IMG/VR virus record: IMGVR_UViG_3300047554_000670
DNA from: an uncultured virus (IMG/VR IMGVR_UViG_3300047554_000670)
Taxonomy: Duplodnaviria > Heunggongvirae > Uroviricota > Caudoviricetes
Direction: 5' to 3' (one strand)
Length of the DNA: 64,000 bases
Below, one piece after another: positions 1 to 64,000 of this stretch. Numbering within the stretch: position 1 is the stretch's first letter; the number at the start of each line of letters is the position of its first letter. Under the pieces are notes generated by a model, which worked only from the letters and a program-made list of their open reading frames with translations, had not been told where the DNA came from and ran no database searches. The translations under genes were made by a program, and so were the position numbers.

Positions 1-269
1 TTAGTTTGGAAAGCTTTACCTAACAACGAAAGATAATTATATCTATCACAGGGCTTATATTTAGAGCTTAATAGAGAAGAATCAACCTCGATAGAACTTC
101 CTAATAAGATAGCTCTAAAGTACTGATTATGTAAGTTAATAACCTTAGCTCTATTCTCTTCTGTATCTCTAGTTAATTTATAAGGATTACCTAAAGAACT
201 ACCTCTATCACATCTAAATCCTAAGATAGAATCCTTGTTTCTAAGATTAAAAACTTTATACTCTACCAT
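1..269 (-). CDS. DUF4326-like protein (3' end runs off the window)
   Basis: Manual translation from ATG at 269: MVEYKVFNLRNKDSILGFRCDRGSSLGNPYKL..., which matches the DRGSxxGNP(F/Y) motif of DUF4326. Confidence 0.6.
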   Translation of the reverse strand, partial: MVEYKVFNLRNKDSILGFRCDRGSSLGNPYKLTRDTEENRAKVINLHNQYFRAILLGSSIEVDSSLLSSKYKPCDRYNYLSLLGKAFQT

Positions 270-463
270 AAACTATCAATTTCCATATCATAGGCTACCA
301 ATTTCCTAGTAAACAAGATTTAGGAGGTTTAACTCTGCTCTTACTCTCTTTATTACGTCTTCCACAAAGGTCACATTTCTTATTATTCTCTACATAACAT
401 CTATCACAATAAGAACAAAATCCTTGATATCTACTTCTAGAAGATAGTTTATATTTATAACGA

Positions 464-1156
464 TTACGCATAAGTAAATAATTTCTCACTAGCTTTCTTA
501 TACTTACCCTCTTTCTTATTTACCCAAGTGTCAATTTCTCTTTCGTAAATACAGGTAAAATCATCGGGTGCTTCATATTCACTAACGAAGACTTTACAGG
601 GTAGGTTTCTACACCAATCCCAGAACTCATCATGATTAAACTTAGCTATCTTACTGTATTGAGTTGTGTTCTTATAAGGTGGGTCACAATACACAATTGC
701 ATTGGAAGGAATAACTAAATCTTTATAATCACAACAAATTAAATCACTTCCTTGTAGTAAAGGAGATTGTTTAACCGCACTATTATATGCTTCGGTAACG
801 TAATCTCTATTGGATTTATTCCTAGCCCATCCCCCTAAAAACTTAGCACCATAACTATAAGTAAATGAAGCAAAACCCTTATGAGGATAAGCATCACTAT
901 GTCTAAGCTTTCTATAGTCTTCCTCAGTAAACTCTAAGTTATTCTTAGGAAGTTCATTAACATAATCTCTTATAGAGATAAGAGCTTGGATTGTATAAGG
1001 ATTAGCATCAGAACCAAGTCTAGGATTAGCTACTTGACTAAATACATTAGCCCCTCCTACAAATGGTTCTACCCATACATCATCAGGTTGTCTATAAGCT
1101 AGCATTAGTGGAACTATGTCCTTAACTAATCTAGACTTACTTCCCATATATTTCAT
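464..1156 (-). CDS. DNA adenine methyltransferase (D12/Dam-like)
   Basis: N-terminal KYMGSK, EPFVGG SAM-binding motif, YCDPPY catalytic motif. Confidence 0.9.
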   Translation of the reverse strand: MKYMGSKSRLVKDIVPLMLAYRQPDDVWVEPFVGGANVFSQVANPRLGSDANPYTIQALISIRDYVNELPKNNLEFTEEDYRKLRHSDAYPHKGFASFTYSYGAKFLGGWARNKSNRDYVTEAYNSAVKQSPLLQGSDLICCDYKDLVIPSNAIVYCDPPYKNTTQYSKIAKFNHDEFWDWCRNLPCKVFVSEYEAPDDFTCIYEREIDTWVNKKEGKYKKASEKLFTYA

Positions 1157-1164
1157 ACCTGATA

Positions 1165-1999
1165 CTAGTCTTTATAATTTCTAATAATCACATCATTAAC
1201 CTTAACTCTACTCTCTTTAGTAGCACCAACACAACGAAAGGAAGATAAGTCAATAATCTCATAATCTCTATATAGTTCTCGTATTAAATCAGTTCCTGAG
1301 TTAGTCATTAACCATTTAGCTTTATTTAGACTATGGTTTATCCAATTAAATAATTGAACTTGATCAAATACAGAATCATTCCAGTAAGAGTTAAAGGTTT
1401 GGTCATAAGGAGGGTCTAGGTAGAAGAAGCTACTACTAAGGTCAAACTCTGTATCTACTTGACTATAGCTTGTATTTGTTATTACTAAGTCTACGGAGTT
1501 TAGATAATTATGAATTTTTACTAAGTTATTTACTATAGGGTCAATGTTAGGGGATTGTTTACCGTAAGGAACATTAAACTTACCTTGTTTATTAAATCTA
1601 CAGAGACCGTTATAACCAAAGTTTAAGAGATAAATAAATCTAGCAGATTGTTCTGCTAACTTAGGAAATATATTCTCTTCTAGAGAATTATCCATACTTA
1701 TTAAAGATATCTCTCTGTTTATAATATTCTTCCTCTGTATTAGATAAAAGAAAGAGACAATCTAACTCATATAGCATTATATGAAGTAGTTCTTTATTCC
1801 TTAAGCATCTCCACAGTAGGTTAACAAAAGAGTTAATGTCATTGAGATAGATATGGTTTGTTGGTTTATATGCAAGAAGTAAACTACCCATGCCTACAAA
1901 GGGTTCATAATAGTTTGTAGGCATAGTAGAAGGGAAGTACCTAATAATGTTGGTAGCTTCCCTTGATTTACCTCCTGTCCATTTACAGGGGGCTTTCAT
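1165..1999 (-). pseudogene. dam: Dam-family adenine methyltransferase split by a frameshift near 1690
   Basis: N-terminal half (1688-1999) has KWTGGK and EPFVGMG; C-terminal half (1165-1695) has YNGLCRFNKQGKFNVPYG and YLDPPY. The two ORFs overlap by 8 nt. Confidence 0.8.
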
Positions 2000-3183
2000 T
2001 GTTATTTGTCTTTAGGTTTAGGTTTAGGGTCTTTAGGTCCGGGTTTCCATTTATCATCCCGCTTAATAGGTTTACTCTGATCGTCTTTATCTTTCATAGT
2101 TAACATCCTATGTACTCCTATATCAATATGCCTCTATCGTCCACTTCCACGATGTTCAAAATTATTAACTTCGTTATAGTTCATCATTTTTAACCTCATA
2201 TACTTTGTAAATTGGAACACCATTAGCTTCATTCAATAAATCACATAAATCCATAGCCTCTTTATAACTTGTATAGAAAGGCTTACATTTGTCTCTAATA
2301 CCAGCTACATCCCAACGTGGACCTGTATAAGATGTATCTGACAGACGAAAGGATTTACGAATATGAAATACCCCCTCTCTATCAAAAACATCAGGTGCCA
2401 TAGCCGGTAGATTAATTCCATACTGATGCTTACTTAAAGCCATAGCATAAGCTTCATCATAGGATGAAGCTAATATCTGATAGTGAGGCTTATTAGGGTC
2501 ATCTTCTCTAGATGACTTAACTCGAAAATAATGAGGATTATCTTCAAGGTATATACTAAAGACTTTCATAATTAGTATCTTGCATAACAGATACAAGGGC
2601 TATCATCCCAGTGAGAACAATAAGGACATTGTAGGTAAGAGTGATTAAACTCATCCCACTCTACATTCTCACTGTAGTCTTCTTGCCAAGCTAACATTTT
2701 CTCTAAGCTGTATGCACAATCTTTTTCTTCTTCTGTTAAAAGAAGAAGATTATCACTTAGAATATCAGACTTAAGTTTAGATATTTTCATCTTTCAAACC
2801 GGGTAAAACCTCAACATAATAACCTTCTCTAATAAAGAAATCTAAAATTTCTTTAGCCTTATCATAATCATCAAAGTAGTCAGTATATTCATCCCCAATA
2901 CCTAAGTCTTTCCAATAATATTCACCTATTGGTGTTGGAAATTTATACTTTTTAGAAATAAACCAAACAATGTCAGGGTTTCCAGGTTTCCAAGTCATAT
3001 TAAAAATCGTAAAGTAATTTAGTGCCGACAAAATAAGGAGCTATAGTCTTATCTGCTGTAAGATTTAGTTGCTTACACATCTCTTCAGCTTCTGTCTCTA
3101 GTTCATAATAAGGTTCACATAATCCTAATTCCCAGGGTTTAGTTGCATCTTTACTTAAAACTACAAATACAGATGTTGCATTA

Positions 3184-3627
3184 TTAAATCTTCCAACATA
3201 GTGCAATTCCTACAGAGTCACTTTCATGATTACTACTAAATACAGAGGGAATGTTATTTACTGATAATCTGATTGAGTCTTCTAATTCTTCTTTCGTTGC
3301 TTTACCGTTACCACAAACTAACTTCTTAACTTGTGTAGGTCCAACTTCTTGATACTCTAATTTAGACTTAGCACTAAGGTAACAGAATAAGCCACAAGGA
3401 TAATAGAGGTTAACCTTAGGTATATTAGGCTTTTCTATAATCACACCATTAACTTTGTTCTTATCTATATAAGTCTTAAAGATAGATTCTAACTTAACTA
3501 ATCTATCCCCTAATGATGTTTTATTATCAAGCTTAACCGTACTAGAGTGTATAAGTTCTTTATTAGATAACTCTAGTACAGCAAACCCTAGATTCACAGT
3601 ACCTATATCAATTCCCAGTATTCTCAT
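3184..3627 (-). CDS. ruvC: RuvC-like Holliday junction resolvase
   Basis: ILGIDIGTVNLG, IIEK, PTQVKKLVCGNGKATKEE and HESDSVGIA motifs. Confidence 0.9.
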   Translation of the reverse strand: MRILGIDIGTVNLGFAVLELSNKELIHSSTVKLDNKTSLGDRLVKLESIFKTYIDKNKVNGVIIEKPNIPKVNLYYPCGLFCYLSAKSKLEYQEVGPTQVKKLVCGNGKATKEELEDSIRLSVNNIPSVFSSNHESDSVGIALCWKI

Positions 3628-4675
3628 TATGTATATTAATAACTCTGTAAGGTATTATAACCTCATAATGTGAGTTATTATCAGCACTAAAGAATACCAA
3701 AGAATCGTAATACATAGATAAGGCTTTACTTGCCTTAAAGTTATACAGACACTTATCTAATTCTTTTTGACTAAAATACAAATCCCGCTCAAGTACTATA
3801 TCAATATTGGCATATTCAATAACTTGGCTATCTTGAATATACCCAATACTCCCAGTCTCGGTAAGAACTAGAGTATCAGAGAAAGACTTAGCCGTATTGA
3901 TAATACTATAGAATTCTTTACCTGAACCAAGTTCAACTTTCGTACATTGTTCAATACTGTTAAATAACTCTAAGATAAGCTTTTGTGTCTCATCCAAACT
4001 ATCTTGTACACCATTGATAAAGATAAAACTTGGACGTTCAATGTTATCAAAGAATTTAACATTATCTTCTAACGAAAGAAAAAAGAAGTCTGTAAGCTTA
4101 TTCAGTCCATTAATTAGAGAAGCTTTAAGTTCAAAGGAATAACAGAACTCTTCATCTGCTAGTCCTAATTTAGAAAAGCCACAAGCTATATCAGAGAAAC
4201 CTACTAAATAGGAAGAAGTTAGATAAGCCTTACCATAATTACGACTAAGGTTATACAGATTAGTTAGAGCTTGAGGAGAAAGGATAATCTTACTACTCTC
4301 AGAAGAAATGTTGGTAATTGTTATCTCTGTATTCTCTATAGTCTCTAATGCTAACTGATACCCTGTACCTTGACACTCAACATATAAGCCTCCTTGTAAG
4401 GTCTCTTCATCTACAAATAGATAAGAATTACCTTTAGGAGTTTTAGTATCCTTAGCCTTAATTAGCATCTGGCTATCAAGGATAAAGGTACAAGATTCGT
4501 AAGTGTTATCAAGAACACCATTAGTATTGTCCTGATAATAAATAAAACATAATGTGTTATTACCAAAGACAAACTTATCAGGATAGAACGAAAGAAATAA
4601 TTTATCCTCTTTGCAATGATTAAGTAGCTTAATCTGACTAACAAAGACCTTTGTATCTAGAACACTTAAGAACAT
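3608..4675 (-). CDS. Hypothetical protein, possibly a sliding-clamp (beta-clamp-like) fold
   Basis: 355 aa with an alternating beta/alpha pattern, in a replication context; no diagnostic motif. Confidence 0.3.
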   Translation of the reverse strand: MFLSVLDTKVFVSQIKLLNHCKEDKLFLSFYPDKFVFGNNTLCFIYYQDNTNGVLDNTYESCTFILDSQMLIKAKDTKTPKGNSYLFVDEETLQGGLYVECQGTGYQLALETIENTEITITNISSESSKIILSPQALTNLYNLSRNYGKAYLTSSYLVGFSDIACGFSKLGLADEEFCYSFELKASLINGLNKLTDFFFLSLEDNVKFFDNIERPSFIFINGVQDSLDETQKLILELFNSIEQCTKVELGSGKEFYSIINTAKSFSDTLVLTETGSIGYIQDSQVIEYANIDIVLERDLYFSQKELDKCLYNFKASKALSMYYDSLVFFSADNNSHYEVIIPYRVINIHNENTGN

Positions 4676-4700
4676 ATGACCTCTTAACTAAAATATCTCA

Positions 4701-5552
4701 CTATAGAACTTGTAAAATAGCTAACAGATAGCTACGTAGAATATTAGCTTGTTGATTAGGAATCTCTCTATCTAGTAATTCAAATTCACTACGCACAGTC
4801 ATATAGCCATTATCTTTCGTTAGTTTATTGAAGTCTCTTACACAAGAGGACTGAAGAATATCACTACCATAGATAAAGAACCAAACATCGTTAATCTTAG
4901 TACCACACAAAGTATTATTCACATATAAGTGGGTAAGATTATCAACTTGTAGAACTAAACACTTCTTAGTTAGTTCTAAGTCTAAAACTTTAGGAATAGT
5001 AGGAGCTAGAAGAGAAGTAGAGTCATCATAAGTGTAATTAATGTTCTGATAATACGTAACATTCGTATAATCACTAATATTAGGGTGGTCTGGAAATAAA
5101 TTAAAATGTTCTTCCGCATCCTTAAGGATAAAGGTGTTATCTACATAAGGCATAGAAGTATAATGATACTTCTCTTCATACTCTGACTCTTGTAATTCAA
5201 CAATGAATAAGTCAGTAGCAATATGAAGATAAGGATAGTAATATTCTGGGTATTTGCTAAAGCTTAAGTATAAGCCTCCGCCATCTCTAAGTCTAGAGTT
5301 AATACTGGCTTTAAGCTCATAGTCGTTACTAACCCAATTTCCAATTTCTTCTTTATTAAATCCTAAAAAGAGATGTTGATTTTCATCGGTAATCTCAGAG
5401 CTAATCCAGTAAGCATTAGGGAAAATGTGATTCTTAGGCTTAACGAATTCCTTTGTGTTAGAATCAACATAAAATACTAAAGATAAATCAAATACAGGGA
5501 GGGAAGGTAATTTGAAAGTCATAATGGATAACGAAACTACATTTATTGACAA
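4701..5552 (-). CDS. Hypothetical protein
   Basis: Long ORF on the coding strand; true start is probably downstream of 5552. Confidence 0.6.
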   Translation of the reverse strand: MSINVVSLSIMTFKLPSLPVFDLSLVFYVDSNTKEFVKPKNHIFPNAYWISSEITDENQHLFLGFNKEEIGNWVSNDYELKASINSRLRDGGGLYLSFSKYPEYYYPYLHIATDLFIVELQESEYEEKYHYTSMPYVDNTFILKDAEEHFNLFPDHPNISDYTNVTYYQNINYTYDDSTSLLAPTIPKVLDLELTKKCLVLQVDNLTHLYVNNTLCGTKINDVWFFIYGSDILQSSCVRDFNKLTKDNGYMTVRSEFELLDREIPNQQANILRSYLLAILQVL

Positions 5553-5728
5553 GAATAATAAGCTCTGGTTTCTACAAGATATAGTAGAGACCAGAAGCCT
5601 ATTGTCTAACAGTTGTGAAACTAGAGTATTTCTAATTGATAGTCAAGGGAGTACAAAACATATTAAGCTTAAGACTTTAGAAAAAGACTATAAACAAATA
5701 CTTTGCCCTCATCATCTTGACTATATTC

Positions 5729-6403
5729 TTAGACTCGACTCTCTTTTAGAAAATCCCGCTTAGGAAATAACAGATGACCTAAGTAATGCTTAAGTTCATC
5801 TTCTGTTGTAAAGTTATTCTCAATCTCATACACCTTAATACCATTATCCTTAAGGTATTTCAGATTATCTTGAAGATTAATATCACTAGGTTTAGCGTAT
5901 TCCGTATCTCTAGTGAAATATAATACTTCTACTTCATTCTTGTAATAACCACTATAGTTTGCATCAAAGTTATTAAAATCAACAAGAAGTTCAACCTCTT
6001 CTTTCTTTCGTACTCCGTGAATAGCTAAATGATTAACACCGTAATCCTTAACCTTAAAGTATGCCTCTAGTTTACGTTTCAAATATCTACTAGAAAAGAA
6101 TGGGTCTACTTCTTCACGAAACAAATACTCTTTAACCATTAAGTCTTGATAAGTAGGACTATGGCCATCATTCCATATCATAGGCATACCATCTAAACCT
6201 AATACAAGTTGATGTTTCTTATTTTGGTCATCTAAGAACCCTAGCTGTAACCCATATACTTTTTCTAGAAATCGTTTTCCTTCATCAAAAGGGTGGATAA
6301 TTTCTAGAACAGCACAAACTAAGTCATGCTTACACATTTTATCAAGTAGGTTTGCCGCCGTAGTCTTCCCTGATGCTGATAAACCAAGAAAAAGATAAAT
6401 CAT
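5729..6403 (-). CDS. Deoxynucleoside monophosphate kinase-like P-loop protein
   Basis: N-terminal GLSASGKTT, a D/G-V-R..E-like motif (HGVRKKEE) and C-terminal IENN, next to dUTPase. Confidence 0.7.
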   Translation of the reverse strand: MIYLFLGLSASGKTTAANLLDKMCKHDLVCAVLEIIHPFDEGKRFLEKVYGLQLGFLDDQNKKHQLVLGLDGMPMIWNDGHSPTYQDLMVKEYLFREEVDPFFSSRYLKRKLEAYFKVKDYGVNHLAIHGVRKKEEVELLVDFNNFDANYSGYYKNEVEVLYFTRDTEYAKPSDINLQDNLKYLKDNGIKVYEIENNFTTEDELKHYLGHLLFPKRDFLKESRV

Positions 6404-6726
6404 ATATCACAAATCACACTTTGCTGTTTTGTTACTTCTACAATCCCAATACTTAACATGCTTAAGTCTAGGATGTGAAAACGAAAGAATAGAGACACTT
6501 AATAAAGCAGAACTAATTTTAATGCCAGGAAATAATTTCTTAAGACAAGGATAATACTCAGATTGTAAGATTCTTTCTTTCTCAATCTCTGTTAACCCCT
6601 CACTATAGAGCAAGCATAAACAATCCCACAGAAATTTCTTTCTATCAGAATATCTCTGTGGGACGGCATCAAACATCTGGTTATTAAGTGTATTAACTTG
6701 TTTAATTAACCAGAGATAGGACATTT

Positions 6727-7317
6727 TTATACTGTTCCCGTAGAACCAAAACCACCTGTACGGTCTTTCACCGTAACCTCACCTTGTACAAAATTAGGAT
6801 TTAGAGAGAAGCCAAATTCAACTTGAGCTACTTTATGCCCATCATACAGACGAATAACACGAGTACTCGTATTTCGTGCCCACATAATCCACTCATTAGG
6901 ATAAGTGGAATCAATAACACCTACACTATTTTGTAACTGTAAACCCTTAATAATAGCTGTACTAGACCGGACATACATCTTAGCCCCTAAAGTTACCGGC
7001 ATATAGGAAAGTTCGGTATCATCAAGCGTTACCTTATAGGGTACATACACAGTACAGGGAGATAATTGAGCTTTGAAACCCAAAGGAATCTGTACATGAT
7101 GATTAGGAGCAATATCAATATATAACTGGTCATCTTTATCACGAAAGGGAACAACATGCATAGTTCCCGCATTATCAGGTTTATCCCCAACAATAAACTC
7201 TAGCTTTCTTCCCGCTGTAAGACTTGCAAATACGTCATAGCAATAATCACTATCATGTGCTTTAGTAGGAACCTTAGCTGTTTCTGTTACTAGTTCGTAG
7301 GTAAAATTAATCATTCT
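6727..7317 (-). CDS. dut: dUTPase (trimeric)
   Basis: KAHDSDYCYDV, RSS, GVIDSTY, KVAQ and RTGGFGSTG motifs. Confidence 0.95.
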   Translation of the reverse strand, partial: RMINFTYELVTETAKVPTKAHDSDYCYDVFASLTAGRKLEFIVGDKPDNAGTMHVVPFRDKDDQLYIDIAPNHHVQIPLGFKAQLSPCTVYVPYKVTLDDTELSYMPVTLGAKMYVRSSTAIIKGLQLQNSVGVIDSTYPNEWIMWARNTSTRVIRLYDGHKVAQVEFGFSLNPNFVQGEVTVKDRTGGFGSTGTV

Positions 7318-8119
7318 TATTCTCTGTATTGTTTTTAGTTGGGTCAAACACTGGGTTATATGTGTTTGTCCATTCCCTCATAGGTGATTGAGGGTACATC
7401 TTTAACCAAGCAAACTGAGTATACCACCAGAAGAAGTTACTGAGGTCATTAAGAATCTTCTGAGACCTAATCATACTAGCTGTACGGTATAGAACTACAT
7501 GAAGTTCTTCATTATCCTTAACTTCATCAACTTCACTAGTCTCTAATACAAGAGAGTCTAAAGGTTTACTAAATGAAGTGAATAAATCTAGAACTACACG
7601 AGAATCAGTTAACCACTGTACATAGTTAGATTCTAGTTCTCTAACATAGACTCTAAATTCATCTAGCTGACGTAACTGTGGGTCTGTAACAATAGGGAAG
7701 TTCATCCCTTGTTTACCTGTACCTTTATAGAACTCTTCCTCATAGTAAGCTTTTCTTTCGTTGAGAAAAGATAACAGCGTACCAGGAAAATGATATCGGT
7801 CAGTGTTTCCTTTATTAAAGAGGTATGAGCCTAAACCAATAATATTCTCTTCAACCCAATGAAGAAGATATGTTACGTTAGGCTGGTCAATATCGAGATT
7901 TAGATACTCATATTCATTAAATAGAGGAAGACTTAAACACTTAGATGCACAAATTCTTAACCATTCTGTATTGCTATAAGCTTTACATGCAGGGTCAGAC
8001 TTAGCAATCTTATTTCCTCGTAATAGAGTAGAACATCCTAAAATCTTTGCATTCGCTGTAACCTTACTGTATCCGGTATGAATACGAGTAAGGCTAGAAT
8101 CAGTATCTAGCCCCATCAA
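7307..8119 (-). CDS. PduO-type ATP:cob(I)alamin adenosyltransferase-like protein
   Basis: TRIHTG...STLLRGNKIAKSDPACKAY resembles the PduO N-terminus; RVYVRELE resembles RxxxRRAER; ILNDLSNFFW resembles LNRLSDxLF. Confidence 0.6.
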   Translation of the reverse strand: MMGLDTDSSLTRIHTGYSKVTANAKILGCSTLLRGNKIAKSDPACKAYSNTEWLRICASKCLSLPLFNEYEYLNLDIDQPNVTYLLHWVEENIIGLGSYLFNKGNTDRYHFPGTLLSFLNERKAYYEEEFYKGTGKQGMNFPIVTDPQLRQLDEFRVYVRELESNYVQWLTDSRVVLDLFTSFSKPLDSLVLETSEVDEVKDNEELHVVLYRTASMIRSQKILNDLSNFFWWYTQFAWLKMYPQSPMREWTNTYNPVFDPTKNNTENKND

Positions 8120-9573
8120 TTTACCTCTGTTAGTTAGCTAAAATAAGTTTTACTACAAGTGCCTTAATTCCAGACCACGAAAGTAAAGGATGTTTTACAG
8201 GTTCTTGAACATCAGTAACTTCTACCATCTTATCCTCTACAACATAGAGTGTAGGAGGTGTATATTCAACAGCATTAAGAACATTACGCATTGCAATGAC
8301 CTTCTTCTTAGCTTGCTGTGTCTTGTGTGCTAATAAAACTTTAAGTGCTTGGTCCATGGAATCATCCTCTTTAGTATTATTTACAGTTTATACTTCTTCA
8401 AACGGAAATAAGGCCAGAGCTTCTTTTAACAGAGCCTCCTGTGAGTCATCATACTCTTCTTCGGAAGTGCAGTCAGAAACATCGATAACAACTTTCTCTT
8501 TTCCGGGAGCTTCAAAAATCAAATCCAAAGCATCATTGTAATAACCATTCTGCACATTATAACAAGGGACTAACCATTTATTTCCTGTAATTCCAACTAG
8601 GCAGAACCCTATATTATCCACCTTCTTAATTACTAAATCGTCATCAAAGTACTCATCATAGATAGAATAAGGGTAATTAGGAACTTTCAAATAGCTGAAA
8701 TCAGCTTCAACATATTCACAGCAATCCTGGTCATGAAAATAAGAGAGTACCGCACCGTTATCAAAAACAACCGTATCATCAATCTGTTTAATTCGCATAA
8801 CTACTCCTAAGGTAAATTGTTTTTAGTTTTAATGTAGGTAAAAGCGTCTACTTCATTTGTATGTTTACCCACCCATTTAATATGTGAGTCTAATAGAGGA
8901 ATATTTTCTCCTACATATAGCTCTTTACCAATCTGAATTTCCTCATCAAGTATATACCCCTGTTCATGTACAGGCTTACGTCCTAGATAACAAGTGTAAT
9001 TCTCTACATAACCCTTTACAATCTCAACAATTGTACGTTCTACATAAGGATTATCAGAGTCTTTAGGATAACGCTCATGTAACTCTAGTACTGTACCAAT
9101 AGGGAATAATGCGGGGATATACCCTTGAGCTTCACACTCTAGTGCTTCTTCCTCCGTATCATATTCCTCTTGGCAAATTTCACAGACATAGATTTTTCTT
9201 ACCATTAAAAGTAGGTCTCCGCAGGTTCAGGTTCAACTACTCCAAGAGCGTCATAAACTAGACTAATCACGTCATCTTTAATTGATGGACGAAGAATTGC
9301 AAAAAAACAAGTAAGGAAGAAGTCTATCAGTCTCCTTAAGCATTTCTTTTTCTAACTGCTCCTCTGTCATAGCAGTCTCTTTAACAAATACCTTTAAGTG
9401 ATTAGGAATAGTCGAGGTGTCGGCTTTGCGTAGGTTTTTAATTTGAGAACATTTCAGCTTGATAGTTGCTACTAAATGCTGGTCAGTCATAGTAGCAATA
9501 GGCATAGACAAGCCCTCTTTTGTGTAATGCAAAGTCTGTAATGTTGTCGTCATTTATTCCTTCCTGTAACTAT

Positions 9574-9616
9574 AAAATATACCCTCTAAGAGGGTACTTC
9601 CTAGAGGGTACATATT
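9574..9616 (-). terminator. Stem-loop downstream of the RNR gene
   Basis: Inverted repeat ACCCTCTA...TAGAGGGT followed by a T-rich tract on the minus strand. Confidence 0.55.
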
Positions 9617-9628
9617 GGATTCTATTGG

Positions 9629-12600
9629 TTAAAACTTAATTTCACAGAAGTCACTATCACATCCACTAGGGCCACTAAAGGAGTCCTTAGCTGAATCATA
9701 TTTAGCAACTAACTTGTAGAAATCAATCGATGTATCAATTTTATTCATACGCCGCTCATATTCTTCTTTCGTACACTTCTCATAGGGTAGACGAGGGAAT
9801 GTATCTCCCATACGAGAAAGTAGGGCTGTAGAAATATAGGGTTTGTTGTTATGAATATCAGCGTAGATTTGAGCCGCTAGAGTTTCAACCTCATTCTCCT
9901 TAAGCAAAATCGTACTCGACGTATTATGAGTCGTATAGTAGGTCTGACATTGCATCCAGAACTTATATTGAGCTAATGCACTAACTTCACTACCATCAAA
10001 CCAATCAGGAACTGTGTCTACATGAATTGGAATTTCTACGAGCCAAGTCTTAACACGAGGGTCAAATGGGTCGTTAAGAAGAACACCATTCTCATCGGTA
10101 TCAGTTTGTCCAGGTACTACTTCATAACCAAAGTCATAACATGCTTTAGCTACAGCCGTTGCAGGGTCCATCGTAATACGACGGATATAGTAAGCAGCTT
10201 TAGGGGGTTCCCAGCTATTAGTGTATCCAGTAAGAAGAGTTTGAGAACCTTCAGGCTTTAACCCACTATAACGATTAGGGCGCTTTAGACCTTGTTCATC
10301 ACAATAATCAAATACACCATCTCGTACAGCTAATTTCCAATAGGTAAGGATAATACGTTCATAAGTAGTGAACATCCAACCCAAATCTAGACCCCAACTC
10401 TTATTAGATAAGAAGGAGTCAATTGTATCAAAAATATTAAAGCTTACATCATTTTTAAGTAGCTCTTTAACTTCTGGTTTACTAGACAGAATAGTCTTAA
10501 CTACAGAGGTGACGAAAGAAATTCGCTCATGTTCTTCCTCACTAAAATCATAATGTTCTTGAACCCACTCATCAGGTCTTCCATACAATTCTGGAGGACA
10601 TGTAATATCGTCTGATTCGTATCCAGAAGGCGCAGCAAGCCACCATTCACACCACTTAGGTCCGAATAGCCATGAGAAGAATTCAAAGCCCTCTGTGAAG
10701 CTTGCAAGGACAATAGGGTCAATCTCTCGTGAGTAGGCAAATTTCTCATCAGGAAATTTATGCTTAAGCAATGGGGTCATAATCAAAGCAGAAGCATAGA
10801 AAGCCTTATACATTAGAGGTGCTAAGTCACTAGCATTAAGTTTGTTAACAATAAATTCTCTAATAAGAGGGCGTAAGTGGGTAGAAGATAAGTTGCACAT
10901 GAAGTCACTACCTTCTACTTCACCACAGTTGCCCACTAACAAACCCGCATGAATACTGAATCTGTTGGTCCCTTCTACAGTACAACAATAGACTTCAGGA
11001 GCATTACTGTTAAAAGAAATCTGTTTAACTTGGTTTGTCTTATTCTTAAAGCTATTAAGAGTAGCTTTGTCTCCTAAGTCCTTAAGCCGTTCAAAAGTAC
11101 ACAATTGACCAAGCTTAATGGAATCTTTTTGACTTAGACTAATCCGATAAGTATCTTTACAGTTACACAAACCTCCTCTTTCAGGACCAAAATCCTTAAC
11201 ACCTCCTTTACGAGCAGGCCCAATCTTAGAATTAATTCCTAGAGTACGGAGGAGTAAGACTAGACCCTCTAAGAATGGACGAGAGATACTTGTAAGTTGA
11301 TAACGGAAACCACTATTGCTATCTTGAGCAGTTCCATCAGCATCAAACAAACCTGCAATAAAATTAGCTTTACTTTCGTTGTCCCAGTTAAGAACTTCGT
11401 AAGGGAATTCATGCTTATACTTGTAACACCAAGGATTAAGGTCTTCTTCTACAGCAGTTAGGCTTTTCAGACGATCTGAAGGTGTAAGTCCAACTTCATA
11501 ACTACCTGTACGGCCATTCATTTCACGTTGGGAGGCAAATAGCCGGTCAAGACAGACCATCTTTGGTGCATAGATTTTACACATGGCACCTTTTCCATTT
11601 GAACTAGTACCATCACCAATAAGGAAACCTTTAAGGTAAGCTCCTTTAGCTTTAATAGTACCTTCTACAGGAGGAATATCTGTGGTCATTAACTCATCAC
11701 CAACTTCCAAGTCTTTAAGTTGTTTTTCAGTACCATCAACAAGAATAAACTTATGGTATGCGGTTGCTGTGATAATAGACCCATCATGAAGTTCTACATC
11801 ATAAACATCTTGGTCGGTAGCTGTAACACGGAAGTTATCTACTTTACGCCATTCTGTACCATCATAAACTTCAACTTCCTTACCTACGAGAGTTTCAATA
11901 GGGAAGTAGCCCTCACGAGTCATTACAATAGTACCGGGAGCAAAACAAGGGTTAAGCTGATATCTACTGACTCTATGGGTTAACTCTCGTTCATCAATTT
12001 CCTTACCAAACTTATCCTTATATGCTGTACTAAATAGTTCTTCAAAACTAATTTGATTATCTACAGCTTCGTTAACTTTAACAATTGCATCTTCATTTTC
12101 AAACAAATCAACATTTGCTCGTGCTAAAGCTACGGGTACGTACTGAATAGCTCCTTCACCACAAATAAATTGTGTACGAACTGCATTCTCTACTTCTTCT
12201 AGTGTAGGTTTATGAAAATACAACTTAGTAAAGTTAGAGAACTTGAGTGATTTCTTCTCTTCATCAGCTACCCAAGTCCCATCATCAAGCTGAGTCCACA
12301 GATTCATCTTGGCATCAGCCGTAGGGTCATCAAAGTCAAACTGTTCAATCTTTGCACTTCGTCGCTGTCCTCCCGCTACAGCCCATGCTGCAAACTCATT
12401 ATTAATAAGAGCACAATCTAAAGTATTGATTTGTTGGGATTCAGTAAGTGCTACACGGTTAAGAATATTAGTTAGTCGTGTAAAGAACTCTTCCGTATAT
12501 ACAGGATTAGCAATTCCACCAAATCCTTTACAGGGAGTACCGTAAGGACGAATAGAACTTAGACATACATGGATGGTGTACCCATTAAGAAGAGCCTCTT

Positions 12601-13246
12601 GTAATTTTTCTTTCGTTACATTCGTAAGTAAAGGGATACCAAGTTTATCTTTATCCTCTAAAAAGTATGCTCCATTTGTGTAAAGCTCAAACAATGCATT
12701 AGTTGCACTTGCCCAACCTTCTCTACTATCACCAACTTCAATAGTGATTAAGGATTGGTCTTCACTTAGATATAACTTAGTGTGTTCAGTGTAGGAAGGG
12801 TTATCAAATCCGTATTCACCAAAATAACCTGTAAATTCAAGATTAAATACATTTACTACTTTAGAAAGCTTCTTAAGATTAACTTCTCGAATAACCTCAC
12901 CTTGTCCACAACCCAGAAATAGATTGTTAAAAGACCGAATAAAATCATAGAAACTAACAAACATAGTTCCTGAGCAGTTATAGAAAGCATAATAACCAAA
13001 CGGGTCATTCTCTTTATTACTACCGGCTGCCCACCAAACACGTCCACTAGTATTAGAAATTTCCTTATTAAAGAAATCAGATACAAGTTCTTCTTGTTCC
13101 TGTGTATACTCTCCCATACGAAGAGTGAAATCAAGTTGTCTTTTCTTTTGGTCTTGCTCTAGAAACTCCCATCGGTCCTCAATTCGTCGATAAGTACGAG
13201 CATTTACAGGATAACGAGTTAATGGATTAGAAAGATTAAAAGTCAT
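9629..13246 (-). CDS. nrdJ: Class II (AdoCbl-dependent) ribonucleotide reductase containing an intein
   Basis: YNCS, GDSREGW, VAGGQRRSA, NP/CGE active site, CNLS, KPEGS, HNTSSTI and C-terminal GCDSDFC. Confidence 0.93.
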   Translation of the reverse strand: MTFNLSNPLTRYPVNARTYRRIEDRWEFLEQDQKKRQLDFTLRMGEYTQEQEELVSDFFNKEISNTSGRVWWAAGSNKENDPFGYYAFYNCSGTMFVSFYDFIRSFNNLFLGCGQGEVIREVNLKKLSKVVNVFNLEFTGYFGEYGFDNPSYTEHTKLYLSEDQSLITIEVGDSREGWASATNALFELYTNGAYFLEDKDKLGIPLLTNVTKEKLQEALLNGYTIHVCLSSIRPYGTPCKGFGGIANPVYTEEFFTRLTNILNRVALTESQQINTLDCALINNEFAAWAVAGGQRRSAKIEQFDFDDPTADAKMNLWTQLDDGTWVADEEKKSLKFSNFTKLYFHKPTLEEVENAVRTQFICGEGAIQYVPVALARANVDLFENEDAIVKVNEAVDNQISFEELFSTAYKDKFGKEIDERELTHRVSRYQLNPCFAPGTIVMTREGYFPIETLVGKEVEVYDGTEWRKVDNFRVTATDQDVYDVELHDGSIITATAYHKFILVDGTEKQLKDLEVGDELMTTDIPPVEGTIKAKGAYLKGFLIGDGTSSNGKGAMCKIYAPKMVCLDRLFASQREMNGRTGSYEVGLTPSDRLKSLTAVEEDLNPWCYKYKHEFPYEVLNWDNESKANFIAGLFDADGTAQDSNSGFRYQLTSISRPFLEGLVLLLRTLGINSKIGPARKGGVKDFGPERGGLCNCKDTYRISLSQKDSIKLGQLCTFERLKDLGDKATLNSFKNKTNQVKQISFNSNAPEVYCCTVEGTNRFSIHAGLLVGNCGEVEGSDFMCNLSSTHLRPLIREFIVNKLNASDLAPLMYKAFYASALIMTPLLKHKFPDEKFAYSREIDPIVLASFTEGFEFFSWLFGPKWCEWWLAAPSGYESDDITCPPELYGRPDEWVQEHYDFSEEEHERISFVTSVVKTILSSKPEVKELLKNDVSFNIFDTIDSFLSNKSWGLDLGWMFTTYERIILTYWKLAVRDGVFDYCDEQGLKRPNRYSGLKPEGSQTLLTGYTNSWEPPKAAYYIRRITMDPATAVAKACYDFGYEVVPGQTDTDENGVLLNDPFDPRVKTWLVEIPIHVDTVPDWFDGSEVSALAQYKFWMQCQTYYTTHNTSSTILLKENEVETLAAQIYADIHNNKPYISTALLSRMGDTFPRLPYEKCTKEEYERRMNKIDTSIDFYKLVAKYDSAKDSFSGPSGCDSDFCEIKF
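10928..11947 (-). mobile_element. Intein (340 aa) with LAGLIDADG homing endonuclease in nrdJ
   Basis: Begins CFAPGT after NP and ends LLVGN before CGEV; LAGLIDADG motifs YLKGFLIGDG and FIAGLFDADG. Confidence 0.93.
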
Positions 13247-13910
13247 AAAATCTAATATACAAACAACGAAAGAGAAATATCCAGGAAGTTACCTTATATT
13301 ATTGAGGCCACTCGTACACGATATTAGTTTTTAAGTGACCAAGCTCAACTAGTCTATCAAGAAATCGTGTCTCTCCATAATCAAGCAGATGGTCATAAAC
13401 ATCTTTCAGTCTATCTAGAAAAGCTTCTAATGTGATTTTTCCTTGGTCACATATATAGAAATGGATACTCGTATAGTCTGTTAGCTCAATCTCTAAGAGC
13501 AAAGACCCCGCATTAATAATCTTTGGATAGTTCAAATAAGAGAGAAGTTCTACAATTCGACAATCCAAATAAACAGGGGTATTTTCTTCAAATGGAATAC
13601 GTAGATAGCTTATTCCCATGGGTTAACACCTAATTCTTCCAACTTATCTAGAAAAGCCGTCTCTTGATATTTAACTAGCCTCTCATGAACTTTCTTATCC
13701 TTTAGGCTATTGATAAAAGATTCCATAGTTACATGTAGTCCTACATCTGGGGTAATCACTATATCGTAGATTTCTACATTTACTCGGTGAAATATGTCAT
13801 CCCACTCAATGTAGTTATCCTTAAGTAAGTCAATAAGCTGTAAGACCTCTATATCAAAACCTACACATCTGTAATCACATCCACCTGATGCTAAAGATAT
13901 AAAAATCATA

Positions 13911-14834
13911 CTAGTTACTGAAGTGAAAACCTAAATCCTTAACAAGATACCCATAAGTAATGGGTTGAGCTTTAGCTACTAACCTATGTGTTTCATAAGC
14001 TTCTTCTAAAGTAGTATGGTCCTTAGTCCAACTATAATCATCAATACCTCGGATAGTCACTGTAAATTGATATTTACCCGATGTGTCTACCTCTATGCCA
14101 TACTTTCTACTATATTCATATCCAGGATTCCAATCTCGTAGCTCTAAGATACCCCAGTCTAAACCATCAAAGGTCGTGTGGCTCTGAGTAAAGTCATCCC
14201 AACATCTAACAATACCGTTCTCAAGATAGCCGGTAGAGTTAGTTTTATTGTAGAAATACCTAAGACTCTGTAGACTCTGTTCATCTTCATAAGCCCCATA
14301 GTATTCAACCCACTCTTCCCAAGATAAAGCTCTATCACTAGGAAGATGATGAATGATTGGAATACCTTGATGATAAATATCATTAGAGTATCCAACTTCA
14401 TGAATTATTTCAAAATAACCAAAATTAAGGTAATTCCAAAAACTATTTCGATATAAGTAAAGAGACTTAATATCTTTATTGCAAATCAGGCATTTCCAGC
14501 TATTAAAGTTCTTAAAAGGAAGACCTAAAAGGAAGTAAATATAATATACCCTATCCCAGTGTTCTCTTTCTAAAAGGTCAGCAACAAAATCAAAGTGTTT
14601 GAAATATAGGTATACCAGGTCTTCTACTTTAGGGGTTATTACATCCTTTGAGATAAACTTAACAAATACCCATACAGCTTCAGTAAATGCTTTCTTAGGT
14701 CCATACTTATAATCTCTTTGGTAAAAAGGCTGATTTAGAACCTTAAAGAACTTATCCCGTCTCCAGTTAGTCCCACTTTCAGTTTGCCCTTTAACGAACA
14801 TAAGAGACTTCCAAACCTTGTAAGCTTCATGCAT
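13911..14834 (-). CDS. Hypothetical protein
   Basis: 307-aa ORF in an operon. Confidence 0.6.
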   Translation of the reverse strand: MHEAYKVWKSLMFVKGQTESGTNWRRDKFFKVLNQPFYQRDYKYGPKKAFTEAVWVFVKFISKDVITPKVEDLVYLYFKHFDFVADLLEREHWDRVYYIYFLLGLPFKNFNSWKCLICNKDIKSLYLYRNSFWNYLNFGYFEIIHEVGYSNDIYHQGIPIIHHLPSDRALSWEEWVEYYGAYEDEQSLQSLRYFYNKTNSTGYLENGIVRCWDDFTQSHTTFDGLDWGILELRDWNPGYEYSRKYGIEVDTSGKYQFTVTIRGIDDYSWTKDHTTLEEAYETHRLVAKAQPITYGYLVKDLGFHFSN

Positions 14835-14839
14835 AAAAA

Positions 14840-16024
14840 CTACTCCTTAATAGAAGGAAAAATACGTTCCCAGTAAGTCCGTACCTCATAGGTCTCAGGA
14901 TGCCAATCAGAGATAATAATGTCTTTATTAGCTAGGTAGGGAGACCGACAACCAATAATGTCACCTTCATCACGACTACGGAAGGTAATCATATTCTGGT
15001 ATCGTCCATCATCAGTTAACTCTTTAGCACGAACCAGTAGTCCTTGAGTATCACAATTACGAAGAATACTCGCTTTACTCTTATTACCAGAAATCTCTAG
15101 GTCTGTAATAGAGAAAGTCCCATACCCATTTTTAGTAACCTCAGTATTCTTAGTATGAGCAAGAATAATTACACACTTATTAGCAAGAGACTCTAAAGGT
15201 TTAACTAACGAAAGAAAAGCTTTGGAATACCAATTCCATCCAGCACCCATAGGAAGTTCTGCTGTAACATCAGACCCTCTAAAATTCTTACCCGCTAGTG
15301 TCTCCTTATACATCTTTGTAGCTAAAGGATAAGCTAGTTCACCAATTACAGAAGTATTATCTAGAATAATGAAGTCATAAATGGGTTTACCCGCGTCAAT
15401 ATTAGCAGTCTTAATAAGCTCTATACTTTCAAAGTATAGAGTACCAAGACCTACAGGTGATTGTTTAGCCAATTTTCTTTCGTGGTTAATTAAAGGAAGT
15501 TGTTCAATAAGATTAATGTAATTCCCTCCAAACTTAGTAGCACTACCTTCTAAGTCAATAAGAAAACTATTAGGAAGTTGTAAGGTTGCAGAGGTCTTAC
15601 CTAATTTAGGAGGACCAGAAAGAAGCATTAAGGAAGGCTCTAAGTTAGTAGGAGCAAGAGGAGCAGTAGGTAATTGTAAAGGCATAATTTGGTTCTCCAT
15701 ATAAGGTGCAATAATGTATTCTTTACTAAGGGTAATCACTCCTAAAGAACATAGAAAGTCAAATTGTTCTTTAGTAAATATTTGTTCCAGAGATTTTTCT
15801 GGAATACTCATCTTTTTTAGCTCTTCATTCTTTGAAGAACGTACACAATCCACATAGTGCTTAAGACCATCAACTAGAGGAAATTCTAAGTCTTTCCCTC
15901 TATCAACTCTTACAATAATATAGCCTCCAAAATTAAGATAAATCTCCTCGAAGTCTACTCCTAGTTCACTGTTAGGGAATAGCTTTAACCATGACGCAAT
16001 AGTTTCAGGGATGGTGATTTCCAT
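14840..16024 (-). CDS. AAA_24/Sak4-like recombination ATPase with N-terminal extension
   Basis: Walker A GPPKLGKT, LIDLEG, IILDN and ILAH motifs. Confidence 0.75.
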   Translation of the reverse strand: MEITIPETIASWLKLFPNSELGVDFEEIYLNFGGYIIVRVDRGKDLEFPLVDGLKHYVDCVRSSKNEELKKMSIPEKSLEQIFTKEQFDFLCSLGVITLSKEYIIAPYMENQIMPLQLPTAPLAPTNLEPSLMLLSGPPKLGKTSATLQLPNSFLIDLEGSATKFGGNYINLIEQLPLINHERKLAKQSPVGLGTLYFESIELIKTANIDAGKPIYDFIILDNTSVIGELAYPLATKMYKETLAGKNFRGSDVTAELPMGAGWNWYSKAFLSLVKPLESLANKCVIILAHTKNTEVTKNGYGTFSITDLEISGNKSKASILRNCDTQGLLVRAKELTDDGRYQNMITFRSRDEGDIIGCRSPYLANKDIIISDWHPETYEVRTYWERIFPSIKE

Positions 16025-16383
16025 TTAGAACCTCATTCTCAACTAGATACTTAAGAAAAACATGGTCATCATTTAGTAGGTCTATAAAACAGACATATTC
16101 TGATTCCATAAGAGCACTAACTTTTAGCTTTAGTTCGTGCAAGAAACTCTCGTTAGTAAGATTATCAAAACTAAGCTCTAGGCAAAGTTCATCATGGTTA
16201 ATATTTAATCTAAGAGTTCTGTCATGTAAGTCTATAGATATGCAAGGGCTATCACAGGAAGCTATAAACTCAACTAATTTAGATGGTAATGTAACATCCA
16301 AATTGTTTTTCTCCTCATTGTAATAAGGTGTGAAATAATGTATACCGTCTTTTAAGTTTCTGGTATACCTTATTGGATTAGAA

Positions 16384-17721
16384 TTATCCCTCGGTTTCTT
16401 CAATGTCAATAATATCTTTATCCTTATTCCCTTGTTCCATCATACGAAAGGGAAAAGATTTGTTCTTGTAAATATCATACAGAGTTCCATTCCGTTCTAC
16501 TCGGATACAGACACCTTCTCGATAACATGTATTAAAAGTAGAAGGTTGTTCTGTTAGCAGTTCAATGAAACCCGATAAGTTCATAATATTCAAATCCTCT
16601 GAGGTGAACCTGTGTAGCATAGGCACAGTAATTACCTCAACTTTAGGATTATTTAGAACTTGAGCAATCTTATTCACTCTGTAGGTAATGTAGTCCCAAG
16701 GGTAAGTAAATTTAGTTCCTGTCTCTGTAATAAGGGTCCAGTTATAAATTGCTACCAATAGGGGGGATTCTGGTGTACGCCCATAACACCAGTTCATACT
16801 GTCACCCCATTGTTCAGCAAACTCCTTATCTACTGCCTTAGGGGACATATCATGTTGAATCTTACCCCCATCCAACTTATACCCTAGAATCTCATAATAA
16901 ACGGATTCTCCTTTCTTGATAAAAGGAGCAAGAACATCACTTACAAGATAACGATAAGAATCACGTCCAGAATAACCAAATTGGAGTGTTTGTCGTGTAC
17001 CTGTAACTAGTTGATACTCATTTGTATCAATCTTAATTTTCAGATATTTCTCAAGTAGATTCATCCACCAAGTTTTCTTTCGTTCTACCTGTACATACCC
17101 TGTACGACCCGATGTACCATGTAGCTTCTCTGTAACATAGAAAGTACAATTCTTTTTGTGCTTAAGTGCCTCTACTTCATATCGGAACTTCTTAGTCTCT
17201 AAGTGCATAGGAAGCTGAGTTAGCTCTTTCTTATTAGAAAGAATCTTTCTTCCTTGAAATGCCCCTAGGAGATACCCGGTAGATGAGAAATGAGATATAT
17301 GTAGCCTTTCACTAGGTACAACATACTTGTAACAAATCTCATGCCCGTTAAGACTTGTAAACGTATACCCCTCTCGAAATGCGCCTAGAGGATATCCCGT
17401 ATAGGTGAAATGAGATAAAGGTAACCAGAATCCTTCAGAACGTTGACCTCGAAAAGTTTGAGCTTTAACACGTCGCTGCTTAGGATCAATAAAACCTCCT
17501 CCAGTCTTTTTTCCATTCTCATCATATATGGGATATAGGTTGTTGGCCGTACAGAACTCATCCGTCAATGCACCATCAGAAGGAAAGAATACCCCTAACT
17601 GTTGGTCTTTAATATCAAGACCAATCACAACTTGACTACCCTGAGCCATCCCTAACTGAATCTTATCCGCATTAGGATGAGGGTAGGTCTTAATTCGACA
17701 AACAATAGCTTCATAGCTCAT
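16384..17721 (-). CDS. RNA ligase (DRB0094/Rnl2-like)
   Basis: HPNADKIQL N-terminal domain, TEKLHGTS motif I, EGVCIR and YKNKS. Confidence 0.88.
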   Translation of the reverse strand: MSYEAIVCRIKTYPHPNADKIQLGMAQGSQVVIGLDIKDQQLGVFFPSDGALTDEFCTANNLYPIYDENGKKTGGGFIDPKQRRVKAQTFRGQRSEGFWLPLSHFTYTGYPLGAFREGYTFTSLNGHEICYKYVVPSERLHISHFSSTGYLLGAFQGRKILSNKKELTQLPMHLETKKFRYEVEALKHKKNCTFYVTEKLHGTSGRTGYVQVERKKTWWMNLLEKYLKIKIDTNEYQLVTGTRQTLQFGYSGRDSYRYLVSDVLAPFIKKGESVYYEILGYKLDGGKIQHDMSPKAVDKEFAEQWGDSMNWCYGRTPESPLLVAIYNWTLITETGTKFTYPWDYITYRVNKIAQVLNNPKVEVITVPMLHRFTSEDLNIMNLSGFIELLTEQPSTFNTCYREGVCIRVERNGTLYDIYKNKSFPFRMMEQGNKDKDIIDIEETEG

Positions 17722-17736
17722 GGTAATAACCCCTTC

Positions 17737-18614
17737 TTAGATAAAGTACGTATCACACCACCAAACATAGTCCCAGAACATATACTGATGTCCTAAGATG
17801 CCACAATCATCATCTAAGTTCCCACATCGTGTATGACCCAGATAGTAATACAGTAGGTCTGTATAATTCTCACCATCCCGAAAGAAAATGATTCGATACC
17901 AAAGACGAATAGTAAGAACTAAGTCATCCATGAACCAACCTAGCTCATAAGCAATTGGCCATACCGGATGGTCATAGTAGCAATCACGGATAAAATCCAT
18001 ATAGTCTTCACTAAAAGGGTCACTATCAGGATATTCAGATAGAGAATACTCACCTGATATGAGATTAAAAAACACTCTAGTGTACTTAGGGTCTGTATCT
18101 AAAGTCCAGAGTAGGCGTAACCAGGCACTGAAGTTTTCAAGATTATCTGAAAGACCTGAGATTAGGGAATTGTTCATAGATGATTCCAAAACATATATTG
18201 GTTACGCAGAGGAGTATTGTATAAGTCATTGCATGGGGTATGCCCTAAAAAATAATAGAACAACTCCGTAAAGTTTTCACCCCCACGAAAGAAAACAATC
18301 CTATACCAAAGAACTAGGGTAAAGATTAAATCATTTGTAAAATGACTTAATTCATGAGCAATAACCCCTACTGGATGAGATGTATCAGAATCATCTAGAA
18401 AGTCAATATAGTTCATATGGAAAGGGTCACACTCAGGATAATCCTCCGTAGTATCATATTCACCGGCTAACCAATCAAAAAATACTCTACTATATCTAAC
18501 ATCTGATTCCAATGTGAACATTAGTTTTAACCAGAAGTGAAGATTGTCTAGATTCTCTCTAAGTCCAACCGTTACAAAATTATGCTTAACACAAGTAATT
18601 AGAAAGTTATGCAT
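17737..18614 (-). repeat. Tandem pair of paralogous CDSs (17737-18189 and 18174-18614)
   Basis: Shared motifs GL.xNL, Y.RVFF, YP..DPF, HPV..IA.EL, LWYRI.FFR.GEN.T, LGHT.C and QYMFW. Confidence 0.85.
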
Positions 18615-19184
18615 TATTAATCCAAAAATATATCAAGGACTCGAATTAACTCCAACCAACTACGATTGTCTAATTGGTCTTTCTTCTTAATGTGTTCACT
18701 AATTAAGTCAAGAGTAGTTGTAGTAATTGGGTTAAGTTGAATATACTCTTGGTATTTAATCAGGTCATTACGAGTTCGTAGATAAGGCATAGTAGGATGT
18801 TCAATCCAGTATTGTTTAGATGTAGTATCCCAATCAACAACTTCTAAGTCTGAATCGTAATAAAGAACAGGCTTATAGCTAGGAGCATACACAGTGCTAA
18901 GAGCTTCTGTACCCTCTATCCAACGAGACCAAATCTTAACAACACAGCATTGGTCTGAATAAGGGTTAATAGTTCCACACTTAGCGTACTTAGTAACTTC
19001 TACTTTAAGAAACTGGATAGCCATTACTTAGACTCCTTATTTTCGTAGACTTCAATTGTGTAAAGAGCTTCTTTCTTTGGTTTCTTCTTTTCTTTCGTTG
19101 GTTTGGAAAAATCCCAAAACAGAAAGAATGCAATCACAAAAGGAGCAATTTCCATTGGTGAAACCTCATATTAAGTTTATGAAA

Positions 19185-19289
19185 AGACTAGACTGGGATC
19201 CGAACCCAGGGACTCCTAAGAATTGAGTATCATACCTCCCTCAAGAGTCTTTAGTATGTATCACCGTTCAACCACTCCGGCACCTAGTC
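19185..19289 (-). ncRNA. Atypical tRNA-like RNA with no canonical anticodon arm
   Basis: Acceptor GACTAGG/TCTAGTC, class-II type D arm CCG-GAGTGGTTGAA-CGG, T arm CTGGG-TTCGGAT-CCCAG; the central ~54 nt does not fold as a 5-bp stem with 7-nt loop. Confidence 0.65.
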
Positions 19290-19290
19290 G

Positions 19291-19363
19291 TGGCGGAGCT
19301 AGGATTTGAACCTAGGACTTACGGGGTATGAACCCGTCACGCTAACCACTGCGTCACTCCGCT
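19291..19363 (-). tRNA. Initiator tRNA-fMet(CAT)
   Basis: Cloverleaf with A1:C72 mismatch, GGG/CCC pairs in the anticodon stem and loop TT-CAT-AC; CCA not encoded. Confidence 0.93.
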
Positions 19364-19370
19364 ATTGACC

Positions 19371-19380
19371 ACTATAACAT
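19371..19380 (-). promoter_or_regulatory. Extended -10 promoter element for the tRNA pair
   Basis: TGTTATAGT located 7 nt upstream of tRNA-fMet. Confidence 0.45.
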
Positions 19381-19382
19381 AT

Positions 19383-19841
19383 TTATCTAAAGTGTGTAGT
19401 TGTGGGTTTCAATAAGTTAAATTCATTTTCTGGATGGTCCCAGTCGAATCTAGCCTCTACATCATCAAGAAAATTACACCAGGCATCAGCATAGCCTTCT
19501 TTTTCTTCATAATAATCAAAATTACCTAGCTGATCAAAATAGGCTCTATTATGATACTCTTCATGGTCCGTATGAAACATATATCGATACCACAGAAGAC
19601 AATCAAAGCGAAAAGAATTCGTTACCCAACGATCAACCTCCCAAGCAACTTTGTAGGGCCAATGGTAAATACTACTTAGGAAACTAAGTACGTGGTCAAT
19701 ACCAATTAAAAGGTTAGAGTCTTGATTATAAAGTTGCTCCTCTACCATGTCTTCTTCCTCAGGTGTTAACCCTAAGAACTCTGCTACAGTCCCAACTTTC
19801 CATCCGTTAGCTTCTAATTGTTCTTGTTTATTCTTGTTCAT
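19383..19841 (-). CDS. Hypothetical protein with an N-terminus resembling XRE/HigA-type antitoxins
   Basis: MNKNKQEQLEANGWKVGTVAEFLGLTPEEE, without a following HTH. Confidence 0.5.
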   Translation of the reverse strand: MNKNKQEQLEANGWKVGTVAEFLGLTPEEEDMVEEQLYNQDSNLLIGIDHVLSFLSSIYHWPYKVAWEVDRWVTNSFRFDCLLWYRYMFHTDHEEYHNRAYFDQLGNFDYYEEKEGYADAWCNFLDDVEARFDWDHPENEFNLLKPTTTHFR

Positions 19842-20184
19842 TAAAGTTTATCCTTAAGCCAAAATTTATGATTAAGATAAGAGTCTTTACGAATGTAGGC
19901 AATAAAAAAATAATAATCCGTGAAGACAGTAGGAGCATTCATGAGAATATTAAAGAAAGCTTTTTGTAAATCCTCATCTTCTGGCATATGAAAGATGTAA
20001 ATATGCCACAAAATAGCATTAGACTTTAATTCAAATACTACTTTATCAAGGTAACAATCAAGCTTAAAATAACAATCCTCTAATTTATTCCACATGGTAA
20101 ACCTCAATTACGGTAAACTCTACTTGTCTTTATGGTTAATATAAAATACGATATGGTTAAAGATAATCTATACCGATAAGCATT

Positions 20185-20481
20185 ATGAAATACTACACTT
20201 TATTTGATGTAATCGATTCTATGTTCACTTCTTCTTATAACGAAACTAAAGATGCCTTTACAGCTAAATTTAATATTGCTGGTACTAAGAAAGAAGATGT
20301 AGAGGTTAATGTTCGTTTCTACGATGAACGTCCTTATCTGCATGTAAAGAACTCAGGTCTCTATAGTATCCCTAGTTCTGTAGACACAAAAAGAATTACA
20401 GCTTCATACCAAGATGGAATGCTCACTGTAATTATGAATAAAAAGGAGTCTAGTAAAGGGTATAAGATTGTAGTTGATTAA
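20185..20481 (+). CDS. Small heat shock protein (Hsp20)
   Basis: IAGTKKEDVEV, IPSSVDTKRITASYQDGMLTV alpha-crystallin motifs. Confidence 0.88.
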   Translation: MKYYTLFDVIDSMFTSSYNETKDAFTAKFNIAGTKKEDVEVNVRFYDERPYLHVKNSGLYSIPSSVDTKRITASYQDGMLTVIMNKKESSKGYKIVVD

Positions 20482-21229
20482 AATTGTAATCCTCCACCAG
20501 TACAGTCTGTAATAAGCTTTGCTGGTGGATTATTGTTAAACCAATCTGTATAGAAGTAATAACCATTAGCATTAAACCTACTATCATACACCGAGTATGT
20601 ATAGGTATTGCAAGTAAACTGTAGCTGATAAGGAAAGTTAGTTGTAAAGGGGTAAGGCTTATTTGTTACGGGAATATTCGTTACTTTATAGCAATGTCCA
20701 TAATTAGTATGAAGATTTGAACATAAATAATACTCAGGTCTATACATTGGACTAGGGGACCGTTCATACAGAGCTTGGTTATAGGGTCCAACGAAAGTAA
20801 TTCCTAAAGCTAAAATTGTATTAATCATGATTCTGTTTCATAAATTATCTTTTGTACTACAGGTTTTCTACCAGACGTATCCCAAGAACTAACTAATTGT
20901 TCAAATTTAGGTAAGTCAGTATGATAAGGCAACGTAAACTCTACAACGTTATCAGGAAGAATCTTAGCTGCTAGAGGGAGATACGTTGGTTTGTTATAGA
21001 ATTTGATTTGAAGCCTTATCATACATAATATAGGTGATTACTCTTACTATGCTTTGTAGGTAATCGCTACAGCAATATACATCAACAACAGAATAAGCAT
21101 ACTTTGGAATGGGTTTATGTCGTATTGTAACATACGTATTCCTATGCTACCTACCACTGTATAGATAAATGCACACTTGATGCTGAATAAAAACAAAGAC
21201 CACCCTTTCATTGTTTTACCTTTGGTTAG

Positions 21230-22249
21230 TTAATCATTCAAGCCATTGTCGTATACAAAAGTGTAGACATCCTCACCTACATTTATAGTTGCGACCAATT
21301 CATCATTTGTGTCTTTCCATTTTTCTGTAACCTGAAAAGAGAGAGTAGAGTTTGTTGTGTATTCAAAATACTTAATTACATTTTTGTAATACAAGTCACT
21401 AACTTTATTAACCCCTAAAACATGTCCGATTGTTGAGTAGTTTCTCTGGATTAGAATAGTACTCTGTGTGTAGATACAAAGAGTGTCTAGAATTTCAGAA
21501 ACCGATAAGTCAGGATACAGAATGATTTCGTTAACAATAGTACTTACCAAATCAAAAGAAGCTGTATCTAACTTGCTAATTACAGTTAATGCTTTAGCTT
21601 TAATATCAGGGTCTAAAGTTAAGCTATCTGTAATCTGACTAACCTGTTGTTCACTAAGAGGTTTGAAGTAGAACTTATAACGAATCCGCCCAGGACGATT
21701 AGTCAAGTTAATAACAAAGCTTATCCTCTCATTAAGTCGATAATGATTAGTAGTGAAGATACTGAGAAGACGGGCTGTATTATTAGCTCCATCAAGAATA
21801 CCTAAAAGAGGCCAAGAGTACCCATTATCTAAGCTTTGCTTATCAAACTCTTCAAACAAAAGAACAAAACTCTGTTCAGGATACCACGAAAGAAATTTGG
21901 TAAAGGCTTCTAAATTATCATATACACCATCATTTATGATGATGGCAGGAAGACTCAACTTAGCTAGTAAGTTATTAAGAAAGAATGATTTACCAACTCC
22001 TCGTGGACCATATAGCATAACTCCCAGATTCTTACTTGTTTTATTCCACGTATTAAGAATACGTTGTTCAAAATGTGTATGAAAACCATAAATGTCTTTC
22101 TTAACACAAAGCTGACTAGTCTCTAATGATAAGCTATGCTGTTCACGTACAGTATTGTAAGAATAGTGGTAGATTCCAACAGGAAGATTATTTGTAACAC
22201 CTGTAGGAGGAACAAAATGCGTGTAGTCAGAACCTTGAATTGCAAACAT
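21230..22249 (-). CDS. AAA+ ATPase
   Basis: GPRGVGKS, LLFEEFDK, LDG, TTN and RPGRI motifs. Confidence 0.88.
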   Translation of the reverse strand: MFAIQGSDYTHFVPPTGVTNNLPVGIYHYSYNTVREQHSLSLETSQLCVKKDIYGFHTHFEQRILNTWNKTSKNLGVMLYGPRGVGKSFFLNNLLAKLSLPAIIINDGVYDNLEAFTKFLSWYPEQSFVLLFEEFDKQSLDNGYSWPLLGILDGANNTARLLSIFTTNHYRLNERISFVINLTNRPGRIRYKFYFKPLSEQQVSQITDSLTLDPDIKAKALTVISKLDTASFDLVSTIVNEIILYPDLSVSEILDTLCIYTQSTILIQRNYSTIGHVLGVNKVSDLYYKNVIKYFEYTTNSTLSFQVTEKWKDTNDELVATINVGEDVYTFVYDNGLND

Positions 22250-22736
22250 ACCAGGTCTCCTAGTTGTTAAAGTTTACTTTCGTACCTTTAGGAAAATACA
22301 TCTTACATGTCCTGTAAGGAACGGGCATAAATGGGGTTGGGTATTCAACCTCTACAAGACCTAACTTTTTGATAGCTTGGTCAATTTCTTTCATTGAATA
22401 GTTTAACGCTGCTTCCTGGTATAGTTCATAATCTCGTCTATATCCAAAAGAATAGACTTCATCAGCAACAAACTTTTCTACAGGTGTTAAATCTTCGTCA
22501 GTAGGCATTTGATGTCTTGGCTCCTTTACTTTTAGATACTTCTCACCGTGGATGTCTTCCAAAAATACAAAGTACGACCCAACTTTTAGGAATTTACCTT
22601 CTTCTAACAGCCTAATCATAGCTTCATAGGCAATAGAACCTGGAAACTCAGTACGTGCTAAATCAAACAAAGTAGCTTGATGTATCATCCCTCTATCTTT
22701 AACAATAGACAGAACAAACTCTATACTTCCCATAAG

Positions 22737-23552
22737 CTAAAGATTAAACCACTCTACACAAACATCTTTGTAAGGCTGAGGATTACACATCAATAGGCTA
22801 CCGTTGGACAAATATTCGTGACATCGCTTTTCATGTGTATGTCCATGAATAACAACTTTAGGATAAAAGTTATTACTAATGTGATTAACAAAATAGCAGT
22901 TAAGTCTTTCACCTTTATATTTATCTGATACAGCAAAAGAGAAAGGAATATGATGTGTAAAGAGAATTACATCTTGTGTATTATCTCTTAAGCTTAAGAT
23001 GTTATTAATTTGTTGTGTTCCTAAGTTTAAGAAATCATTAACAGTACAGTCTTTAATATGTCTAAAATCATTAAGGTTATCTTGTAATAGATAACAGTCA
23101 GGATTATATAGAGTGTAACTTCCATCTTCTTTAGGGCTAAATCTATTATCCGTACCCCCGTACCATAAGGTATCACCTAACACTAGGTATTGTTCAGGTA
23201 ATAAAGGATGATACTCAGCCCGGTCTACAGTTAACAAGTATTGTCGAGTAGACTCAACTCGTACATATTTACTTCCTAACTCCTTAAACACAGAACTAAT
23301 TACCTTATTCCCTTCACTTAAGGTTGTTCCATAGTATTCATGATTACCAGGGACATAGAATACTTGATTAAAGTTAGACAACGAAAGAAAGAAGTCTTTA
23401 TACCAAGGAGCTGTTACAGGACATACATCCCCTGCTACAAAAATAGCTTTACCGCTAAGAGACCTTAGGTATTCAAGAACCTCATTAACATTATCTTCAG
23501 TTCTATATTCAAGGTGAATATCACTGATTACTGCTACATTGTTATTACTCAC
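22737..23552 (-). CDS. Calcineurin-like metallophosphoesterase
   Basis: SDIHLE, AGD, GNHE, THH and HGHTH motifs. Confidence 0.92.
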   Translation of the reverse strand: MSNNNVAVISDIHLEYRTEDNVNEVLEYLRSLSGKAIFVAGDVCPVTAPWYKDFFLSLSNFNQVFYVPGNHEYYGTTLSEGNKVISSVFKELGSKYVRVESTRQYLLTVDRAEYHPLLPEQYLVLGDTLWYGGTDNRFSPKEDGSYTLYNPDCYLLQDNLNDFRHIKDCTVNDFLNLGTQQINNILSLRDNTQDVILFTHHIPFSFAVSDKYKGERLNCYFVNHISNNFYPKVVIHGHTHEKRCHEYLSNGSLLMCNPQPYKDVCVEWFNL

Positions 23553-24194
23553 AGTATAAGTTCCTTAATCGCTTTTTTTCTTCTTCATCAAAAGACTAAT
23601 AAAGTGGTCAACCCCAATGTTTGAGATTGCTAAAACTTCATCGCTAGGGCGAACAATAAAGACCCATTCATCATACTTAGTAGTGCGAATCTCTATGTTA
23701 CCGAACCCCCACTCGAAGATTTCATAAGGGCCAATACAATCTATACATTCACCTTTACTATTAAAGCTCTTAATATCCTTAAGAGAAGTGGTAACAATTA
23801 AGTTGTCGGTTTCAACAGGAAGTTTAAGTTTATTAATAATGATCTTAATACCGGATATAAATTCAACTATACTCATCTTTCCATTTCCTTAATTCAATTA
23901 AGAACTGTACAAAGTAATCATTACTAAAGATAAACTTATCCTTATAAAAGAATTCCCATAAAGCTTGAGTAAAAGGGGAATACCAATCAGCTAAGAAAAC
24001 TCTCACATGGAAATTTTTATCTTTTGAAGTCCAAGCATAACTGTATTCACTTAGCACACCACATCTAGTATTGGAATTAATATATAGTTCACCATCCTTA
24101 AGCTTAAGCTCTAAGATGTCTAAGACTCTAGATAAGTTTTTAGTAAAAGCTTTATGGCTCATTAATCATAAAAATAAAAAATACTAATTTACAG

Positions 24195-24244
24195 AAAAAA
24201 TTAACCCTAGATAAAGCAACCTTAGTACATTCATCTAGGGTATT
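24195..24244 (-). terminator. Rho-independent terminator-like hairpin
   Basis: ACCCTAGAT...ATCTAGGGT stem with a T6 tract on the minus strand. Confidence 0.55.
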
Positions 24245-24566
24245 ATCTTCTCTTAGGAAATCATCAAAATCCTGGCCCACCTGTATCTTTACCAAAATAG
24301 AATATAACTTTAAGAATGGGTGTCGTTAGGCTTAAGACAAACCCTTCATACCTATTGTCATCATGCCAACTAACCCAATTATGAGAGGTTATGTTACGCT
24401 CTTTTTCTGAATAAAAACAAAAATTCCAGTTAACATCATACTTAGTCCAAAGGTCATCGTATACATCAATTGCGCACATAAGAAAATTATTATACGTATT
24501 CTGTATACTTAATGGGCTATAGAATAAACCCAAAGCTATAGTGCGTCTAGTTTTAGTGCCCATAAA

Positions 24567-25150
24567 TTAAAAGAAATGAAACAGAGTAGTGGATTCTAGG
24601 CCAAACATACCAAGAATACAACTATTAAAAGAATTGCCTTGTATTTCACATCTATCATGATTGTTAGTTATAGACCAACCTACAGGTCTACCTTCTTGTG
24701 AATGAGCCTCAATACTACAGTGGCCATAGTGAAACCCATAGATTATCCACAGCCGTTCTTTCTCTTTATAAGTACGAGCTTCAGTAAGATTCTCAATATC
24801 TTCTTTCGTAATACCTAAAAGATTAAGTACCGGGCATATCACAGTAATAAAATCTTCTTTTGTCATACAACTTAGGTCTCACTAACTATAGAGGCATAAC
24901 CAATAAATACTTGTTTGAATGAAGAGCCGGTAGTCCCATAGCGGCCATTATAGAAGTACCAAGTTGCAGATATTGCATCCCCTACGTCAACAAATAAATC
25001 ACAGTTACCGAAAGCCAAATTATACCGCAGCATCGGCTTCCCTCTATACTCCATTTCTTGAATAACTGTATTTTTCTCTACATAATTTTTGGAAATACCC
25101 AAAGTACCAAGTATAGGGAGTATTTCAGTAATAAAATCTTCTTTTGTCAT
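24567..25150 (-). repeat. Tandem paralogous small CDSs (24567-24866 and 24872-25150)
   Basis: Both begin MTKEDFIT...P.L..LGI and share G.C and G.SF motifs. Confidence 0.75.
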
Positions 25151-27357
25151 TATTTTTCATCCCAACTAGCCATAAAACCGCAACAAGGGTCTTCTTCAAA
25201 CTTTTCATCAAGGACAGGAATAATCTTAACCCACTTAGAGAAACATTCTCTGAAGATTGTCTGAATTAACTTACCTACAACTTCTTTATACTCTACATTA
25301 CACTCCCCATTAAATTCATCATGAACCATATTAAAGATAACCGCACCCCATTCAGGATGTTCATGAAATTCATTCTGAAGTCTAGCAGCTACCTCTTTCA
25401 TAACATCAGATTCTACTAATAACCAATGAGCAGCAATACTATTGGTATAGTTAACCTCATAAATAATCTCTCCCTTGTTATTAACCTCATATTCATTATC
25501 AAGAAATCTCTTAAGGTCTCTATCATATTTACGTTTAGGATATTTTCGCAAATATTGTCGTCTACCCGTAAGAGCTTGAACGTAGGAATACTTTTGTGAA
25601 CTCATATCATTCCCATTACGATCAACGAAAGGGAATAATATATCAATACTATTAATTACTTCTGGTCTAGATTTAATAAAACCTAAGAGACCAGGGTGAT
25701 GATATTCCAATCTAGAAGTAATATACTTAGCATCTTCTACATCACAAGTAAAACCATTAGCTACAAAAGTAGATAAATTCTTATTCCATCCTGCTCCATT
25801 AATACAAGAATAAAATCCTGGTTTAGCTCCTTTCTCTCTACAAAACTTAGCAATCACTGCATCTGCTGTAGGGTTACCATCCGCATCAGTTTCCTTTCGT
25901 TTAGCCATGAACTGAGCTTCAGTCCAGTTCTTACCAAATAAACGATTAGCAATATCTACTCCAAATACAGAGTGCCCATCAAAGTCATCTCTGAAAATCT
26001 TAACAATAAGCATTTCAGAGGGGTCATTACCTAGTGAGGACCAATAATCAGCCGCATATTGAGCCGCAATACGCATATGACTACCAGAGGCATCATAGGT
26101 AAATAAGACCTTATCAGGATTGGTATGACGAAAGAGATAACGGATATCTTTAGCGGGATTCTGTAATTGAACCCCGATGGGATGTTTATCAATAGAAGCT
26201 GTAACAGAAGTTCTACCTGTACCAGCAGGAGCATTCTGATGAAATTGTGTTCTTACAGCAACTCTACCAGTACCACCGTCAAAAGCATAATCTAAAATAC
26301 CTTGGACGTATTTAATAGAAACTTCTAACTTACGAATTTTCTTTAAGCCTTCAACAGCTTCTATCTCCTTATCACTAAGACCTTCTGTATCTAGAGTATT
26401 AAGAACTTGTTTATCTACACTCATAATCTTATGAGTAAGCTTAGAGTTAAGACAATCAAGAACTTGAGGATTAGAACTATAAGAGATATTAGGAAAGCAT
26501 TCTTCCCATAGAGCAACTAATTTATCTACTTGTAATTTATTATTAGTAACAAACTCTTCCGCTAACTCTAAGTCAACTGGAAAACCTTGATACTGCATTT
26601 CAATAACCGTAGTGACAAATTGGCACTCTACATAAGCAGAATAAACACAACCAGCTTGAATAATTAAAGACTTAAGACGTTCATACACGGGAAAGAGATA
26701 TATAACGTCTTCGGCTTGATAGTTAACTTGAGCATTGGATAAAGTCCATCCCCAGTTACTTGCACCAAAACCTTTCTCAATGTTGATACCAACTCTAGAG
26801 GCAATAGCTTTGAAACTATGAGATAAGTCACATACTGCTTTAGTGTCAATCTTACGGCTACCAACCCCTCCCCATAGAACTCTAGATAAAACTACAACAT
26901 CTCTAATCTGTCTAATAATCCAACCCAGATGAACTCTTACATAAGTACCATCAAAGACCAGATTAGCTCCAATAACTTGAACATTAATATCAAATAGTTT
27001 TTGTTCTAGAGTATCAATGGTTTCTTTGTAAATAGGGTCTTCACAAAGCTCAGCTACTCTTTCTTTCGTTGTTTTATTAGTCTGGTCTTTCCAACCGCCT
27101 AAATCAACAATAATTACATATGTCTGTGTATCTGATTTAATTCCAATTTGAAAAGACCTAATCTTACCTTTCCAAGCATATAGAGCTTCCCAACTTTCAG
27201 CACCAAAAGTCTCAATATCAAAAGCAATAACGTTAGAGTTCTTAAAAACAGTAAGAACTTCCTTGTATTCTTCTGTATTGGATGGGTAGTAGATATTTGG
27301 GAGTAGAGGAGTATCAGGAGAAATAATGTCACTCCAAGTTAATTGCTGCTTAAGCAT
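25150..27357 (-). CDS. polA: Family A DNA polymerase with 3'-5' exonuclease domain
   Basis: ExoI FDIET, GRTS, LQNP, motif A YDASGSHMR, motif B REKGAKPGFY, motif C VHDE. Confidence 0.92.
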   Translation of the reverse strand: MLKQQLTWSDIISPDTPLLPNIYYPSNTEEYKEVLTVFKNSNVIAFDIETFGAESWEALYAWKGKIRSFQIGIKSDTQTYVIIVDLGGWKDQTNKTTKERVAELCEDPIYKETIDTLEQKLFDINVQVIGANLVFDGTYVRVHLGWIIRQIRDVVVLSRVLWGGVGSRKIDTKAVCDLSHSFKAIASRVGINIEKGFGASNWGWTLSNAQVNYQAEDVIYLFPVYERLKSLIIQAGCVYSAYVECQFVTTVIEMQYQGFPVDLELAEEFVTNNKLQVDKLVALWEECFPNISYSSNPQVLDCLNSKLTHKIMSVDKQVLNTLDTEGLSDKEIEAVEGLKKIRKLEVSIKYVQGILDYAFDGGTGRVAVRTQFHQNAPAGTGRTSVTASIDKHPIGVQLQNPAKDIRYLFRHTNPDKVLFTYDASGSHMRIAAQYAADYWSSLGNDPSEMLIVKIFRDDFDGHSVFGVDIANRLFGKNWTEAQFMAKRKETDADGNPTADAVIAKFCREKGAKPGFYSCINGAGWNKNLSTFVANGFTCDVEDAKYITSRLEYHHPGLLGFIKSRPEVINSIDILFPFVDRNGNDMSSQKYSYVQALTGRRQYLRKYPKRKYDRDLKRFLDNEYEVNNKGEIIYEVNYTNSIAAHWLLVESDVMKEVAARLQNEFHEHPEWGAVIFNMVHDEFNGECNVEYKEVVGKLIQTIFRECFSKWVKIIPVLDEKFEEDPCCGFMASWDEK

Positions 27358-27600
27358 AAGGTTTCATAAACTCTACGAACTTAGTTGGACATAGCTTAGA
27401 TTCATAACTCTTAGTTTTACTTGTATATAGCTCAGTAACCCTAGCAGTAACAGTTCCATCATTACGAAGATTAATATGTAGGTTATATTTGTTGTTGTTA
27501 TACACTCTTGCTTCTTCTGTACCTGCACATAACTTATACCCAGATAAAATATTAGGATTATATAATTTACACTCAGTTAGAAAGAATTCAAATTTATTCA

Positions 27601-29253
27601 TTACAAAACTGCTGCCTCACTATAATTAGTTTCTAACGAAAGAATATCTGCTGTATAACTTTTATCCATACTGTTATCACAATAGAAATTCCATACTTTA
27701 GCAGTATTACAGAACTCTACTTTCGTAACCAATAAGATGTCCCCTTCAGTATTTCTCACCCATTGACCTTCAATAAACTTAGGTGGATTATAAAGTCTTA
27801 GGAAACGATTACGTTCAGATTCTTCTAGGGCATCCCATAAAGAAGCTTGTTCACTACGAGTTAACTTACCTACAAAATCCTTAGCCTCTTGCTCCGTAGT
27901 AATTCTCGTAGCCTTATCAGCAAGGTCATTAATCATAGCTCTAGAACCCTTAAAGTACGAGGGCCAAGGGTTATTATCATCTACACCGTAATAAAAAATA
28001 GTTCCCGTATTGGTTCTTTCCTTAGTACGATTAATTTGACAACCTTCAACTAAACGACTTAAGGCAAAGTTAAAGGGTTTATTACTTGAATCAATACCAA
28101 GTTTCTGAGCTAAATCATGTTTAGACAGAAGCTCATTAACATGACGACATAGAACACTAAGAATACGGTTGGAGAATTTAACAATATCAGGGTCTACATT
28201 AAGTTCATCAAGTACTTTATATTCCCAGTAGCCATGAGGGTTACTATATGGGTCTCTTCCAATAACCAAATGACAAGGAATACCTTCACGAGGAATTGTC
28301 AATAATTCAACTACATGAGTACATTCATCAGTCTTGTATTCAGAATTACCTGGGTAGAGAAACACCATACCATCATTAGCACCCGCAAGAGAACCTGTAC
28401 CAGATAATCCATCCGCACCTTTACTAGGGTCAGCACTTTTGTTAAGGTGATGGATAACAACAATGGTTACCCCTGTAATAGAAGCAATTCGCTGTAGAGC
28501 ATAGGCGTATTTACCAAAGTCAGCACTATTCTCACTAACCTCACTATCGCGTGTAGCAGCACGAAAGGAATCAACAATGACAAGACGTGGTTTACGCTCA
28601 AGCAAATAATCTTTAAGCCACTGTAAATCAGTTGTGATATTAAAATCTGTATGTACTCTTAAATAATCATTATCAATAAGTTCTTTAATAATAGGCTGGT
28701 CTTTATCCAGTCCACCCTCTTGTAGACGCTTAACAAATAGACCAGGGGGTTCTTCCAACTGAAAGATATCAACTTTACCTCGTTTCACTGGTCTACCAAG
28801 GCACTCTTTACCTTGAACAATACAGCTTGCAATGTAATAGAGTAGAATAGTTTTTCCAGTCTTAGCTTTACCTCCAAAAATATAGAGTAGTCCTCCATCA
28901 CGGAAGACCCCTGGAAGAATATCGGAAGCTGAAGTTACATCATGGTCAACAATATCTTGTAGACTCCATAAACGCTTAAACTTAGCTCGTTCTTCTTCTC
29001 TTTCACTAAGAAGAATCCAATCTCTAATATCTTTCTCATTAAACCCTAAAGTATTCCAGAACAAACTAGCTAGTTTCTTGATTAGGAACTTTCTCTTTAG
29101 AATATCCTTAACAGAACCAATACTTTTACACTGGGCTTCAAATATTGCTAAACGTTCATCATCTGATAGCAGAGCAATATTCTCTTTCGTTATAACAAAA
29201 GACCGTTCTTCTTTAGGGTTAAAAATATTTTCTTCCATGTTAAAAATATCCAT
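27601..29253 (-). CDS. RepA/AAA_25-type (SF4-like) helicase
   Basis: Walker A GKAKTGKT, LEE, LVIVDS, IHHLNK and GTGSL motifs. Confidence 0.85.
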   Translation of the reverse strand: MDIFNMEENIFNPKEERSFVITKENIALLSDDERLAIFEAQCKSIGSVKDILKRKFLIKKLASLFWNTLGFNEKDIRDWILLSEREEERAKFKRLWSLQDIVDHDVTSASDILPGVFRDGGLLYIFGGKAKTGKTILLYYIASCIVQGKECLGRPVKRGKVDIFQLEEPPGLFVKRLQEGGLDKDQPIIKELIDNDYLRVHTDFNITTDLQWLKDYLLERKPRLVIVDSFRAATRDSEVSENSADFGKYAYALQRIASITGVTIVVIHHLNKSADPSKGADGLSGTGSLAGANDGMVFLYPGNSEYKTDECTHVVELLTIPREGIPCHLVIGRDPYSNPHGYWEYKVLDELNVDPDIVKFSNRILSVLCRHVNELLSKHDLAQKLGIDSSNKPFNFALSRLVEGCQINRTKERTNTGTIFYYGVDDNNPWPSYFKGSRAMINDLADKATRITTEQEAKDFVGKLTRSEQASLWDALEESERNRFLRLYNPPKFIEGQWVRNTEGDILLVTKVEFCNTAKVWNFYCDNSMDKSYTADILSLETNYSEAAVL

Positions 29254-30109
29254 TAAGATTACATAATAATTCTTCTTTATCTATATCAGCTAAGTCCATA
29301 CCTTTGAATAGCTCTTTAGTAGGAAATAGCTCGTTTAAGCTTATAGATTTAGCTCCTATGCCTGAATTCCAACAAGCATGTAATACTATTTTAGCTTTCC
29401 TCTCACCGGCTAAGTCATTATCAGGAAAATAATACACATTCTTTATGTGTCTTGCGTAATAGGATTGAAGAGTTAACGAAAGATAATCAACGTTAAAACC
29501 AATTACACAAGGTGTAAAACAAGGTAGACCTAAACTACAAAGATAATCTGTAGTCTTCTCACCTTCTGCCATAAATACTGTATTACCTGTACTTAGGTCT
29601 GTACCATTTGTATATAGAGGGTATAAGTCCATGTACTTAGCGGTATCTTTGCTAACCCATTGACCATCTACAAAGATTTCAAATACAGGGATTTTTTCAT
29701 CTGGAGTATCAATACGCTTAACTCTAACTTTATCCGTGTACTTATAATATGTAAGGTTAATATTGTTTTGATAATCAATTGAGAAAAAAGAATACTGCTT
29801 AGGTTTAGCATAATTAGTTACCTTACATAGAATAACGGGTTTTTGTATATCTATAGGGGAAGGAATAAATTCATTAGGTGTTGAAGATACATAGAAATCG
29901 TAAGGATTATCTTCTACTAACCCTAAAGCTTTTCGTATGTCCTTAGAACTACATCCTTGTGAATAACAACTATAAGCACCATAATAAGAACTATGAGTAT
30001 TGGTGTTGAACTTAATTATTCCTTGACATACTGGACATACAGCTTTTACATAGCTATTCTTTCGTTCTTGTACATCCAGTAGGTGTATATGGTCAATAAG
30101 TCTAAACAT
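29240..30109 (-). CDS. DNA primase (Zn finger + TOPRIM)
   Basis: CPVC...CYSQGC zinc finger; AEGEKT, FPDNDLAG and DLAD TOPRIM motifs. Confidence 0.85.
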   Translation of the reverse strand: MFRLIDHIHLLDVQERKNSYVKAVCPVCQGIIKFNTNTHSSYYGAYSCYSQGCSSKDIRKALGLVEDNPYDFYVSSTPNEFIPSPIDIQKPVILCKVTNYAKPKQYSFFSIDYQNNINLTYYKYTDKVRVKRIDTPDEKIPVFEIFVDGQWVSKDTAKYMDLYPLYTNGTDLSTGNTVFMAEGEKTTDYLCSLGLPCFTPCVIGFNVDYLSLTLQSYYARHIKNVYYFPDNDLAGERKAKIVLHACWNSGIGAKSISLNELFPTKELFKGMDLADIDKEELLCNLNGYF

Positions 30110-30113
30110 AATT

Positions 30114-30977
30114 TTATAAGTCTAGACTAGGTTCTCTATAGAAAATAACAGTTCGCTTTGATCTATATAAGTCTTCGGAGGATCCAGCCTCATCAAAAGT
30201 AACAGTTCGCTTTGGCACATGTAGGTCTTCGGGGAATTTGTCTTCATCAAAAACAAGAACCATATTAGTACTGCTTTTTTCAACTGATACATAAGGTTTA
30301 TCCTGTACCCAAGTATTAATGGAAAGAATAGCACTAGCTTTTAACCATTCATTACTCTTGTTATTGTAGTTAAGTGTAAAATACCCAGGTGTGATAAAGC
30401 TTAGCAGATAAGGGTCCATACAGTTAGGCTTAAGCTTATACTGTGCTTGCTTATAAAACATCCTTGCAAATGTTCTGTTATCATGCCACTTATGAACTAA
30501 TAGGTCATCAGTATCTAGAAAGTTAATAAACTGATTACTAAAATGAAAGCACTCATTAGTTACGTTATATCCAATCTGATTACAGAACAAATCAAATCTA
30601 TTCAGTATTCCTTCTTCATCATATTTACTTTCGTATAACAGAACATTGATTTTGTGGTCTCTTGTCTTATAATTTGCAAAGGTACTTGCATACCGATAAG
30701 AGTTATTATACTTATCCTCATATAGACCAATATCATTAAGAGCTTTATAAAAAGATTGAGTATAACCTCCTATAACAAAGATATCTAAGTCTTCAATATG
30801 AGAATCAGGGATTTCCCTATTACAGAAATAATTAAGGCACCCAATTGTTAGAGTGCCTCCAGAGATAAATACTCGATAATTATAGGATTTAAGTAATGCT
30901 AATACAGGGTCTAGTTCATGCAGAAGATTCTGTGGAATCAGGGTCTTCATCTTCTCCCATGTTAACGCCTTTGACAT
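30114..30977 (-). CDS. tRNA nucleotidyltransferase / poly(A) polymerase-like protein
   Basis: ISGG...DLDIF and RFDLFCNQ motifs. Confidence 0.65.
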   Translation of the reverse strand: MSKALTWEKMKTLIPQNLLHELDPVLALLKSYNYRVFISGGTLTIGCLNYFCNREIPDSHIEDLDIFVIGGYTQSFYKALNDIGLYEDKYNNSYRYASTFANYKTRDHKINVLLYESKYDEEGILNRFDLFCNQIGYNVTNECFHFSNQFINFLDTDDLLVHKWHDNRTFARMFYKQAQYKLKPNCMDPYLLSFITPGYFTLNYNNKSNEWLKASAILSINTWVQDKPYVSVEKSSTNMVLVFDEDKFPEDLHVPKRTVTFDEAGSSEDLYRSKRTVIFYREPSLDL

Positions 30978-31857
30978 ATAACCTCACAGGTTTGTATTTA
31001 TTGTCTTTGAATGATTCGTACTTAAAATCAGACCAACTCATAGGAGTATCATCATAGAAAGCTTTACAGAAATATAAAAACCATTGTGCGTACCAGCACA
31101 TCTTGGTAAAGTTCAAATAATAAATTGCTAACTTGTTATCCCCTGTAGTCCCAAAGATAAAACCATGACGAACCTTAAATGGGTCATCAACGAACTGATT
31201 AACAAGAATCATATAGGCGGATAACTGAAGGAAAGTTTTAAGTAAATCAGAACTTCCTTTACTATTACCTCTCCAGTTCTTATAGTCAGCAACGAAAGTA
31301 ATTTGCTTTCTTTCTAAGTCATGCTTATTAAAGAAAGATTCATCAATCGTGTTCTTAAGGTGCCAATTAGGGTAGAACAATTTACAAGCTCTATCAATTG
31401 CCATTGTTCCAACTAAATCGGGTGTCCCTCCAAATCCATATTTAGAACCTTCAATAACAACTTCAGTAATTAACTTCTGTTCTAGCAGAGGAGTATCATA
31501 ATGTCCTAGAACAGTTAAGTTTGCCAATAAAGGTAAATAACAACGATGACGAGTATAAGTTTGAGTATCAAGGTCATGAGTATAACTTAAGTATTTATCT
31601 GAAGGGGAAGTAAAATATAACTCATTTGCTTTATGTACTCTAGTCCCTAAAGAAGCTGAGTTCTGCATAATTTCTTTTGCAGCATCTTCTCCTACTTGAT
31701 TTCTCCATACCTTTAGAAACTCTTTGTCTTCAAACTTACCAATAATAGTTGTTACAGACTTATATTGAGTTTCTAGAGAGTTTTTATCTATGTAAGACCG
31801 AATACCTGTTTCAGGGTCTGTAGTGGTCACAATATCGCTTAATTTTGAAATAGCCAT
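30916..31857 (-). CDS. PD-(D/E)XK exonuclease
   Basis: SVTTII, GTRVH, GTPDL, ADYK and QLSAY motifs. Confidence 0.85.
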   Translation of the reverse strand: MAISKLSDIVTTTDPETGIRSYIDKNSLETQYKSVTTIIGKFEDKEFLKVWRNQVGEDAAKEIMQNSASLGTRVHKANELYFTSPSDKYLSYTHDLDTQTYTRHRCYLPLLANLTVLGHYDTPLLEQKLITEVVIEGSKYGFGGTPDLVGTMAIDRACKLFYPNWHLKNTIDESFFNKHDLERKQITFVADYKNWRGNSKGSSDLLKTFLQLSAYMILVNQFVDDPFKVRHGFIFGTTGDNKLAIYYLNFTKMCWYAQWFLYFCKAFYDDTPMSWSDFKYESFKDNKYKPVRLYVKGVNMGEDEDPDSTESSA

Positions 31858-31935
31858 GATAATAAGTAACTAAATGTTAGCTACATACTACCATGGCCTA
31901 ACCGTTTGACGTAGATATTAAGAGGGAAGGGTTAA

Positions 31936-32376
31936 TTAGAAGGGAATATCGTCAGAAGCTGCATTTGCTGCTTGACTAGCTGCTCCTGCTGCACGACTAC
32001 TCATGCTGTTATTTGTATCTCCCTTAGCTTCAAGCAATTCAATAGACTCAAGAAACTTGATATCTAGTTGAGCTTTAGCAGTTTGGTCTTTACCAATATA
32101 TGCACGAGTTTCAAAACCTCCGGTGACTTTCATCAATCGACTTTCATTTTCACCAAGTTCGATAGCATTAACTTCATCGAACATCTTATCTCCTTCCCAA
32201 ACACTGACATTAATGTATTCAGGGTATTGGTTCTTACTCTTAAGATACTCGGAAGTCTTAGCACTCACGAATTTACCACCGGAAAAGCTAACAAGAGTTT
32301 TCCCGTTAACATTCTTAACCTGCTTACTCTTACCTGTAACCCAGAAAGTAGCAGTAATTTTATTTTCAACTGACAT
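31936..32376 (-). CDS. ssb: Single-stranded DNA-binding protein
   Basis: OB-fold motifs (YINVSVW, VTGGFETRAY) and acidic tail DDIPF. Confidence 0.85.
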   Translation of the reverse strand: MSVENKITATFWVTGKSKQVKNVNGKTLVSFSGGKFVSAKTSEYLKSKNQYPEYINVSVWEGDKMFDEVNAIELGENESRLMKVTGGFETRAYIGKDQTAKAQLDIKFLESIELLEAKGDTNNSMSSRAAGAASQAANAASDDIPF

Positions 32377-34034
32377 AGTTTGTTCCTTTTCTTTCGTTAA
32401 TTGTGCCAAAAGCTTGTGTAAATACTTGGCACGTCTGTGTATGACTGAACCATTGTATCAAAAGAAAGGTCTTTTGTACTTTCCATTTGACTAGCTTTAA
32501 CTTTAGTATTTGTTATTGAATCTTGTTGTAGACCAATAATTCTTAATGCTGCAATACCATCTTCACGAAAAGCAAAGATAGGAATTAGACAGACATAACA
32601 TTTACCTCCATCTAAACTAGATTTTGTTATAGGACTAAAGACAATCCCCTTAATAAGTCCCTCTGATTCAATCCTATATACCTCGTTATCAAGAACTACC
32701 TGTCCTCCGTTAAAGTGTCCTTTAGCAGATGTTTTAAGGTAGCCAACAACCATTCCTGTATCAGTAATATATAGTTCATCAGATAGAAGAGTCTGTAGAT
32801 TAACAGAAGTTAGATGGCTGTATAAATCCCAAACATAAGGGTTATATACTCCTCTATATAGATTCTCTACTAGCTTATAACATCTGTGTCTACCTACTTT
32901 TTCCTTAAAGGTCTCTACATTAATACCCCTATGGTTAAAGCTCTCTTTAATAGACCTTTCAAGGATAGAGTATGAGGAATCTAGCATCTTATTTCGCATA
33001 AGAGCTTCTACAAAAAGAGGCTTATTACTAAAAGCAGGGTTGTTCAGGAGTGCCTGTGCTACAAAAGTTACATCACTGTAAAGCTTTCTTACATTATGTT
33101 TTTGCCTTAGCTCACCATTGGGAGTACCAATAATGAACTCACTAGCTGAACAGTCTGCATTAAGAATTGAAATTAACATAGACTTTTTATAGTGTAGTTA
33201 TCCCAAAATCTGTAGTCTAAAGAAACAAAAGAAGTATCTTGTAGAAGGGGTTCCCCTGTACTACGACTAAAATTCACATCTACTTGATACAATTTAATCC
33301 AAGTATCATAAACCTGTTGAACTGTGTAGATACGATAACAGCTTTTATCACCAATATCAGGTCTATAAGTAGTATCATCCTTTGGGTTGAAGGGTATGTC
33401 TTGACGAACCGCAATAACTTTATCTTTAGGCTTAATACTCTCAGACAAAGGTTGCGGTGGGTAATAATTAGTTTTATAACCCACCTTATAAATCTCCTTA
33501 CGCAATAAATGGTGTATCAGAAACAACTTCTGTAGCTTTAGTAAGTTCTACGGGTTCAGAATTAGCGATAGGTTGCTTAACCTCATTTCGCTTACGACGA
33601 GGTTTAGTAACCAAACTACTATTGACTAAACTCTTAAGGAATTTAGGATGCAGAGAAACTGTATTTACTAAAGCTTCAAAGATTTCTGCTGTCGTATGTT
33701 CTGCTTCAATAGCAGAAACGAAAGAAGAGAAATCTCTCAACTCCTCTTCTTTATTAAACTTATCTTCTAGGTAATTAATCCGTCCAATAGTGGATAGAAC
33801 GAACCAGAACTCAGCACAGCTATCATCAGGTGTTTTTCCTTTCGTCACTTGTTGAAGCCATCCTTCAAGTACATCATAGTACTTTTTAGATTTATCTTCA
33901 GATTTTTCAGGAGTAGCAATTACAATCTGGTCAATAGTGATGATACCCTCCTTAAGTTGTTGAATTTGTTCAGCAGTTAGTAATTCGGTGAGCTTAGTCA
34001 TGGTGATTTCTCCTTGTATATTCTAGAGAGTCTA

Positions 34035-35057
34035 TTAGTTCATATAGTCTAGGTCAGTCATGTCATAGGCTTCTGGGTAATCTAAGTCTTCATCAGGGTA
34101 ATCTCTGTAATCTGGGTCATCGTCCTCGTCTTCCATATCATCGTATAATTCACGGTCTTCCTCTGTGTAAAGGTCACCCTCCTCTTCATCAGAAGGGTCA
34201 TCAAAAGTTACTCCTAGCTCTCGTAACAACGCAAGGGCTGTAAAAGGAGGTTCTTCCTTAATAGTGCATAAGCAGCTAGCATCGTCATCTAGGTTTACAG
34301 GTTCCCATCCAGGCTTATTAATTAGCTGAATCTGACCATCAATATCCTGGTATTCAACGAAAGGAACCCAGCGTCTTGATGTGAAGTACTCTTTAACGAT
34401 ATAGAGTAAGGCAAGTTGAGACATGAGGTTAATCATAAGACTCTGACCTGCTTCTTGCTCTGTACCCCAAGTCATGCCACACCCTAAACCGCCTAAATGG
34501 TCACGTCCAGGATAATTCAACATATCTCGATACTTCTCAGAGAAATCAAATGGAGTACTGTATTCAAATGGGTTATTTACTCCATCTTTCTTAATCCAAG
34601 ACAAAGCTGTACCCTTATCCAAAGAATTCCCCGCTGTAGCCCACATAATGTTCTTATTTACCATAGAGTTCATAAGGTAATTAAGAATATAGGCACGTTC
34701 CCATACATGGTCTGTAACAACTAGAGCCAATAAATCAACATCTTCATCATTTGAGCGTTCAAAAACAAGATTAATGTTTTCAGCATTGATAAAGACATTA
34801 CAGGGAGTCAGAGGGAGTAGATTTGTATTGTTGTAATTCTGATATAGGGCTTGAGTCTTAGCCTTACCAACTTGATAAGGTGCAAATGGGGTACGCTGTA
34901 AGTTTTTACCCTCAATTACATCACCGTCATAAAGATAGAAAGTACGAAGTCTGTTCTGAAGGTCAACTGTACCATGAATGAATTGAGAAAAACTAGATAA
35001 AAAATTGGCACCGATTCCACCGCAGCCAACTAGATAAATGTCAATGTTGCGTGTCAT
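34035..35057 (-). CDS. E1/ThiF-family ubiquitin-like activating enzyme
   Basis: LVGCGGIG, DGDVIEGKNLQRT, GKAK, D...R, AGN, candidate catalytic Cys in GCG, and an acidic tail. Confidence 0.88.
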   Translation of the reverse strand: MTRNIDIYLVGCGGIGANFLSSFSQFIHGTVDLQNRLRTFYLYDGDVIEGKNLQRTPFAPYQVGKAKTQALYQNYNNTNLLPLTPCNVFINAENINLVFERSNDEDVDLLALVVTDHVWERAYILNYLMNSMVNKNIMWATAGNSLDKGTALSWIKKDGVNNPFEYSTPFDFSEKYRDMLNYPGRDHLGGLGCGMTWGTEQEAGQSLMINLMSQLALLYIVKEYFTSRRWVPFVEYQDIDGQIQLINKPGWEPVNLDDDASCLCTIKEEPPFTALALLRELGVTFDDPSDEEEGDLYTEEDRELYDDMEDEDDDPDYRDYPDEDLDYPEAYDMTDLDYMN

Positions 35058-35078
35058 ATTGTATAAGGATATAGGTTC

Positions 35079-35795
35079 TTAGACGCTGATGTGTGTTTGA
35101 TTTGCTTCAATCTCAACTAAGTCATCACATTTGATGTAATCCATCTTCGGATAAGTTTCTTGTACCAAAGGAGAATTATTACTAAACTCCTTAATCCACT
35201 CAATCTGAAGCTGAGATGAATAATCGATTCCTTTTTCGGATTTTGAATGGTGCTGAATGATGTCTAACCAATAACCACAATGGTCAGCATTCCAGACGCA
35301 TTTGTCAAATAGAGTATCAATACAAAGACCTACATCATTATTAGTAGCTCTTGCCTCAGTACATAGTTGTCCTGTATCAATCATGTTACCAATTAGGTAG
35401 GGGGATAAGTCTAGACATTCTGTAGTAGAAGTAGACCCAACAAAGTAGAAATTCACACGAGAATAATTTAAGCTAGACCCACAGTAGAAACGAAAGACAT
35501 GGGGTAGTAACTTGGCACGAAAGAATACGGGTTTATCATCGTACTTATAATAATAAGTACAAGGAACTCGTATTGTTGAGTCAGGAATAATTGGAGGAGG
35601 TGTAGGACTTCCCCCACTACATAGACCTTTAAGTAGTAACTGACAATCTCGACAATTATCAAAGAAGAACGTACTTTTGTTATTTGACTTTACAATGAAT
35701 TGATCATCACGCTCATCAAAAACAAAGTAAATATAACTCTCTTTGACAGCGTAAGCTACAGGTTTACGCTTTCCCGTTGGTAGCACAATATTCAT
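35079..35795 (-). CDS. Prokaryotic E2-like protein (family D-like)
   Basis: PYLIGNMIDTGQLC matches P..N....G..C of prokaryotic E2-D; lies between JAB and E1. Confidence 0.6.
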   Translation of the reverse strand: MNIVLPTGKRKPVAYAVKESYIYFVFDERDDQFIVKSNNKSTFFFDNCRDCQLLLKGLCSGGSPTPPPIIPDSTIRVPCTYYYKYDDKPVFFRAKLLPHVFRFYCGSSLNYSRVNFYFVGSTSTTECLDLSPYLIGNMIDTGQLCTEARATNNDVGLCIDTLFDKCVWNADHCGYWLDIIQHHSKSEKGIDYSSQLQIEWIKEFSNNSPLVQETYPKMDYIKCDDLVEIEANQTHISV

Positions 35796-36748
35796 AGACG
35801 TTTACGAAGTTCCTTAATGATAAGACTAGAGATATCTAGCAATTGAGATCGTGTGTAGTCGGAAGGATTAAATTCAGGTGGAATCTTCGACTGTTTTTCA
35901 TTTCGCACCCAAACTTCCTCATATTCATCATTAAGAAGGGTAGAAATATTTGAATGTCCACCCGCATAGAATGATTTGTATTTAGGAATTCCTGCTTCAA
36001 TAAATTCAACAATCTTTGGGGGCAAATCTTCTTTCGTTTTTGGAAAGTACTCTAGAGCTTCATGATGTTGATAAGGTTCAACATAATCCTGTTCTTTCAA
36101 TCCCGTATAACGAGTCCAAGGGGTAGCTAGAGTGAAATTGTTTTTCCAAGACCATACACCTTTGCTGTGATTAACGGAACCAAAGATTCTACAAAGACGA
36201 ATACCTTTAGAGGATTTGATTTCATCAATATCATCTTGAGCACTTGGAGTAGGGGACATGTAATGGTGACTATGTTCCTGAGAGGCAATTACATAGCCCG
36301 AAGCATACATATCACGTAAGGTAGTCTCTTCCCCCTGTAAAGTTACATAAGGCCAAGTCTCCGTATTACTACCCGATTGAACATTAACTGAATTCGTCAC
36401 CTTGTGCTTAGGGATAAGATATTGCCAATCTCTATCAGACTCCCTATATAACCCTAAAGCACCAACTTCTAAACGGTCTTCCGCATACAACAGAAAGATT
36501 CCAGTAAGACTAAGAAATTGTTCTTTAGGAATAAGGATGTCTAGATTGTATTCAATTTCAGTTAAATCATTATCATTAACAATAGGAAGTTTAGTAACAA
36601 AGAAGTTAGGGTCAATTAATTTAGCAGCTTCTACAATTTCGTGAATTGTAGCTCTGTCTAAATAGTTACACCATAAACTATCTCGTACTGTGTAAATCGT
36701 ACCGTAAGGGTCTTTAACAGCGTTAAGTACACCATCTTCAATCAACAT
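35792..36748 (-). CDS. JAB/MPN metallopeptidase
   Basis: Upstream E (LEVGA), IPKHKVT, and HSHHYMSPTPSAQDD = HxHx7Sx2D. Confidence 0.85.
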   Translation of the reverse strand: MLIEDGVLNAVKDPYGTIYTVRDSLWCNYLDRATIHEIVEAAKLIDPNFFVTKLPIVNDNDLTEIEYNLDILIPKEQFLSLTGIFLLYAEDRLEVGALGLYRESDRDWQYLIPKHKVTNSVNVQSGSNTETWPYVTLQGEETTLRDMYASGYVIASQEHSHHYMSPTPSAQDDIDEIKSSKGIRLCRIFGSVNHSKGVWSWKNNFTLATPWTRYTGLKEQDYVEPYQHHEALEYFPKTKEDLPPKIVEFIEAGIPKYKSFYAGGHSNISTLLNDEYEEVWVRNEKQSKIPPEFNPSDYTRSQLLDISSLIIKELRKRL

Positions 36749-36771
36749 GATATATAGTCCTTAGCTATAAA

Positions 36772-36802
36772 TAAAAGGAACCCCTAATTAAAGAGGTTCC
36801 TT
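36772..36802 (-). terminator. Terminator between the Ubl and JAB genes
   Basis: AAGGAACC...GGTTCCTT stem followed by a T tract. Confidence 0.6.
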
Positions 36803-36898
36803 CACCAGTTCACAGGGTTAATCTAGGAAGCTTGTTTGTAACAATCTAGGAAGTGTAGTCGTAAGAGAAATGTCACGAAAGAAAATCTAGGAACTTAT

Positions 36899-37222
36899 TT
36901 ACCCATTATCCTGAGTGCTATCTTGCGTAGTGACAGATACAGGGTAGGGCTTAGATACAACATAGGCTTTAGCTGCTTCACCATAGAGAGATTCACCCTC
37001 AGGGAAGACAATCACAAGGTTATGAGAAGCTACGTTCTGACCAGTGTACTCAGTCAGATAGGTAACAAGGTTCAATCCCTCTTGCTCTTCAGTCAGTTGC
37101 ACATCATATTTGGTAGACAGTGTTACCTGTACGTAGTGCTGAGGCTCCATAGCAGGGATATTCAGTTGCTCAGGAGCTTGCTGACCAGAAATGCGACCGA
37201 GAAGGTTAGAAAGAAAAGACAT
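36899..37222 (-). CDS. Putative ubiquitin-like (beta-grasp) protein
   Basis: 107 aa ending in Gly (...TQDNG), directly upstream of JAB-E2-E1. Confidence 0.6.
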   Translation of the reverse strand: MSFLSNLLGRISGQQAPEQLNIPAMEPQHYVQVTLSTKYDVQLTEEQEGLNLVTYLTEYTGQNVASHNLVIVFPEGESLYGEAAKAYVVSKPYPVSVTTQDSTQDNG

Positions 37223-38974
37223 GAGATAATCTCCTTAAGATTTGTAGGTGTTAGCCATTAGTAAACTTATAGATACTCTCATTGAAGTTAAACTTCTTTG
37301 AAAGCTCTAGAACTCGATAACGATGACTCCACTGTTGCATACGCCATGCAATGAAGTCTTCATAGAAACCTGTCTCTGGTTTATCCCCCGAAGCCCATAC
37401 ATAGTAGGAGAAAGGTGTTAATTTTCCTCCATGCATAGTCCAAGCTTGATTAAACAAACCAAAGATAGAATTAGCTACCTGTGTTTGTGTATTCTTTTCT
37501 AGAGGGCTAGAGATAAAAATACATTCATCAGGAACAGCCATTAACTTCTCAAAGTAAGGAAGCTGAGTTTTTGTAATAACTTCCAGACCTGCTTTAACAA
37601 GACACTCAAAATCAAGCTTGTTAAAGTTAAATTCAGAGAATGCTGAAGGACAGAATACCCGCATTACAACACAGCTATTCATGTTTAGCCGTTCTGGATA
37701 ATGAGCATTCTGTTCCCAAATCTGCCACAACTTGCTTTGCGTCGTCATCTACTCCGCCCCATAAAGAAAGTCATGGATTTCATTAACATTGTAGGGATGA
37801 AAATTTACATCATACCCTTTGCTAATGAGCCACGAACGAAAGTGATTGTGCATAAAGTTCTGACTTTGAGAACCTGTCAGATATGCACAGAGCAAAAACA
37901 GAGGAGAGTAGAAGGTTGCCTTATTCATACTGTACAGACGGTTTGCATTTCCCATCTTAGTCATGATCAACTGAGCTTCAGGCCAATCACGAGTAATCTC
38001 CATGCAACCCAAAAGAGTTAAGTCACCGACTGATTTAGACCACTTAGTACGAAGTGGACCAACCGTAGCGTTATATCGTTCACTCCAATGCCCATTAGTC
38101 CAAAGATAGGAGTTTGGATGGATGATGAACCAAGACATATCAGAGGCAGTCTTATACAGATTACCTTCGTGTTCAACCCAGTTAACAAGGTCTTCTTTCG
38201 TTAGACTGTTATATCGGCCTCGAACAGCAATCAACTCCTTATGAATCTCTTCATGGTCCATAAAGAATGTAGCAATTTGGTCAGCAATAAATTCTTGACC
38301 TTCATTATTAAAAGAAGGAAGCCATTCAGAAATCGGCATGAGATTAGTCATTTGAGGACTCCATTGATTTAAGATTGCGCCAAAAATAGCCTTGAAGAGG
38401 TACTTCAAAGCCTTGACTGTGTAAAAACGAAAGAAAAGTAGACCCTAGAAGAATTTTCTCTAGACGAGAACTTCGGGTTTGAACTAAAAGAGAAACAACG
38501 GAGGAAGGGCTATATAGACAGATTGTGGAACATTCCTGCCCAAAAGGTTTTATATGTGCTTCAGGAAAGAAGTTCTTAACCTCTACTTTACTAAGGTCAA
38601 CAGTACCCATATCATGTCGGCTTAATAGATTACGACAAGGTAAAGGTAGACTAGCTGAAGTATTATCCTTAAGTAGGAAGTAACGCCCAATGGTTTTAGG
38701 TAAATGTAGATATCCGTAAGGTTCTACAAATACCCACTCCATTTTGTTCTGTGTAAGAGTTTTCTCCTTAATAAATGGTGGACTACCAAACTTATACCAT
38801 TGTTGGTAGAAGGCATCAAGAAGTAACTTAGCAACCTCTTGGTCCTTAAGTGCTAAGGGTATACAGTCCTTAGGAATTTCACTAAGGTCATATGTACTAC
38901 TCTTGGTTGTGGAAGAAAGAATTACAGGCATGTGAATTACCTATTAGAATGTAGGGCAAAGGATTACCTGTTAT

Positions 38975-39009
38975 AAACCCAGCTTAGGGATATAACTAAG
39001 CTGGAGTTT
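38975..39009. terminator. Hairpin
   Basis: CCAGCTTAG...CTAAGCTGG inverted repeat. Confidence 0.5.
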
Positions 39010-40985
39010 CATGTTGTTATTTCTTATGCTCAGTAAGACACACAGTACAACGATATTTGTAGTTATCTTTAGTACCACACCGATTTGCTACACGGCGCTT
39101 AATCCCGTATGTTAGGTCTTGAAATGCATGATTGCATTTACAAGTAACAATTGCAATACGAGAGGTACTATTCGTGCTATTCGATGAAGAACTGGAATCC
39201 TTCTTCGCCATCTTCTTCTTCCTCCGTTAATCTTTCTAATTTTTGAACAGCATCACACCATTCAACAAATGAACTATCAATAGGATGATAATCTACGTCT
39301 TTGTTGAAGATTTGATACCTAGTTATCTTAGTAGAGGGAAAGTTAAAACGTTTATCAACATTTACTTTTGCCTTACTACTAATTCCTTGTGAAACTTGGT
39401 CTAGGAATCTACAAACCCTATGTGCAGTCCATGTAGTAGGGAAATATATCTTAATTTGAGATTCTTTCCCTATATTAGTAGCTACACAAGGTAAAGGCGC
39501 AATGTTCTTGATGACTTGTACTAATTTCTCAAATACGGTGTCATCATAAACATAGACAAAGCCGATTGCACCTTGTGTATTTGAGTCTAAGCTCTTAGCT
39601 AGAGAAACTACACACAGGGTTGAATCAAACCAACAGTGCGAGTTCACTCCTTTGGTTACCACTGTACTCCTTTGTCTCGTTTTTTACATGAATACCATAT
39701 GTACCTTCAAGGGTACGAGCTACCACCGTATGCAGATAGTAGATGTTATGGCAAGGGGAAATCTTTAGGTTCAAAGTCTTACCGTTCTCAAGAGTCTTAA
39801 TTACTCCATGTTCTACATTAGGAGCAAGAAACTCAGAGCCATTCAAACTAACCCCTAGAACAGGGAAGTCACACGAAAGATAAAAATCCTGTGTGACATC
39901 GTGGTGAACTTCTTTCCAAGTCCCATATAACCCTGGATTAGTCCAATCCCTCAAAGGAAGAATCATCTTGTGGGATATAAACTTTAGGGGAAAAGAACCA
40001 TCGTCCTGTAGTGTATGTCCATTGACTTGCATAATGTTGAGCCTCCGGTTGACTGTCAAATGTAAAACGTGATGCTAGAGGTTTGAGGCCATCGGTAATT
40101 CGATAGACAAACCACTTATCAAAGAACTGAGACTTACCTACAACAACTTGACCGGGCTTAAGAACTCCAGGAATAATCAAATCTCCTACACGACTATAGC
40201 GATTGTGAGAGGTATTCTTAGCTTGTAGGGGCTTAATTTGTTGAGATGGTGCGTGTTTTTTAGACATGTTTTTGAATGTATTGTAGGTAATGGGTAAAGT
40301 TATCTCGACTGAACAAAGAGGAGGCAAAGTTAATTCGTACAGTGTGGTCTTCTTCATTATGGAAAACTTGAGCTTTATTATTCATCCCTAGGTGAGATAA
40401 ATATTTCTCTAGCTCAATCACCATATCCTTGGTTACAGAATTAAGGACAATGAAATCACTGGCATAAGGGGTGTACCAATTCTTAATGTCTAAGTGGTAT
40501 GGAATTGGTTTAGTCTTTGTGGTTAGAGAAACAGCTTCAAGAATCTGTTTTCCTACTTCCGCTACAGAAGGATTAACAGAGTTTTCTTTCGTTGTTAGCT
40601 CAATACTAAGAGTGTAATTAAACAAGGGGAAGGTGATTTTCATCTTCAGACTCTCCTTTTGAAAGATACTCATTCATCAAGGAAGCACAAAAAGCGTCAT
40701 GGTCTAACTTATCTCCGTCACGATATAAACCAAACCCTAAGACATTACAAGCATATCCGATTAATGCACAAGTATCCGGGATACTATGGACCTTAAATCC
40801 TGTACAGGGTTCTGAATCATAGAGAACAGGAACTCGTTTAGATGAACGCCAATCAACATGGTCAATTACAGGAATAGTGTGATGTACGTTAGGAAGAATT
40901 GAGTATTCTCCGTTAGGATGCTTCACCCATAATTGAGGGCTTTTAAGATAATGAGATGCAGGGGATTCCATAGCAGACATAAGGA

Positions 40986-41399
40986 TTAATCTCCGTAAAC
41001 AGTGATACCAACTTCTAGTAAGCTAACAATTGTCTTAAAATAAGTTTGTATGTGATTCAGTACCTCTACCGGGATAAAGAACTCACCATTACACCAATCG
41101 TCTTTGAAAACACCAAGGACTACCCCGTCAATAAGGCAAGCTACAATTTCACCTGTCCAGTTTTCCTGCTCTAAAATCAAGGTCTCATTCAATTTAGCAG
41201 TTTGTGCATCTAGCTCTACAATCAATCTGAACTTCTCTTTAAGTCCATCTAAAGTATAAGAACTAATATCAGCACAACTTTCACTGTTAACTAATTGAAC
41301 TAGCCCGTAGTAGACAGTACTTGTGTCTTCATAAGTTTCCACATAACAATCACAGGTACAGCCATCGATAGGTTCTAGACTGAAGAATTTCTCTGTCAT
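40986..41399 (-). CDS. HicB-like protein
   Basis: YYGLV...DISSYTLDGLKEKFRLIVE resembles the HicB N-terminal domain. Confidence 0.45.
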   Translation of the reverse strand: MTEKFFSLEPIDGCTCDCYVETYEDTSTVYYGLVQLVNSESCADISSYTLDGLKEKFRLIVELDAQTAKLNETLILEQENWTGEIVACLIDGVVLGVFKDDWCNGEFFIPVEVLNHIQTYFKTIVSLLEVGITVYGD

Positions 41400-41605
41400 A
41401 CATCTAATCCTTCTTGCTCTAACCCATCAACAAACTCAAACAAATCTTCTACTGATTCATGAAAAGCTTGTTCCAGATAATCTTTATCTGTACCAACGAA
41501 AGTAACTTGATAATTATCTTTTGTGGCTTTCCCTGTAAAAGAACCATCATCATTAGGTTCAATCCACTCAACATGGAATCCTTTATAGTCTTCTAATTCA
41601 AACAT
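41396..41605 (-). CDS. HicB-like antitoxin domain
   Basis: YKGF...FTG...VTFVG...LEQAFHESVED. Confidence 0.75.
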   Translation of the reverse strand: MFELEDYKGFHVEWIEPNDDGSFTGKATKDNYQVTFVGTDKDYLEQAFHESVEDLFEFVDGLEQEGLDV

Positions 41606-41610
41606 ACGTC

Positions 41611-42054
41611 TTAGTCCTCATAACCTTGAATACGACGATATAGACTTTGTACTTCCATGTACAAACTAGCTTTTAATTCTAGCGCTGAACGTCCATAGAA
41701 ATCAACTTGTAGGTCATTTGCTTTAGCTGTACCTTGATATACCTCATTGTGTTTCTGGGTAATAACAGGGGTAAATAAATCAACCATCCCTACATCTTGG
41801 CTAATAAGAGTAAAATCTCCTTGTTCTTCTTGTTCCATTCTCTTGATATATGAGTCCACGGTGGAATTAAAAGTCCATTGATTAAGATTATGTGCTTTTA
41901 CATAGTCTACTGTTGAAAAGAACTGTTGATAAGAAGTAGAAGGAAACCAGATTCGTATTTTTACTTCTGTAGAAAGCCCTCTCTGTGTAAGACTAGGCCA
42001 TACATAACTCCAGATGAAAGAGTATCCTTCATAAGGCTGAATGTAATCAAACAC
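41611..42054 (-). CDS. Protein with two degenerate HicB-like units
   Basis: PYEGY...FNSTVDSY and YQG...VDFYGRSALELK. Confidence 0.45.
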   Translation of the reverse strand: MFDYIQPYEGYSFIWSYVWPSLTQRGLSTEVKIRIWFPSTSYQQFFSTVDYVKAHNLNQWTFNSTVDSYIKRMEQEEQGDFTLISQDVGMVDLFTPVITQKHNEVYQGTAKANDLQVDFYGRSALELKASLYMEVQSLYRRIQGYED

Positions 42055-42088
42055 TGTTATACCTCTTATTTTTGTACTGTTATACCTC

Positions 42089-42664
42089 TTATGTCTGCGT
42101 ATACGTATCTACAGCACCATGGAAAGCTTGTTTTAGGTCTTCTACATCTTTACCAACAAAGGCAACTTCTTTAGTTACATCATCTTTATGACTTGCAAGT
42201 CCTGCAAAACTGTCATAAATCTCGCTATACTCAACAGAAGAAACCTGAAAATCCTTATAACTAAATGTCAGCACATCTTCTATCATGTCATTGTTGAAAC
42301 AAAAGCGTAATGCTTTAGCTCCTCGCTTCGTATTGGCATGAACAATATAGGACAGAATTATGTCATGATTAAATTCAATGAAGTCCAGATATTCTTTATC
42401 TGGAAATTCCTTAGACATAATAATGTCTGTGACGTTACAAAACACAACTTTGAAGTCAGGACATAGCTTCTTCATAGTTGCTATCATATCTAGGATATAA
42501 AGAGCATTGAGGTAATAATTAGCGGATATGGTTTGCTGTTCTTCATTCAACACAACCTCTGCTATGCCTTGAGCTTTAACAGCTTTCATAAAGGCATAGA
42601 CAAAAGTGGAATCACCCTTAACGTAACACTCAAAATCTTTATTGATGTACAAGAAGTTTGACAT
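42089..42664 (-). CDS. Protein with C-terminal HicB-like domain
   Basis: SYKDF...FAG...VAFVGKDVEDLKQAFHGAVDTY. Confidence 0.7.
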   Translation of the reverse strand: MSNFLYINKDFECYVKGDSTFVYAFMKAVKAQGIAEVVLNEEQQTISANYYLNALYILDMIATMKKLCPDFKVVFCNVTDIIMSKEFPDKEYLDFIEFNHDIILSYIVHANTKRGAKALRFCFNNDMIEDVLTFSYKDFQVSSVEYSEIYDSFAGLASHKDDVTKEVAFVGKDVEDLKQAFHGAVDTYTQT

Positions 42665-42729
42665 TGTGAATCCCCTTTTTGATGAATGAGGTTCTCCTCA
42701 ATGAAGAACCCCTAATACAAAAAACTAAT

Positions 42730-43353
42730 TTAGTAGTAGACGGACATAGTGTAAATACGCTTTCCTTGAAGTTTTGAGTCTACACATTCGGGAAATTGAG
42801 TCTCAAGATAGGTTAAATTACCTTGACCTTCAAAAGAAACAACACCTTGATTAGTTACAACTGCTGTATAATTCCAGTCGTTCGCAGGGTCTTTTGTAAG
42901 AGTACAAGTAAAACCTTTATACTCTAGAACAATTGGTTCATTAGTTAGAATGTAATCCTCAATAATGCTAGCAAGGATAACATCTTGCCAAGGAATTTCC
43001 TCCACCCCAAGGTCATCTTTCCCCCAATTCTTATATTCATAATCAGGGTATTTATCGAATACTTCCTTAGCTGGAGGAAGAACTGTAGAAGGAATTCGTT
43101 TAGTTACTCCATCAATCTGAAATTCAAAATACTGAGTAATAGAGGAGAGAGCTAAAAGAAGGTAGTAATTGCCATAACATCCACTTACATCAAAGCTAAG
43201 AGGCTTTCCTGAAGTAAGGGCATCTTCTGATTTCTCATATTGAATAAAGTCAACAACAAAAAGAACCTCCTCAATAAAGTCTTGGTCCCCGTTAATCTTG
43301 AAATGTGAAATCTCGTTCTCAGAATTCTTAAACAGAGTAATCAGATTAGTCAT
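42730..43353 (-). CDS. Protein with C-terminal HicB-like domain
   Basis: LEYKGF...VVSFEG...LETQFPECVD. Confidence 0.6.
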   Translation of the reverse strand: MTNLITLFKNSENEISHFKINGDQDFIEEVLFVVDFIQYEKSEDALTSGKPLSFDVSGCYGNYYLLLALSSITQYFEFQIDGVTKRIPSTVLPPAKEVFDKYPDYEYKNWGKDDLGVEEIPWQDVILASIIEDYILTNEPIVLEYKGFTCTLTKDPANDWNYTAVVTNQGVVSFEGQGNLTYLETQFPECVDSKLQGKRIYTMSVYY

Positions 43354-43669
43354 GATTTTCTCCTTGTAAGTTAAGTTTCATTTGGGACATTTTGTTCTTA
43401 TTTAGATAAGAATCTACGCTATCCTCAAACCACTCTTGAAGAGATGTTCCCCACCATTCTTCATAAACAAAGTCAAAAGTCTCGTCACTATAGGGGCATT
43501 TAGCTGTAAGAGTATATTCCCCACAAGTAAAGTTATAGCCTTTGACTATAGAAAAACCGCTATATGGCTCAAACTCAAAATAGAGGTCTATAGGGGTTTC
43601 TCGTAGACCTGAATCCCAAGCAGTAGGCTCATGGTCATAGTAATCTACAACCTTAATCTTTTCCATCAC
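43346..43669 (-). CDS. HicB-like protein
   Basis: PYSGF...FDFV...LQEWFEDSVDSYL. Confidence 0.55.
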   Translation of the reverse strand: MMEKIKVVDYYDHEPTAWDSGLRETPIDLYFEFEPYSGFSIVKGYNFTCGEYTLTAKCPYSDETFDFVYEEWWGTSLQEWFEDSVDSYLNKNKMSQMKLNLQGENHD

Positions 43670-43727
43670 TATTAACCTCTAAAGTTAGCGCCCTGGGCAG
43701 GACTCGAACCTGCGACCGATCGCTTAG

Positions 43728-44372
43728 CATCCCACATCATATTACTATGACCTCTTTCGAGTTGTAGGCTGGACTATTTCTTCACCATTTCAGGTGAGCC
43801 GCGTATAGTCTCTACGGTTCCTGTTGTAAGACAGTTACCTCGGAGTTGCCCTTGTATCTTTTGAAAATAGCAAGGATGTTCTCCGATATGGCGGCTTCCA
43901 CTATTTGAGTTTCTCTTCCGAGTTGGATTTTTCTTGAAAGTTTTCCTCTACACTTTGCCGAACAAGTAGTAAACCTGCCCCCTTTTTGTAAGAAAGTATC
44001 TCTAATTTCTTTACAAAATTCAACACCACATTCAGGGCATTTTAAGTGACAGTATTTCCTACCTATCTCTTTTCCATGTAGCAGTTGATGCTGTTTTGCG
44101 GTCATAACTTCCAAGTTTTCAACCCTGTTGTCCTTTCTATCATGATTGATATGATGAACAACCTCATCAGAGTTAAGAAGTCTACCAAGATGATTCTCCA
44201 TAACTACTCTGTGTTCTAAAATATACCCTAGCTTATTAGCTTTTGGGTGTCCTTTTACCACAGCATAGTTATAGTCACCTTTACTTACAATCTTCTCAAC
44301 CTTCCAACAAATAGGCTCCATTTGTTCACCTTATAAACTAAGTTAATTATAGCTTACTTAGGTGTTTTTGCA
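43728..44372 (-). mobile_element. Group I intron (645 nt) in the tRNA-Arg anticodon
   Basis: 5' exon ends in U and intron ends in G; core elements CCGTAGAGACTATA (R) and AAGAAATAGTCC (S) form P7. Confidence 0.9.
43812..44321 (-). CDS. Intron-encoded HNH homing endonuclease
   Basis: EHRVVME...VVHHINHDRKDNRVENL HNH motif plus CPEC...CSAKC zinc finger. Confidence 0.9.
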   Translation of the reverse strand: MEPICWKVEKIVSKGDYNYAVVKGHPKANKLGYILEHRVVMENHLGRLLNSDEVVHHINHDRKDNRVENLEVMTAKQHQLLHGKEIGRKYCHLKCPECGVEFCKEIRDTFLQKGGRFTTCSAKCRGKLSRKIQLGRETQIVEAAISENILAIFKRYKGNSEVTVLQQEP

Positions 44373-44783
44373 AAGGCGATTGCTCTATCCACTGAGCTAC
44401 CAGGGCATATACACCTGATTTTCACAGGTGTTGCTGTTAATTATACAGCATTTTAATACAAATTGTTCACTCCTAGCAAGATAGTCCAAACAACCCAGAA
44501 GAGAGACCACGAGTAATTCTCACGGTCAAAGTCAATTAAGGCATTAAAGAGAGAACAAGTTATACCCAGATAAGTCCAAAAAGATAAGTCCATCATTAGC
44601 GTAATCCAACGAAAATAAGTTGTAGTTGAATAACTATGGCCATAGAACAGAAAAAAATCTGTGCATGAATATTCTTTTTATAGGTACTGTCACAGGCCAT
44701 AAATACAGCATAAACAAAAGATAGTTGGCGAACTAGTTGTCCAATCGAAGCAAGATCCAACATAAGACAATCCAAATGACAGC

Positions 44784-44825
44784 AAAAAGAAGAACTAGGG
44801 TAACCCTTATGAGCTACCCCAGTTC
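44784..44825 (-). terminator. Terminator ending the tmRNA coding piece
   Basis: GAACTGGGGTAGCTC-ATAA-GGGTTACCCTAGTTC followed by TTCTTTTT. Confidence 0.85.
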
Positions 44826-44995
44826 AATGATTATGCTACAGCAAGAGAGGTCTTACGAGCAAAAGGTTTGATTTGATTCGCATTTACACGATTTTGTCCT
44901 TCTTCACCTATGTAGTATATACATAGGGTCGGTCCTGGACTCTAGACCGGGTACAGTATTTCACTTCATTAACAAATCGATACCAGGACACCCCC
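44790..44995 (-). ncRNA. ssrA: Two-piece tmRNA, coding piece
   Basis: 5' GGGGGTG-TCCTGGTATCGA, P2 strand TTTGTTAAT, pk1 CGGTCT/GGACCG with GTCC/GGAC; resume context TAAAT-GCG; tag ANQIKPFARKTSLAVA-stop at 44881-44831. Confidence 0.9.
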
Positions 44996-44999
44996 AAGG

Positions 45000-45092
45000 T
45001 AGGGCAGGAGGGACTCGAACCCACAACCGCGCACTAATCTGGTGCATACAGAAGGTATAAGCTTCTCGCTCTACCAATTGAGCTACTGCCCC
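45000..45092 (-). tRNA. tRNA-Ile(TAT) with long variable arm, nested in the tmRNA intervening segment
   Basis: GGGGCAG/CTGCCCT acceptor, AGAAG-CT-TAT-AC-CTTCT anticodon arm, V-arm GCAC-CAGATTA-GTGC, A73. Confidence 0.88.
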
Positions 45093-45160
45093 TGGTGGAG
45101 GTGAGCGGAGTTGAACCGCTGTCTTTGCTAACTCCATTAATACTTTTTAGTACCATATCG
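45093..45160 (-). ncRNA. ssrA: Two-piece tmRNA, acceptor piece (5' boundary approximate)
   Basis: GGTAC..AGTATT..GTTAGCAAA-GAC-AGCGG-TTCAACT-CCGCT-CACCTCC-A-CCA; pairs with GGGGGTG, giving the G3:U70 Ala determinant. Confidence 0.9.
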
Positions 45161-45196
45161 TAAATATAAGTATACAAGACTGTGTACTTATACCCA

Positions 45197-45248
45197 ACAA
45201 CTTTATATTACTTTACTACTGGACAACTTTATATTACTTTACTATTGG
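45197..45248 (+). repeat. Tandem 26-nt direct repeat upstream of the tmRNA
   Basis: ACAACTTTATATTACTTTACTA(C/T)TGG x2. Confidence 0.8.
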
Positions 45249-47290
45249 GTCAAATAGCAATCTTCTAAGATAATCATATGGTTCAGGTTCCTTTCCATAT
45301 ATTTCTTTCGTTGTTTCATAATACTCCTTAAAATATGTCCAATAGAACAAATCAGTCTCACCCTCAAGTAAGTAATTGTCTAGACATTCTCCATCAGAAA
45401 GAAATGTTAACGGAGTATACCCTTCACACTCTTCATCTATATACTCTATACAATTCCCTTCTTCTTTCATCCAGTACATTACGACTTCAGAAAATCTTAT
45501 ACTAGTTATTCCCCCTTCACTTGTAATATACGCTATTTCATCTCCTGGTTTAGGGAATTCATCTTGTAAAGACTTAAAAGTTATAGTTATCATATACAGC
45601 TAAGGTTAGGGTTATCATAAGAGGTCTTCTTTAGTAATAACATCATTACTTTTAACAAAGGTTAGACCTAAAGCTTCTAGACCTACTTCTGTTAAGTCTT
45701 GCTCATCATCCATGGATAATTCAAAGTAGTAATGTGACATTTTGTATTTAATCCCCTTCCAGTGTTTACATTTCTTACCTTGTTGTGCCTTAGACATAAC
45801 ATCTAGTAGAGTGCATAGTCCTCTACCAAATCGTTCATTCTTAATCTTTACCCAGTGTCTGCAACTTCCGCATTCACGTTTAGGCTTGTTTCTCATTAAG
45901 AATACACACTTTACTTGATAAGTTGAGCTAACGCGCTTGTAAGTACCTCATTAACAATTAGTTGACCAAAGTGATTAGGGCTAGTTGCTACATCAGCTAG
46001 AGATAGAAACAAAGTAAAGATTCCAAACTGGTTAACTATATTTTCGCAAGTCTCTTTAGTTAACCTTAAGTAACAAAGACCATCATCTTCGTAAATAGGA
46101 GTGAAGAGAAGTACCATATCGGGGTAGCAATGACCACTGGGGAGGCTTAAAGATGTCTCAGATAGCTTATTCATAGCTCCTACTAAGAGAGGCTCTACTT
46201 TATCTTGTGCATACTTAAGACACCAATCCATGAGCTTACTATTATCAACGTCTTCTGAGGAAAGAAAATTAGGAAGACTTGAGGTTAAAATATCTCTAAG
46301 TTGTTGTTCTATTTCATTAATCTCTTTTTGAATCTCACTTTCTGGCATTTCTATTAGTTCATTCATAGTTAGCCGTTTTGTCTCTAAAATCCAGCTAACA
46401 AGCTGTTTAGGGTCTAGAAAATCCGAATGTATCCCTATGTTAGTACGAATTAGATTCGCATGAGAAGAATCTAATTTATCTATAACGAAAGAAATATTTA
46501 GGTATTCGTCTTGAAGTAGTAAACCATTATCAATTGTATGGTCAGTTTCTACAAGTGCATTGGCTAACAACTTAAGACTAAGGCTAATTGCTTTATACAT
46601 TGAATTTGCTCCGTATATAGTTGATAGGTTGAGGCACTTTATCCATTAAGTGAAACCAAAAGTTAGGCGTAATGAAAAACCTGTCTCTAGATGCAGTGAA
46701 AGGTCCAAATTTCTTATCCGGGTTACTAAGATAAAACAGGTAGTTGGTTTTACACCAGAATCTAATATTAGCCCCAATCAAAGTATATATTTCAATAAAT
46801 ACTTTGTACTTAAGTTCGGTTCCATCCTCTGCATAAGATTTACGGTCTTGAATAGCGACACTAACCCAAGCAAGTCCTAGAAAATAGGTTCTGGTTAAAA
46901 TTCTTATCCCATATCCGTAATCATCGGTAATAAGCCAATGTTTAGTGTCAAAGTCTTCTGCTATGGGAAGAAAGGCTTCAAAACCATCATACTCATTATG
47001 CTCCATATCAGTTATCCTCATTCTGCCATCTAACTAGGTATTCACGAAGGGCATCACAAATTTCTATGTCACCTTCTTCTAAATGATCTTCAACCGCACT
47101 TATATTTATGACATAAGGACCATAATAATCTCTTAAGATATACCAAGGCATATCATCTTCATAAATCTCTAGTCTGAAATCAGGGTCTCTAAAATAAGGG
47201 CTTACATTCAAAGTAGTTGGATAAAAGTGAGTCCATTCTATTTCTAAACCTACACCAGGGGCTGTTCTTTCACACATCATATCAATATGC

Positions 47291-47500
47291 TTAAGGATTG
47301 TTATTTTCATTTTCTTTCGTAATTAACATAAGGCGGAATCCACGATTTGAACTATGACCATTCCCCTGTTCTTTTATGTACTTAGACCTTGTGTTCCAAG
47401 CGCTATTGTTCCATCCTCCGCCTTTACAACAAGAACCTAAAGCTATTGTGTATAACTTGAAAGGAATCTTACGATAACGACCTACATGAATATATACCAT
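47291..47500 (-). CDS. VR-like mini-protein 1
   Basis: ...GGGWNNSAWNTRSKYIKEQGNGHSSNRGFRLMLI... Confidence 0.75.
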   Translation of the reverse strand: MVYIHVGRYRKIPFKLYTIALGSCCKGGGWNNSAWNTRSKYIKEQGNGHSSNRGFRLMLITKENENNNP

Positions 47501-47639
47501 TGTTTTTTACCTCAATCAATAGTAAACGAAATCCCGTATATACATTCTTACTAGAACTTGTACATTTCCCATATTCGTTCGATTGACAATGCCAAGTAAA
47601 TGAGACCCAAGAACCCCCTGTGTATTTAACTAAGTGCAT
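47469..47639 (-). CDS. VR-like mini-protein 2
   Basis: MHLVKYTGGSWVSFTWHCQSNEYGKCTSSSKNVYTGFRLLLIEV... Confidence 0.8.
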   Translation of the reverse strand: MHLVKYTGGSWVSFTWHCQSNEYGKCTSSSKNVYTGFRLLLIEVKNNGIYSCRSLS

Positions 47640-47697
47640 CAGGAATAACCTCAACTAAAGCTAACCTAAGACCAAACTTATAAGACTTATCTTCCAT
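47626..47697 (-). CDS. Truncated VR-like unit 3
   Basis: MEDKSYKFGLRLALVEVIPDALS (C-terminal half only). Confidence 0.55.
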   Translation of the reverse strand: MEDKSYKFGLRLALVEVIPDALS

Positions 47698-47830
47698 CTT
47701 TGTTAACCCTAACTAACATTAATCTGAAACTACCATAATTGTAGGAGTGGTTGTGTCGTGCTAAATAACAATAATTAGACCGACAAAACTTAGCAAAGTA
47801 AATCCAGGAACCACCATAGTAATCATTCAT
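47687..47830 (-). CDS. VR-like mini-protein 4
   Basis: MNDYYGGSWIYFAKFCRSNYCYLARHNHSYNYGSFRLMLVRVNKDGR. Confidence 0.8.
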   Translation of the reverse strand: MNDYYGGSWIYFAKFCRSNYCYLARHNHSYNYGSFRLMLVRVNKDGR

Positions 47831-47978
47831 CTTTTTGTACCTCAATTAACATTAGCCGTAACCCGTTATCGTTATCGTGGGAATTACTGCGTTGCCACCA
47901 ATCACGAGACTCAGACTTACAGATTCTAGGGATAAGATACCATGTACCCCCAGCATAGGGGATATATTCTTTAGTCAT
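47823..47978 (-). CDS. VR-like mini-protein 5
   Basis: MTKEYIPYAGGTWYLIPRICKSESRDWWQRSNSHDNDNGLRLMLIEVQKDE. Confidence 0.8.
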   Translation of the reverse strand: MTKEYIPYAGGTWYLIPRICKSESRDWWQRSNSHDNDNGLRLMLIEVQKDE

Positions 47979-48124
47979 TAGTTAAACTCCACTAACATTA
48001 AACGAAGACCTAGGATGCTGCTGGAATCCCCGCGCAGCCACCTGTAGCGATTCGCAGACAAACAGCCCCCGGCAACGTAGCTCCAAGAACAACCCATCCG
48101 TTTATCGTGACAATAAGAATTCAT
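47978..48124 (-). CDS. VR-like mini-protein 6
   Basis: MNSYCHDKRMGCSWSYVAGGCLSANRYRWLRGDSSSILGLRLMLVEFN. Confidence 0.8.
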   Translation of the reverse strand: MNSYCHDKRMGCSWSYVAGGCLSANRYRWLRGDSSSILGLRLMLVEFN

Positions 48125-48184
48125 TGGTTTACCTTTACTAACAAAAATTAAGGGAACCCAGAGAGGCCCAGATTCCCTACAAAT

Positions 48185-49012
48185 TTACATCTTCAGACTA
48201 TCCAGCTTTTCTTGGACAGCTTGCATAGTCAGTTGAGTTTGACGCAGAAGCTCTTCCAGTTCAGCTTGTTCTTGCGCGAGTTTAGCTTGTTCTTCTTTTA
48301 CTTTGTTAGGAAATACACTGAAGATATCAGGACACATCTCCTGTAGTTCTTCTTCACTACATACAGCTTCCCCAACATTACCATGCGTATCGTACAGACC
48401 CCAGGCATTAGGAAGATATGACCGAACCACCGTAGTCTGCCCTACGTGGTTGTTAAAGTTAGCGTCCTTCTCCGTAAGAGTATCCCCTACGTTAAAGGCC
48501 GTTGTAGTACCTGCACGACAATAGAGTTCCCACAGATATGATGTGGGGATTACGAACATGTAGTTTTTATTGGGATAATCCTCTTTTAGAGCTTTATTAG
48601 CAAATTCTAGCCATTTGATTACATCAAGGAAACTCACCGACTCTACAGGGAGTTCCCAAGGGTCAGCACCCGCCTGTTCTTCTGCAACCGACTTAAAGCA
48701 AGCAGGGTCAGGATTCAGACCCGATTCCGGATAACGGTCCACAATAGACTTCCATTGTCGTCGAGTTACTGGTGTATCCCCCATAGAGGCTTTATGCCCC
48801 ATATACTCAGCACCCTCATGATAATAGAAACGAGAACCGGGAAGAGTCGAAAGAAATGTAAAGGGAATCATTGTTGTGTCCTCTTGAATTAACAAAGTAC
48901 GAAAACCAATGTAATTATCACTGACAAATAGGCCGCATAAGTAAGAGTCATGGTAGTCGTAGCAATTACCATCCCATGACCCACCAAGGAAGTTAAACTG
49001 ACCGTCTGTCAT
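48185..49012 (-). CDS. FGE-sulfatase/CLec core lacking its C-terminal VR, with VR unit 7 fused in frame at the N-terminus (internal start 48871) and a C-terminal coiled coil
   Basis: TPVTRRQW, PVESVSF.D, PT...WE.YCRAGTTT.F..G, ANF and PNAWGLYDTHGNVGE motifs; no GGSW/GFR after GNV; GAGG RBS before the internal ATG. Confidence 0.88.
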   Translation of the reverse strand: MTDGQFNFLGGSWDGNCYDYHDSYLCGLFVSDNYIGFRTLLIQEDTTMIPFTFLSTLPGSRFYYHEGAEYMGHKASMGDTPVTRRQWKSIVDRYPESGLNPDPACFKSVAEEQAGADPWELPVESVSFLDVIKWLEFANKALKEDYPNKNYMFVIPTSYLWELYCRAGTTTAFNVGDTLTEKDANFNNHVGQTTVVRSYLPNAWGLYDTHGNVGEAVCSEEELQEMCPDIFSVFPNKVKEEQAKLAQEQAELEELLRQTQLTMQAVQEKLDSLKM

Positions 49013-49143
49013 TTGTATACCTCGATTAACAGCAAACGAAAACCTATGTAGCGACCATTATGTTCTGAAGGCCACTGAGAGATGCTCATAGAGATACAGA
49101 ACCAATCTGAGCTATATAAGCCCCCTCCTCTATATGGAGTCAT
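49009..49143 (-). CDS. VR-like mini-protein 8
   Basis: MTPYRGGGLYSSDWFCISMSISQWPSEHNGRYIGFRLLLIEVYK. Confidence 0.8.
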   Translation of the reverse strand: MTPYRGGGLYSSDWFCISMSISQWPSEHNGRYIGFRLLLIEVYK

Positions 49144-49289
49144 TTGTGAACCTCAAGTAACATAAGACGGAAACCTCCTATATAGTCTGACCCATCACGA
49201 AGCCACCTACCTCGATTCATTGCTTTACAATATACTCGATAGGTAAACCAAGAGCCTCCTATGTAGTCAATATAACTAGACTTAGCCAT
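49140..49289 (-). CDS. VR-like mini-protein 9
   Basis: MAKSSYIDYIGGSWFTYRVYCKAMNRGRWLRDGSDYIGGFRLMLLEVHK. Confidence 0.8.
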   Translation of the reverse strand: MAKSSYIDYIGGSWFTYRVYCKAMNRGRWLRDGSDYIGGFRLMLLEVHK

Positions 49290-49431
49290 AATTAGTTGCC
49301 TCAATCAACATCAAACGGAATCCAAAAGCTTTATCATGATAACTAGGAGCAAGATAGTAAAGGTACTTAGACCTATTTAGTACTGGGCCACTAATGCAGG
49401 AACCCCAAGTATATTCAATGATTTTACGCAT
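49282..49431 (-). CDS. VR-like mini-protein 10
   Basis: MRKIIEYTWGSCISGPVLNRSKYLYYLAPSYHDKAFGFRLMLIEATNYG. Confidence 0.8.
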   Translation of the reverse strand: MRKIIEYTWGSCISGPVLNRSKYLYYLAPSYHDKAFGFRLMLIEATNYG

Positions 49432-49570
49432 CAGGTTTCTCAACTAAAGTAAGACGAAAGCCAAAGCGGTTGAACTGGTAATCACTCTGATTCTTGAACC
49501 TGATCGCCGAGCGAGTGAAACTAGTGATGTTGTAACAAGAGCCACCCGCGTAATCAACAAATTTAGGCAT
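49424..49570 (-). CDS. VR-like mini-protein 11
   Basis: MPKFVDYAGGSCYNITSFTRSAIRFKNQSDYQFNRFGFRLTLVEKPDA. Confidence 0.8.
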   Translation of the reverse strand: MPKFVDYAGGSCYNITSFTRSAIRFKNQSDYQFNRFGFRLTLVEKPDA

Positions 49571-49572
49571 AT

Positions 49573-49737
49573 CTACTTTACCTCTATTAGCATTAAACGA
49601 AAACCAAAGTCAAAATAATCTTTCTTGGTAGGCCACGGAATAAGACTATAGGTATTACCATCCCAGTCTTCTGCATCAACATTCCAAGAACAATATGTAA
49701 AGTTTGTATGGTTAGGTCTTGACCTAAAGTCTTTCAT
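49573..49737 (-). CDS. VR-like mini-protein 12
   Basis: MKDFRSRPNHTNFTYCSWNVDAEDWDGNTYSLIPWPTKKDYFDFGFRLMLIEVK. Confidence 0.8.
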   Translation of the reverse strand: MKDFRSRPNHTNFTYCSWNVDAEDWDGNTYSLIPWPTKKDYFDFGFRLMLIEVK

Positions 49738-49876
49738 TCTGCACTTCGATAAGCATTAAGCGAAATCCACCATCATTGTCGGAAATGTCGCAAAGCCTCC
49801 AGTGACAGAACTTAGATTTACAATCCCCAGCAAAGTAGCTCCAAGAACCTGCTGTAAAGTCATAGAATCTAGACAC
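49724..49876 (-). CDS. VR-like mini-protein 13 (GTG start; also in frame with the end of unit 14)
   Basis: VSRFYDFTAGSWSYFAGDCKSKFCHWRLCDISDNDGGFRLMLIEVQNERL. Confidence 0.78.
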   Translation of the reverse strand: MSRFYDFTAGSWSYFAGDCKSKFCHWRLCDISDNDGGFRLMLIEVQNERL

Positions 49877-50019
49877 TAGTTTGTCCCCCCCCACTAGCAT
49901 TAAGCGAAATCCTTTGTTCCTATAAGATAGGTATTTCATACCCCAATATGGTAAGCAGACATACTGTATTGAGAAGAGTTATTCCAAAAACCACCTCTAC
50001 AACAGTCGTAATTATCCAT
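49877..50019 (-). pseudogene. VR-like unit 14, frameshifted near 49940
   Basis: MDNYDCCRGGFWNNSSQYSMSAYHIGV-stop, then MKYLSYRNKGFRLMLVGG in another frame. Confidence 0.7.
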
Positions 50020-50164
50020 TAGGGAATGCCTCTACTAACATTAAGCGAAAACCCCCGTTGTCGTAGGAATTGTCGCGTCGCCTCCTGTTGCGATACGCAG
50101 ACCGACAGAACCACGGATTGATGAGCCAGGAACCCCCCTGTGATACGGAGAGGTTTAATCCCAT
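50012..50164 (-). CDS. VR-like mini-protein 15 (closest to a canonical cyanobacterial DGR VR/TR)
   Basis: MGLNLSVSQGGSWLINPWFCRSAYRNRRRRDNSYDNGGFRLMLVEAFPNG. Confidence 0.8.
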   Translation of the reverse strand: MGLNLSVSQGGSWLINPWFCRSAYRNRRRRDNSYDNGGFRLMLVEAFPNG

Positions 50165-50196
50165 AACTATTCACTTTATACAAGGATTCAAAGGAT

Positions 50197-50334
50197 TCAA
50201 GCATTTTCCGTGACCTTTACTAACATGAGACGAAAACCTCCGTAGTTATAATCATAGGTAGGGGGCCAGAATTCGCAATCATCCAAAGCGTGAAAGTACC
50301 AAGCGGTCCCTCTATAGTAAGTCCATGGTTGCAT
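50197..50334 (-). CDS. VR-like mini-protein 16
   Basis: MQPWTYYRGTAWYFHALDDCEFWPPTYDYNYGGFRLMLVKVTENA. Confidence 0.78.
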   Translation of the reverse strand: MQPWTYYRGTAWYFHALDDCEFWPPTYDYNYGGFRLMLVKVTENA

Positions 50335-50479
50335 TAGATACCCTCGCAATTAACATTAACCTAAACCCATTCCTAGGGCTATTGTCTGCGTAAACTCCAC
50401 AGCATAAGGGTTTACAGTTATCTTGACTTCCGGTACTCCAATGTCCCCCTTTACGACATGTTCTTATATGTTTCTTCAT
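50312..50479 (-). CDS. VR-like mini-protein 17
   Basis: MKKHIRTCRKGGHWSTGSQDNCKPLCCGVYADNSPRNGFRLMLIARVSNATMDLL. Confidence 0.75.
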   Translation of the reverse strand: MKKHIRTCRKGGHWSTGSQDNCKPLCCGVYADNSPRNGFRLMLIARVSNATMDLL

Positions 50480-51230
50480 AGGCTAACCCACTCATATATT
50501 TTCCATCAATAAACACTTTATAAGGACGCTTCATATCTTGACAATCCCAGAAAAACAAATCATGACTGTAATCTGGAATATGAGTTGTGTACTTAGGCCC
50601 ACCCAAACTATTAGATAGGAAGTATGTACGTTGATACCACTCAGGAACTGTATTGAGCCTCCACGTAGGGAATATCCCGATTTTATCGACTGGTTTAATT
50701 GTTCCCTTAGCAGTCTTCTGATTGGTAGCAAATACCTTCAGATTCATGTATGCACGGTATGCAGAGACACAAGATTCCCAAGAATGAGGCTCAAAATACC
50801 CTTTACTTTCGTTATACGCTCCATAATTAGCTCTCACCATATCAGGCATAGCTAAAGGTGGTGGAGTTAACTCTGTAGGAGGAGCATAGTAGTCAATAGT
50901 CTCTACAAAATCACGAAAGCAACTAATATGAAGAGAGGCTGCATCACCGTTTTTACCTTTCTCTAACCAATTATTATTAAGAAGCTCTAGAAGTTCTAGC
51001 AAATAGGTAAAGTTAGATGAACTTTCTCTCACCCATACAGCGCTAGGGTGATTTACATGGGTAGGAGCGCATAATCCTTGTTCTCTGAGCTTAGTATGGA
51101 GTTCTTTATCCCAAACATAGATTGCTGTAGATGAGAGTTGACAATATTCAGTTCTCATCTTATTGACATAATTGTCACAATAAGATAAAGCACACAGGGA
51201 TTTATCTTGGTCAAAGGGGAATATGTTCAT
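50451..51230 (-). CDS. Pyrimidine-dimer DNA glycosylase (DenV/Pyr_excise)-like protein
   Basis: MNIF..D...A...CD..V.KM..E..Q, THVNHPS.VW.R.S..N, AMPD and AYRAY motifs. Confidence 0.7.
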   Translation of the reverse strand: MNIFPFDQDKSLCALSYCDNYVNKMRTEYCQLSSTAIYVWDKELHTKLREQGLCAPTHVNHPSAVWVRESSSNFTYLLELLELLNNNWLEKGKNGDAASLHISCFRDFVETIDYYAPPTELTPPPLAMPDMVRANYGAYNESKGYFEPHSWESCVSAYRAYMNLKVFATNQKTAKGTIKPVDKIGIFPTWRLNTVPEWYQRTYFLSNSLGGPKYTTHIPDYSHDLFFWDCQDMKRPYKVFIDGKYMSGLAYEETYKNMS

Positions 51231-51688
51231 TAGTGTTCACAACTATTAGAACTGTTATTTTGTGTCAGAGTTAGATACCAATTTTCGCCTGTTAATGCCC
51301 CATTCCAAATAATAAAACAGCCATCAGCTATATTTTCTCTAAGCTCTACCCATTGTCCGTTCTCAATCTTATGAGAATTACTGAAGCAAAACTTAGGATG
51401 TGTGTGACCATCTACAAAGAAAATCCCTGTTTTACCATCTCTATACAGTACAACTTGCTGACTAAAAGCGTTATCAGGAGGCAAGTCTGAAATATTAGAA
51501 GGACATTCAGTATCAGAAGATACCACAGGAACAAATGAGAAAGTATTACCTACAGCATTAACTGTTACACCGTTAGGTAGTACATAGGATACCGATAAGA
51601 AGTAAGAGTAGCTAGTTGAGCCAGAAGGTGCAGGAACAGAGGTACAGCTAACTAATAAAGCTAAAGATAAGGGCCACAGTGATTTCAC
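51230..51688 (-). CDS. Putative lipoprotein
   Basis: Signal peptide with lipobox LLVSC. Confidence 0.55.
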   Translation of the reverse strand: MKSLWPLSLALLVSCTSVPAPSGSTSYSYFLSVSYVLPNGVTVNAVGNTFSFVPVVSSDTECPSNISDLPPDNAFSQQVVLYRDGKTGIFFVDGHTHPKFCFSNSHKIENGQWVELRENIADGCFIIWNGALTGENWYLTLTQNNSSNSCEH

Positions 51689-52155
51689 TTGTTCATAACC
51701 TCAATAACACTTTCCCAAGGAATAACCTGGAATAGCTTTGTCTCACCTAAGTAGGTATTCTTAGTTTGGAAAGGATACTTATCACATAACTGATCAACTT
51801 CATTCTTACTTAGGAATGGTACACCATCACTTAAGAACCCTTGAACAAATAGCACATGCTTACGAGGTATATAGGCAAAGTACTCATTTTCGTGGTAGGG
51901 TTTGTACTCGATCAACAAGGCTCTCTGTGTGCCCTTGTTGTGTTTACGAACAAAATCCTGAAGGCTATCACTATCACTGGTACGGCGAATATACGCTAAC
52001 CCTTCTTCTACAGCCTGTACAAACTTAGGCATGATTTGTTCTAAGGTAGGGGCAATAAAAACACAGGTACTTCCATCTAACTGAAAAGTACCTGTATACC
52101 CGTCACAGGTTGAACTTACTTCAGAGGTGAAGCCTTTATACTTGATGGGGACCAT
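51685..52155 (-). CDS. Protein with N-terminal HicB-like domain
   Basis: IKYKGFTSEV...YTG...VFIAPTLEQI..KFVQAVEE. Confidence 0.6.
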   Translation of the reverse strand: MVPIKYKGFTSEVSSTCDGYTGTFQLDGSTCVFIAPTLEQIMPKFVQAVEEGLAYIRRTSDSDSLQDFVRKHNKGTQRALLIEYKPYHENEYFAYIPRKHVLFVQGFLSDGVPFLSKNEVDQLCDKYPFQTKNTYLGETKLFQVIPWESVIEVMNK

Positions 52156-54759
52156 AGCGGACTCCGACTATTATTTCTTATCTACAATTACATCAGCCTT
52201 AACTAGATAGTCTTGATGTAGTCCTCGGATGATTACAACTTGGTCAGAGGATTTTTTATTGTCATGGTCACGAGAAGAGATGGGCGGGGTTGGATTGTTA
52301 TTGTTAGACATAATGAGAGATAATCTTTTGTGTTGTTGATTGAGCCTGAGGAATTAGTGGCTTAAAAGTAAACCATAAGCCCTCTACCGTATTATCACAT
52401 ACAGCTTCATAAGGAAGTGGGTATCCACTAAAGGAGGTCATGCTGTAATAGCTATGGTTTCCTTTCGTTACCTTGTGATGTAAGACCCCTCTGAGAAAAG
52501 AAGCCTGTTCATCATAGTTTAGACCCGGAATTAGGTCTTGATACCCTTTAGCTGTTCGTAGCCTTAGATTAAATGTCTTCAATCGAATCACCTGCTAAAC
52601 CTTGAATTACATCTTGGTCCAAGTACATCACTGTGCCATTCGTCTTCATAGCTAAGTAGGCTACATGGAGATAAGAAATACGAAGGAAAGCATATAGGTA
52701 TGAGCAGTAATCAATTCTACTCATAATCAGGGGCATCATCACAAGAGATACAGGCGTATTTAGCATCATCCTCTTGTTCAGCTTTTAATTGCTCTAAAGG
52801 GTCATTGAATGTTGCATCATACCCGTATAGCTCTAACAACGAAAGAATACAGGGTAACCCTTCGTATCGACTAGTGTGATAAACGTTGTCATTTCCTCCT
52901 TGATAGTCGTCTAAGAACAGGTTAATTACTTTTAACTCTGGACTAAACTGAACTATGACAACTAACCCAATTGTCCCTAATGGTAAATCTTGAATTACCA
53001 CATCGTACTTAGTCACACAAGATTGGTCTTGCGTATGCCGAATTAATCCAACTTTTTGCATCTTATTTGCCCAGTAGAGATTGACATTGTTCAACAGTCA
53101 GATTAGCTCTTGAGCAATAGTTAAGAACCATCCAACGGTCTACAGAGGGAAGAGCAATTAAACCCAAAACAAACAAGAGAAAACCAAGAATAACCGCTAC
53201 TTCAGCTACATTATTAGACACAGAATATACCTTAAGAAACAACGAAAGAGAAACTCTAGGAATCCTATCACCTAATCATCTATTTAGGTCTTAATCATCT
53301 AGACCCAACAACTTCTTAGCCATGTCGTATTGTTGTTGAACGAACAGTAATCCAGAAAGTTGCTGTTGTACAACTTCTTGTAACTGCTGAATAAAGTCTG
53401 GAGTTGCTTCTGTGCTAAGTAAGTTTAATTGACGGTAGACCACAAGACACACTTCACTAAAGCTCTCAAAATTACTAAGAACAATAGCCTCATAGAAGGG
53501 ATCTTTGTTAATAACAAGGGTAGCTTCTCCCTTGTCATCAACTTTATATCCCAGACTAATATTCTTTAGTGGAGTGAATTCACTTGTGTTAGTTCTAACC
53601 CCCTTAATAGGGTAATGGAGTTTAATTAAATCAAAAGTGGCATTACCCAGGTTTTCTTCAGCCATCTGTTTGTCCTCTTGATCGTTAGTGTACATTCTTA
53701 AGCCCTACATAAAGGAATAAGAGAATAGGGACTAATAAAGCCATCACTGTGGTATAGACATGTAGAAGAATCATAACAAATCTCTTTCGTTCCTTTCAGT
53801 TGTATTGGGATGACAGAGCATACATCTTGAACTTATCGTATCCTTCGGGAATGGGATGAAGATGGTAAGTGGGATTGTCTTGGAGATGTCTATGAAGGTA
53901 ACTTAATTCAAAGATATCTAGAGCTTTGAACCAGGTTCTTAACTTAGGATCATACAGGGCACCATATTCGGTATATAGGACACCATAGTAACCTTCAGGA
54001 AGTTGGATATACACAGGATGAAACAACTGAGTCAGAATATTCTCTATGTAGGCTAGGTCATCTCTTGCACTAGATAATATGTCATTCTCTTCGTAGGCAT
54101 ACATGTCATGTACCCATAGAATGTCAAGCTTAGACAAATAGATATTCAATTTCCAATAAGGAAACTCACTTCGAGATACCCAAGCTTGATGTGTAGGAGT
54201 AGACTTGAGAATTAGCGTGTCTGTATTGGGAAGAAGAATTAGGTACATAAGCATGATGATAGACAACGAAAGGAGAAACATCAGAGGATACTAATTCTGA
54301 TTCTGATTTAGTTCATCCAGAATACTTTGAAGCTTTTTGCGCTTATCATGTACCTTAAAGAGGTCATCAAGGCATTCTAGGAGAGCGATTACGGTGTTCT
54401 TCAGAATCTCAATTAGTTCTTCTTCTGAGTAATTAAGAAGATTAACTTTCTTAATTGCAAACTCTAGAAGTTGAGGTTCAATAAGGATGGAACAAGTTGC
54501 ATTTCGAGAAGTTGCTTGGATATAAGGAGTCCCTTCATTAGTAATTTGAGAAGTGACTGTGAGAATCTCATCTTCTGATTCTCCTAGAAACACACCATAG
54601 CTACCGGAAGAGTGAAAGTGAGTAAAACACTTAGCCCAATCCGCCTTAGGAATTAGGTTAATAAGTTTGATTCGTTCTTGCAGAATTTGATACTTAGTTT
54701 GAAGTTCTTCCATTGTTTTTACCTAAAATTGAGTAAGAAGGAGAAACACAAGGAACAAG

Positions 54760-55131
54760 CTACTTAGACTTCTTAGATGCTTTAGAAATAGATGCCCCTA
54801 AAGCCAAGTAATAACCTAAGTCATACCATCCACCGTTATTGTTAGCATTGTAGATACTAACATTAGGGTTAAACCAAGAAAGGATAAGGTTGATGACACA
54901 GAGAAACCCATCCAAGAAACCGTTAAAGAATCCGGCAACTTTACCGTTAACCGGAACCCCTTGCATAGCATTAGCAGGAGGATGCCACCCTGTAGCCTGA
55001 ACAACCCAAGCTACCAGTCCAACAAAAGTAACTAGAAATCCTACAACCACAATAGTTGCAACAAAAACGTTAACACTTTTACTCTTCATACGGTTTTTCT
55101 TTTTCATGTGAGAGGTCAATGGTTTTTTCAT
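54760..55131 (-). CDS. Membrane protein
   Basis: Hydrophobic segments; AGFF.G..DGF...N.N.GWYDLG motif. Confidence 0.6.
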   Translation of the reverse strand: MKKPLTSHMKKKNRMKSKSVNVFVATIVVVGFLVTFVGLVAWVVQATGWHPPANAMQGVPVNGKVAGFFNGFLDGFLCVINLILSWFNPNVSIYNANNNGGWYDLGYYLALGASISKASKKSK

Positions 55132-56681
55132 AGAAACACACGAAAGAAACTGACCAGTTCTTCATAGGAAGAAACCACACACAAAGGAGTGTCTTCAGTT
55201 TCATCCTGAATCTTAATAAAAGCGGGGTATACAACACTGAATGTATACCCCTTCATTGAGAAAGTCTCATAGTCACCTGCTAGGACAGATGCCCATAGTT
55301 GTTTGACAAATAAGGAAATAGGGGGCATAACACTATCCTTTGTAGTCAAAGAACTTCCCAAAATGTTCTTCTGTCTGAACTCGTGCTCGTACAGCCTTAC
55401 AGAAGATATCAACTACAGTACGGGTTGGTAGACTTTGGATGTACTTATAACGAACCTCATTGCACATAGCTAAGTACTTAAGTCCTAGGGCGGATGTTTG
55501 CAATAGGGCTTGATACTTAGGTGTATAGGGAGAGGATGATACTTCCATAACAATAGACTGACACAAATCAGCTAGTGTTAAGCCAGAGGGTAGTCGCTTG
55601 ACCTTCAACAAAGTCTTAATTTCAGACTTGACATCGTAATTCATCATTATTGTTGACTATGTAAGTGGACTGTATGAAAACTTATCCTTGGGTATAAGGG
55701 CAGTTCTTACCCTTGGGTATACAGGTGAACTTCATTAAACACACCCAATTTCTTCACCATATGAGGCATAATTCCAGCCTCACGTAAAGCATCAGGGATA
55801 TTACGACTGTATTCCCCGGTAAAGCTGAGCATAGTTGTTTCTTTCGTTGTTAAGTTGTAGATTTCAATCATTAGGTCTCCTTTGTGGAAATAATAAATAC
55901 GAGATACGCTAGGAAGCCCTCTAGGTTATACGAGGGAAATACCACATTACTATCTGACAAAGTAGGGTGGATATAACCTAGAGGAATGGGGGAAGAAAAT
56001 GTATCAGAGGGGAACTTATATGTAAGATATACGAACCCATCTTCACGGATACTAAGGTAGAATCCCACACTAGGTTTATGTGCGAACTTGATTGTAATAG
56101 TGCCCATATCTCCATAGATATCGACAGAATAACCAAAGTATGTGATTTGGACGTGAGATGAACGAAAAACAAGAGGGGTAACATTCATGGTTGAAGTAGG
56201 TGATGAACAAGAAAGATGACATCAGAAAACCACAGTATGAGGTCTTCATTCACTTGCCCTACTATATGGCCAGAGCAATAAACAAGACCCTCATGGGTAT
56301 AAAATTCAATTTGTCGATAATCTCTTTCACGAGATAACCGTTCAACAATTACTTTTCCTTCATCAACAGAAAGAATGAAGGAATCTTTTATCTGACAAGG
56401 GGACTTATTGTAAGTAAGCCCAAAAAGACTATAGATTTGGTCAAACATTTTTTGGTGTTACTTCTTACTCATCTTTGCCCAAGCAATCATAAGAGACGGC
56501 CCTTCCCCTGTATTGATGTTATCTTGAGCATACCAAGAGCCACACAGATAAGAAATGACATAATCCTTCTCCGTATACAGAGAGACAATGACCTGGTGTG
56601 TGTTAGGGTCAGGAATCATAAGCTGATATCCCGACCCAAAAGTATCTTGGCAAAAGGATTCAACTTCGGACAGAAATGTTT

Positions 56682-57224
56682 TCATGTTCTAGGTCTGATA
56701 GGGTATGGGTGAATAACATCATCAACCTCCTTAATATGGTACTTAGTAAGAGGTTGACAAATCTCATAAGACTGAGTTCCTATGAGATATTGGTTGCTAG
56801 GCTCTAAGTCCCATAAATCATTGACCATCTGGTATTGGTGGTCAGGATGGAGAAAAGCTTCTGGGTGATCCAGAATAACTACGGAGTCCTTAATCCCTTT
56901 ATCCTGAATGGTCTTGAGGATAAAGGCATCAGGTCTGCCCTTATACCGGAACATATGAGGAGATAATGCGGTATTGAAGTGTACAGAATGAGTAAATATG
57001 TAGACACTTCCTAGATTGGAGAAACGACAGTCAATTTCAACATCAACCGTAATCTCATCATCCAATACCGCATCTGGTAAGGGATGAAACTTTAGAAAAA
57101 CACGAAAGAGAAACATCGATATGTCATCACTATATAATCCACCAATGGGATATATAGCTCGGAACTCATTGAGGTCAAACTTCATGACCCCATATCGACA
57201 AGATATATGTGTGATTTTCATCAA
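56682..57224 (-). CDS. Degenerate ABC/AAA_21-type ATPase fragment
   Basis: VVILDHPEAFLHPDHQ (Walker B/D-loop) and IGTQS (H-loop); no Walker A. Confidence 0.6.
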   Translation of the reverse strand: MMKITHISCRYGVMKFDLNEFRAIYPIGGLYSDDISMFLFRVFLKFHPLPDAVLDDEITVDVEIDCRFSNLGSVYIFTHSVHFNTALSPHMFRYKGRPDAFILKTIQDKGIKDSVVILDHPEAFLHPDHQYQMVNDLWDLEPSNQYLIGTQSYEICQPLTKYHIKEVDDVIHPYPIRPRT

Positions 57225-57447
57225 GGAAGCTCCAAGAAAAAGTGATTATACAGATACACCCCATTGAAGTCCCCACTAGTGAAGAGACTAAGGGACTTGA
57301 AATCAAAATCAACTACGGCTTTGATGTCAAACTCAAACCACCAACGTTTTGGTGCTTGAGGAAATAAATTCAGTGACACAAGTAGCATCACTGATTTATC
57401 CGTTTCTGAAGCGGGACTAAAATCCCAGTTGAAATCAACCATGTTAA

Positions 57448-58722
57448 TCACCTATCCTGAACTTCCACCCCTAATGCTAACAATTTCTGATGTATGAGGT
57501 CAGCTTCAGCCCAGTTCTTAGCTTTACGAGCTAAGTTTCGAGCCGAAATAAGTTGTAGTACATGCGAACTAAGTGCCTCATCTTCAATTGCCATAGCTCT
57601 TAACCCTAATACATCTGCCAAAATCAACAGCGTAATGCTATTGCAAGGAGTTAAGTTCTTGGCTAACTCAAATAGAACTGCTAGAGCTTTGGCTGTATTA
57701 AGGTCACAGTCTAAAGCATCGTTGAATCGGGCAACAAAATAAAGGTCAAATTGACTATCTTCGGTTATATTCTCCTTAGCTTTAATCAAAGCTTTATTCA
57801 GAGATTTCCAACTATTTGATGCGGATTCAAGAGCCTCCGTGGTAAATGCTAAAGGTTTACGGTAGTGAGCTTGAAGCACAAATAACCGTAGTGCCATGGG
57901 AGAAATACCCTGGAGGTCTAGCAAGTCTCTGATAGAGGTAAAGTTCCCCTGAGACTTAGACATCTTATCCCCATTGAGGGTTACAAATCCATTGTGGAGC
58001 CAAAACTGAGATAACATATGTCCCGTAACAGCCTCAGACTGTGCAATCTCATTCTCATGATGAGGAAATACGAGGTCCGCACCTCCACAATGAATATCGA
58101 TACGGTCTCCTAAAGTATCTCGAATCATGGCGGAGCATTCAATATGCCATCCAGGTCTTCCTGGACCCCATTTAGAGGGCCAGTTAGGTTCTTCGGGTTT
58201 TGCGCTCTTCCAAAGAACGAAATCATTTTCTTTCGTTACCTCGATATTTCGTTTTGAAAGCTTACCATAGCCTTCAAACTTACTTATGTCAAAGTAAACC
58301 CCATCATCTTTAACTTCATAAGTGTATTCTTTCTGTTCTAGCTCATGAATTAGTCGTTTAATTCCATCAAGGGTATGAGTAACACGAGGGTAGGCATCAG
58401 CTTTCATAATGTTAAGCCTTTCCATATCCTCAAAATATGCTTGGATGTATTTCTCCGCTATGTCCTCCATAAGTACATTTTCTTGTTTGGCCCGGTTGAG
58501 AATCTTGTCATCTATATCAGTGAAGTTCTGTACATACTTCACCTTATAACCTAACCAAAGAAGATATCTGCGTAGGGTGTCCCAGACAATATAGGAGCGG
58601 GCATGGCCAAGATGACAATAATCATATACGGTTACACCACAGCAATATATACTAACTTGCTTTGGTGTAAGAGGTTGAAAGAGTTCTTCGCGACGTGTGA
58701 GGCTGTTGTAGAGGTATAACAT
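57448..58722 (-). CDS. cysS: Cysteinyl-tRNA synthetase
   Basis: CGVTVYDYCHLGHAR, NFTDIDDKI, GRPGWHIECSAM, DIHCGGADLVFPHHENE and KMSKS motifs. Confidence 0.97.
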   Translation of the reverse strand: MLYLYNSLTRREELFQPLTPKQVSIYCCGVTVYDYCHLGHARSYIVWDTLRRYLLWLGYKVKYVQNFTDIDDKILNRAKQENVLMEDIAEKYIQAYFEDMERLNIMKADAYPRVTHTLDGIKRLIHELEQKEYTYEVKDDGVYFDISKFEGYGKLSKRNIEVTKENDFVLWKSAKPEEPNWPSKWGPGRPGWHIECSAMIRDTLGDRIDIHCGGADLVFPHHENEIAQSEAVTGHMLSQFWLHNGFVTLNGDKMSKSQGNFTSIRDLLDLQGISPMALRLFVLQAHYRKPLAFTTEALESASNSWKSLNKALIKAKENITEDSQFDLYFVARFNDALDCDLNTAKALAVLFELAKNLTPCNSITLLILADVLGLRAMAIEDEALSSHVLQLISARNLARKAKNWAEADLIHQKLLALGVEVQDR

Positions 58723-59172
58723 AAACTAACCTACAAGAATGGAGTCATATCGAGGTATAAGTTTCCTCGACGGTTATCCTGTACAGGATAATAGTTATCG
58801 TTCACTTTTGTAGGAACGAGAGTGACAAAGTGATATTCAGTACCGTCATGATACCAACCCACGTAATTACCGTTATCACCCCATGGCTCTAACCCGTAAA
58901 TCGTTACCATCGGTTCTTTCATACAATCTTCTCCCAATCAGGGTGCTGGTCAATAATGTTAAACAGCCCTATAAGCCATATATCGCTAGGCTGATTACTC
59001 CAATCCCCATCTTCACAGAAGAAGACAGGCCAGCCTTGGATAAACACGAAAGAAATTAGGCTTACTCCGCTTCTATGGCGGAAAATGACAAGACCTGTAT
59101 CCATGGCTATTCTAAATGAGTGTGAATTAATTAGGGGTGAAGAAGAAACATCTAGGGATATACCTTATAGGG

Positions 59173-59577
59173 TTAACGAGTAAAGCCCATACAACCTAAG
59201 ACTAGACTTCCATTAGAGAAAGATCGAACTACCTTGTAGGGACTAACCATACTCAAAGCTAGAGGACTACCACTCTGCTTAGCCATGGAGAGACATGGCA
59301 AAGACACAATTAGAATACCAGAAGGACCAACATCATCAGGAACTCCCGTAAGCTCCCCATATGTGGACTCAACAATGGGAATCCCATCAATCGGATTTGC
59401 TTCAACTGTAGAAACAGTAATTCGCGCATTACCCATTGAAGGCAATGAAAGAATGGGTGAAACACCTTCTTTTAGCCCCTCCGCGTTCCAAGTAGTAGGG
59501 TTAACCTGTGTCAGATTGATAAAGGCATCTTCCCTGTATACTTCAATTGAGTGAGGTGTTAAGTTGATGAAGGCCAT
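59173..59577 (-). CDS. Conserved viral hypothetical protein (NLTPH family)
   Basis: INLTPH...PS.G.AR...IDGIP...YG...G.P...IVS pattern. Confidence 0.5.
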   Translation of the reverse strand: MAFINLTPHSIEVYREDAFINLTQVNPTTWNAEGLKEGVSPILSLPSMGNARITVSTVEANPIDGIPIVESTYGELTGVPDDVGPSGILIVSLPCLSMAKQSGSPLALSMVSPYKVVRSFSNGSLVLGCMGFTR

Positions 59578-61114
59578 AATACAATTCTCCTTTCGTTGTG
59601 TACAAAAAACAAGTAGTCATTCGTTGGGCTAGGGTTAAATCAACTCATACCCGATTTTCACCTCATCTTGAATCCACCAAACCCAGCGAATAAGCTTTTG
59701 TTTGTCAATGCGTGGGTCAATACCTTCTAGAGCTAGCAGAGTTAGCTCAGAGAGTAACCGTTCTTTCGTATTATATCCCCGTAAGAGAGTATCTTTAATC
59801 ACTTCAAATTCAAGACTGTCTAAGTCCAGCCCTTCTCGAAGAGATTTATACCAGATGTAAGCAACATCGCTGTAACGGGAGGGCCGCCGGATTTTAAGTC
59901 GCTTAAACGTAAATTGTTCAGGTTCAGTCTCCTGAAAGAAGGGTTCCTGAATCCATTCACCTGTTGACTCACTAACATATTCTGCATTCCAAGGAACCTC
60001 TTCTACCTGGAAGTTAGTCCCTTCCGGTTTTTTATCATAGCCATCTTGCTCCGAATGAACCCACATATGCACTACTTTCTCTGCCCCTGGGAGAGAAGTA
60101 TTGTTGTCAGTAATTGCCCACTGGGTACGGAAACGGGGGAGAGTATACATGAGATGATTCCTCTATAGTAATGAACAAGCCTTTTATAGACATACTTAGG
60201 TCTATCACAACTAATGAACTAATCCAAATCTATACGATCAATAGTTAACCATGATTCGGATTGGTCTCCGTGGTCCCATACACCATGGTCATGGGAGATC
60301 AATACTTCACGAGACTTATCAGGAGATTGAATCCAAATTTCTCCTACATCAATACTAATAACAGTCCAGCCTATGAACTGTTGGACTTTCTGCCAAGTTT
60401 CTTGAGTCATAGTATATCTCAGTGGTATGTACGAGACTTATCCCATACCCCACAAGGGGATAGGTTGTATATGACTCTAACCACCTCCAAGGGGAGGGGC
60501 ATAGAGTCAAGAGAGGATACTTTAAGAACAGAGTCAGTAGATTCTAACTTACAGTTCTTGTTCTTAAGAACTCTCCTTAGAGTTCTTGTCTCACGTTCAT
60601 CATTAGTCTCATACCCGTAATAAGTCCATCCCCATTGATTCAGGGTGAACTTATTAATGGGTGTAGGCTTAAGGCTATCCTTTCTAAGCTTAAGCAATTT
60701 CTGCTTAGCTAGAATATTGCAAGCATGTTCAAACTTTATATTTTGTTTTGTACATAACTGAACTATGGAAATCCGGTCTAGTTTAATCAGGATACTCTTA
60801 CCATCTTTGGTCTCTCCTACCTTGTGATGATAGAAAGGAGAAGATGACGAAAGGAAAGACTCACACCAAGTTGAGTAGGTCATAGGACTTCAATCTTGAT
60901 ATAGGGACGTGGAGGGGGAGTAAGAGACACTATTGCATATTCAACCCAACCATCAGGGGTTTCTTTCCAGATGGTCTCAGGGACATGCGTATTTCTGACT
61001 TTATCTATTGCCGCATCCTGAACTTGGACTAAAGTTCTAGAAAACAGCCCAGAATCTTTCATTTCAGTGGTAGCGTATCTCATTTGTTTACTCTGTGTAA
61101 GATGAAAGACAAAC

Positions 61115-61150
61115 AAAATAAAACCCCTAAGATTTATATCCTAGGGGTAT
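61115..61150 (-). terminator. Terminator-like hairpin
   Basis: ACCCCTA...TAGGGGT stem with a T tract. Confidence 0.6.
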
Positions 61151-62074
61151 AACCTGACTTAACCGATAGTTTAGAGTCATTTCGGACTATAAGGTATGGG
61201 CTAAGATGAAATAAGTGATAACGAAAGATATACTTTATCTTTCTTCATCCCATTCTTCACACTGCAATGGTGTGGGGGATGTAACGACACACCCTTTATA
61301 TAACTTAACTAAGGTATGTGTTCGGAAAAAAGCGGATTCAAACCACCCTTCCTGTACATATCCTGCCCGACCAACCGATGTGGTCCGGCATAATCTGAAA
61401 TCATCAGTGACCTCCCCACTGAAGTCTGGAATTCTGTATGACAAATTCCCGTGTCCACGCCACTCCATTAACTTTTCCCAGCTTTTAGGAATAGGAGATG
61501 AAGAGTTATTTAAGTAAATCTCTACAAGTTCTTTCCACAGGTGTTGGGAAAGATGATGATGACGAGCTTCTATAACAGACCCATCAACACTGAGTTCAAT
61601 TTCCTTATCTTCATTAACGGAGATTAAGAAACCAGGTAATACATAGTCGGCGGGTAGGAAACCCTCTGGGAAATTTTCAACCCCTAGTAGAATATCTTTC
61701 TCAATCTCATCTGCTTCCCACGAAAGGAGAGCTTCATCAGTGATAAGAATATTAACCATTATTAACCTCAAGATGAACAAAACAACTAAGTAGGGGCATA
61801 ATTCCCTAGTATAGAAATAAGAAGGTTGAACTTATTTCTATAATTGGAAATCATGACGAAAGAAATTAAGGAAAGACTGATGTGCATTCAATAGCACCAG
61901 TTAAGACTACTCTCCACCCCTCCTTAATGAACTTCATACAGTCATTCTCTTGGATAGCTTTAGTTGTAGCTTCTTGTTCTGAGTCAGCTTTTATATTGTG
62001 GGAATTAATTAACTTGATGGTTAAGGTTTTATCCCAACATAAGGCTGTTGTAACTAAGTAGGTTTTCATAGTTA

Positions 62075-62380
62075 TAGGGGGGGCGGAAACAAATATAAAG
62101 AAAAGATTAAGACCCCATAGAGGATATAAGATATTAAGACCCTATATGAGGCTATAGGTTATTAAGACCATATAAGGAGGGTATAGCTATATTCCTATAT
62201 GAAGGGGAGTATAGGCGGGTATGAAGGGGGGGGGTCCAGGCTGGGTAAAAATTTTATAAGTTTACCTTATACCATATGAGTAAGAAAATAAGAGTACCTT
62301 ATGGGTAAGGGAATAAGAACACTTTATGTGTAAAGAAATAAGATAAACCTATGTAAAAGAAATAAAGTAGACCTATGCGT
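62075..62380. repeat. Non-coding region with two sets of short direct repeats and G tracts
   Basis: ATTAAGACC at 62106, 62133 and 62161; AAGAAATAAG...ACCTATG-like unit x4 at 62281-62378; G runs near 62078 and 62226. Confidence 0.75.
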
Positions 62381-62419
62381 CAAATCTAATCTATAGCTAT
62401 ATAGTAATATAAATAGACA

Positions 62420-62453
62420 AAAAAATACCCTAGAAGATAACTCCTAGGGTATT
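62420..62453 (-). terminator. Terminator downstream of the 471-aa gene
   Basis: AATACCCTAG...CTAGGGTATT stem followed by a T tract. Confidence 0.75.
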
Positions 62454-62486
62454 GGGTTTAAGTCTTGTTACGGTAGCAGGTTAAGG

Positions 62487-63902
62487 TTATAGCATCCCCC
62501 GTTTAAGCTTAAACTTCAAATCTTTAATCTGTTGTTTTGTTAGGTTATCAAGATCATAGCCTAACGAGATTAATTGCTGAGTTAATGGAGAATCAGATAG
62601 GGTACGGTCTTGTATTCTGGGTTGTTGCTGTATACGTCTTAAGGTTTCATCCTGGAAAGATTTAATCTTACTTTCCCCCTTTAACACCCCCTCCCAGATT
62701 TCTAGGGGAGTTCTACTATCCCCCGATAATTTACGGTACTCAGCTATATTATCGCTAGTGAGTATCGCTGGGGGTTGTAGTGTAATATATTCACCATCAC
62801 AATAAGGGGATAAATAACTATCCCCATAGCGTAATCGTTTCCATTGTCCTGACAAATCAAGACCTAGAAAATGAGCTTGCATTATTTCACGGGTAAAGTG
62901 CGGGATACTGTATTTAGTACCCCCCAGGATTAGGTTACTTTCCTCTAATTCCTTTACTTTAACGGGCTTAGTTACTTTGTAATACAGCGTTACAAGTTTG
63001 CCCATATCTAAAGTTTTCCCTACTCCGAGGTTAGGATCTAAAGTAGGTTTTAATGGGATAGGGACTAACTTAGGCTGATCATTCTCAATACTTAACCGTG
63101 TATTGAGTACCGGGATACTTTGGTAAGTTTGGTTATTTGTATTCGTTAACTCCAAGTAAATTGTTGTGCCGGATACTGTAAGCCAGTAACTTAGACCTTG
63201 GAATGTTGGAGACAATTCTGGGAATAACTCAGGATTGCTATATACCCGTGTTCCTACTTTCGCTCCTTTAGGTAAACCTTTACTTTTGAATTTTGCTTTA
63301 ACTCCTACTTTATCTGGAGCATACCCTAGTTTACCGGCTGGGGTTTTCTTACGGGTTTTGTTCTTTAGAGTAGAATATTTTTCTGGCTCAGGACAAACGG
63401 GGACGGCTATAGTTTTATGGTCATTAGAAACAACCCAGGGAACTTCTGAGGTATAGCCTACTGTGTTTGTTAGCTGAGTATATAGCGCTATAGGGCACAA
63501 TGAAAGATCATACTGGTAAATACTATTGACATTTGCTGCCGCTGGTTCAGGGGATAACCCTACCAGGTTTTGTAATTTGTTACCCTGAATTTTTGCCCCT
63601 ACCAGGGTTGTGGGTAAAGTATTCGCCCCATTATTGTATTCCTTTAGGTCAGTTCTACAGAAAACCTGTAGAATAAAACCCTTATCATATTTTTCGGAAC
63701 CGCCATAATGGGAAAAGATCTGATCACAAGACTCTGGATCCTCAATCATTTTATTGATAGGGACAGCTAAAATATTCCCACTAGCAGCTTGGAATAAGGG
63801 TATTGGATAGTCAGGGTAAGTATAAATATGCTGATAATCACTCTTATCTTCTGAAAACTTACGAGATACCCAAAGACCTTGGTTAAGACAGCGATAGAAC
63901 AA
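62487..63902 (-). CDS. Hypothetical protein (471 aa)
   Basis: Long ORF with no recognised motif. Confidence 0.7.
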   Translation of the reverse strand: MFYRCLNQGLWVSRKFSEDKSDYQHIYTYPDYPIPLFQAASGNILAVPINKMIEDPESCDQIFSHYGGSEKYDKGFILQVFCRTDLKEYNNGANTLPTTLVGAKIQGNKLQNLVGLSPEPAAANVNSIYQYDLSLCPIALYTQLTNTVGYTSEVPWVVSNDHKTIAVPVCPEPEKYSTLKNKTRKKTPAGKLGYAPDKVGVKAKFKSKGLPKGAKVGTRVYSNPELFPELSPTFQGLSYWLTVSGTTIYLELTNTNNQTYQSIPVLNTRLSIENDQPKLVPIPLKPTLDPNLGVGKTLDMGKLVTLYYKVTKPVKVKELEESNLILGGTKYSIPHFTREIMQAHFLGLDLSGQWKRLRYGDSYLSPYCDGEYITLQPPAILTSDNIAEYRKLSGDSRTPLEIWEGVLKGESKIKSFQDETLRRIQQQPRIQDRTLSDSPLTQQLISLGYDLDNLTKQQIKDLKFKLKRGML

Positions 63903-64000
63903 AACTAAGGCTTCTAAACCTGTAATCTTTTGTTTCTGAACTACTTTATTTTTTTTAGGTTTAGCGTTATCTTTTTTTTCTTCTGTCCCTAGCTTTTCTT

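Follow-up and report, generated by a model that had tools for sequence, protein, structure and literature searches.

A complete tRNA-Ile inside the permuted two-piece tmRNA gene of a probable cyanophage

Why does a phage gene for a permuted, two-piece tmRNA hold a complete tRNA in the segment that separates its two pieces? Could this mean that the two RNAs depend on each other for their maturation, or does the tRNA occupy a slot that may just as well be left without one? The two-piece tmRNA of the Caulobacter type, reportedly described by Keiler, Shapiro and Williams in 2000, has a short spacer that is discarded. In the window studied here, by which we mean the whole analysed stretch of 64,000 nucleotides from an uncultured virus (IMG/VR record IMGVR_UViG_3300047554_000670), the spacer is, unlike that of Caulobacter, a working-looking tRNA. 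With the Caulobacter type, as cited in PMC3985003, PMC3590771 and PMC9004378, the gene shares its permuted order, an identity pair for alanine, and a precursor that is, here by prediction, cut into two pieces which pair with each other.

A first-pass annotation, made from the letters alone, had read this locus as a permuted two-piece tmRNA with a complete tRNA as its intervening segment, and both genes were called by ARAGORN as well as by Rfam. ARAGORN placed a permuted tmRNA at 44740-45185 and a tRNA-Ile(tat) at 44998-45092, each on the minus strand. The covariance models proposed at that time as a check bore the reading out: tmRNA_permuted (RF04321) matched 44831-45154 over model positions 1-213 of 213 and scored 83.6 bits, with the cut-off at 47 (E 1.6e-14), and the tRNA model RF00005 matched 45000-45092 at 57.7 bits against a cut-off of 29. 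Among the tmRNA subtype models, searched in Rfam up to an E value of 1, none passes; the best match, beta_tmRNA, scored 49.4 where 84 is required, and the 70-bit cut-off of cyano_tmRNA (RF01851) is not reached by the window tmRNA, which passes the general model only.

The intact tRNA lies wholly within the gap that separates the acceptor piece from the coding piece, on the same strand, and occupies 93 of the 97 intervening bases. At the first junction the encoded CCA (ending at 45093) directly abuts tRNA base 1 (45092), with zero gap. The succession originally read from the sequence, CACCTCC-A-CCA, gapless tRNA-Ile, CCTT and GGGGGTG, was found letter for letter and position for position (Table 1). 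The features of alanine identity are all present (a G3:U70 pair, discriminator A and the CCA end), the T loop is intact, and the tag frame that had been noted in the coding piece is open from its GCG to its UAA stop. ARAGORN gives a longer tag, from an in-frame start at 44905. The RF04321 alignment, in turn, puts the consensus resume codon on GCG, and we favour the shorter predicted tag, ANQIKPFARKTSLAVA, whose C-terminal end, LAVA, is hydrophobic and alanine-rich. The strong terminator of the earlier reading proved to be a 15-pair hairpin followed by a T-run. Upstream, our by-eye promoter candidate was not called by the promoter scan, and deletions inside it in a diverged relative (X3, described below) count against it. 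The lone promoter-like match of that scan, at 45253-45226, falls inside upstream repeats and was not relied on.

Table 1. Features of the nested tmRNA/tRNA locus in window coordinates.
Feature	Coordinates	Strand	Basis
tmRNA acceptor piece	45093..45160	minus	RF04321 positions 1-63 (from 45154), ARAGORN, sequence, folds
Acceptor piece, 5' end	near 45160	minus	inferred position
T arm, acceptor piece	45120-45104	minus	sequence
P2 5' strands	within acceptor piece 45093..45160	minus	folds
3' acceptor strand CACCUCC	45103-45097	minus	sequence
tmRNA discriminator A	45096	minus	sequence
Encoded CCA of acceptor piece	45095-45093	minus	sequence
tRNA-Ile(UAU), complete	45000..45092	minus	ARAGORN, RF00005, homology to stand-alone copies
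Anticodon UAU of tRNA-Ile	45059-45057	minus	ARAGORN
tRNA G1; tRNA discriminator A	45092; 45000	minus	sequence
Spacer CCUU, 4 bases; predicted 3' trailer of released tRNA	44996..44999	minus	sequence
tmRNA coding piece	44786..44995	minus	RF04321 positions 87-213, folds
Coding-piece contents: P2 3' strands, hairpin with possible pk1, extra hairpin, tag frame, terminator		minus	folds
5' acceptor strand GGGGGUG (tmRNA 5' end)	44995-44989	minus	sequence
Extra hairpin in coding piece	~44931-44911	minus	folds
Predicted tag frame: resume codon GCG (44881-44879), tag ANQIKPFARKTSLAVA, stop UAA (44833-44831)	44831..44881	minus	
Intrinsic terminator: 15-pair hairpin (44825-44792) and U-run	44783..44825	minus	
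Candidate sigma-70-like promoter TTGGGT-17-TATACT, a weak guess	45169..45197	minus	read by eye

Do the two halves of the tmRNA find each other across the tRNA? The minimum-energy cofold of the two pieces has an acceptor stem of 7 pairs, a T arm and three P2 helices (9, 6 and 5 pairs). The fold of the 371-base precursor contains the identical acceptor stem and P2 helices, with the acceptor and D arms of the tRNA formed in the middle, so that the G3:U70 acceptor stem and the three P2 helices named in the first reading are present in both folds. The precursor has a z-score of -4.16, and none of 100 dinucleotide shuffles folds as well. The interaction energy between acceptor piece and coding piece is a weak test (z -1.5, with 24 of 300 mononucleotide shuffles as good), and the main statistical support therefore comes from the covariance-model score and not from thermodynamics. 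The possible pk1 corresponds to a 4-base complementarity between a loop and downstream sequence, read by eye in the fold; the covariance model contains no pseudoknot pairs. The composite feature is real, and it is probably functional.

Which virus carries it? The window is phage DNA, a point missing from the first-pass annotation. The phage genes are small, lie nearly all on one strand and include those for a family-A DNA polymerase, a primase-helicase, a Sak4-like recombinase, an RNA ligase, an intein-bearing ribonucleotide reductase and a cysteinyl-tRNA synthetase. The DNA polymerase is just 27% identical to those of Nodularia siphophages, searches with two flanking or core proteins returned no relatives of the phage in IMG/VR, and the phage belongs to a poorly sampled lineage. 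The nearest record, IMG/VR virus G001, shows 100% identity across the 3324 bases that surround the element; given this identity it is the same phage and lends no independent support. Public runs containing the stretch are mostly labelled freshwater metagenomes. Because of its cyanophage-type tRNA the carrier is probably a cyanophage. SmpB is encoded by none of the 94 ORFs in the window, nor was it found in G001 or in G002 (a phage record described below), so that SmpB of the host would be needed for the predicted function of the tmRNA.

Judged by its sequence, the nested tRNA belongs to a conserved cyanophage tRNA family. Its D, anticodon, variable and T arms are 96-97% identical to those of a tRNA in SynMITS9220M01, a Synechococcus phage in which the gene is annotated as tRNA-Ile, and in DSL-LC02. 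In both of these T4-like cyanomyoviruses the tRNA stands alone, and neither has a permuted tmRNA. The same core occurs, besides these two isolates, in 37 other IMG/VR loci, none of which ARAGORN places inside a tmRNA. The variable arm is long (21 bases), and two compensatory changes in its stem in one of the copies (L132) indicate that it is a real structure. As to a task for such a tRNA, AUA accounts for 157 of the 1029 isoleucine codons in the window ORFs, which makes the reading of AUA a plausible job for tRNA-Ile(UAU).

The nested copy differs from its free-standing relatives in the acceptor stem. When it was compared with the 37 stand-alone copies, positions 5-7 were GUG/CAC in all 37 and CAG/CUG in the nested copy alone, a change of two flipped pairs. 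Five of the stand-alone copies have the stem GGGGGUG/CACCCCU, in which the 5' strand is identical to the 5' strand of the tmRNA. Between the tRNA 5' strand and the tmRNA 3' strand, the predicted pairing energy is -10.4 kcal/mol in the unflipped form and -4.7 kcal/mol after the flips. We infer that the flips may reflect selection against cross-pairing inside the precursor, in what is a single nested lineage.

Is the arrangement confined to this phage? The survey of permuted tmRNA genes for tRNAs in their spacers, suggested in the earlier annotation, uncovered a second case. We scanned metagenome and viral contigs for a tmRNA 3' end that has a tmRNA 5' end 72-102 bases downstream of it. Since the patterns need an encoded CCA and fixed acceptor letters, the scans are biased and their counts give no frequency: at least 239 loci were matched, and among the matches listed 159 were permuted by ARAGORN and 2 were nested (L329 and L460). 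A further scan gave 111 loci, with 17 permuted and 2 nested, one of them on a contig already found. In all three contigs (L329, L460/G002 and L629/G003) a tRNA-Asn(GUU) is nested in the tmRNA spacer. Scans for the generic tmRNA 3' end returned at least 121 loci, with 39 permuted and none nested among the matches listed, and in a second round 69 loci, with 10 permuted and none nested. A search of IMG/VR for a tRNA abutting a tmRNA CCA yielded 39 loci, nearly all of them chance matches or tRNA-Ala arrays; one permuted call by ARAGORN (L178) lies across a tRNA array and is probably spurious. In species-representative genomes the abutting-tRNA scan matched 30 loci, of which none was a permuted tmRNA; the one relevant match was a standard tmRNA abutted by tRNA-Cys.

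The three tRNA-Asn loci have the same architecture as the window: CCA, a whole tRNA, 3-4 bases, then tmRNA base 1, here within GGGGATG. They differ in the identity of the tRNA, in one base that follows the CCA before the tRNA-Asn begins, in a cyano-type tmRNA (118-126 bits with RF01851) that lies in a tRNA array, and in belonging to another phage family. The L460 contig is syntenic with Synechococcus phage S-SSM7, and between L329 and L460 there are compensatory changes in the acceptor and anticodon stems of tRNA-Asn. The tmRNAs of S-SSM7, Sf-FS3 and S-CAM1, by contrast, are unnested, with a 5-base spacer and no encoded CCA, and yet that of S-SSM7 is 90% identical to a relative that holds the tRNA-Asn. 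This occurrence of tmRNA relatives with and without the tRNA marks it as optional cargo in the S-SSM7-like lineage. An insertion at the junction was seen in none of 16 phage records with a cyanomyovirus-type tmRNA. The CCA is encoded in 3 of 3 nested forms versus 0 of 3 unnested phages, a small sample from search patterns that required CCA.

How, then, might two RNAs be obtained from this locus? We think it probable that both are functional, that RNase P separates them, and that the tRNA is an optional cargo and no obligatory partner in maturation. A single transcript would begin near 45160 and end with the terminator, near 44786, passing through the acceptor piece, tRNA-Ile(UAU), four bases and the coding piece, with the tmRNA halves paired around an independently folded tRNA. 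RNase P of the host would cut this precursor twice, at both tRNA-like 5' ends. After the cut at tRNA base 1 (45092) the encoded CCA would be the exact end of the acceptor piece, and the cut at tmRNA base 1 (44995) would free the tRNA with a CCUU trailer, to be completed by 3' processing and CCA addition of the host. The two-piece tmRNA, charged with alanine and working with host SmpB, would rescue stalled ribosomes during infection and add the tag ANQIKPFARKTSLAVA, while the tRNA-Ile would read AUA codons. The tRNA would have been recruited from among the tRNAs of cyanophages into a spacer slot whose content can be exchanged, and its acceptor stem may since have changed at the two flipped pairs so that it no longer matches that of the tmRNA. 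The proposed logic fits a review in which permuted tmRNA precursors are presumed to be processed by RNase P together with tRNase Z (PMC3985003).

The earlier annotation had gone further and called the maturation of the two RNAs interdependent. The anatomy and the logic of RNase P processing hold, but 'interdependent' goes beyond the evidence: where G002 has a tRNA-Asn, the spacer of S-SSM7 is 5 bases long, and the tRNA-Ile stands alone in 37 copies. An obligate form of co-maturation, in which the tRNA defines the 3' end of the acceptor piece and neither RNA matures without the other, seems to us unlikely. The CCA that abuts tRNA base 1 with no spacer speaks for it, as does the encoding of CCA in the nested forms but not in the three unnested cyanomyovirus tmRNAs, which suggests that with capture the 3' end came to be made in another way; the flipped pairs of the acceptor stem, too, suggest co-adaptation. 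However, the extra base after CCA in the tRNA-Asn forms means that exact abutment is not general, tmRNAs that are 90% identical occur with and without a tRNA, the tRNA-Ile matures elsewhere as a stand-alone gene, and the ends could also be produced by exonucleases or by RNase Z.

Could the tmRNA instead be dead or dying, its gene in the phage having taken in a tRNA that alone is still functional? We consider this quite improbable. The failure of every subtype model to reach its cut-off would agree with decay, and an HNH endonuclease gene at 43812-44321, just downstream of the tmRNA, points to an invasion-prone area. Yet the general model is matched from end to end, and the G3:U70 pair, discriminator A, CCA, T loop, open tag frame with stop, and terminator are all intact. 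We compared the window with four sequencing runs, all of them DNA contigs, among which a single diverged relative, X3, supports conservation. In the X3 run, which comes from a different study, a single 1105-base contig covers 44600-45332 and with it all junctions, with 27 substitutions and 32 gap letters relative to the window. These differences cluster upstream of 45157, in the extra hairpin at about 44915-44927, and in and after the terminator; zero differences are listed in 44928-45157 or in the tag frame, so that a core without listed differences stands between flanks with many, which speaks against decay. So do the changes in the terminator, which are compensatory: in the X3 variant an A-U pair has become G-C and a G.U pair G-C, in a variant from the X6 run a G.U pair has become A-U, and all 15 pairs are kept in each.

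One contig fits a dying tmRNA better. From the X9 run, a contig of 202 bases matches 45000-45149, that is, acceptor piece and tRNA, and then continues into unlike sequence with an RBS-like site and a start codon where the coding piece is expected. This sequence is absent from the window; the contig could represent an inserted-gene variant, a relative that lacks the coding piece, or a chimera. A 239-base contig from X8, a marine metagenome run, extends 29 bases past the coding-piece 5' end and, falling short of our 31-base bridging rule, was dropped both as a second bridge and as evidence on habitat. A window-specific junction pattern gave no match in metagenome contigs. In public RNA runs at most 0.10 of the sampled words were present, probably just the shared tRNA core.

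That an assembly error joined unrelated contigs through the conserved tRNA core, so that the composite exists in no genome, is scarcely credible: the core is common to many cyanophages and very deeply covered in the compared runs, and contigs of X3, X6 and X8 do break inside it, but the composite is also present in IMG/VR record G001, the single X3 contig from a different study spans every junction, the nested tRNA has an acceptor stem that occurs only in the tmRNA context, and on either side of the tRNA the two tmRNA halves are complementary to each other.

Is a nested tRNA new? The first-pass annotation knew of no described case, and this has to be corrected. In the available text of a 2025 tmRNA database paper (PMC11915505), an intact tRNA-Ala is reported in the intervening sequence of one permuted tmRNA, that of GCA-2688965 sp002688965.2, a nominally archaeal MAG, and is called unique among 97,179 sequences. 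As in the window, a complete, high-scoring tRNA lies there between acceptor and coding pieces. The case is given in one sentence of that text, without analysis of junctions or processing, and our comparison is with this description only; unlike it, the window has a tRNA-Ile(UAU), a clear phage carrier, abutment of CCA and tRNA, relatives, and a second nested lineage beside it. Searches of the literature on permuted tmRNA, intervening segments and cyanophage tmRNA brought up no nested-tRNA description beyond this paper. The architecture is thus not unique, with one line in print on a nested tRNA in a permuted tmRNA; new are the exact abutment of CCA and tRNA, the flipped acceptor pairs, the second nested lineage with its tRNA-Asn, and the link between nesting and an encoded CCA.

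Permuted tmRNAs as such are familiar in phages: one survey, PMC9004378, lists 133 unique phage tmRNAs and counts 53 of them as two-piece, most of these belonging to marine or aquatic phages. The tmRNAs most readily compared with ours are the phage-borne permuted ones of S-SSM7, S-SSM6a, S-CAM1, S-CAM3, Sf-FS3 and marine virus AG-345-P14. They share with it a probable use in a cyanobacterial host and a similar tag core (AN.I..F.R in the window, AANNIVAFSR in the cyanomyoviruses), but they pass cyano_tmRNA at 109-143 bits, whereas the window passes the general model only, and the window phage is unrelated to these T4-like cyanomyoviruses. In published cyanophage genomes the phage tmRNAs are unannotated and overlapped by 'hypothetical protein' calls. 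The presumed mode of 3'-end formation also has a parallel outside phages. In the mitochondrial RNase P RNA (rnpB) of Andalucia (PMC3590771), the 3' end is defined by an adjacent tRNA-Gly, so that there, as proposed here, a cut by RNase P at a tRNA 5' end matures the 3' end of the upstream RNA; that upstream RNA is a different one, the genome is that of an organelle, and there is no nesting inside a permuted gene.

A broader reading is possible, which we put forward tentatively and would not yet expect to hold in full: the tmRNA spacer of aquatic phages would be a general, RNase P-bounded cargo slot, in which capture rewires the 3' end and the tRNA co-evolves. If so, tRNAs would have been captured repeatedly, Ile here, Asn in S-SSM7-like phages and Ala in the published case. 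Before capture the trailer would be trimmed and CCA added; after it, RNase P would expose an encoded CCA. The captured tRNA would co-evolve with its carrier, as the flipped pairs that would prevent cross-pairing suggest, and in such lineages both RNAs would mature as one unit, in fixed 1:1 amounts.

Whatever the fate of this broader reading, the locus offers a natural test substrate, with two RNase P sites and three products, for the formation of the acceptor-piece 3' end, which is now poorly defined. A single enzyme, RNase P, could yield three working RNAs from one transcript, and phages appear to use the tmRNA spacer for extra tRNAs at no added promoter cost.

Do published cyanomyovirus genomes encode two-piece tmRNAs? 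In several of them we found cyanobacterial-type two-piece tmRNAs (109–143 bits) that are present but unannotated, among them those of S-SSM7, Sf-FS3 and S-CAM1, which lack a nested tRNA. Several of these unannotated genes are overlapped by CDS calls for a 'hypothetical protein'.

The tRNA-Ile(UAU) core nested in the tmRNA at window 45000-45092 is found elsewhere in 37 IMG/VR loci (L125-L161) and two isolates (L002, L003). A long variable arm is unusual in an isoleucine tRNA; an arm of 21 bases is common to the cyanophage tRNA-Ile(UAU) copies, and in one IMG/VR copy (L132) its stem carries two compensatory changes.

Close spacing of tmRNA and tRNA was also observed for one-piece genes. On an Acetothermia MAG contig (L230, 639-1067), a standard one-piece tmRNA (150 bits) is followed directly 3', with zero gap, by tRNA-Cys, so that RNase P acting at the tRNA would also generate the tmRNA 3' end there. 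Three one-piece phage tmRNAs from IMG/VR (L270, L297, L285) lie within tRNA arrays, with 5–6 bases separating their CCA from the next tRNA. Six further IMG/VR loci (L249, L257, L264, L268, L283, L296) hold elements of about 65–70 bases that resemble the tRNA-like domain of tmRNA alone. They lack a tag region and consist of the 5' strand of an acceptor stem, a short hairpin, then a T arm with CCA. ARAGORN reported no tmRNA in five of these six elements; it called L257 a permuted tmRNA and L283 an unassigned tRNA.

Features of the window and of published cyanomyovirus genomes.
Feature	Sequence	Position	Strand	Remark
Two-piece tmRNA	S-SSM7 (L650)	1179-1481		
Two-piece tmRNA	S-CAM1 (L652)	1128-1396		
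Two-piece tmRNA	Sf-FS3 (L651)	1121-1410		
Three adjoining ORFs, D12-class adenine methyltransferase	window	464-1999	-	each matches parts of the methyltransferase
Ribonucleotide reductase with intein	window	9629-13246	-	LAGLIDADG homing endonuclease domain in intein
RNA ligase and calcineurin-like phosphoesterase	window	16384-17721 and 22737-23552	-	
HNH endonuclease gene	window	43812-44321	-	~470 bases downstream of tmRNA terminator
21-base direct repeat, two copies	window	~45200-45246	-	just upstream of tmRNA
Cysteinyl-tRNA synthetase, phage-encoded	window	57448-58722	-	PF01406, 408.8 bits

DNA contigs from other sequencing runs differ from the window in and around the tmRNA gene. Relatives in runs X6 and X9 part from the window sequence around 44602 and 44760, and the region near the HNH gene is therefore mosaic. 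A contig in run X9 matches window 45000-45149, that is, the acceptor piece and the tRNA, but where the coding piece would be expected it runs on into a stretch resembling a ribosome-binding site, together with a start codon; this sequence was not found within the window. Upstream, the first copy of the direct repeat overlaps the stop of ORF 45234-45593, and the relative in run X3 shows many small deletions in the repeat region.

Elsewhere in the window, the methyltransferase ORFs could represent an intact gene together with a second that is split, or else a disrupted duplicate. Cysteine codons are skewed, with 251 TGT versus 53 TGC in the window ORFs. The RNA ligase and calcineurin-like phosphoesterase, encoded alongside the tmRNA, tRNAs and cysteinyl-tRNA synthetase in one phage, may constitute a tRNA repair set.

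Follow-up and report, generated by a model that had tools for sequence, protein, structure and literature searches.

The array studied here raises the question of why a phage should carry a single FGE-type core without its C-terminal segment in the midst of many small genes, each encoding such a segment. In the 64-kb window (the whole stretch of DNA that was analysed), a six-frame regex scan of 47200-50560 counted 17 GFRLML-like motifs, all on the minus strand of the array at 50479-47291, the same number of motif units as given by an earlier sequence-only reading. Of these, 15 belong to intact cassettes, one to a frameshifted cassette and one to a truncated one. In the intact cassettes a GGSW-like motif is followed by a variable middle and then by GFRLML; all 15 are open frames with an in-frame ATG, and the free cassette ORFs are 44-71 aa long. 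The consensus proposed in that reading held in its overall layout but not in its strictness, as 6 of the 15 cassettes carry an exact GG(S/T)W (the others show close variants, e.g. GGHW, AGSW, GCSW, GGSC and GGGW) and C-x-S is present in about half. The features are as follows.

50312..50479, minus strand: cassette c1, 55 aa, beginning within the end of the upstream gene 50451-51230
50197..50334, minus strand: cassette c2, 45 aa from ATG or 50 aa from TTG at 50349; GAGG at -11
50012..50164, minus strand: cassette c3, 50 aa, the most canonical (GGSW...CRSAYR...GGFRLML); phrog_18508 match
49890..50016, minus strand: frameshifted remnant, RGGFWNNSS... in one frame and ...NKGFRLMLV in the frame of c4
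49724..49939, minus strand: cassette c4, 71-aa ORF including the tail of the remnant; c4 proper from ~49882
49573..49737, minus strand: cassette c5, 54 aa
49424..49570, minus strand: cassette c6, 48 aa; GAGGT at -14
49282..49431, minus strand: cassette c7, 49 aa from ATG
49140..49289, minus strand: cassette c8, 49 aa from ATG; GAGG at -13
49009..49143, minus strand: cassette c9, 44 aa; stop of c9 and start of c10 overlap (ATGA)
48872..49012, minus strand: cassette c10, 47 aa, ending in GFRTLLIQEDTT; fused in frame to the core N-terminus
48356..48871, minus strand: FGE-type CLec core, internal Met48 to GNVGEAV; PF03781 and phrog_18508 matches
48188..48310, minus strand: helical C-terminal tail of the core ORF (AF2 helices)
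48151..48178, minus strand: terminator-like hairpin, then TAATTTTTGT, directly 3' of the core stop codon
47978..48124, minus strand: cassette c11, 48 aa
47823..47978, minus strand: cassette c12, 51 aa; GGAG at -12
47687..47830, minus strand: cassette c13, 47 aa from ATG; GAGGT at -13
47626..47697, minus strand: truncated stump, 23 aa, MEDKSYKFGLRLALVEVIPDALS; source of the GAGGT upstream of c14
47469..47639, minus strand: cassette c14, 56 aa from ATG
47291..47500, minus strand: cassette c15, 69 aa, ending within the start region of the downstream gene 47008-47310

The array is not a product of chance, since no further such cassette was found in the window outside it and the cassette frames (~780 codons summed) contain no stop, against 44-82 stops per ~1060 codons in the region's remaining frames. 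The repeat has diverged too far as DNA to be picked up by Tandem Repeats Finder; the repeats seen at the cassette junctions are only 33-42 nt long with 62-82% identity, and the longest direct repeats measure 33-50 nt, again with 62-82% identity. The cassettes are old paralogues with pairwise identity of at most ~48%, yet are without in-frame stops, and GFRLML is written with different codons across them (4 for G, 2 for F, 5 for R and 5 for L); conservation is therefore acting at the protein level. In the variable parts C and W are over-represented 3-fold and Y, S, G and R 1.6-1.8-fold, whereas E, V and L are under-represented. A composition rich in C, W, Y, S, G and R is typical of binding sites.

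The cassette profile was found to correspond to the last 35-40 residues of FGE/C-type-lectin proteins. Eight of its nine PDB matches are C-terminal ends of FGE-family chains (E 0.04-1.5), the matches including the C-termini of EgtB-IV, TvpA, PorK and FGE, and in TvpA the residues aligned with the cassettes are 258-290 of 294. Moreover, c3 matches positions 222-263 of 266 in phrog_18508 (E 2.1e-6), the same profile that is matched by the core, and the cassettes align together with the C-terminal RGGSW..CRSA.R..GFR of 31 homologues. The homology to this segment, proposed earlier from the motifs, is thereby borne out; on the other hand, only 1 of 15 cassettes, taken singly, is recognised by a family profile, which counts against reading them all as pieces of a split domain. 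The further claim that DGRs diversify this segment is supported, as the C-terminal 40-45 aa are described as both the DGR variable region and the binding site in Mtd, TvpA and TaqVP (PMC6328139).

The ORF 48185-49012 holds the single FGE core of the array, with the motifs LPVESVSF, CRAGTTTAF and PNAWGLYDTHGNVGEA. It matches PF03781 over profile positions 38-191 of 255 (E 1.5e-12, 48.2 bits, cut-off 23.3) and phrog_18508 over positions 54-196 of 266 (E 2.3e-20), and its best PDB sequence match is TvpA. As had been claimed, GGSW...GFR is absent downstream of GNVGEAV in this ORF; instead two long helices follow (residues 235-258 and 263-274, pLDDT ~62-75 in the AF2 model), which from their sequence are presumed to form a coiled coil. 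No other FGE match was obtained in the 71-kb record G001, and as there is also no other cassette in the window, the only scaffold lies inside the only array. In two AF2 models of the core ORF the N-terminal cassette had a pLDDT below 50 and no confident docking in cis, a result which is not to be read as a negative. Cassette c10 is already joined to the scaffold and the full-length ORF might be self-sufficient, a point against a split domain.

The sequence-only reading held that one scaffold is completed in trans by any of the peptides, a claim which is partly supported, and the core-peptide modelling which it proposed was carried out for c3, the most canonical of the 14 free cassettes, with core residues 48-232 and three controls. 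The predicted complex scored 0.95 and the best of the three controls 0.02; among 157 solved complexes 116 attain that mark, and among 215 mismatched pairs 2 do so, counts which are only a rough guide because custom alignments were used here. The runs of core and c3 showed at least 98% contact agreement with a partner pLDDT of at least 81. The pLDDT of the core was 93-94 with c3 and 56-61 with unrelated partners, and that of c3 was 28 when chain 1 was an unrelated control protein. Many structures of this domain are solved, however, and the predicted docking may echo intact single-chain FGE folds known to the model; it thus indicates likeness to the FGE fold rather than binding.

Translation signals were found along the array. 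An SD-like 4-mer at -20 to -5 precedes 10 of 15 cassettes; among the large ORFs 22 of 49 have one, and at random positions the rate is 15%. In the ten cassettes it is formed by the 'IEV' codons of the preceding cassette, and cassette starts abut or overlap the preceding stop. The core ORF has an internal SD and start codon of its own, AGAGGA followed after 7 nt by the ATG of Met48, which the sequence-only reading had overlooked. Other observations count against separately translated pieces of one domain. A clear SD-like word is missing in 5 of 15 cassettes, ORF limits are unstable (c4 is fused to the remnant here, and c1 and c2 form a single 105-aa frame in the relative P0270), and the terminator-like hairpin separates the core from c11-c15. 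The hairpin, likewise overlooked in that reading, has 12 pairs and a loop of 4, and its stem was confirmed; the 71-nt stretch has a z-score of only -1.1. The listed sequencing runs containing this DNA include no RNA runs.

The reading which we prefer, and to which we give about an even chance of being right, is that a stored library of peptides completes a split domain in trans. An FGE-subtype CLec-fold binding domain would here be divided between two kinds of gene product. The scaffold would be one gene, running from Met48 of the ORF 48185-49012 up to the GNVxE strand and lacking the last 35-40 residues, with a helical tail that probably drives oligomerisation. The missing piece (the GGSW strand, the loop that varies and binds the ligand, and the GFR strand that closes the fold) would be encoded 15 times as separately translated mini-genes with a conserved framework and a hypervariable middle. 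The GFRLML strand of each peptide is predicted to insert between scaffold strands 74-82 and 152-156, completing the fold, so that in an infected cell one scaffold could be loaded with up to ~15 binding surfaces; c10 would additionally be produced joined to the N-terminus of the scaffold. Such a repertoire would be germ-line and would not need a reverse transcriptase (RT), and the turnover of the array between strains would result from unequal recombination at the conserved cassette ends and from exchange of the variable parts. The layout of the locus, the homology, the open frames with their start signals, the turnover between strains and a structural compatibility at model level are shown; we infer that the peptides are produced and bind the scaffold, that the tail oligomerises and which target is bound. 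The array products have no signal sequence and the neighbouring genes are non-structural, so the targets would more likely be intracellular than virion-located. The targets named earlier (host receptors, host defence proteins or host DGR-target signalling proteins) are pure conjecture, and our own suggestion, variable molecules of a cyanobacterial host that is filamentous or colonial, is a guess. If the split-domain reading is true, one scaffold may adopt many binding specificities.

The array is not static among relatives, and this bears on a different explanation, which we consider improbable but the strongest of the others, namely a recombination store in which the c10-core fusion is the sole working protein (a circularly permuted CLec) and the other cassettes are donors entering the fused position by homologous recombination at their GGSW/GFRLML ends, comparable to pilS/vls and toxin cassettes. 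In P0001 the core is 96% identical and the variable part of the fused cassette is wholly different, with the GFRTLLIQEDTT end unchanged. One relative shows an exact 144-nt skip (49751->49896, 17 shared letters) in the c4 region and another joint (50032->50218, 9 shared letters) removes c3, a loss confirmed by P0270; both joints fall at conserved motifs. These observations give real support to the swapping raised as an alternative in the sequence-only reading, and polymorphic toxins are known to recombine with stand-alone cassettes (PMC3482391). However, the P0001 cassette has no close match among the window cassettes (best 15-18 of 36-45 residues), and variable parts are also replaced at unfused positions: P0276 shares the tail GFRLMLITKENENNNP of c15 with a different variable part, and in a contig of run X4 47994-48127 (c11) is replaced by 110 other letters. 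Other cassettes have orthologs in relatives, c1 being identical to the orthologous part of P0270 through the variable region, c2 40/44 identical to its ortholog inside P0270, c5 52/54 to P0277, and c14 50/55 to P0272 and 35/45 to P0274. Further, silent donors need neither the ATG nor the SD-like word described above, and the cassettes are separated by stop codons and frame changes. The junction DNA also carries many synonymous differences, and being short and diverged it is a poor recombination substrate.

The mini-proteins could instead be independent small effectors acting without the phage scaffold, for example small binders or variable-segment mimics that disturb host FGE/CLec sensors, which belong to the DGR-diversified conflict systems of multicellular cyanobacteria. 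The probably cyanobacterial host lineage and the non-structural gene neighbourhood are consistent with this, as are the DGR-diversified FGE/CLec sensors fused to STAND NTPases that PMC10907252 proposes as defence sensors in multicellular bacteria. We nevertheless regard it as unlikely, and more so than the cassette store. A free peptide would be a poor competitor in host domains, which already contain the segment in cis; a 45-aa piece of a beta-rich fold is unlikely to be structured alone (cf. c3 in the control), and the middle of the array holds a phage scaffold without exactly this segment. An origin of the array as a DGR product or relic, either as variable repeats diversified by an RT in the unseen part of the genome or as functionless retrohoming copies, is the least credible and has only a slight chance of being correct. 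It would account for the extent of each cassette, which coincides exactly with the DGR-diversified region of FGE-type CLec proteins, and ~56 kb of the 136-kb genome lies outside the sequence examined. The variable parts are also rich in Y, N, S, D, C and H, with third-position C at 26% vs 13%, features expected of AAY-derived codons. Against it, no match to PF00078 (RT) was found in G001 and no RT domain in the 39 larger window ORFs, and the longest direct repeats described above do not amount to a template/variable pair. Moreover, the cassettes vary in length and along the whole sequence rather than just at adenine-coded positions, their 3' ends are not conserved as DNA, unlike the required homing signal, and their open frames and ATGs speak against decay.

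Among the closest known systems, the DGR proteins TvpA, Mtd and TaqVP share the FGE-subtype CLec fold, with a C-terminal variable segment homologous to the cassettes. In DGRs, an RT copies a template repeat into one C-terminal region of a single polypeptide, whereas in this phage the variants are stored side by side as separate ORFs with the segment detached from the core, and neither a reverse transcriptase nor a template repeat was found in the ~80 kb examined. Silent or orphan cassette arrays are known from the C-terminal modules of polymorphic toxins/CDI/Rhs, from pilE/pilS and from vlsE, where the cassettes are untranslated donors for the C-terminal position. Like the present array, they have variable modules with conserved ends beside one full gene and turn over between strains by recombination at those ends. 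In contrast, every cassette here has an ATG and most have an SD-like word, the junction DNA is poorly conserved, and the sole fused copy lies at the core N-terminus.

The core-plus-array architecture was found in this phage lineage only, a point against the split-domain reading, and no published equivalent of the split core and peptide array was found in the literature. FGE relatives are present in Microcystis phages (Ma-LMM01/MaMV, Fukuivirus), which like this phage have cyanophage FGE-type domains of the phrog_18508 family, a family annotated as 'kinase' or hypothetical. Their genomes hold several FGE copies, not mentioned in the sequence-only reading, each a complete single-chain domain with its own tail, unlike the one tail-less core and 15 tails as separate mini-genes seen here. 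The Microcystis phage MaMV-CH01 has four complete FGE genes, three of them in tandem, whose cores have 67-89 of 119 residues in common and whose GGSW..GFRV tails share 9-19 of 32-34; conserved cores with divergent tails indicate that cyanophages diversify exactly this segment through paralogues. The host lineage of this freshwater phage is probably cyanobacterial. This is supported by its nearest DNA polymerases, which are those of Nodularia phages (27% identity), by the FGE relatives in Microcystis phages and by a permuted tmRNA within the window.

In our study, 17 GFRLML-type motifs were found on the minus strand from 50479 to 47291. Fifteen of them sit in complete cassettes (c1-c15, numbered in the direction of transcription) of 44-71 codons each, in which a GGSW-like motif is followed by a variable middle with frequent C-x-S and then by GFRLML(I/V/L)E(V). 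The count of 17 tandem cassettes in the sequence-only reading was thus borne out, as 15 complete cassettes, one frameshifted cassette and one stump. The array contains the following features besides the intact cassettes.

48185-49012, minus strand: ORF of 275 aa, in which c10 continues in frame into the sole FGE core
~49890-50016, minus strand: frameshifted cassette
47626-47697, minus strand: truncated stump of 23 aa
48151-48178, minus strand: terminator-like hairpin and then a T-run, directly after the stop codon of the core

The cassette frames, about 780 codons summed, contain no stop codon, whereas the three minus-strand frames read end to end contain 44-82 stops per about 1060 codons. No further cassette was found in the rest of the 64-kb window, and Rfam and tRNA scans gave no match within the array. 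The closest cassette pair shares 21 of 44 residues. Direct repeats in 47000-50700 reach at most 33-50 nt, with 62-82% identity, and those at the cassette junctions are 33-42 nt long. Judged by their sequences the cassette paralogues are old, and this age, together with the short and diverged DNA repeats, accounts for the array not being reported by Tandem Repeats Finder.

The core ORF matched the FGE profile PF03781 with 48.2 bits (cut-off 23.3; E 1.5e-12) over positions 38-191 of 255. Relatives of the core numbered 25,867 proteins of a representative library at E<=0.001, and the best 150 of these are long FGE-type proteins. In an alignment with 38 homologues the core was unalignable beyond GNVGEAV; most homologues go on with RGGSW..CRSA.R..GFR, and the core has two long helices in place of this segment. 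In the PF03781 domain the RGGSW...GFR segment follows the GNVxEW strand in one chain, whereas the window has it in separate ORFs. The cassette profile gave nine PDB matches, eight of them the extreme C-termini of FGE-family chains, with E values of 0.04-1.5; these include residues 425-461 of 463 in EgtB-IV and 258-290 of 294 in TvpA, the other matches being PorK and related lipoprotein chains, human FGE and OvsA. On phrog_18508, a cyanophage FGE-type protein profile of 266 positions, the core covers 54-196 (E 2.3e-20) and c3 covers 222-263 (E 2.1e-6), and the profile is matched here solely as two separate gene products. Taken one by one, c3 was the only one of the 15 cassettes recognised in PHROGs (by this same profile), and 14 single cassettes gave no FGE match in Pfam because they are too short. 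A joint MAFFT alignment set every cassette against the C-terminal segment in the homologues; it served as homology evidence and is unsuitable as folding input. The PDB, PHROG and MAFFT placements uphold the earlier anatomical claim that the core is without GGSW...GFR and that the cassettes are that segment.

The catalytic cysteine pair of true formylglycine-generating enzymes presumably falls in the segment that the core is without. A C-x4-C spacing, at what we take to be the place of this pair, is seen in c1 (50312-50479; CKPLCC), c4 (49724-49882; CKSKFC) and c13 (47687-47830; CRSNYC); it may be due to chance, as Cys is 3-fold enriched across the variable parts. In the helical tail of the core, 78 nt (26 codons; window 48200-48279, minus strand) are missing from a relative's contig, and 48258 and 48279 each carry a copy of a 16-nt direct repeat, so the length of the tail differs between strains.

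Several signs of translation were observed. Every one of the 15 cassettes has an ATG in frame ahead of its GGSW motif. A Shine-Dalgarno (SD)-like 4-mer at -20 to -5 was present in 10 of 15; large ORFs have one in 22 of 49 cases, and random positions in 15%. The usual SD is GAGGT, provided by the 'E-V' codons of the conserved tail of the preceding cassette 6-9 nt before the ATG, and cassette starts abut or overlap the preceding stop, as in the ATGA at c9/c10. In the fused ORF, AGAGGA, 7 nt and ATG precede the internal start Met48, and due to this arrangement the scaffold could plausibly also be made without c10. The GFRLML motif uses four different codons for Gly, five for Arg and five for the first Leu, and is kept at the protein level, not at the DNA level. 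A decaying pseudogene array was rejected on account of the open frames, the ATGs and this protein-level conservation. The hairpin at the end of the core divides the array, and c1-c10/core and c11-c15 may therefore differ in expression. None of the 10 sequencing runs with this DNA is listed as RNA. In another frame, a 61-aa ORF (50019-50204, minus strand) runs across c3, its ATG preceded by AAGG of the c2 tail; the own ATG of c3 is without an SD-like word.

The possibility that the array is a product or relic of a diversity-generating retroelement (DGR) was also considered. The reverse transcriptase (RT) profile PF00078 had no match in the 71-kb viral record that matches the window, from a genome of about 136 kb, no RT domain was found among the 39 larger window ORFs, and the direct-repeat search of 47000-50700 gave nothing template-like; about 80 kb of the 136-kb genome was covered in this way. 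The cassettes vary in length and throughout their sequence. A DGR has near-identical template and variable repeats which differ at adenines, whereas protein identity between cassettes does not exceed about 48%. An active DGR on the array is not supported, given the lack of RT and template-like repeat in the roughly 80 kb seen and the differences in length and whole sequence. In composition, the variable parts show an excess of C, W, Y, S, G and R, with third-position C at twice its background share; this fits a binding surface, and possibly descent from a DGR target. On the whole, a DGR origin of the array itself appears very improbable.

The docking of the peptides into the core, expected in the sequence-only reading, was modelled with core residues 48-232 and c3, the sole cassette modelled. 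The complex scored 0.95 and the best of three controls 0.02. For reference, 116 of 157 complexes with solved structures attain that mark, as do 2 of 215 mismatched pairs; these counts are rough, as the alignments used were our own. The three runs share at least 98% of contacts, with a partner pLDDT of at least 81, and the contacts with the lowest expected error place c3 residues 39-44 (FRLMLV) against core 76-82, 152-156 and 215-216. The pLDDT of the core was 93-94 beside c3 vs 56-61 beside unrelated partners. The expectation is therefore upheld for c3 only, and the pass may reflect memory, because core and c3 together belong to a domain for which many single-chain structures have been solved. 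The model shows that the split into core and peptide is structurally compatible, the binding of the peptide being predicted. AF2 of the 275-aa fused ORF and of P0001, a relative's protein with a fused cassette, gave mean pLDDT of 62 and 60.4, with the N-terminal cassette below 50 in both, where the alignments are without depth. Neither model places this cassette confidently on the core in cis, as a putative circular permutant would have it.

The most likely mechanism, with about an even chance of being right, is that the CLec domain is split and completed in trans, its variable segments being stored as a library and translated separately; we infer all of the functional steps. One CLec-fold scaffold would be completed non-covalently by any one of some 15 binding segments, which could replace one another and would each be made from a separate mini-gene, and the cyanophage would thereby hold ready-made binding specificities with no reverse transcriptase. 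The specificity set could be directed against variable host molecules, e.g. DGR-diversified sensors or surface structures of the cyanobacterial host. That this forms a natural split-domain recognition system, with a scaffold and about 15 interchangeable germ-line segments as an RT-free specificity set usable against variable host molecules, is a slightly more doubtful proposition. The cassettes may instead encode stand-alone small proteins that act on host CLec sensors or on other targets; we regard this as improbable.

The array may alternatively be a store of cassettes for recombination into the fused position, and the variation among relatives bears on this. The core of P0001 is 96% identical and the GFRTLLIQEDTT junction is common to both, whereas its fused cassette differs throughout in the variable part, which shares at best 15-18 of 36-45 residues with the window cassettes. 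The cassette-profile search gave eight short proteins, of which P0271, P0273 and P0275 are sequence-identical to window cassettes, P0277 is a c5 ortholog (52 of 54 identical), and P0272 and P0274 are c14 orthologs (50 of 55 and 35 of 45). P0276 keeps the tail of c15 with another variable part. In P0270, c1 and c2 form a single frame that finishes with the tail of c3, which indicates that c3 was deleted in its phage. Contigs of other freshwater metagenomes, aligned to the window at 80% likeness, have joints at conserved motifs of the array, among them an exact 144-nt skip (49751 to 49896; 17 shared letters) and 110 different letters in place of 47994-48127. Some of these joints may stem from repeats or from the DNA of other organisms. 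Of the 13 joints, eight are in the array (43% of the aligned stretch) and five in the flanks. Cassettes turn over between relatives; since the flanks are mosaic too, no special enrichment in the array is claimed. The fused cassette does differ between the window and P0001, with no match among window cassettes, and non-fused cassettes are replaced too. In silent or orphan cassette systems the cassettes are without their own start, whereas here all have an ATG and two-thirds an SD-like word. A store for the fused position is considered unlikely, though less so than stand-alone proteins.

The same core-plus-array layout, sought in other phages following the earlier suggestion, was found neither in phage records or viral contigs nor among the matches listed from genome contigs or in one metagenome scan. 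The array DNA had no match in 50,697 phage records, and the core protein had no relative in viral contigs. The degenerate DNA pattern GGNTTYCGNYTNATGYTNNTNGAR, used to seek cassettes elsewhere, gave 15 loci in viral sequences and at least 120 stretches in genome contigs; all 15 loci and the 80 stretches listed are single matches, with no array among the viral loci. In the metagenome scan, the core had a single weak match, at 37% identity across residues 38-85, and no array accompanies it. A title and abstract literature search described no equivalent array, and no paper was found combining 'Ma-LMM01', a Microcystis phage, with 'formylglycine'. In Microcystis phage MaMV-CH01, four complete FGE genes were found, all annotated hypothetical.

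PP681321.1 29607-31680 (L140): three FGE genes in tandem
47243-48043 of MaMV-CH01 (L019): the separate FGE gene

Between these genes, 67-89 of 119 core residues are identical, against only 9-19 of 32-34 in the GGSW..GFRV tails, so cyanophages already diversify exactly the GGSW..GFR segment via paralogues. MaMV-CH01 has several complete FGE genes, whereas the window phage has a single core and has multiplied the segment alone.

DGR mutagenesis and whole-gene paralogues are the known diversification routes for a lectin-fold binding site, and a scaffold with detachable stored segments, if true, would be a third. It would be compact, at about 150 bp per specificity, where Microcystis phages spend about 550-800 bp on each whole-domain gene. 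It would represent natural fragment complementation for combinatorial recognition, reusable as a protein-engineering scaffold, and would open a testable line on phages of bloom cyanobacteria facing hosts that hypermutate FGE/CLec sensors. Even as a cassette store, the array would be the first found for a CLec domain in a phage, according to the title and abstract search.

The phage is large, with a contig of 136,124 bp (the 71-kb record is identical to the window across 20 kb), and nearly all window genes are on the minus strand. They include a family A DNA polymerase, an AAA_25 primase-helicase-like protein, a probable intein-bearing ribonucleotide reductase, a cysteinyl-tRNA synthetase and Dam-type methyltransferases. 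A cyanobacterial host is likely, because among isolated phages the DNA polymerase is closest to that of Nodularia siphoviruses (27% identity), Microcystis phages carry relatives of the FGE domain, a permuted tmRNA is present and the DNA occurs in freshwater metagenomes. The individual genes observed are as follows.

44831-45154, minus strand: permuted (two-piece type) tmRNA gene (Rfam RF04321, 83.6 bits), presumably of the cyanobacterial type
9629-13246, minus strand: ORF of 1205 aa in which about residues 433-772 hold an intein splicing domain together with a LAGLIDADG homing endonuclease
57448-58722, minus strand: full-length cysteinyl-tRNA synthetase (PF01406, E 2e-122, with DALR, anticodon-binding domain)
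464-1156 and 1165-1695, minus strand: two adjoining ORFs on D12 N6-adenine methyltransferase profile positions 1-204 and 103-249 of 253

ARAGORN called the tmRNA at 44740-45185 with the predicted tag peptide EEGQNRVNANQIKPFARKTSLAVA, and a tRNA-Ile(tat) call (44998-45092) overlaps the gene. Read depth at this site is high in other metagenomes, which suggests likeness to host genes. The 1205-aa ORF also has a weak match to the insertion domain of B12-dependent ribonucleotide reductase and, with its intein domains, is probably an intein-containing form of this enzyme. Cysteinyl-tRNA synthetase is uncommon in a phage of about 136 kb. The two methyltransferase ORFs are either tandem Dam-like genes or one rearranged gene.
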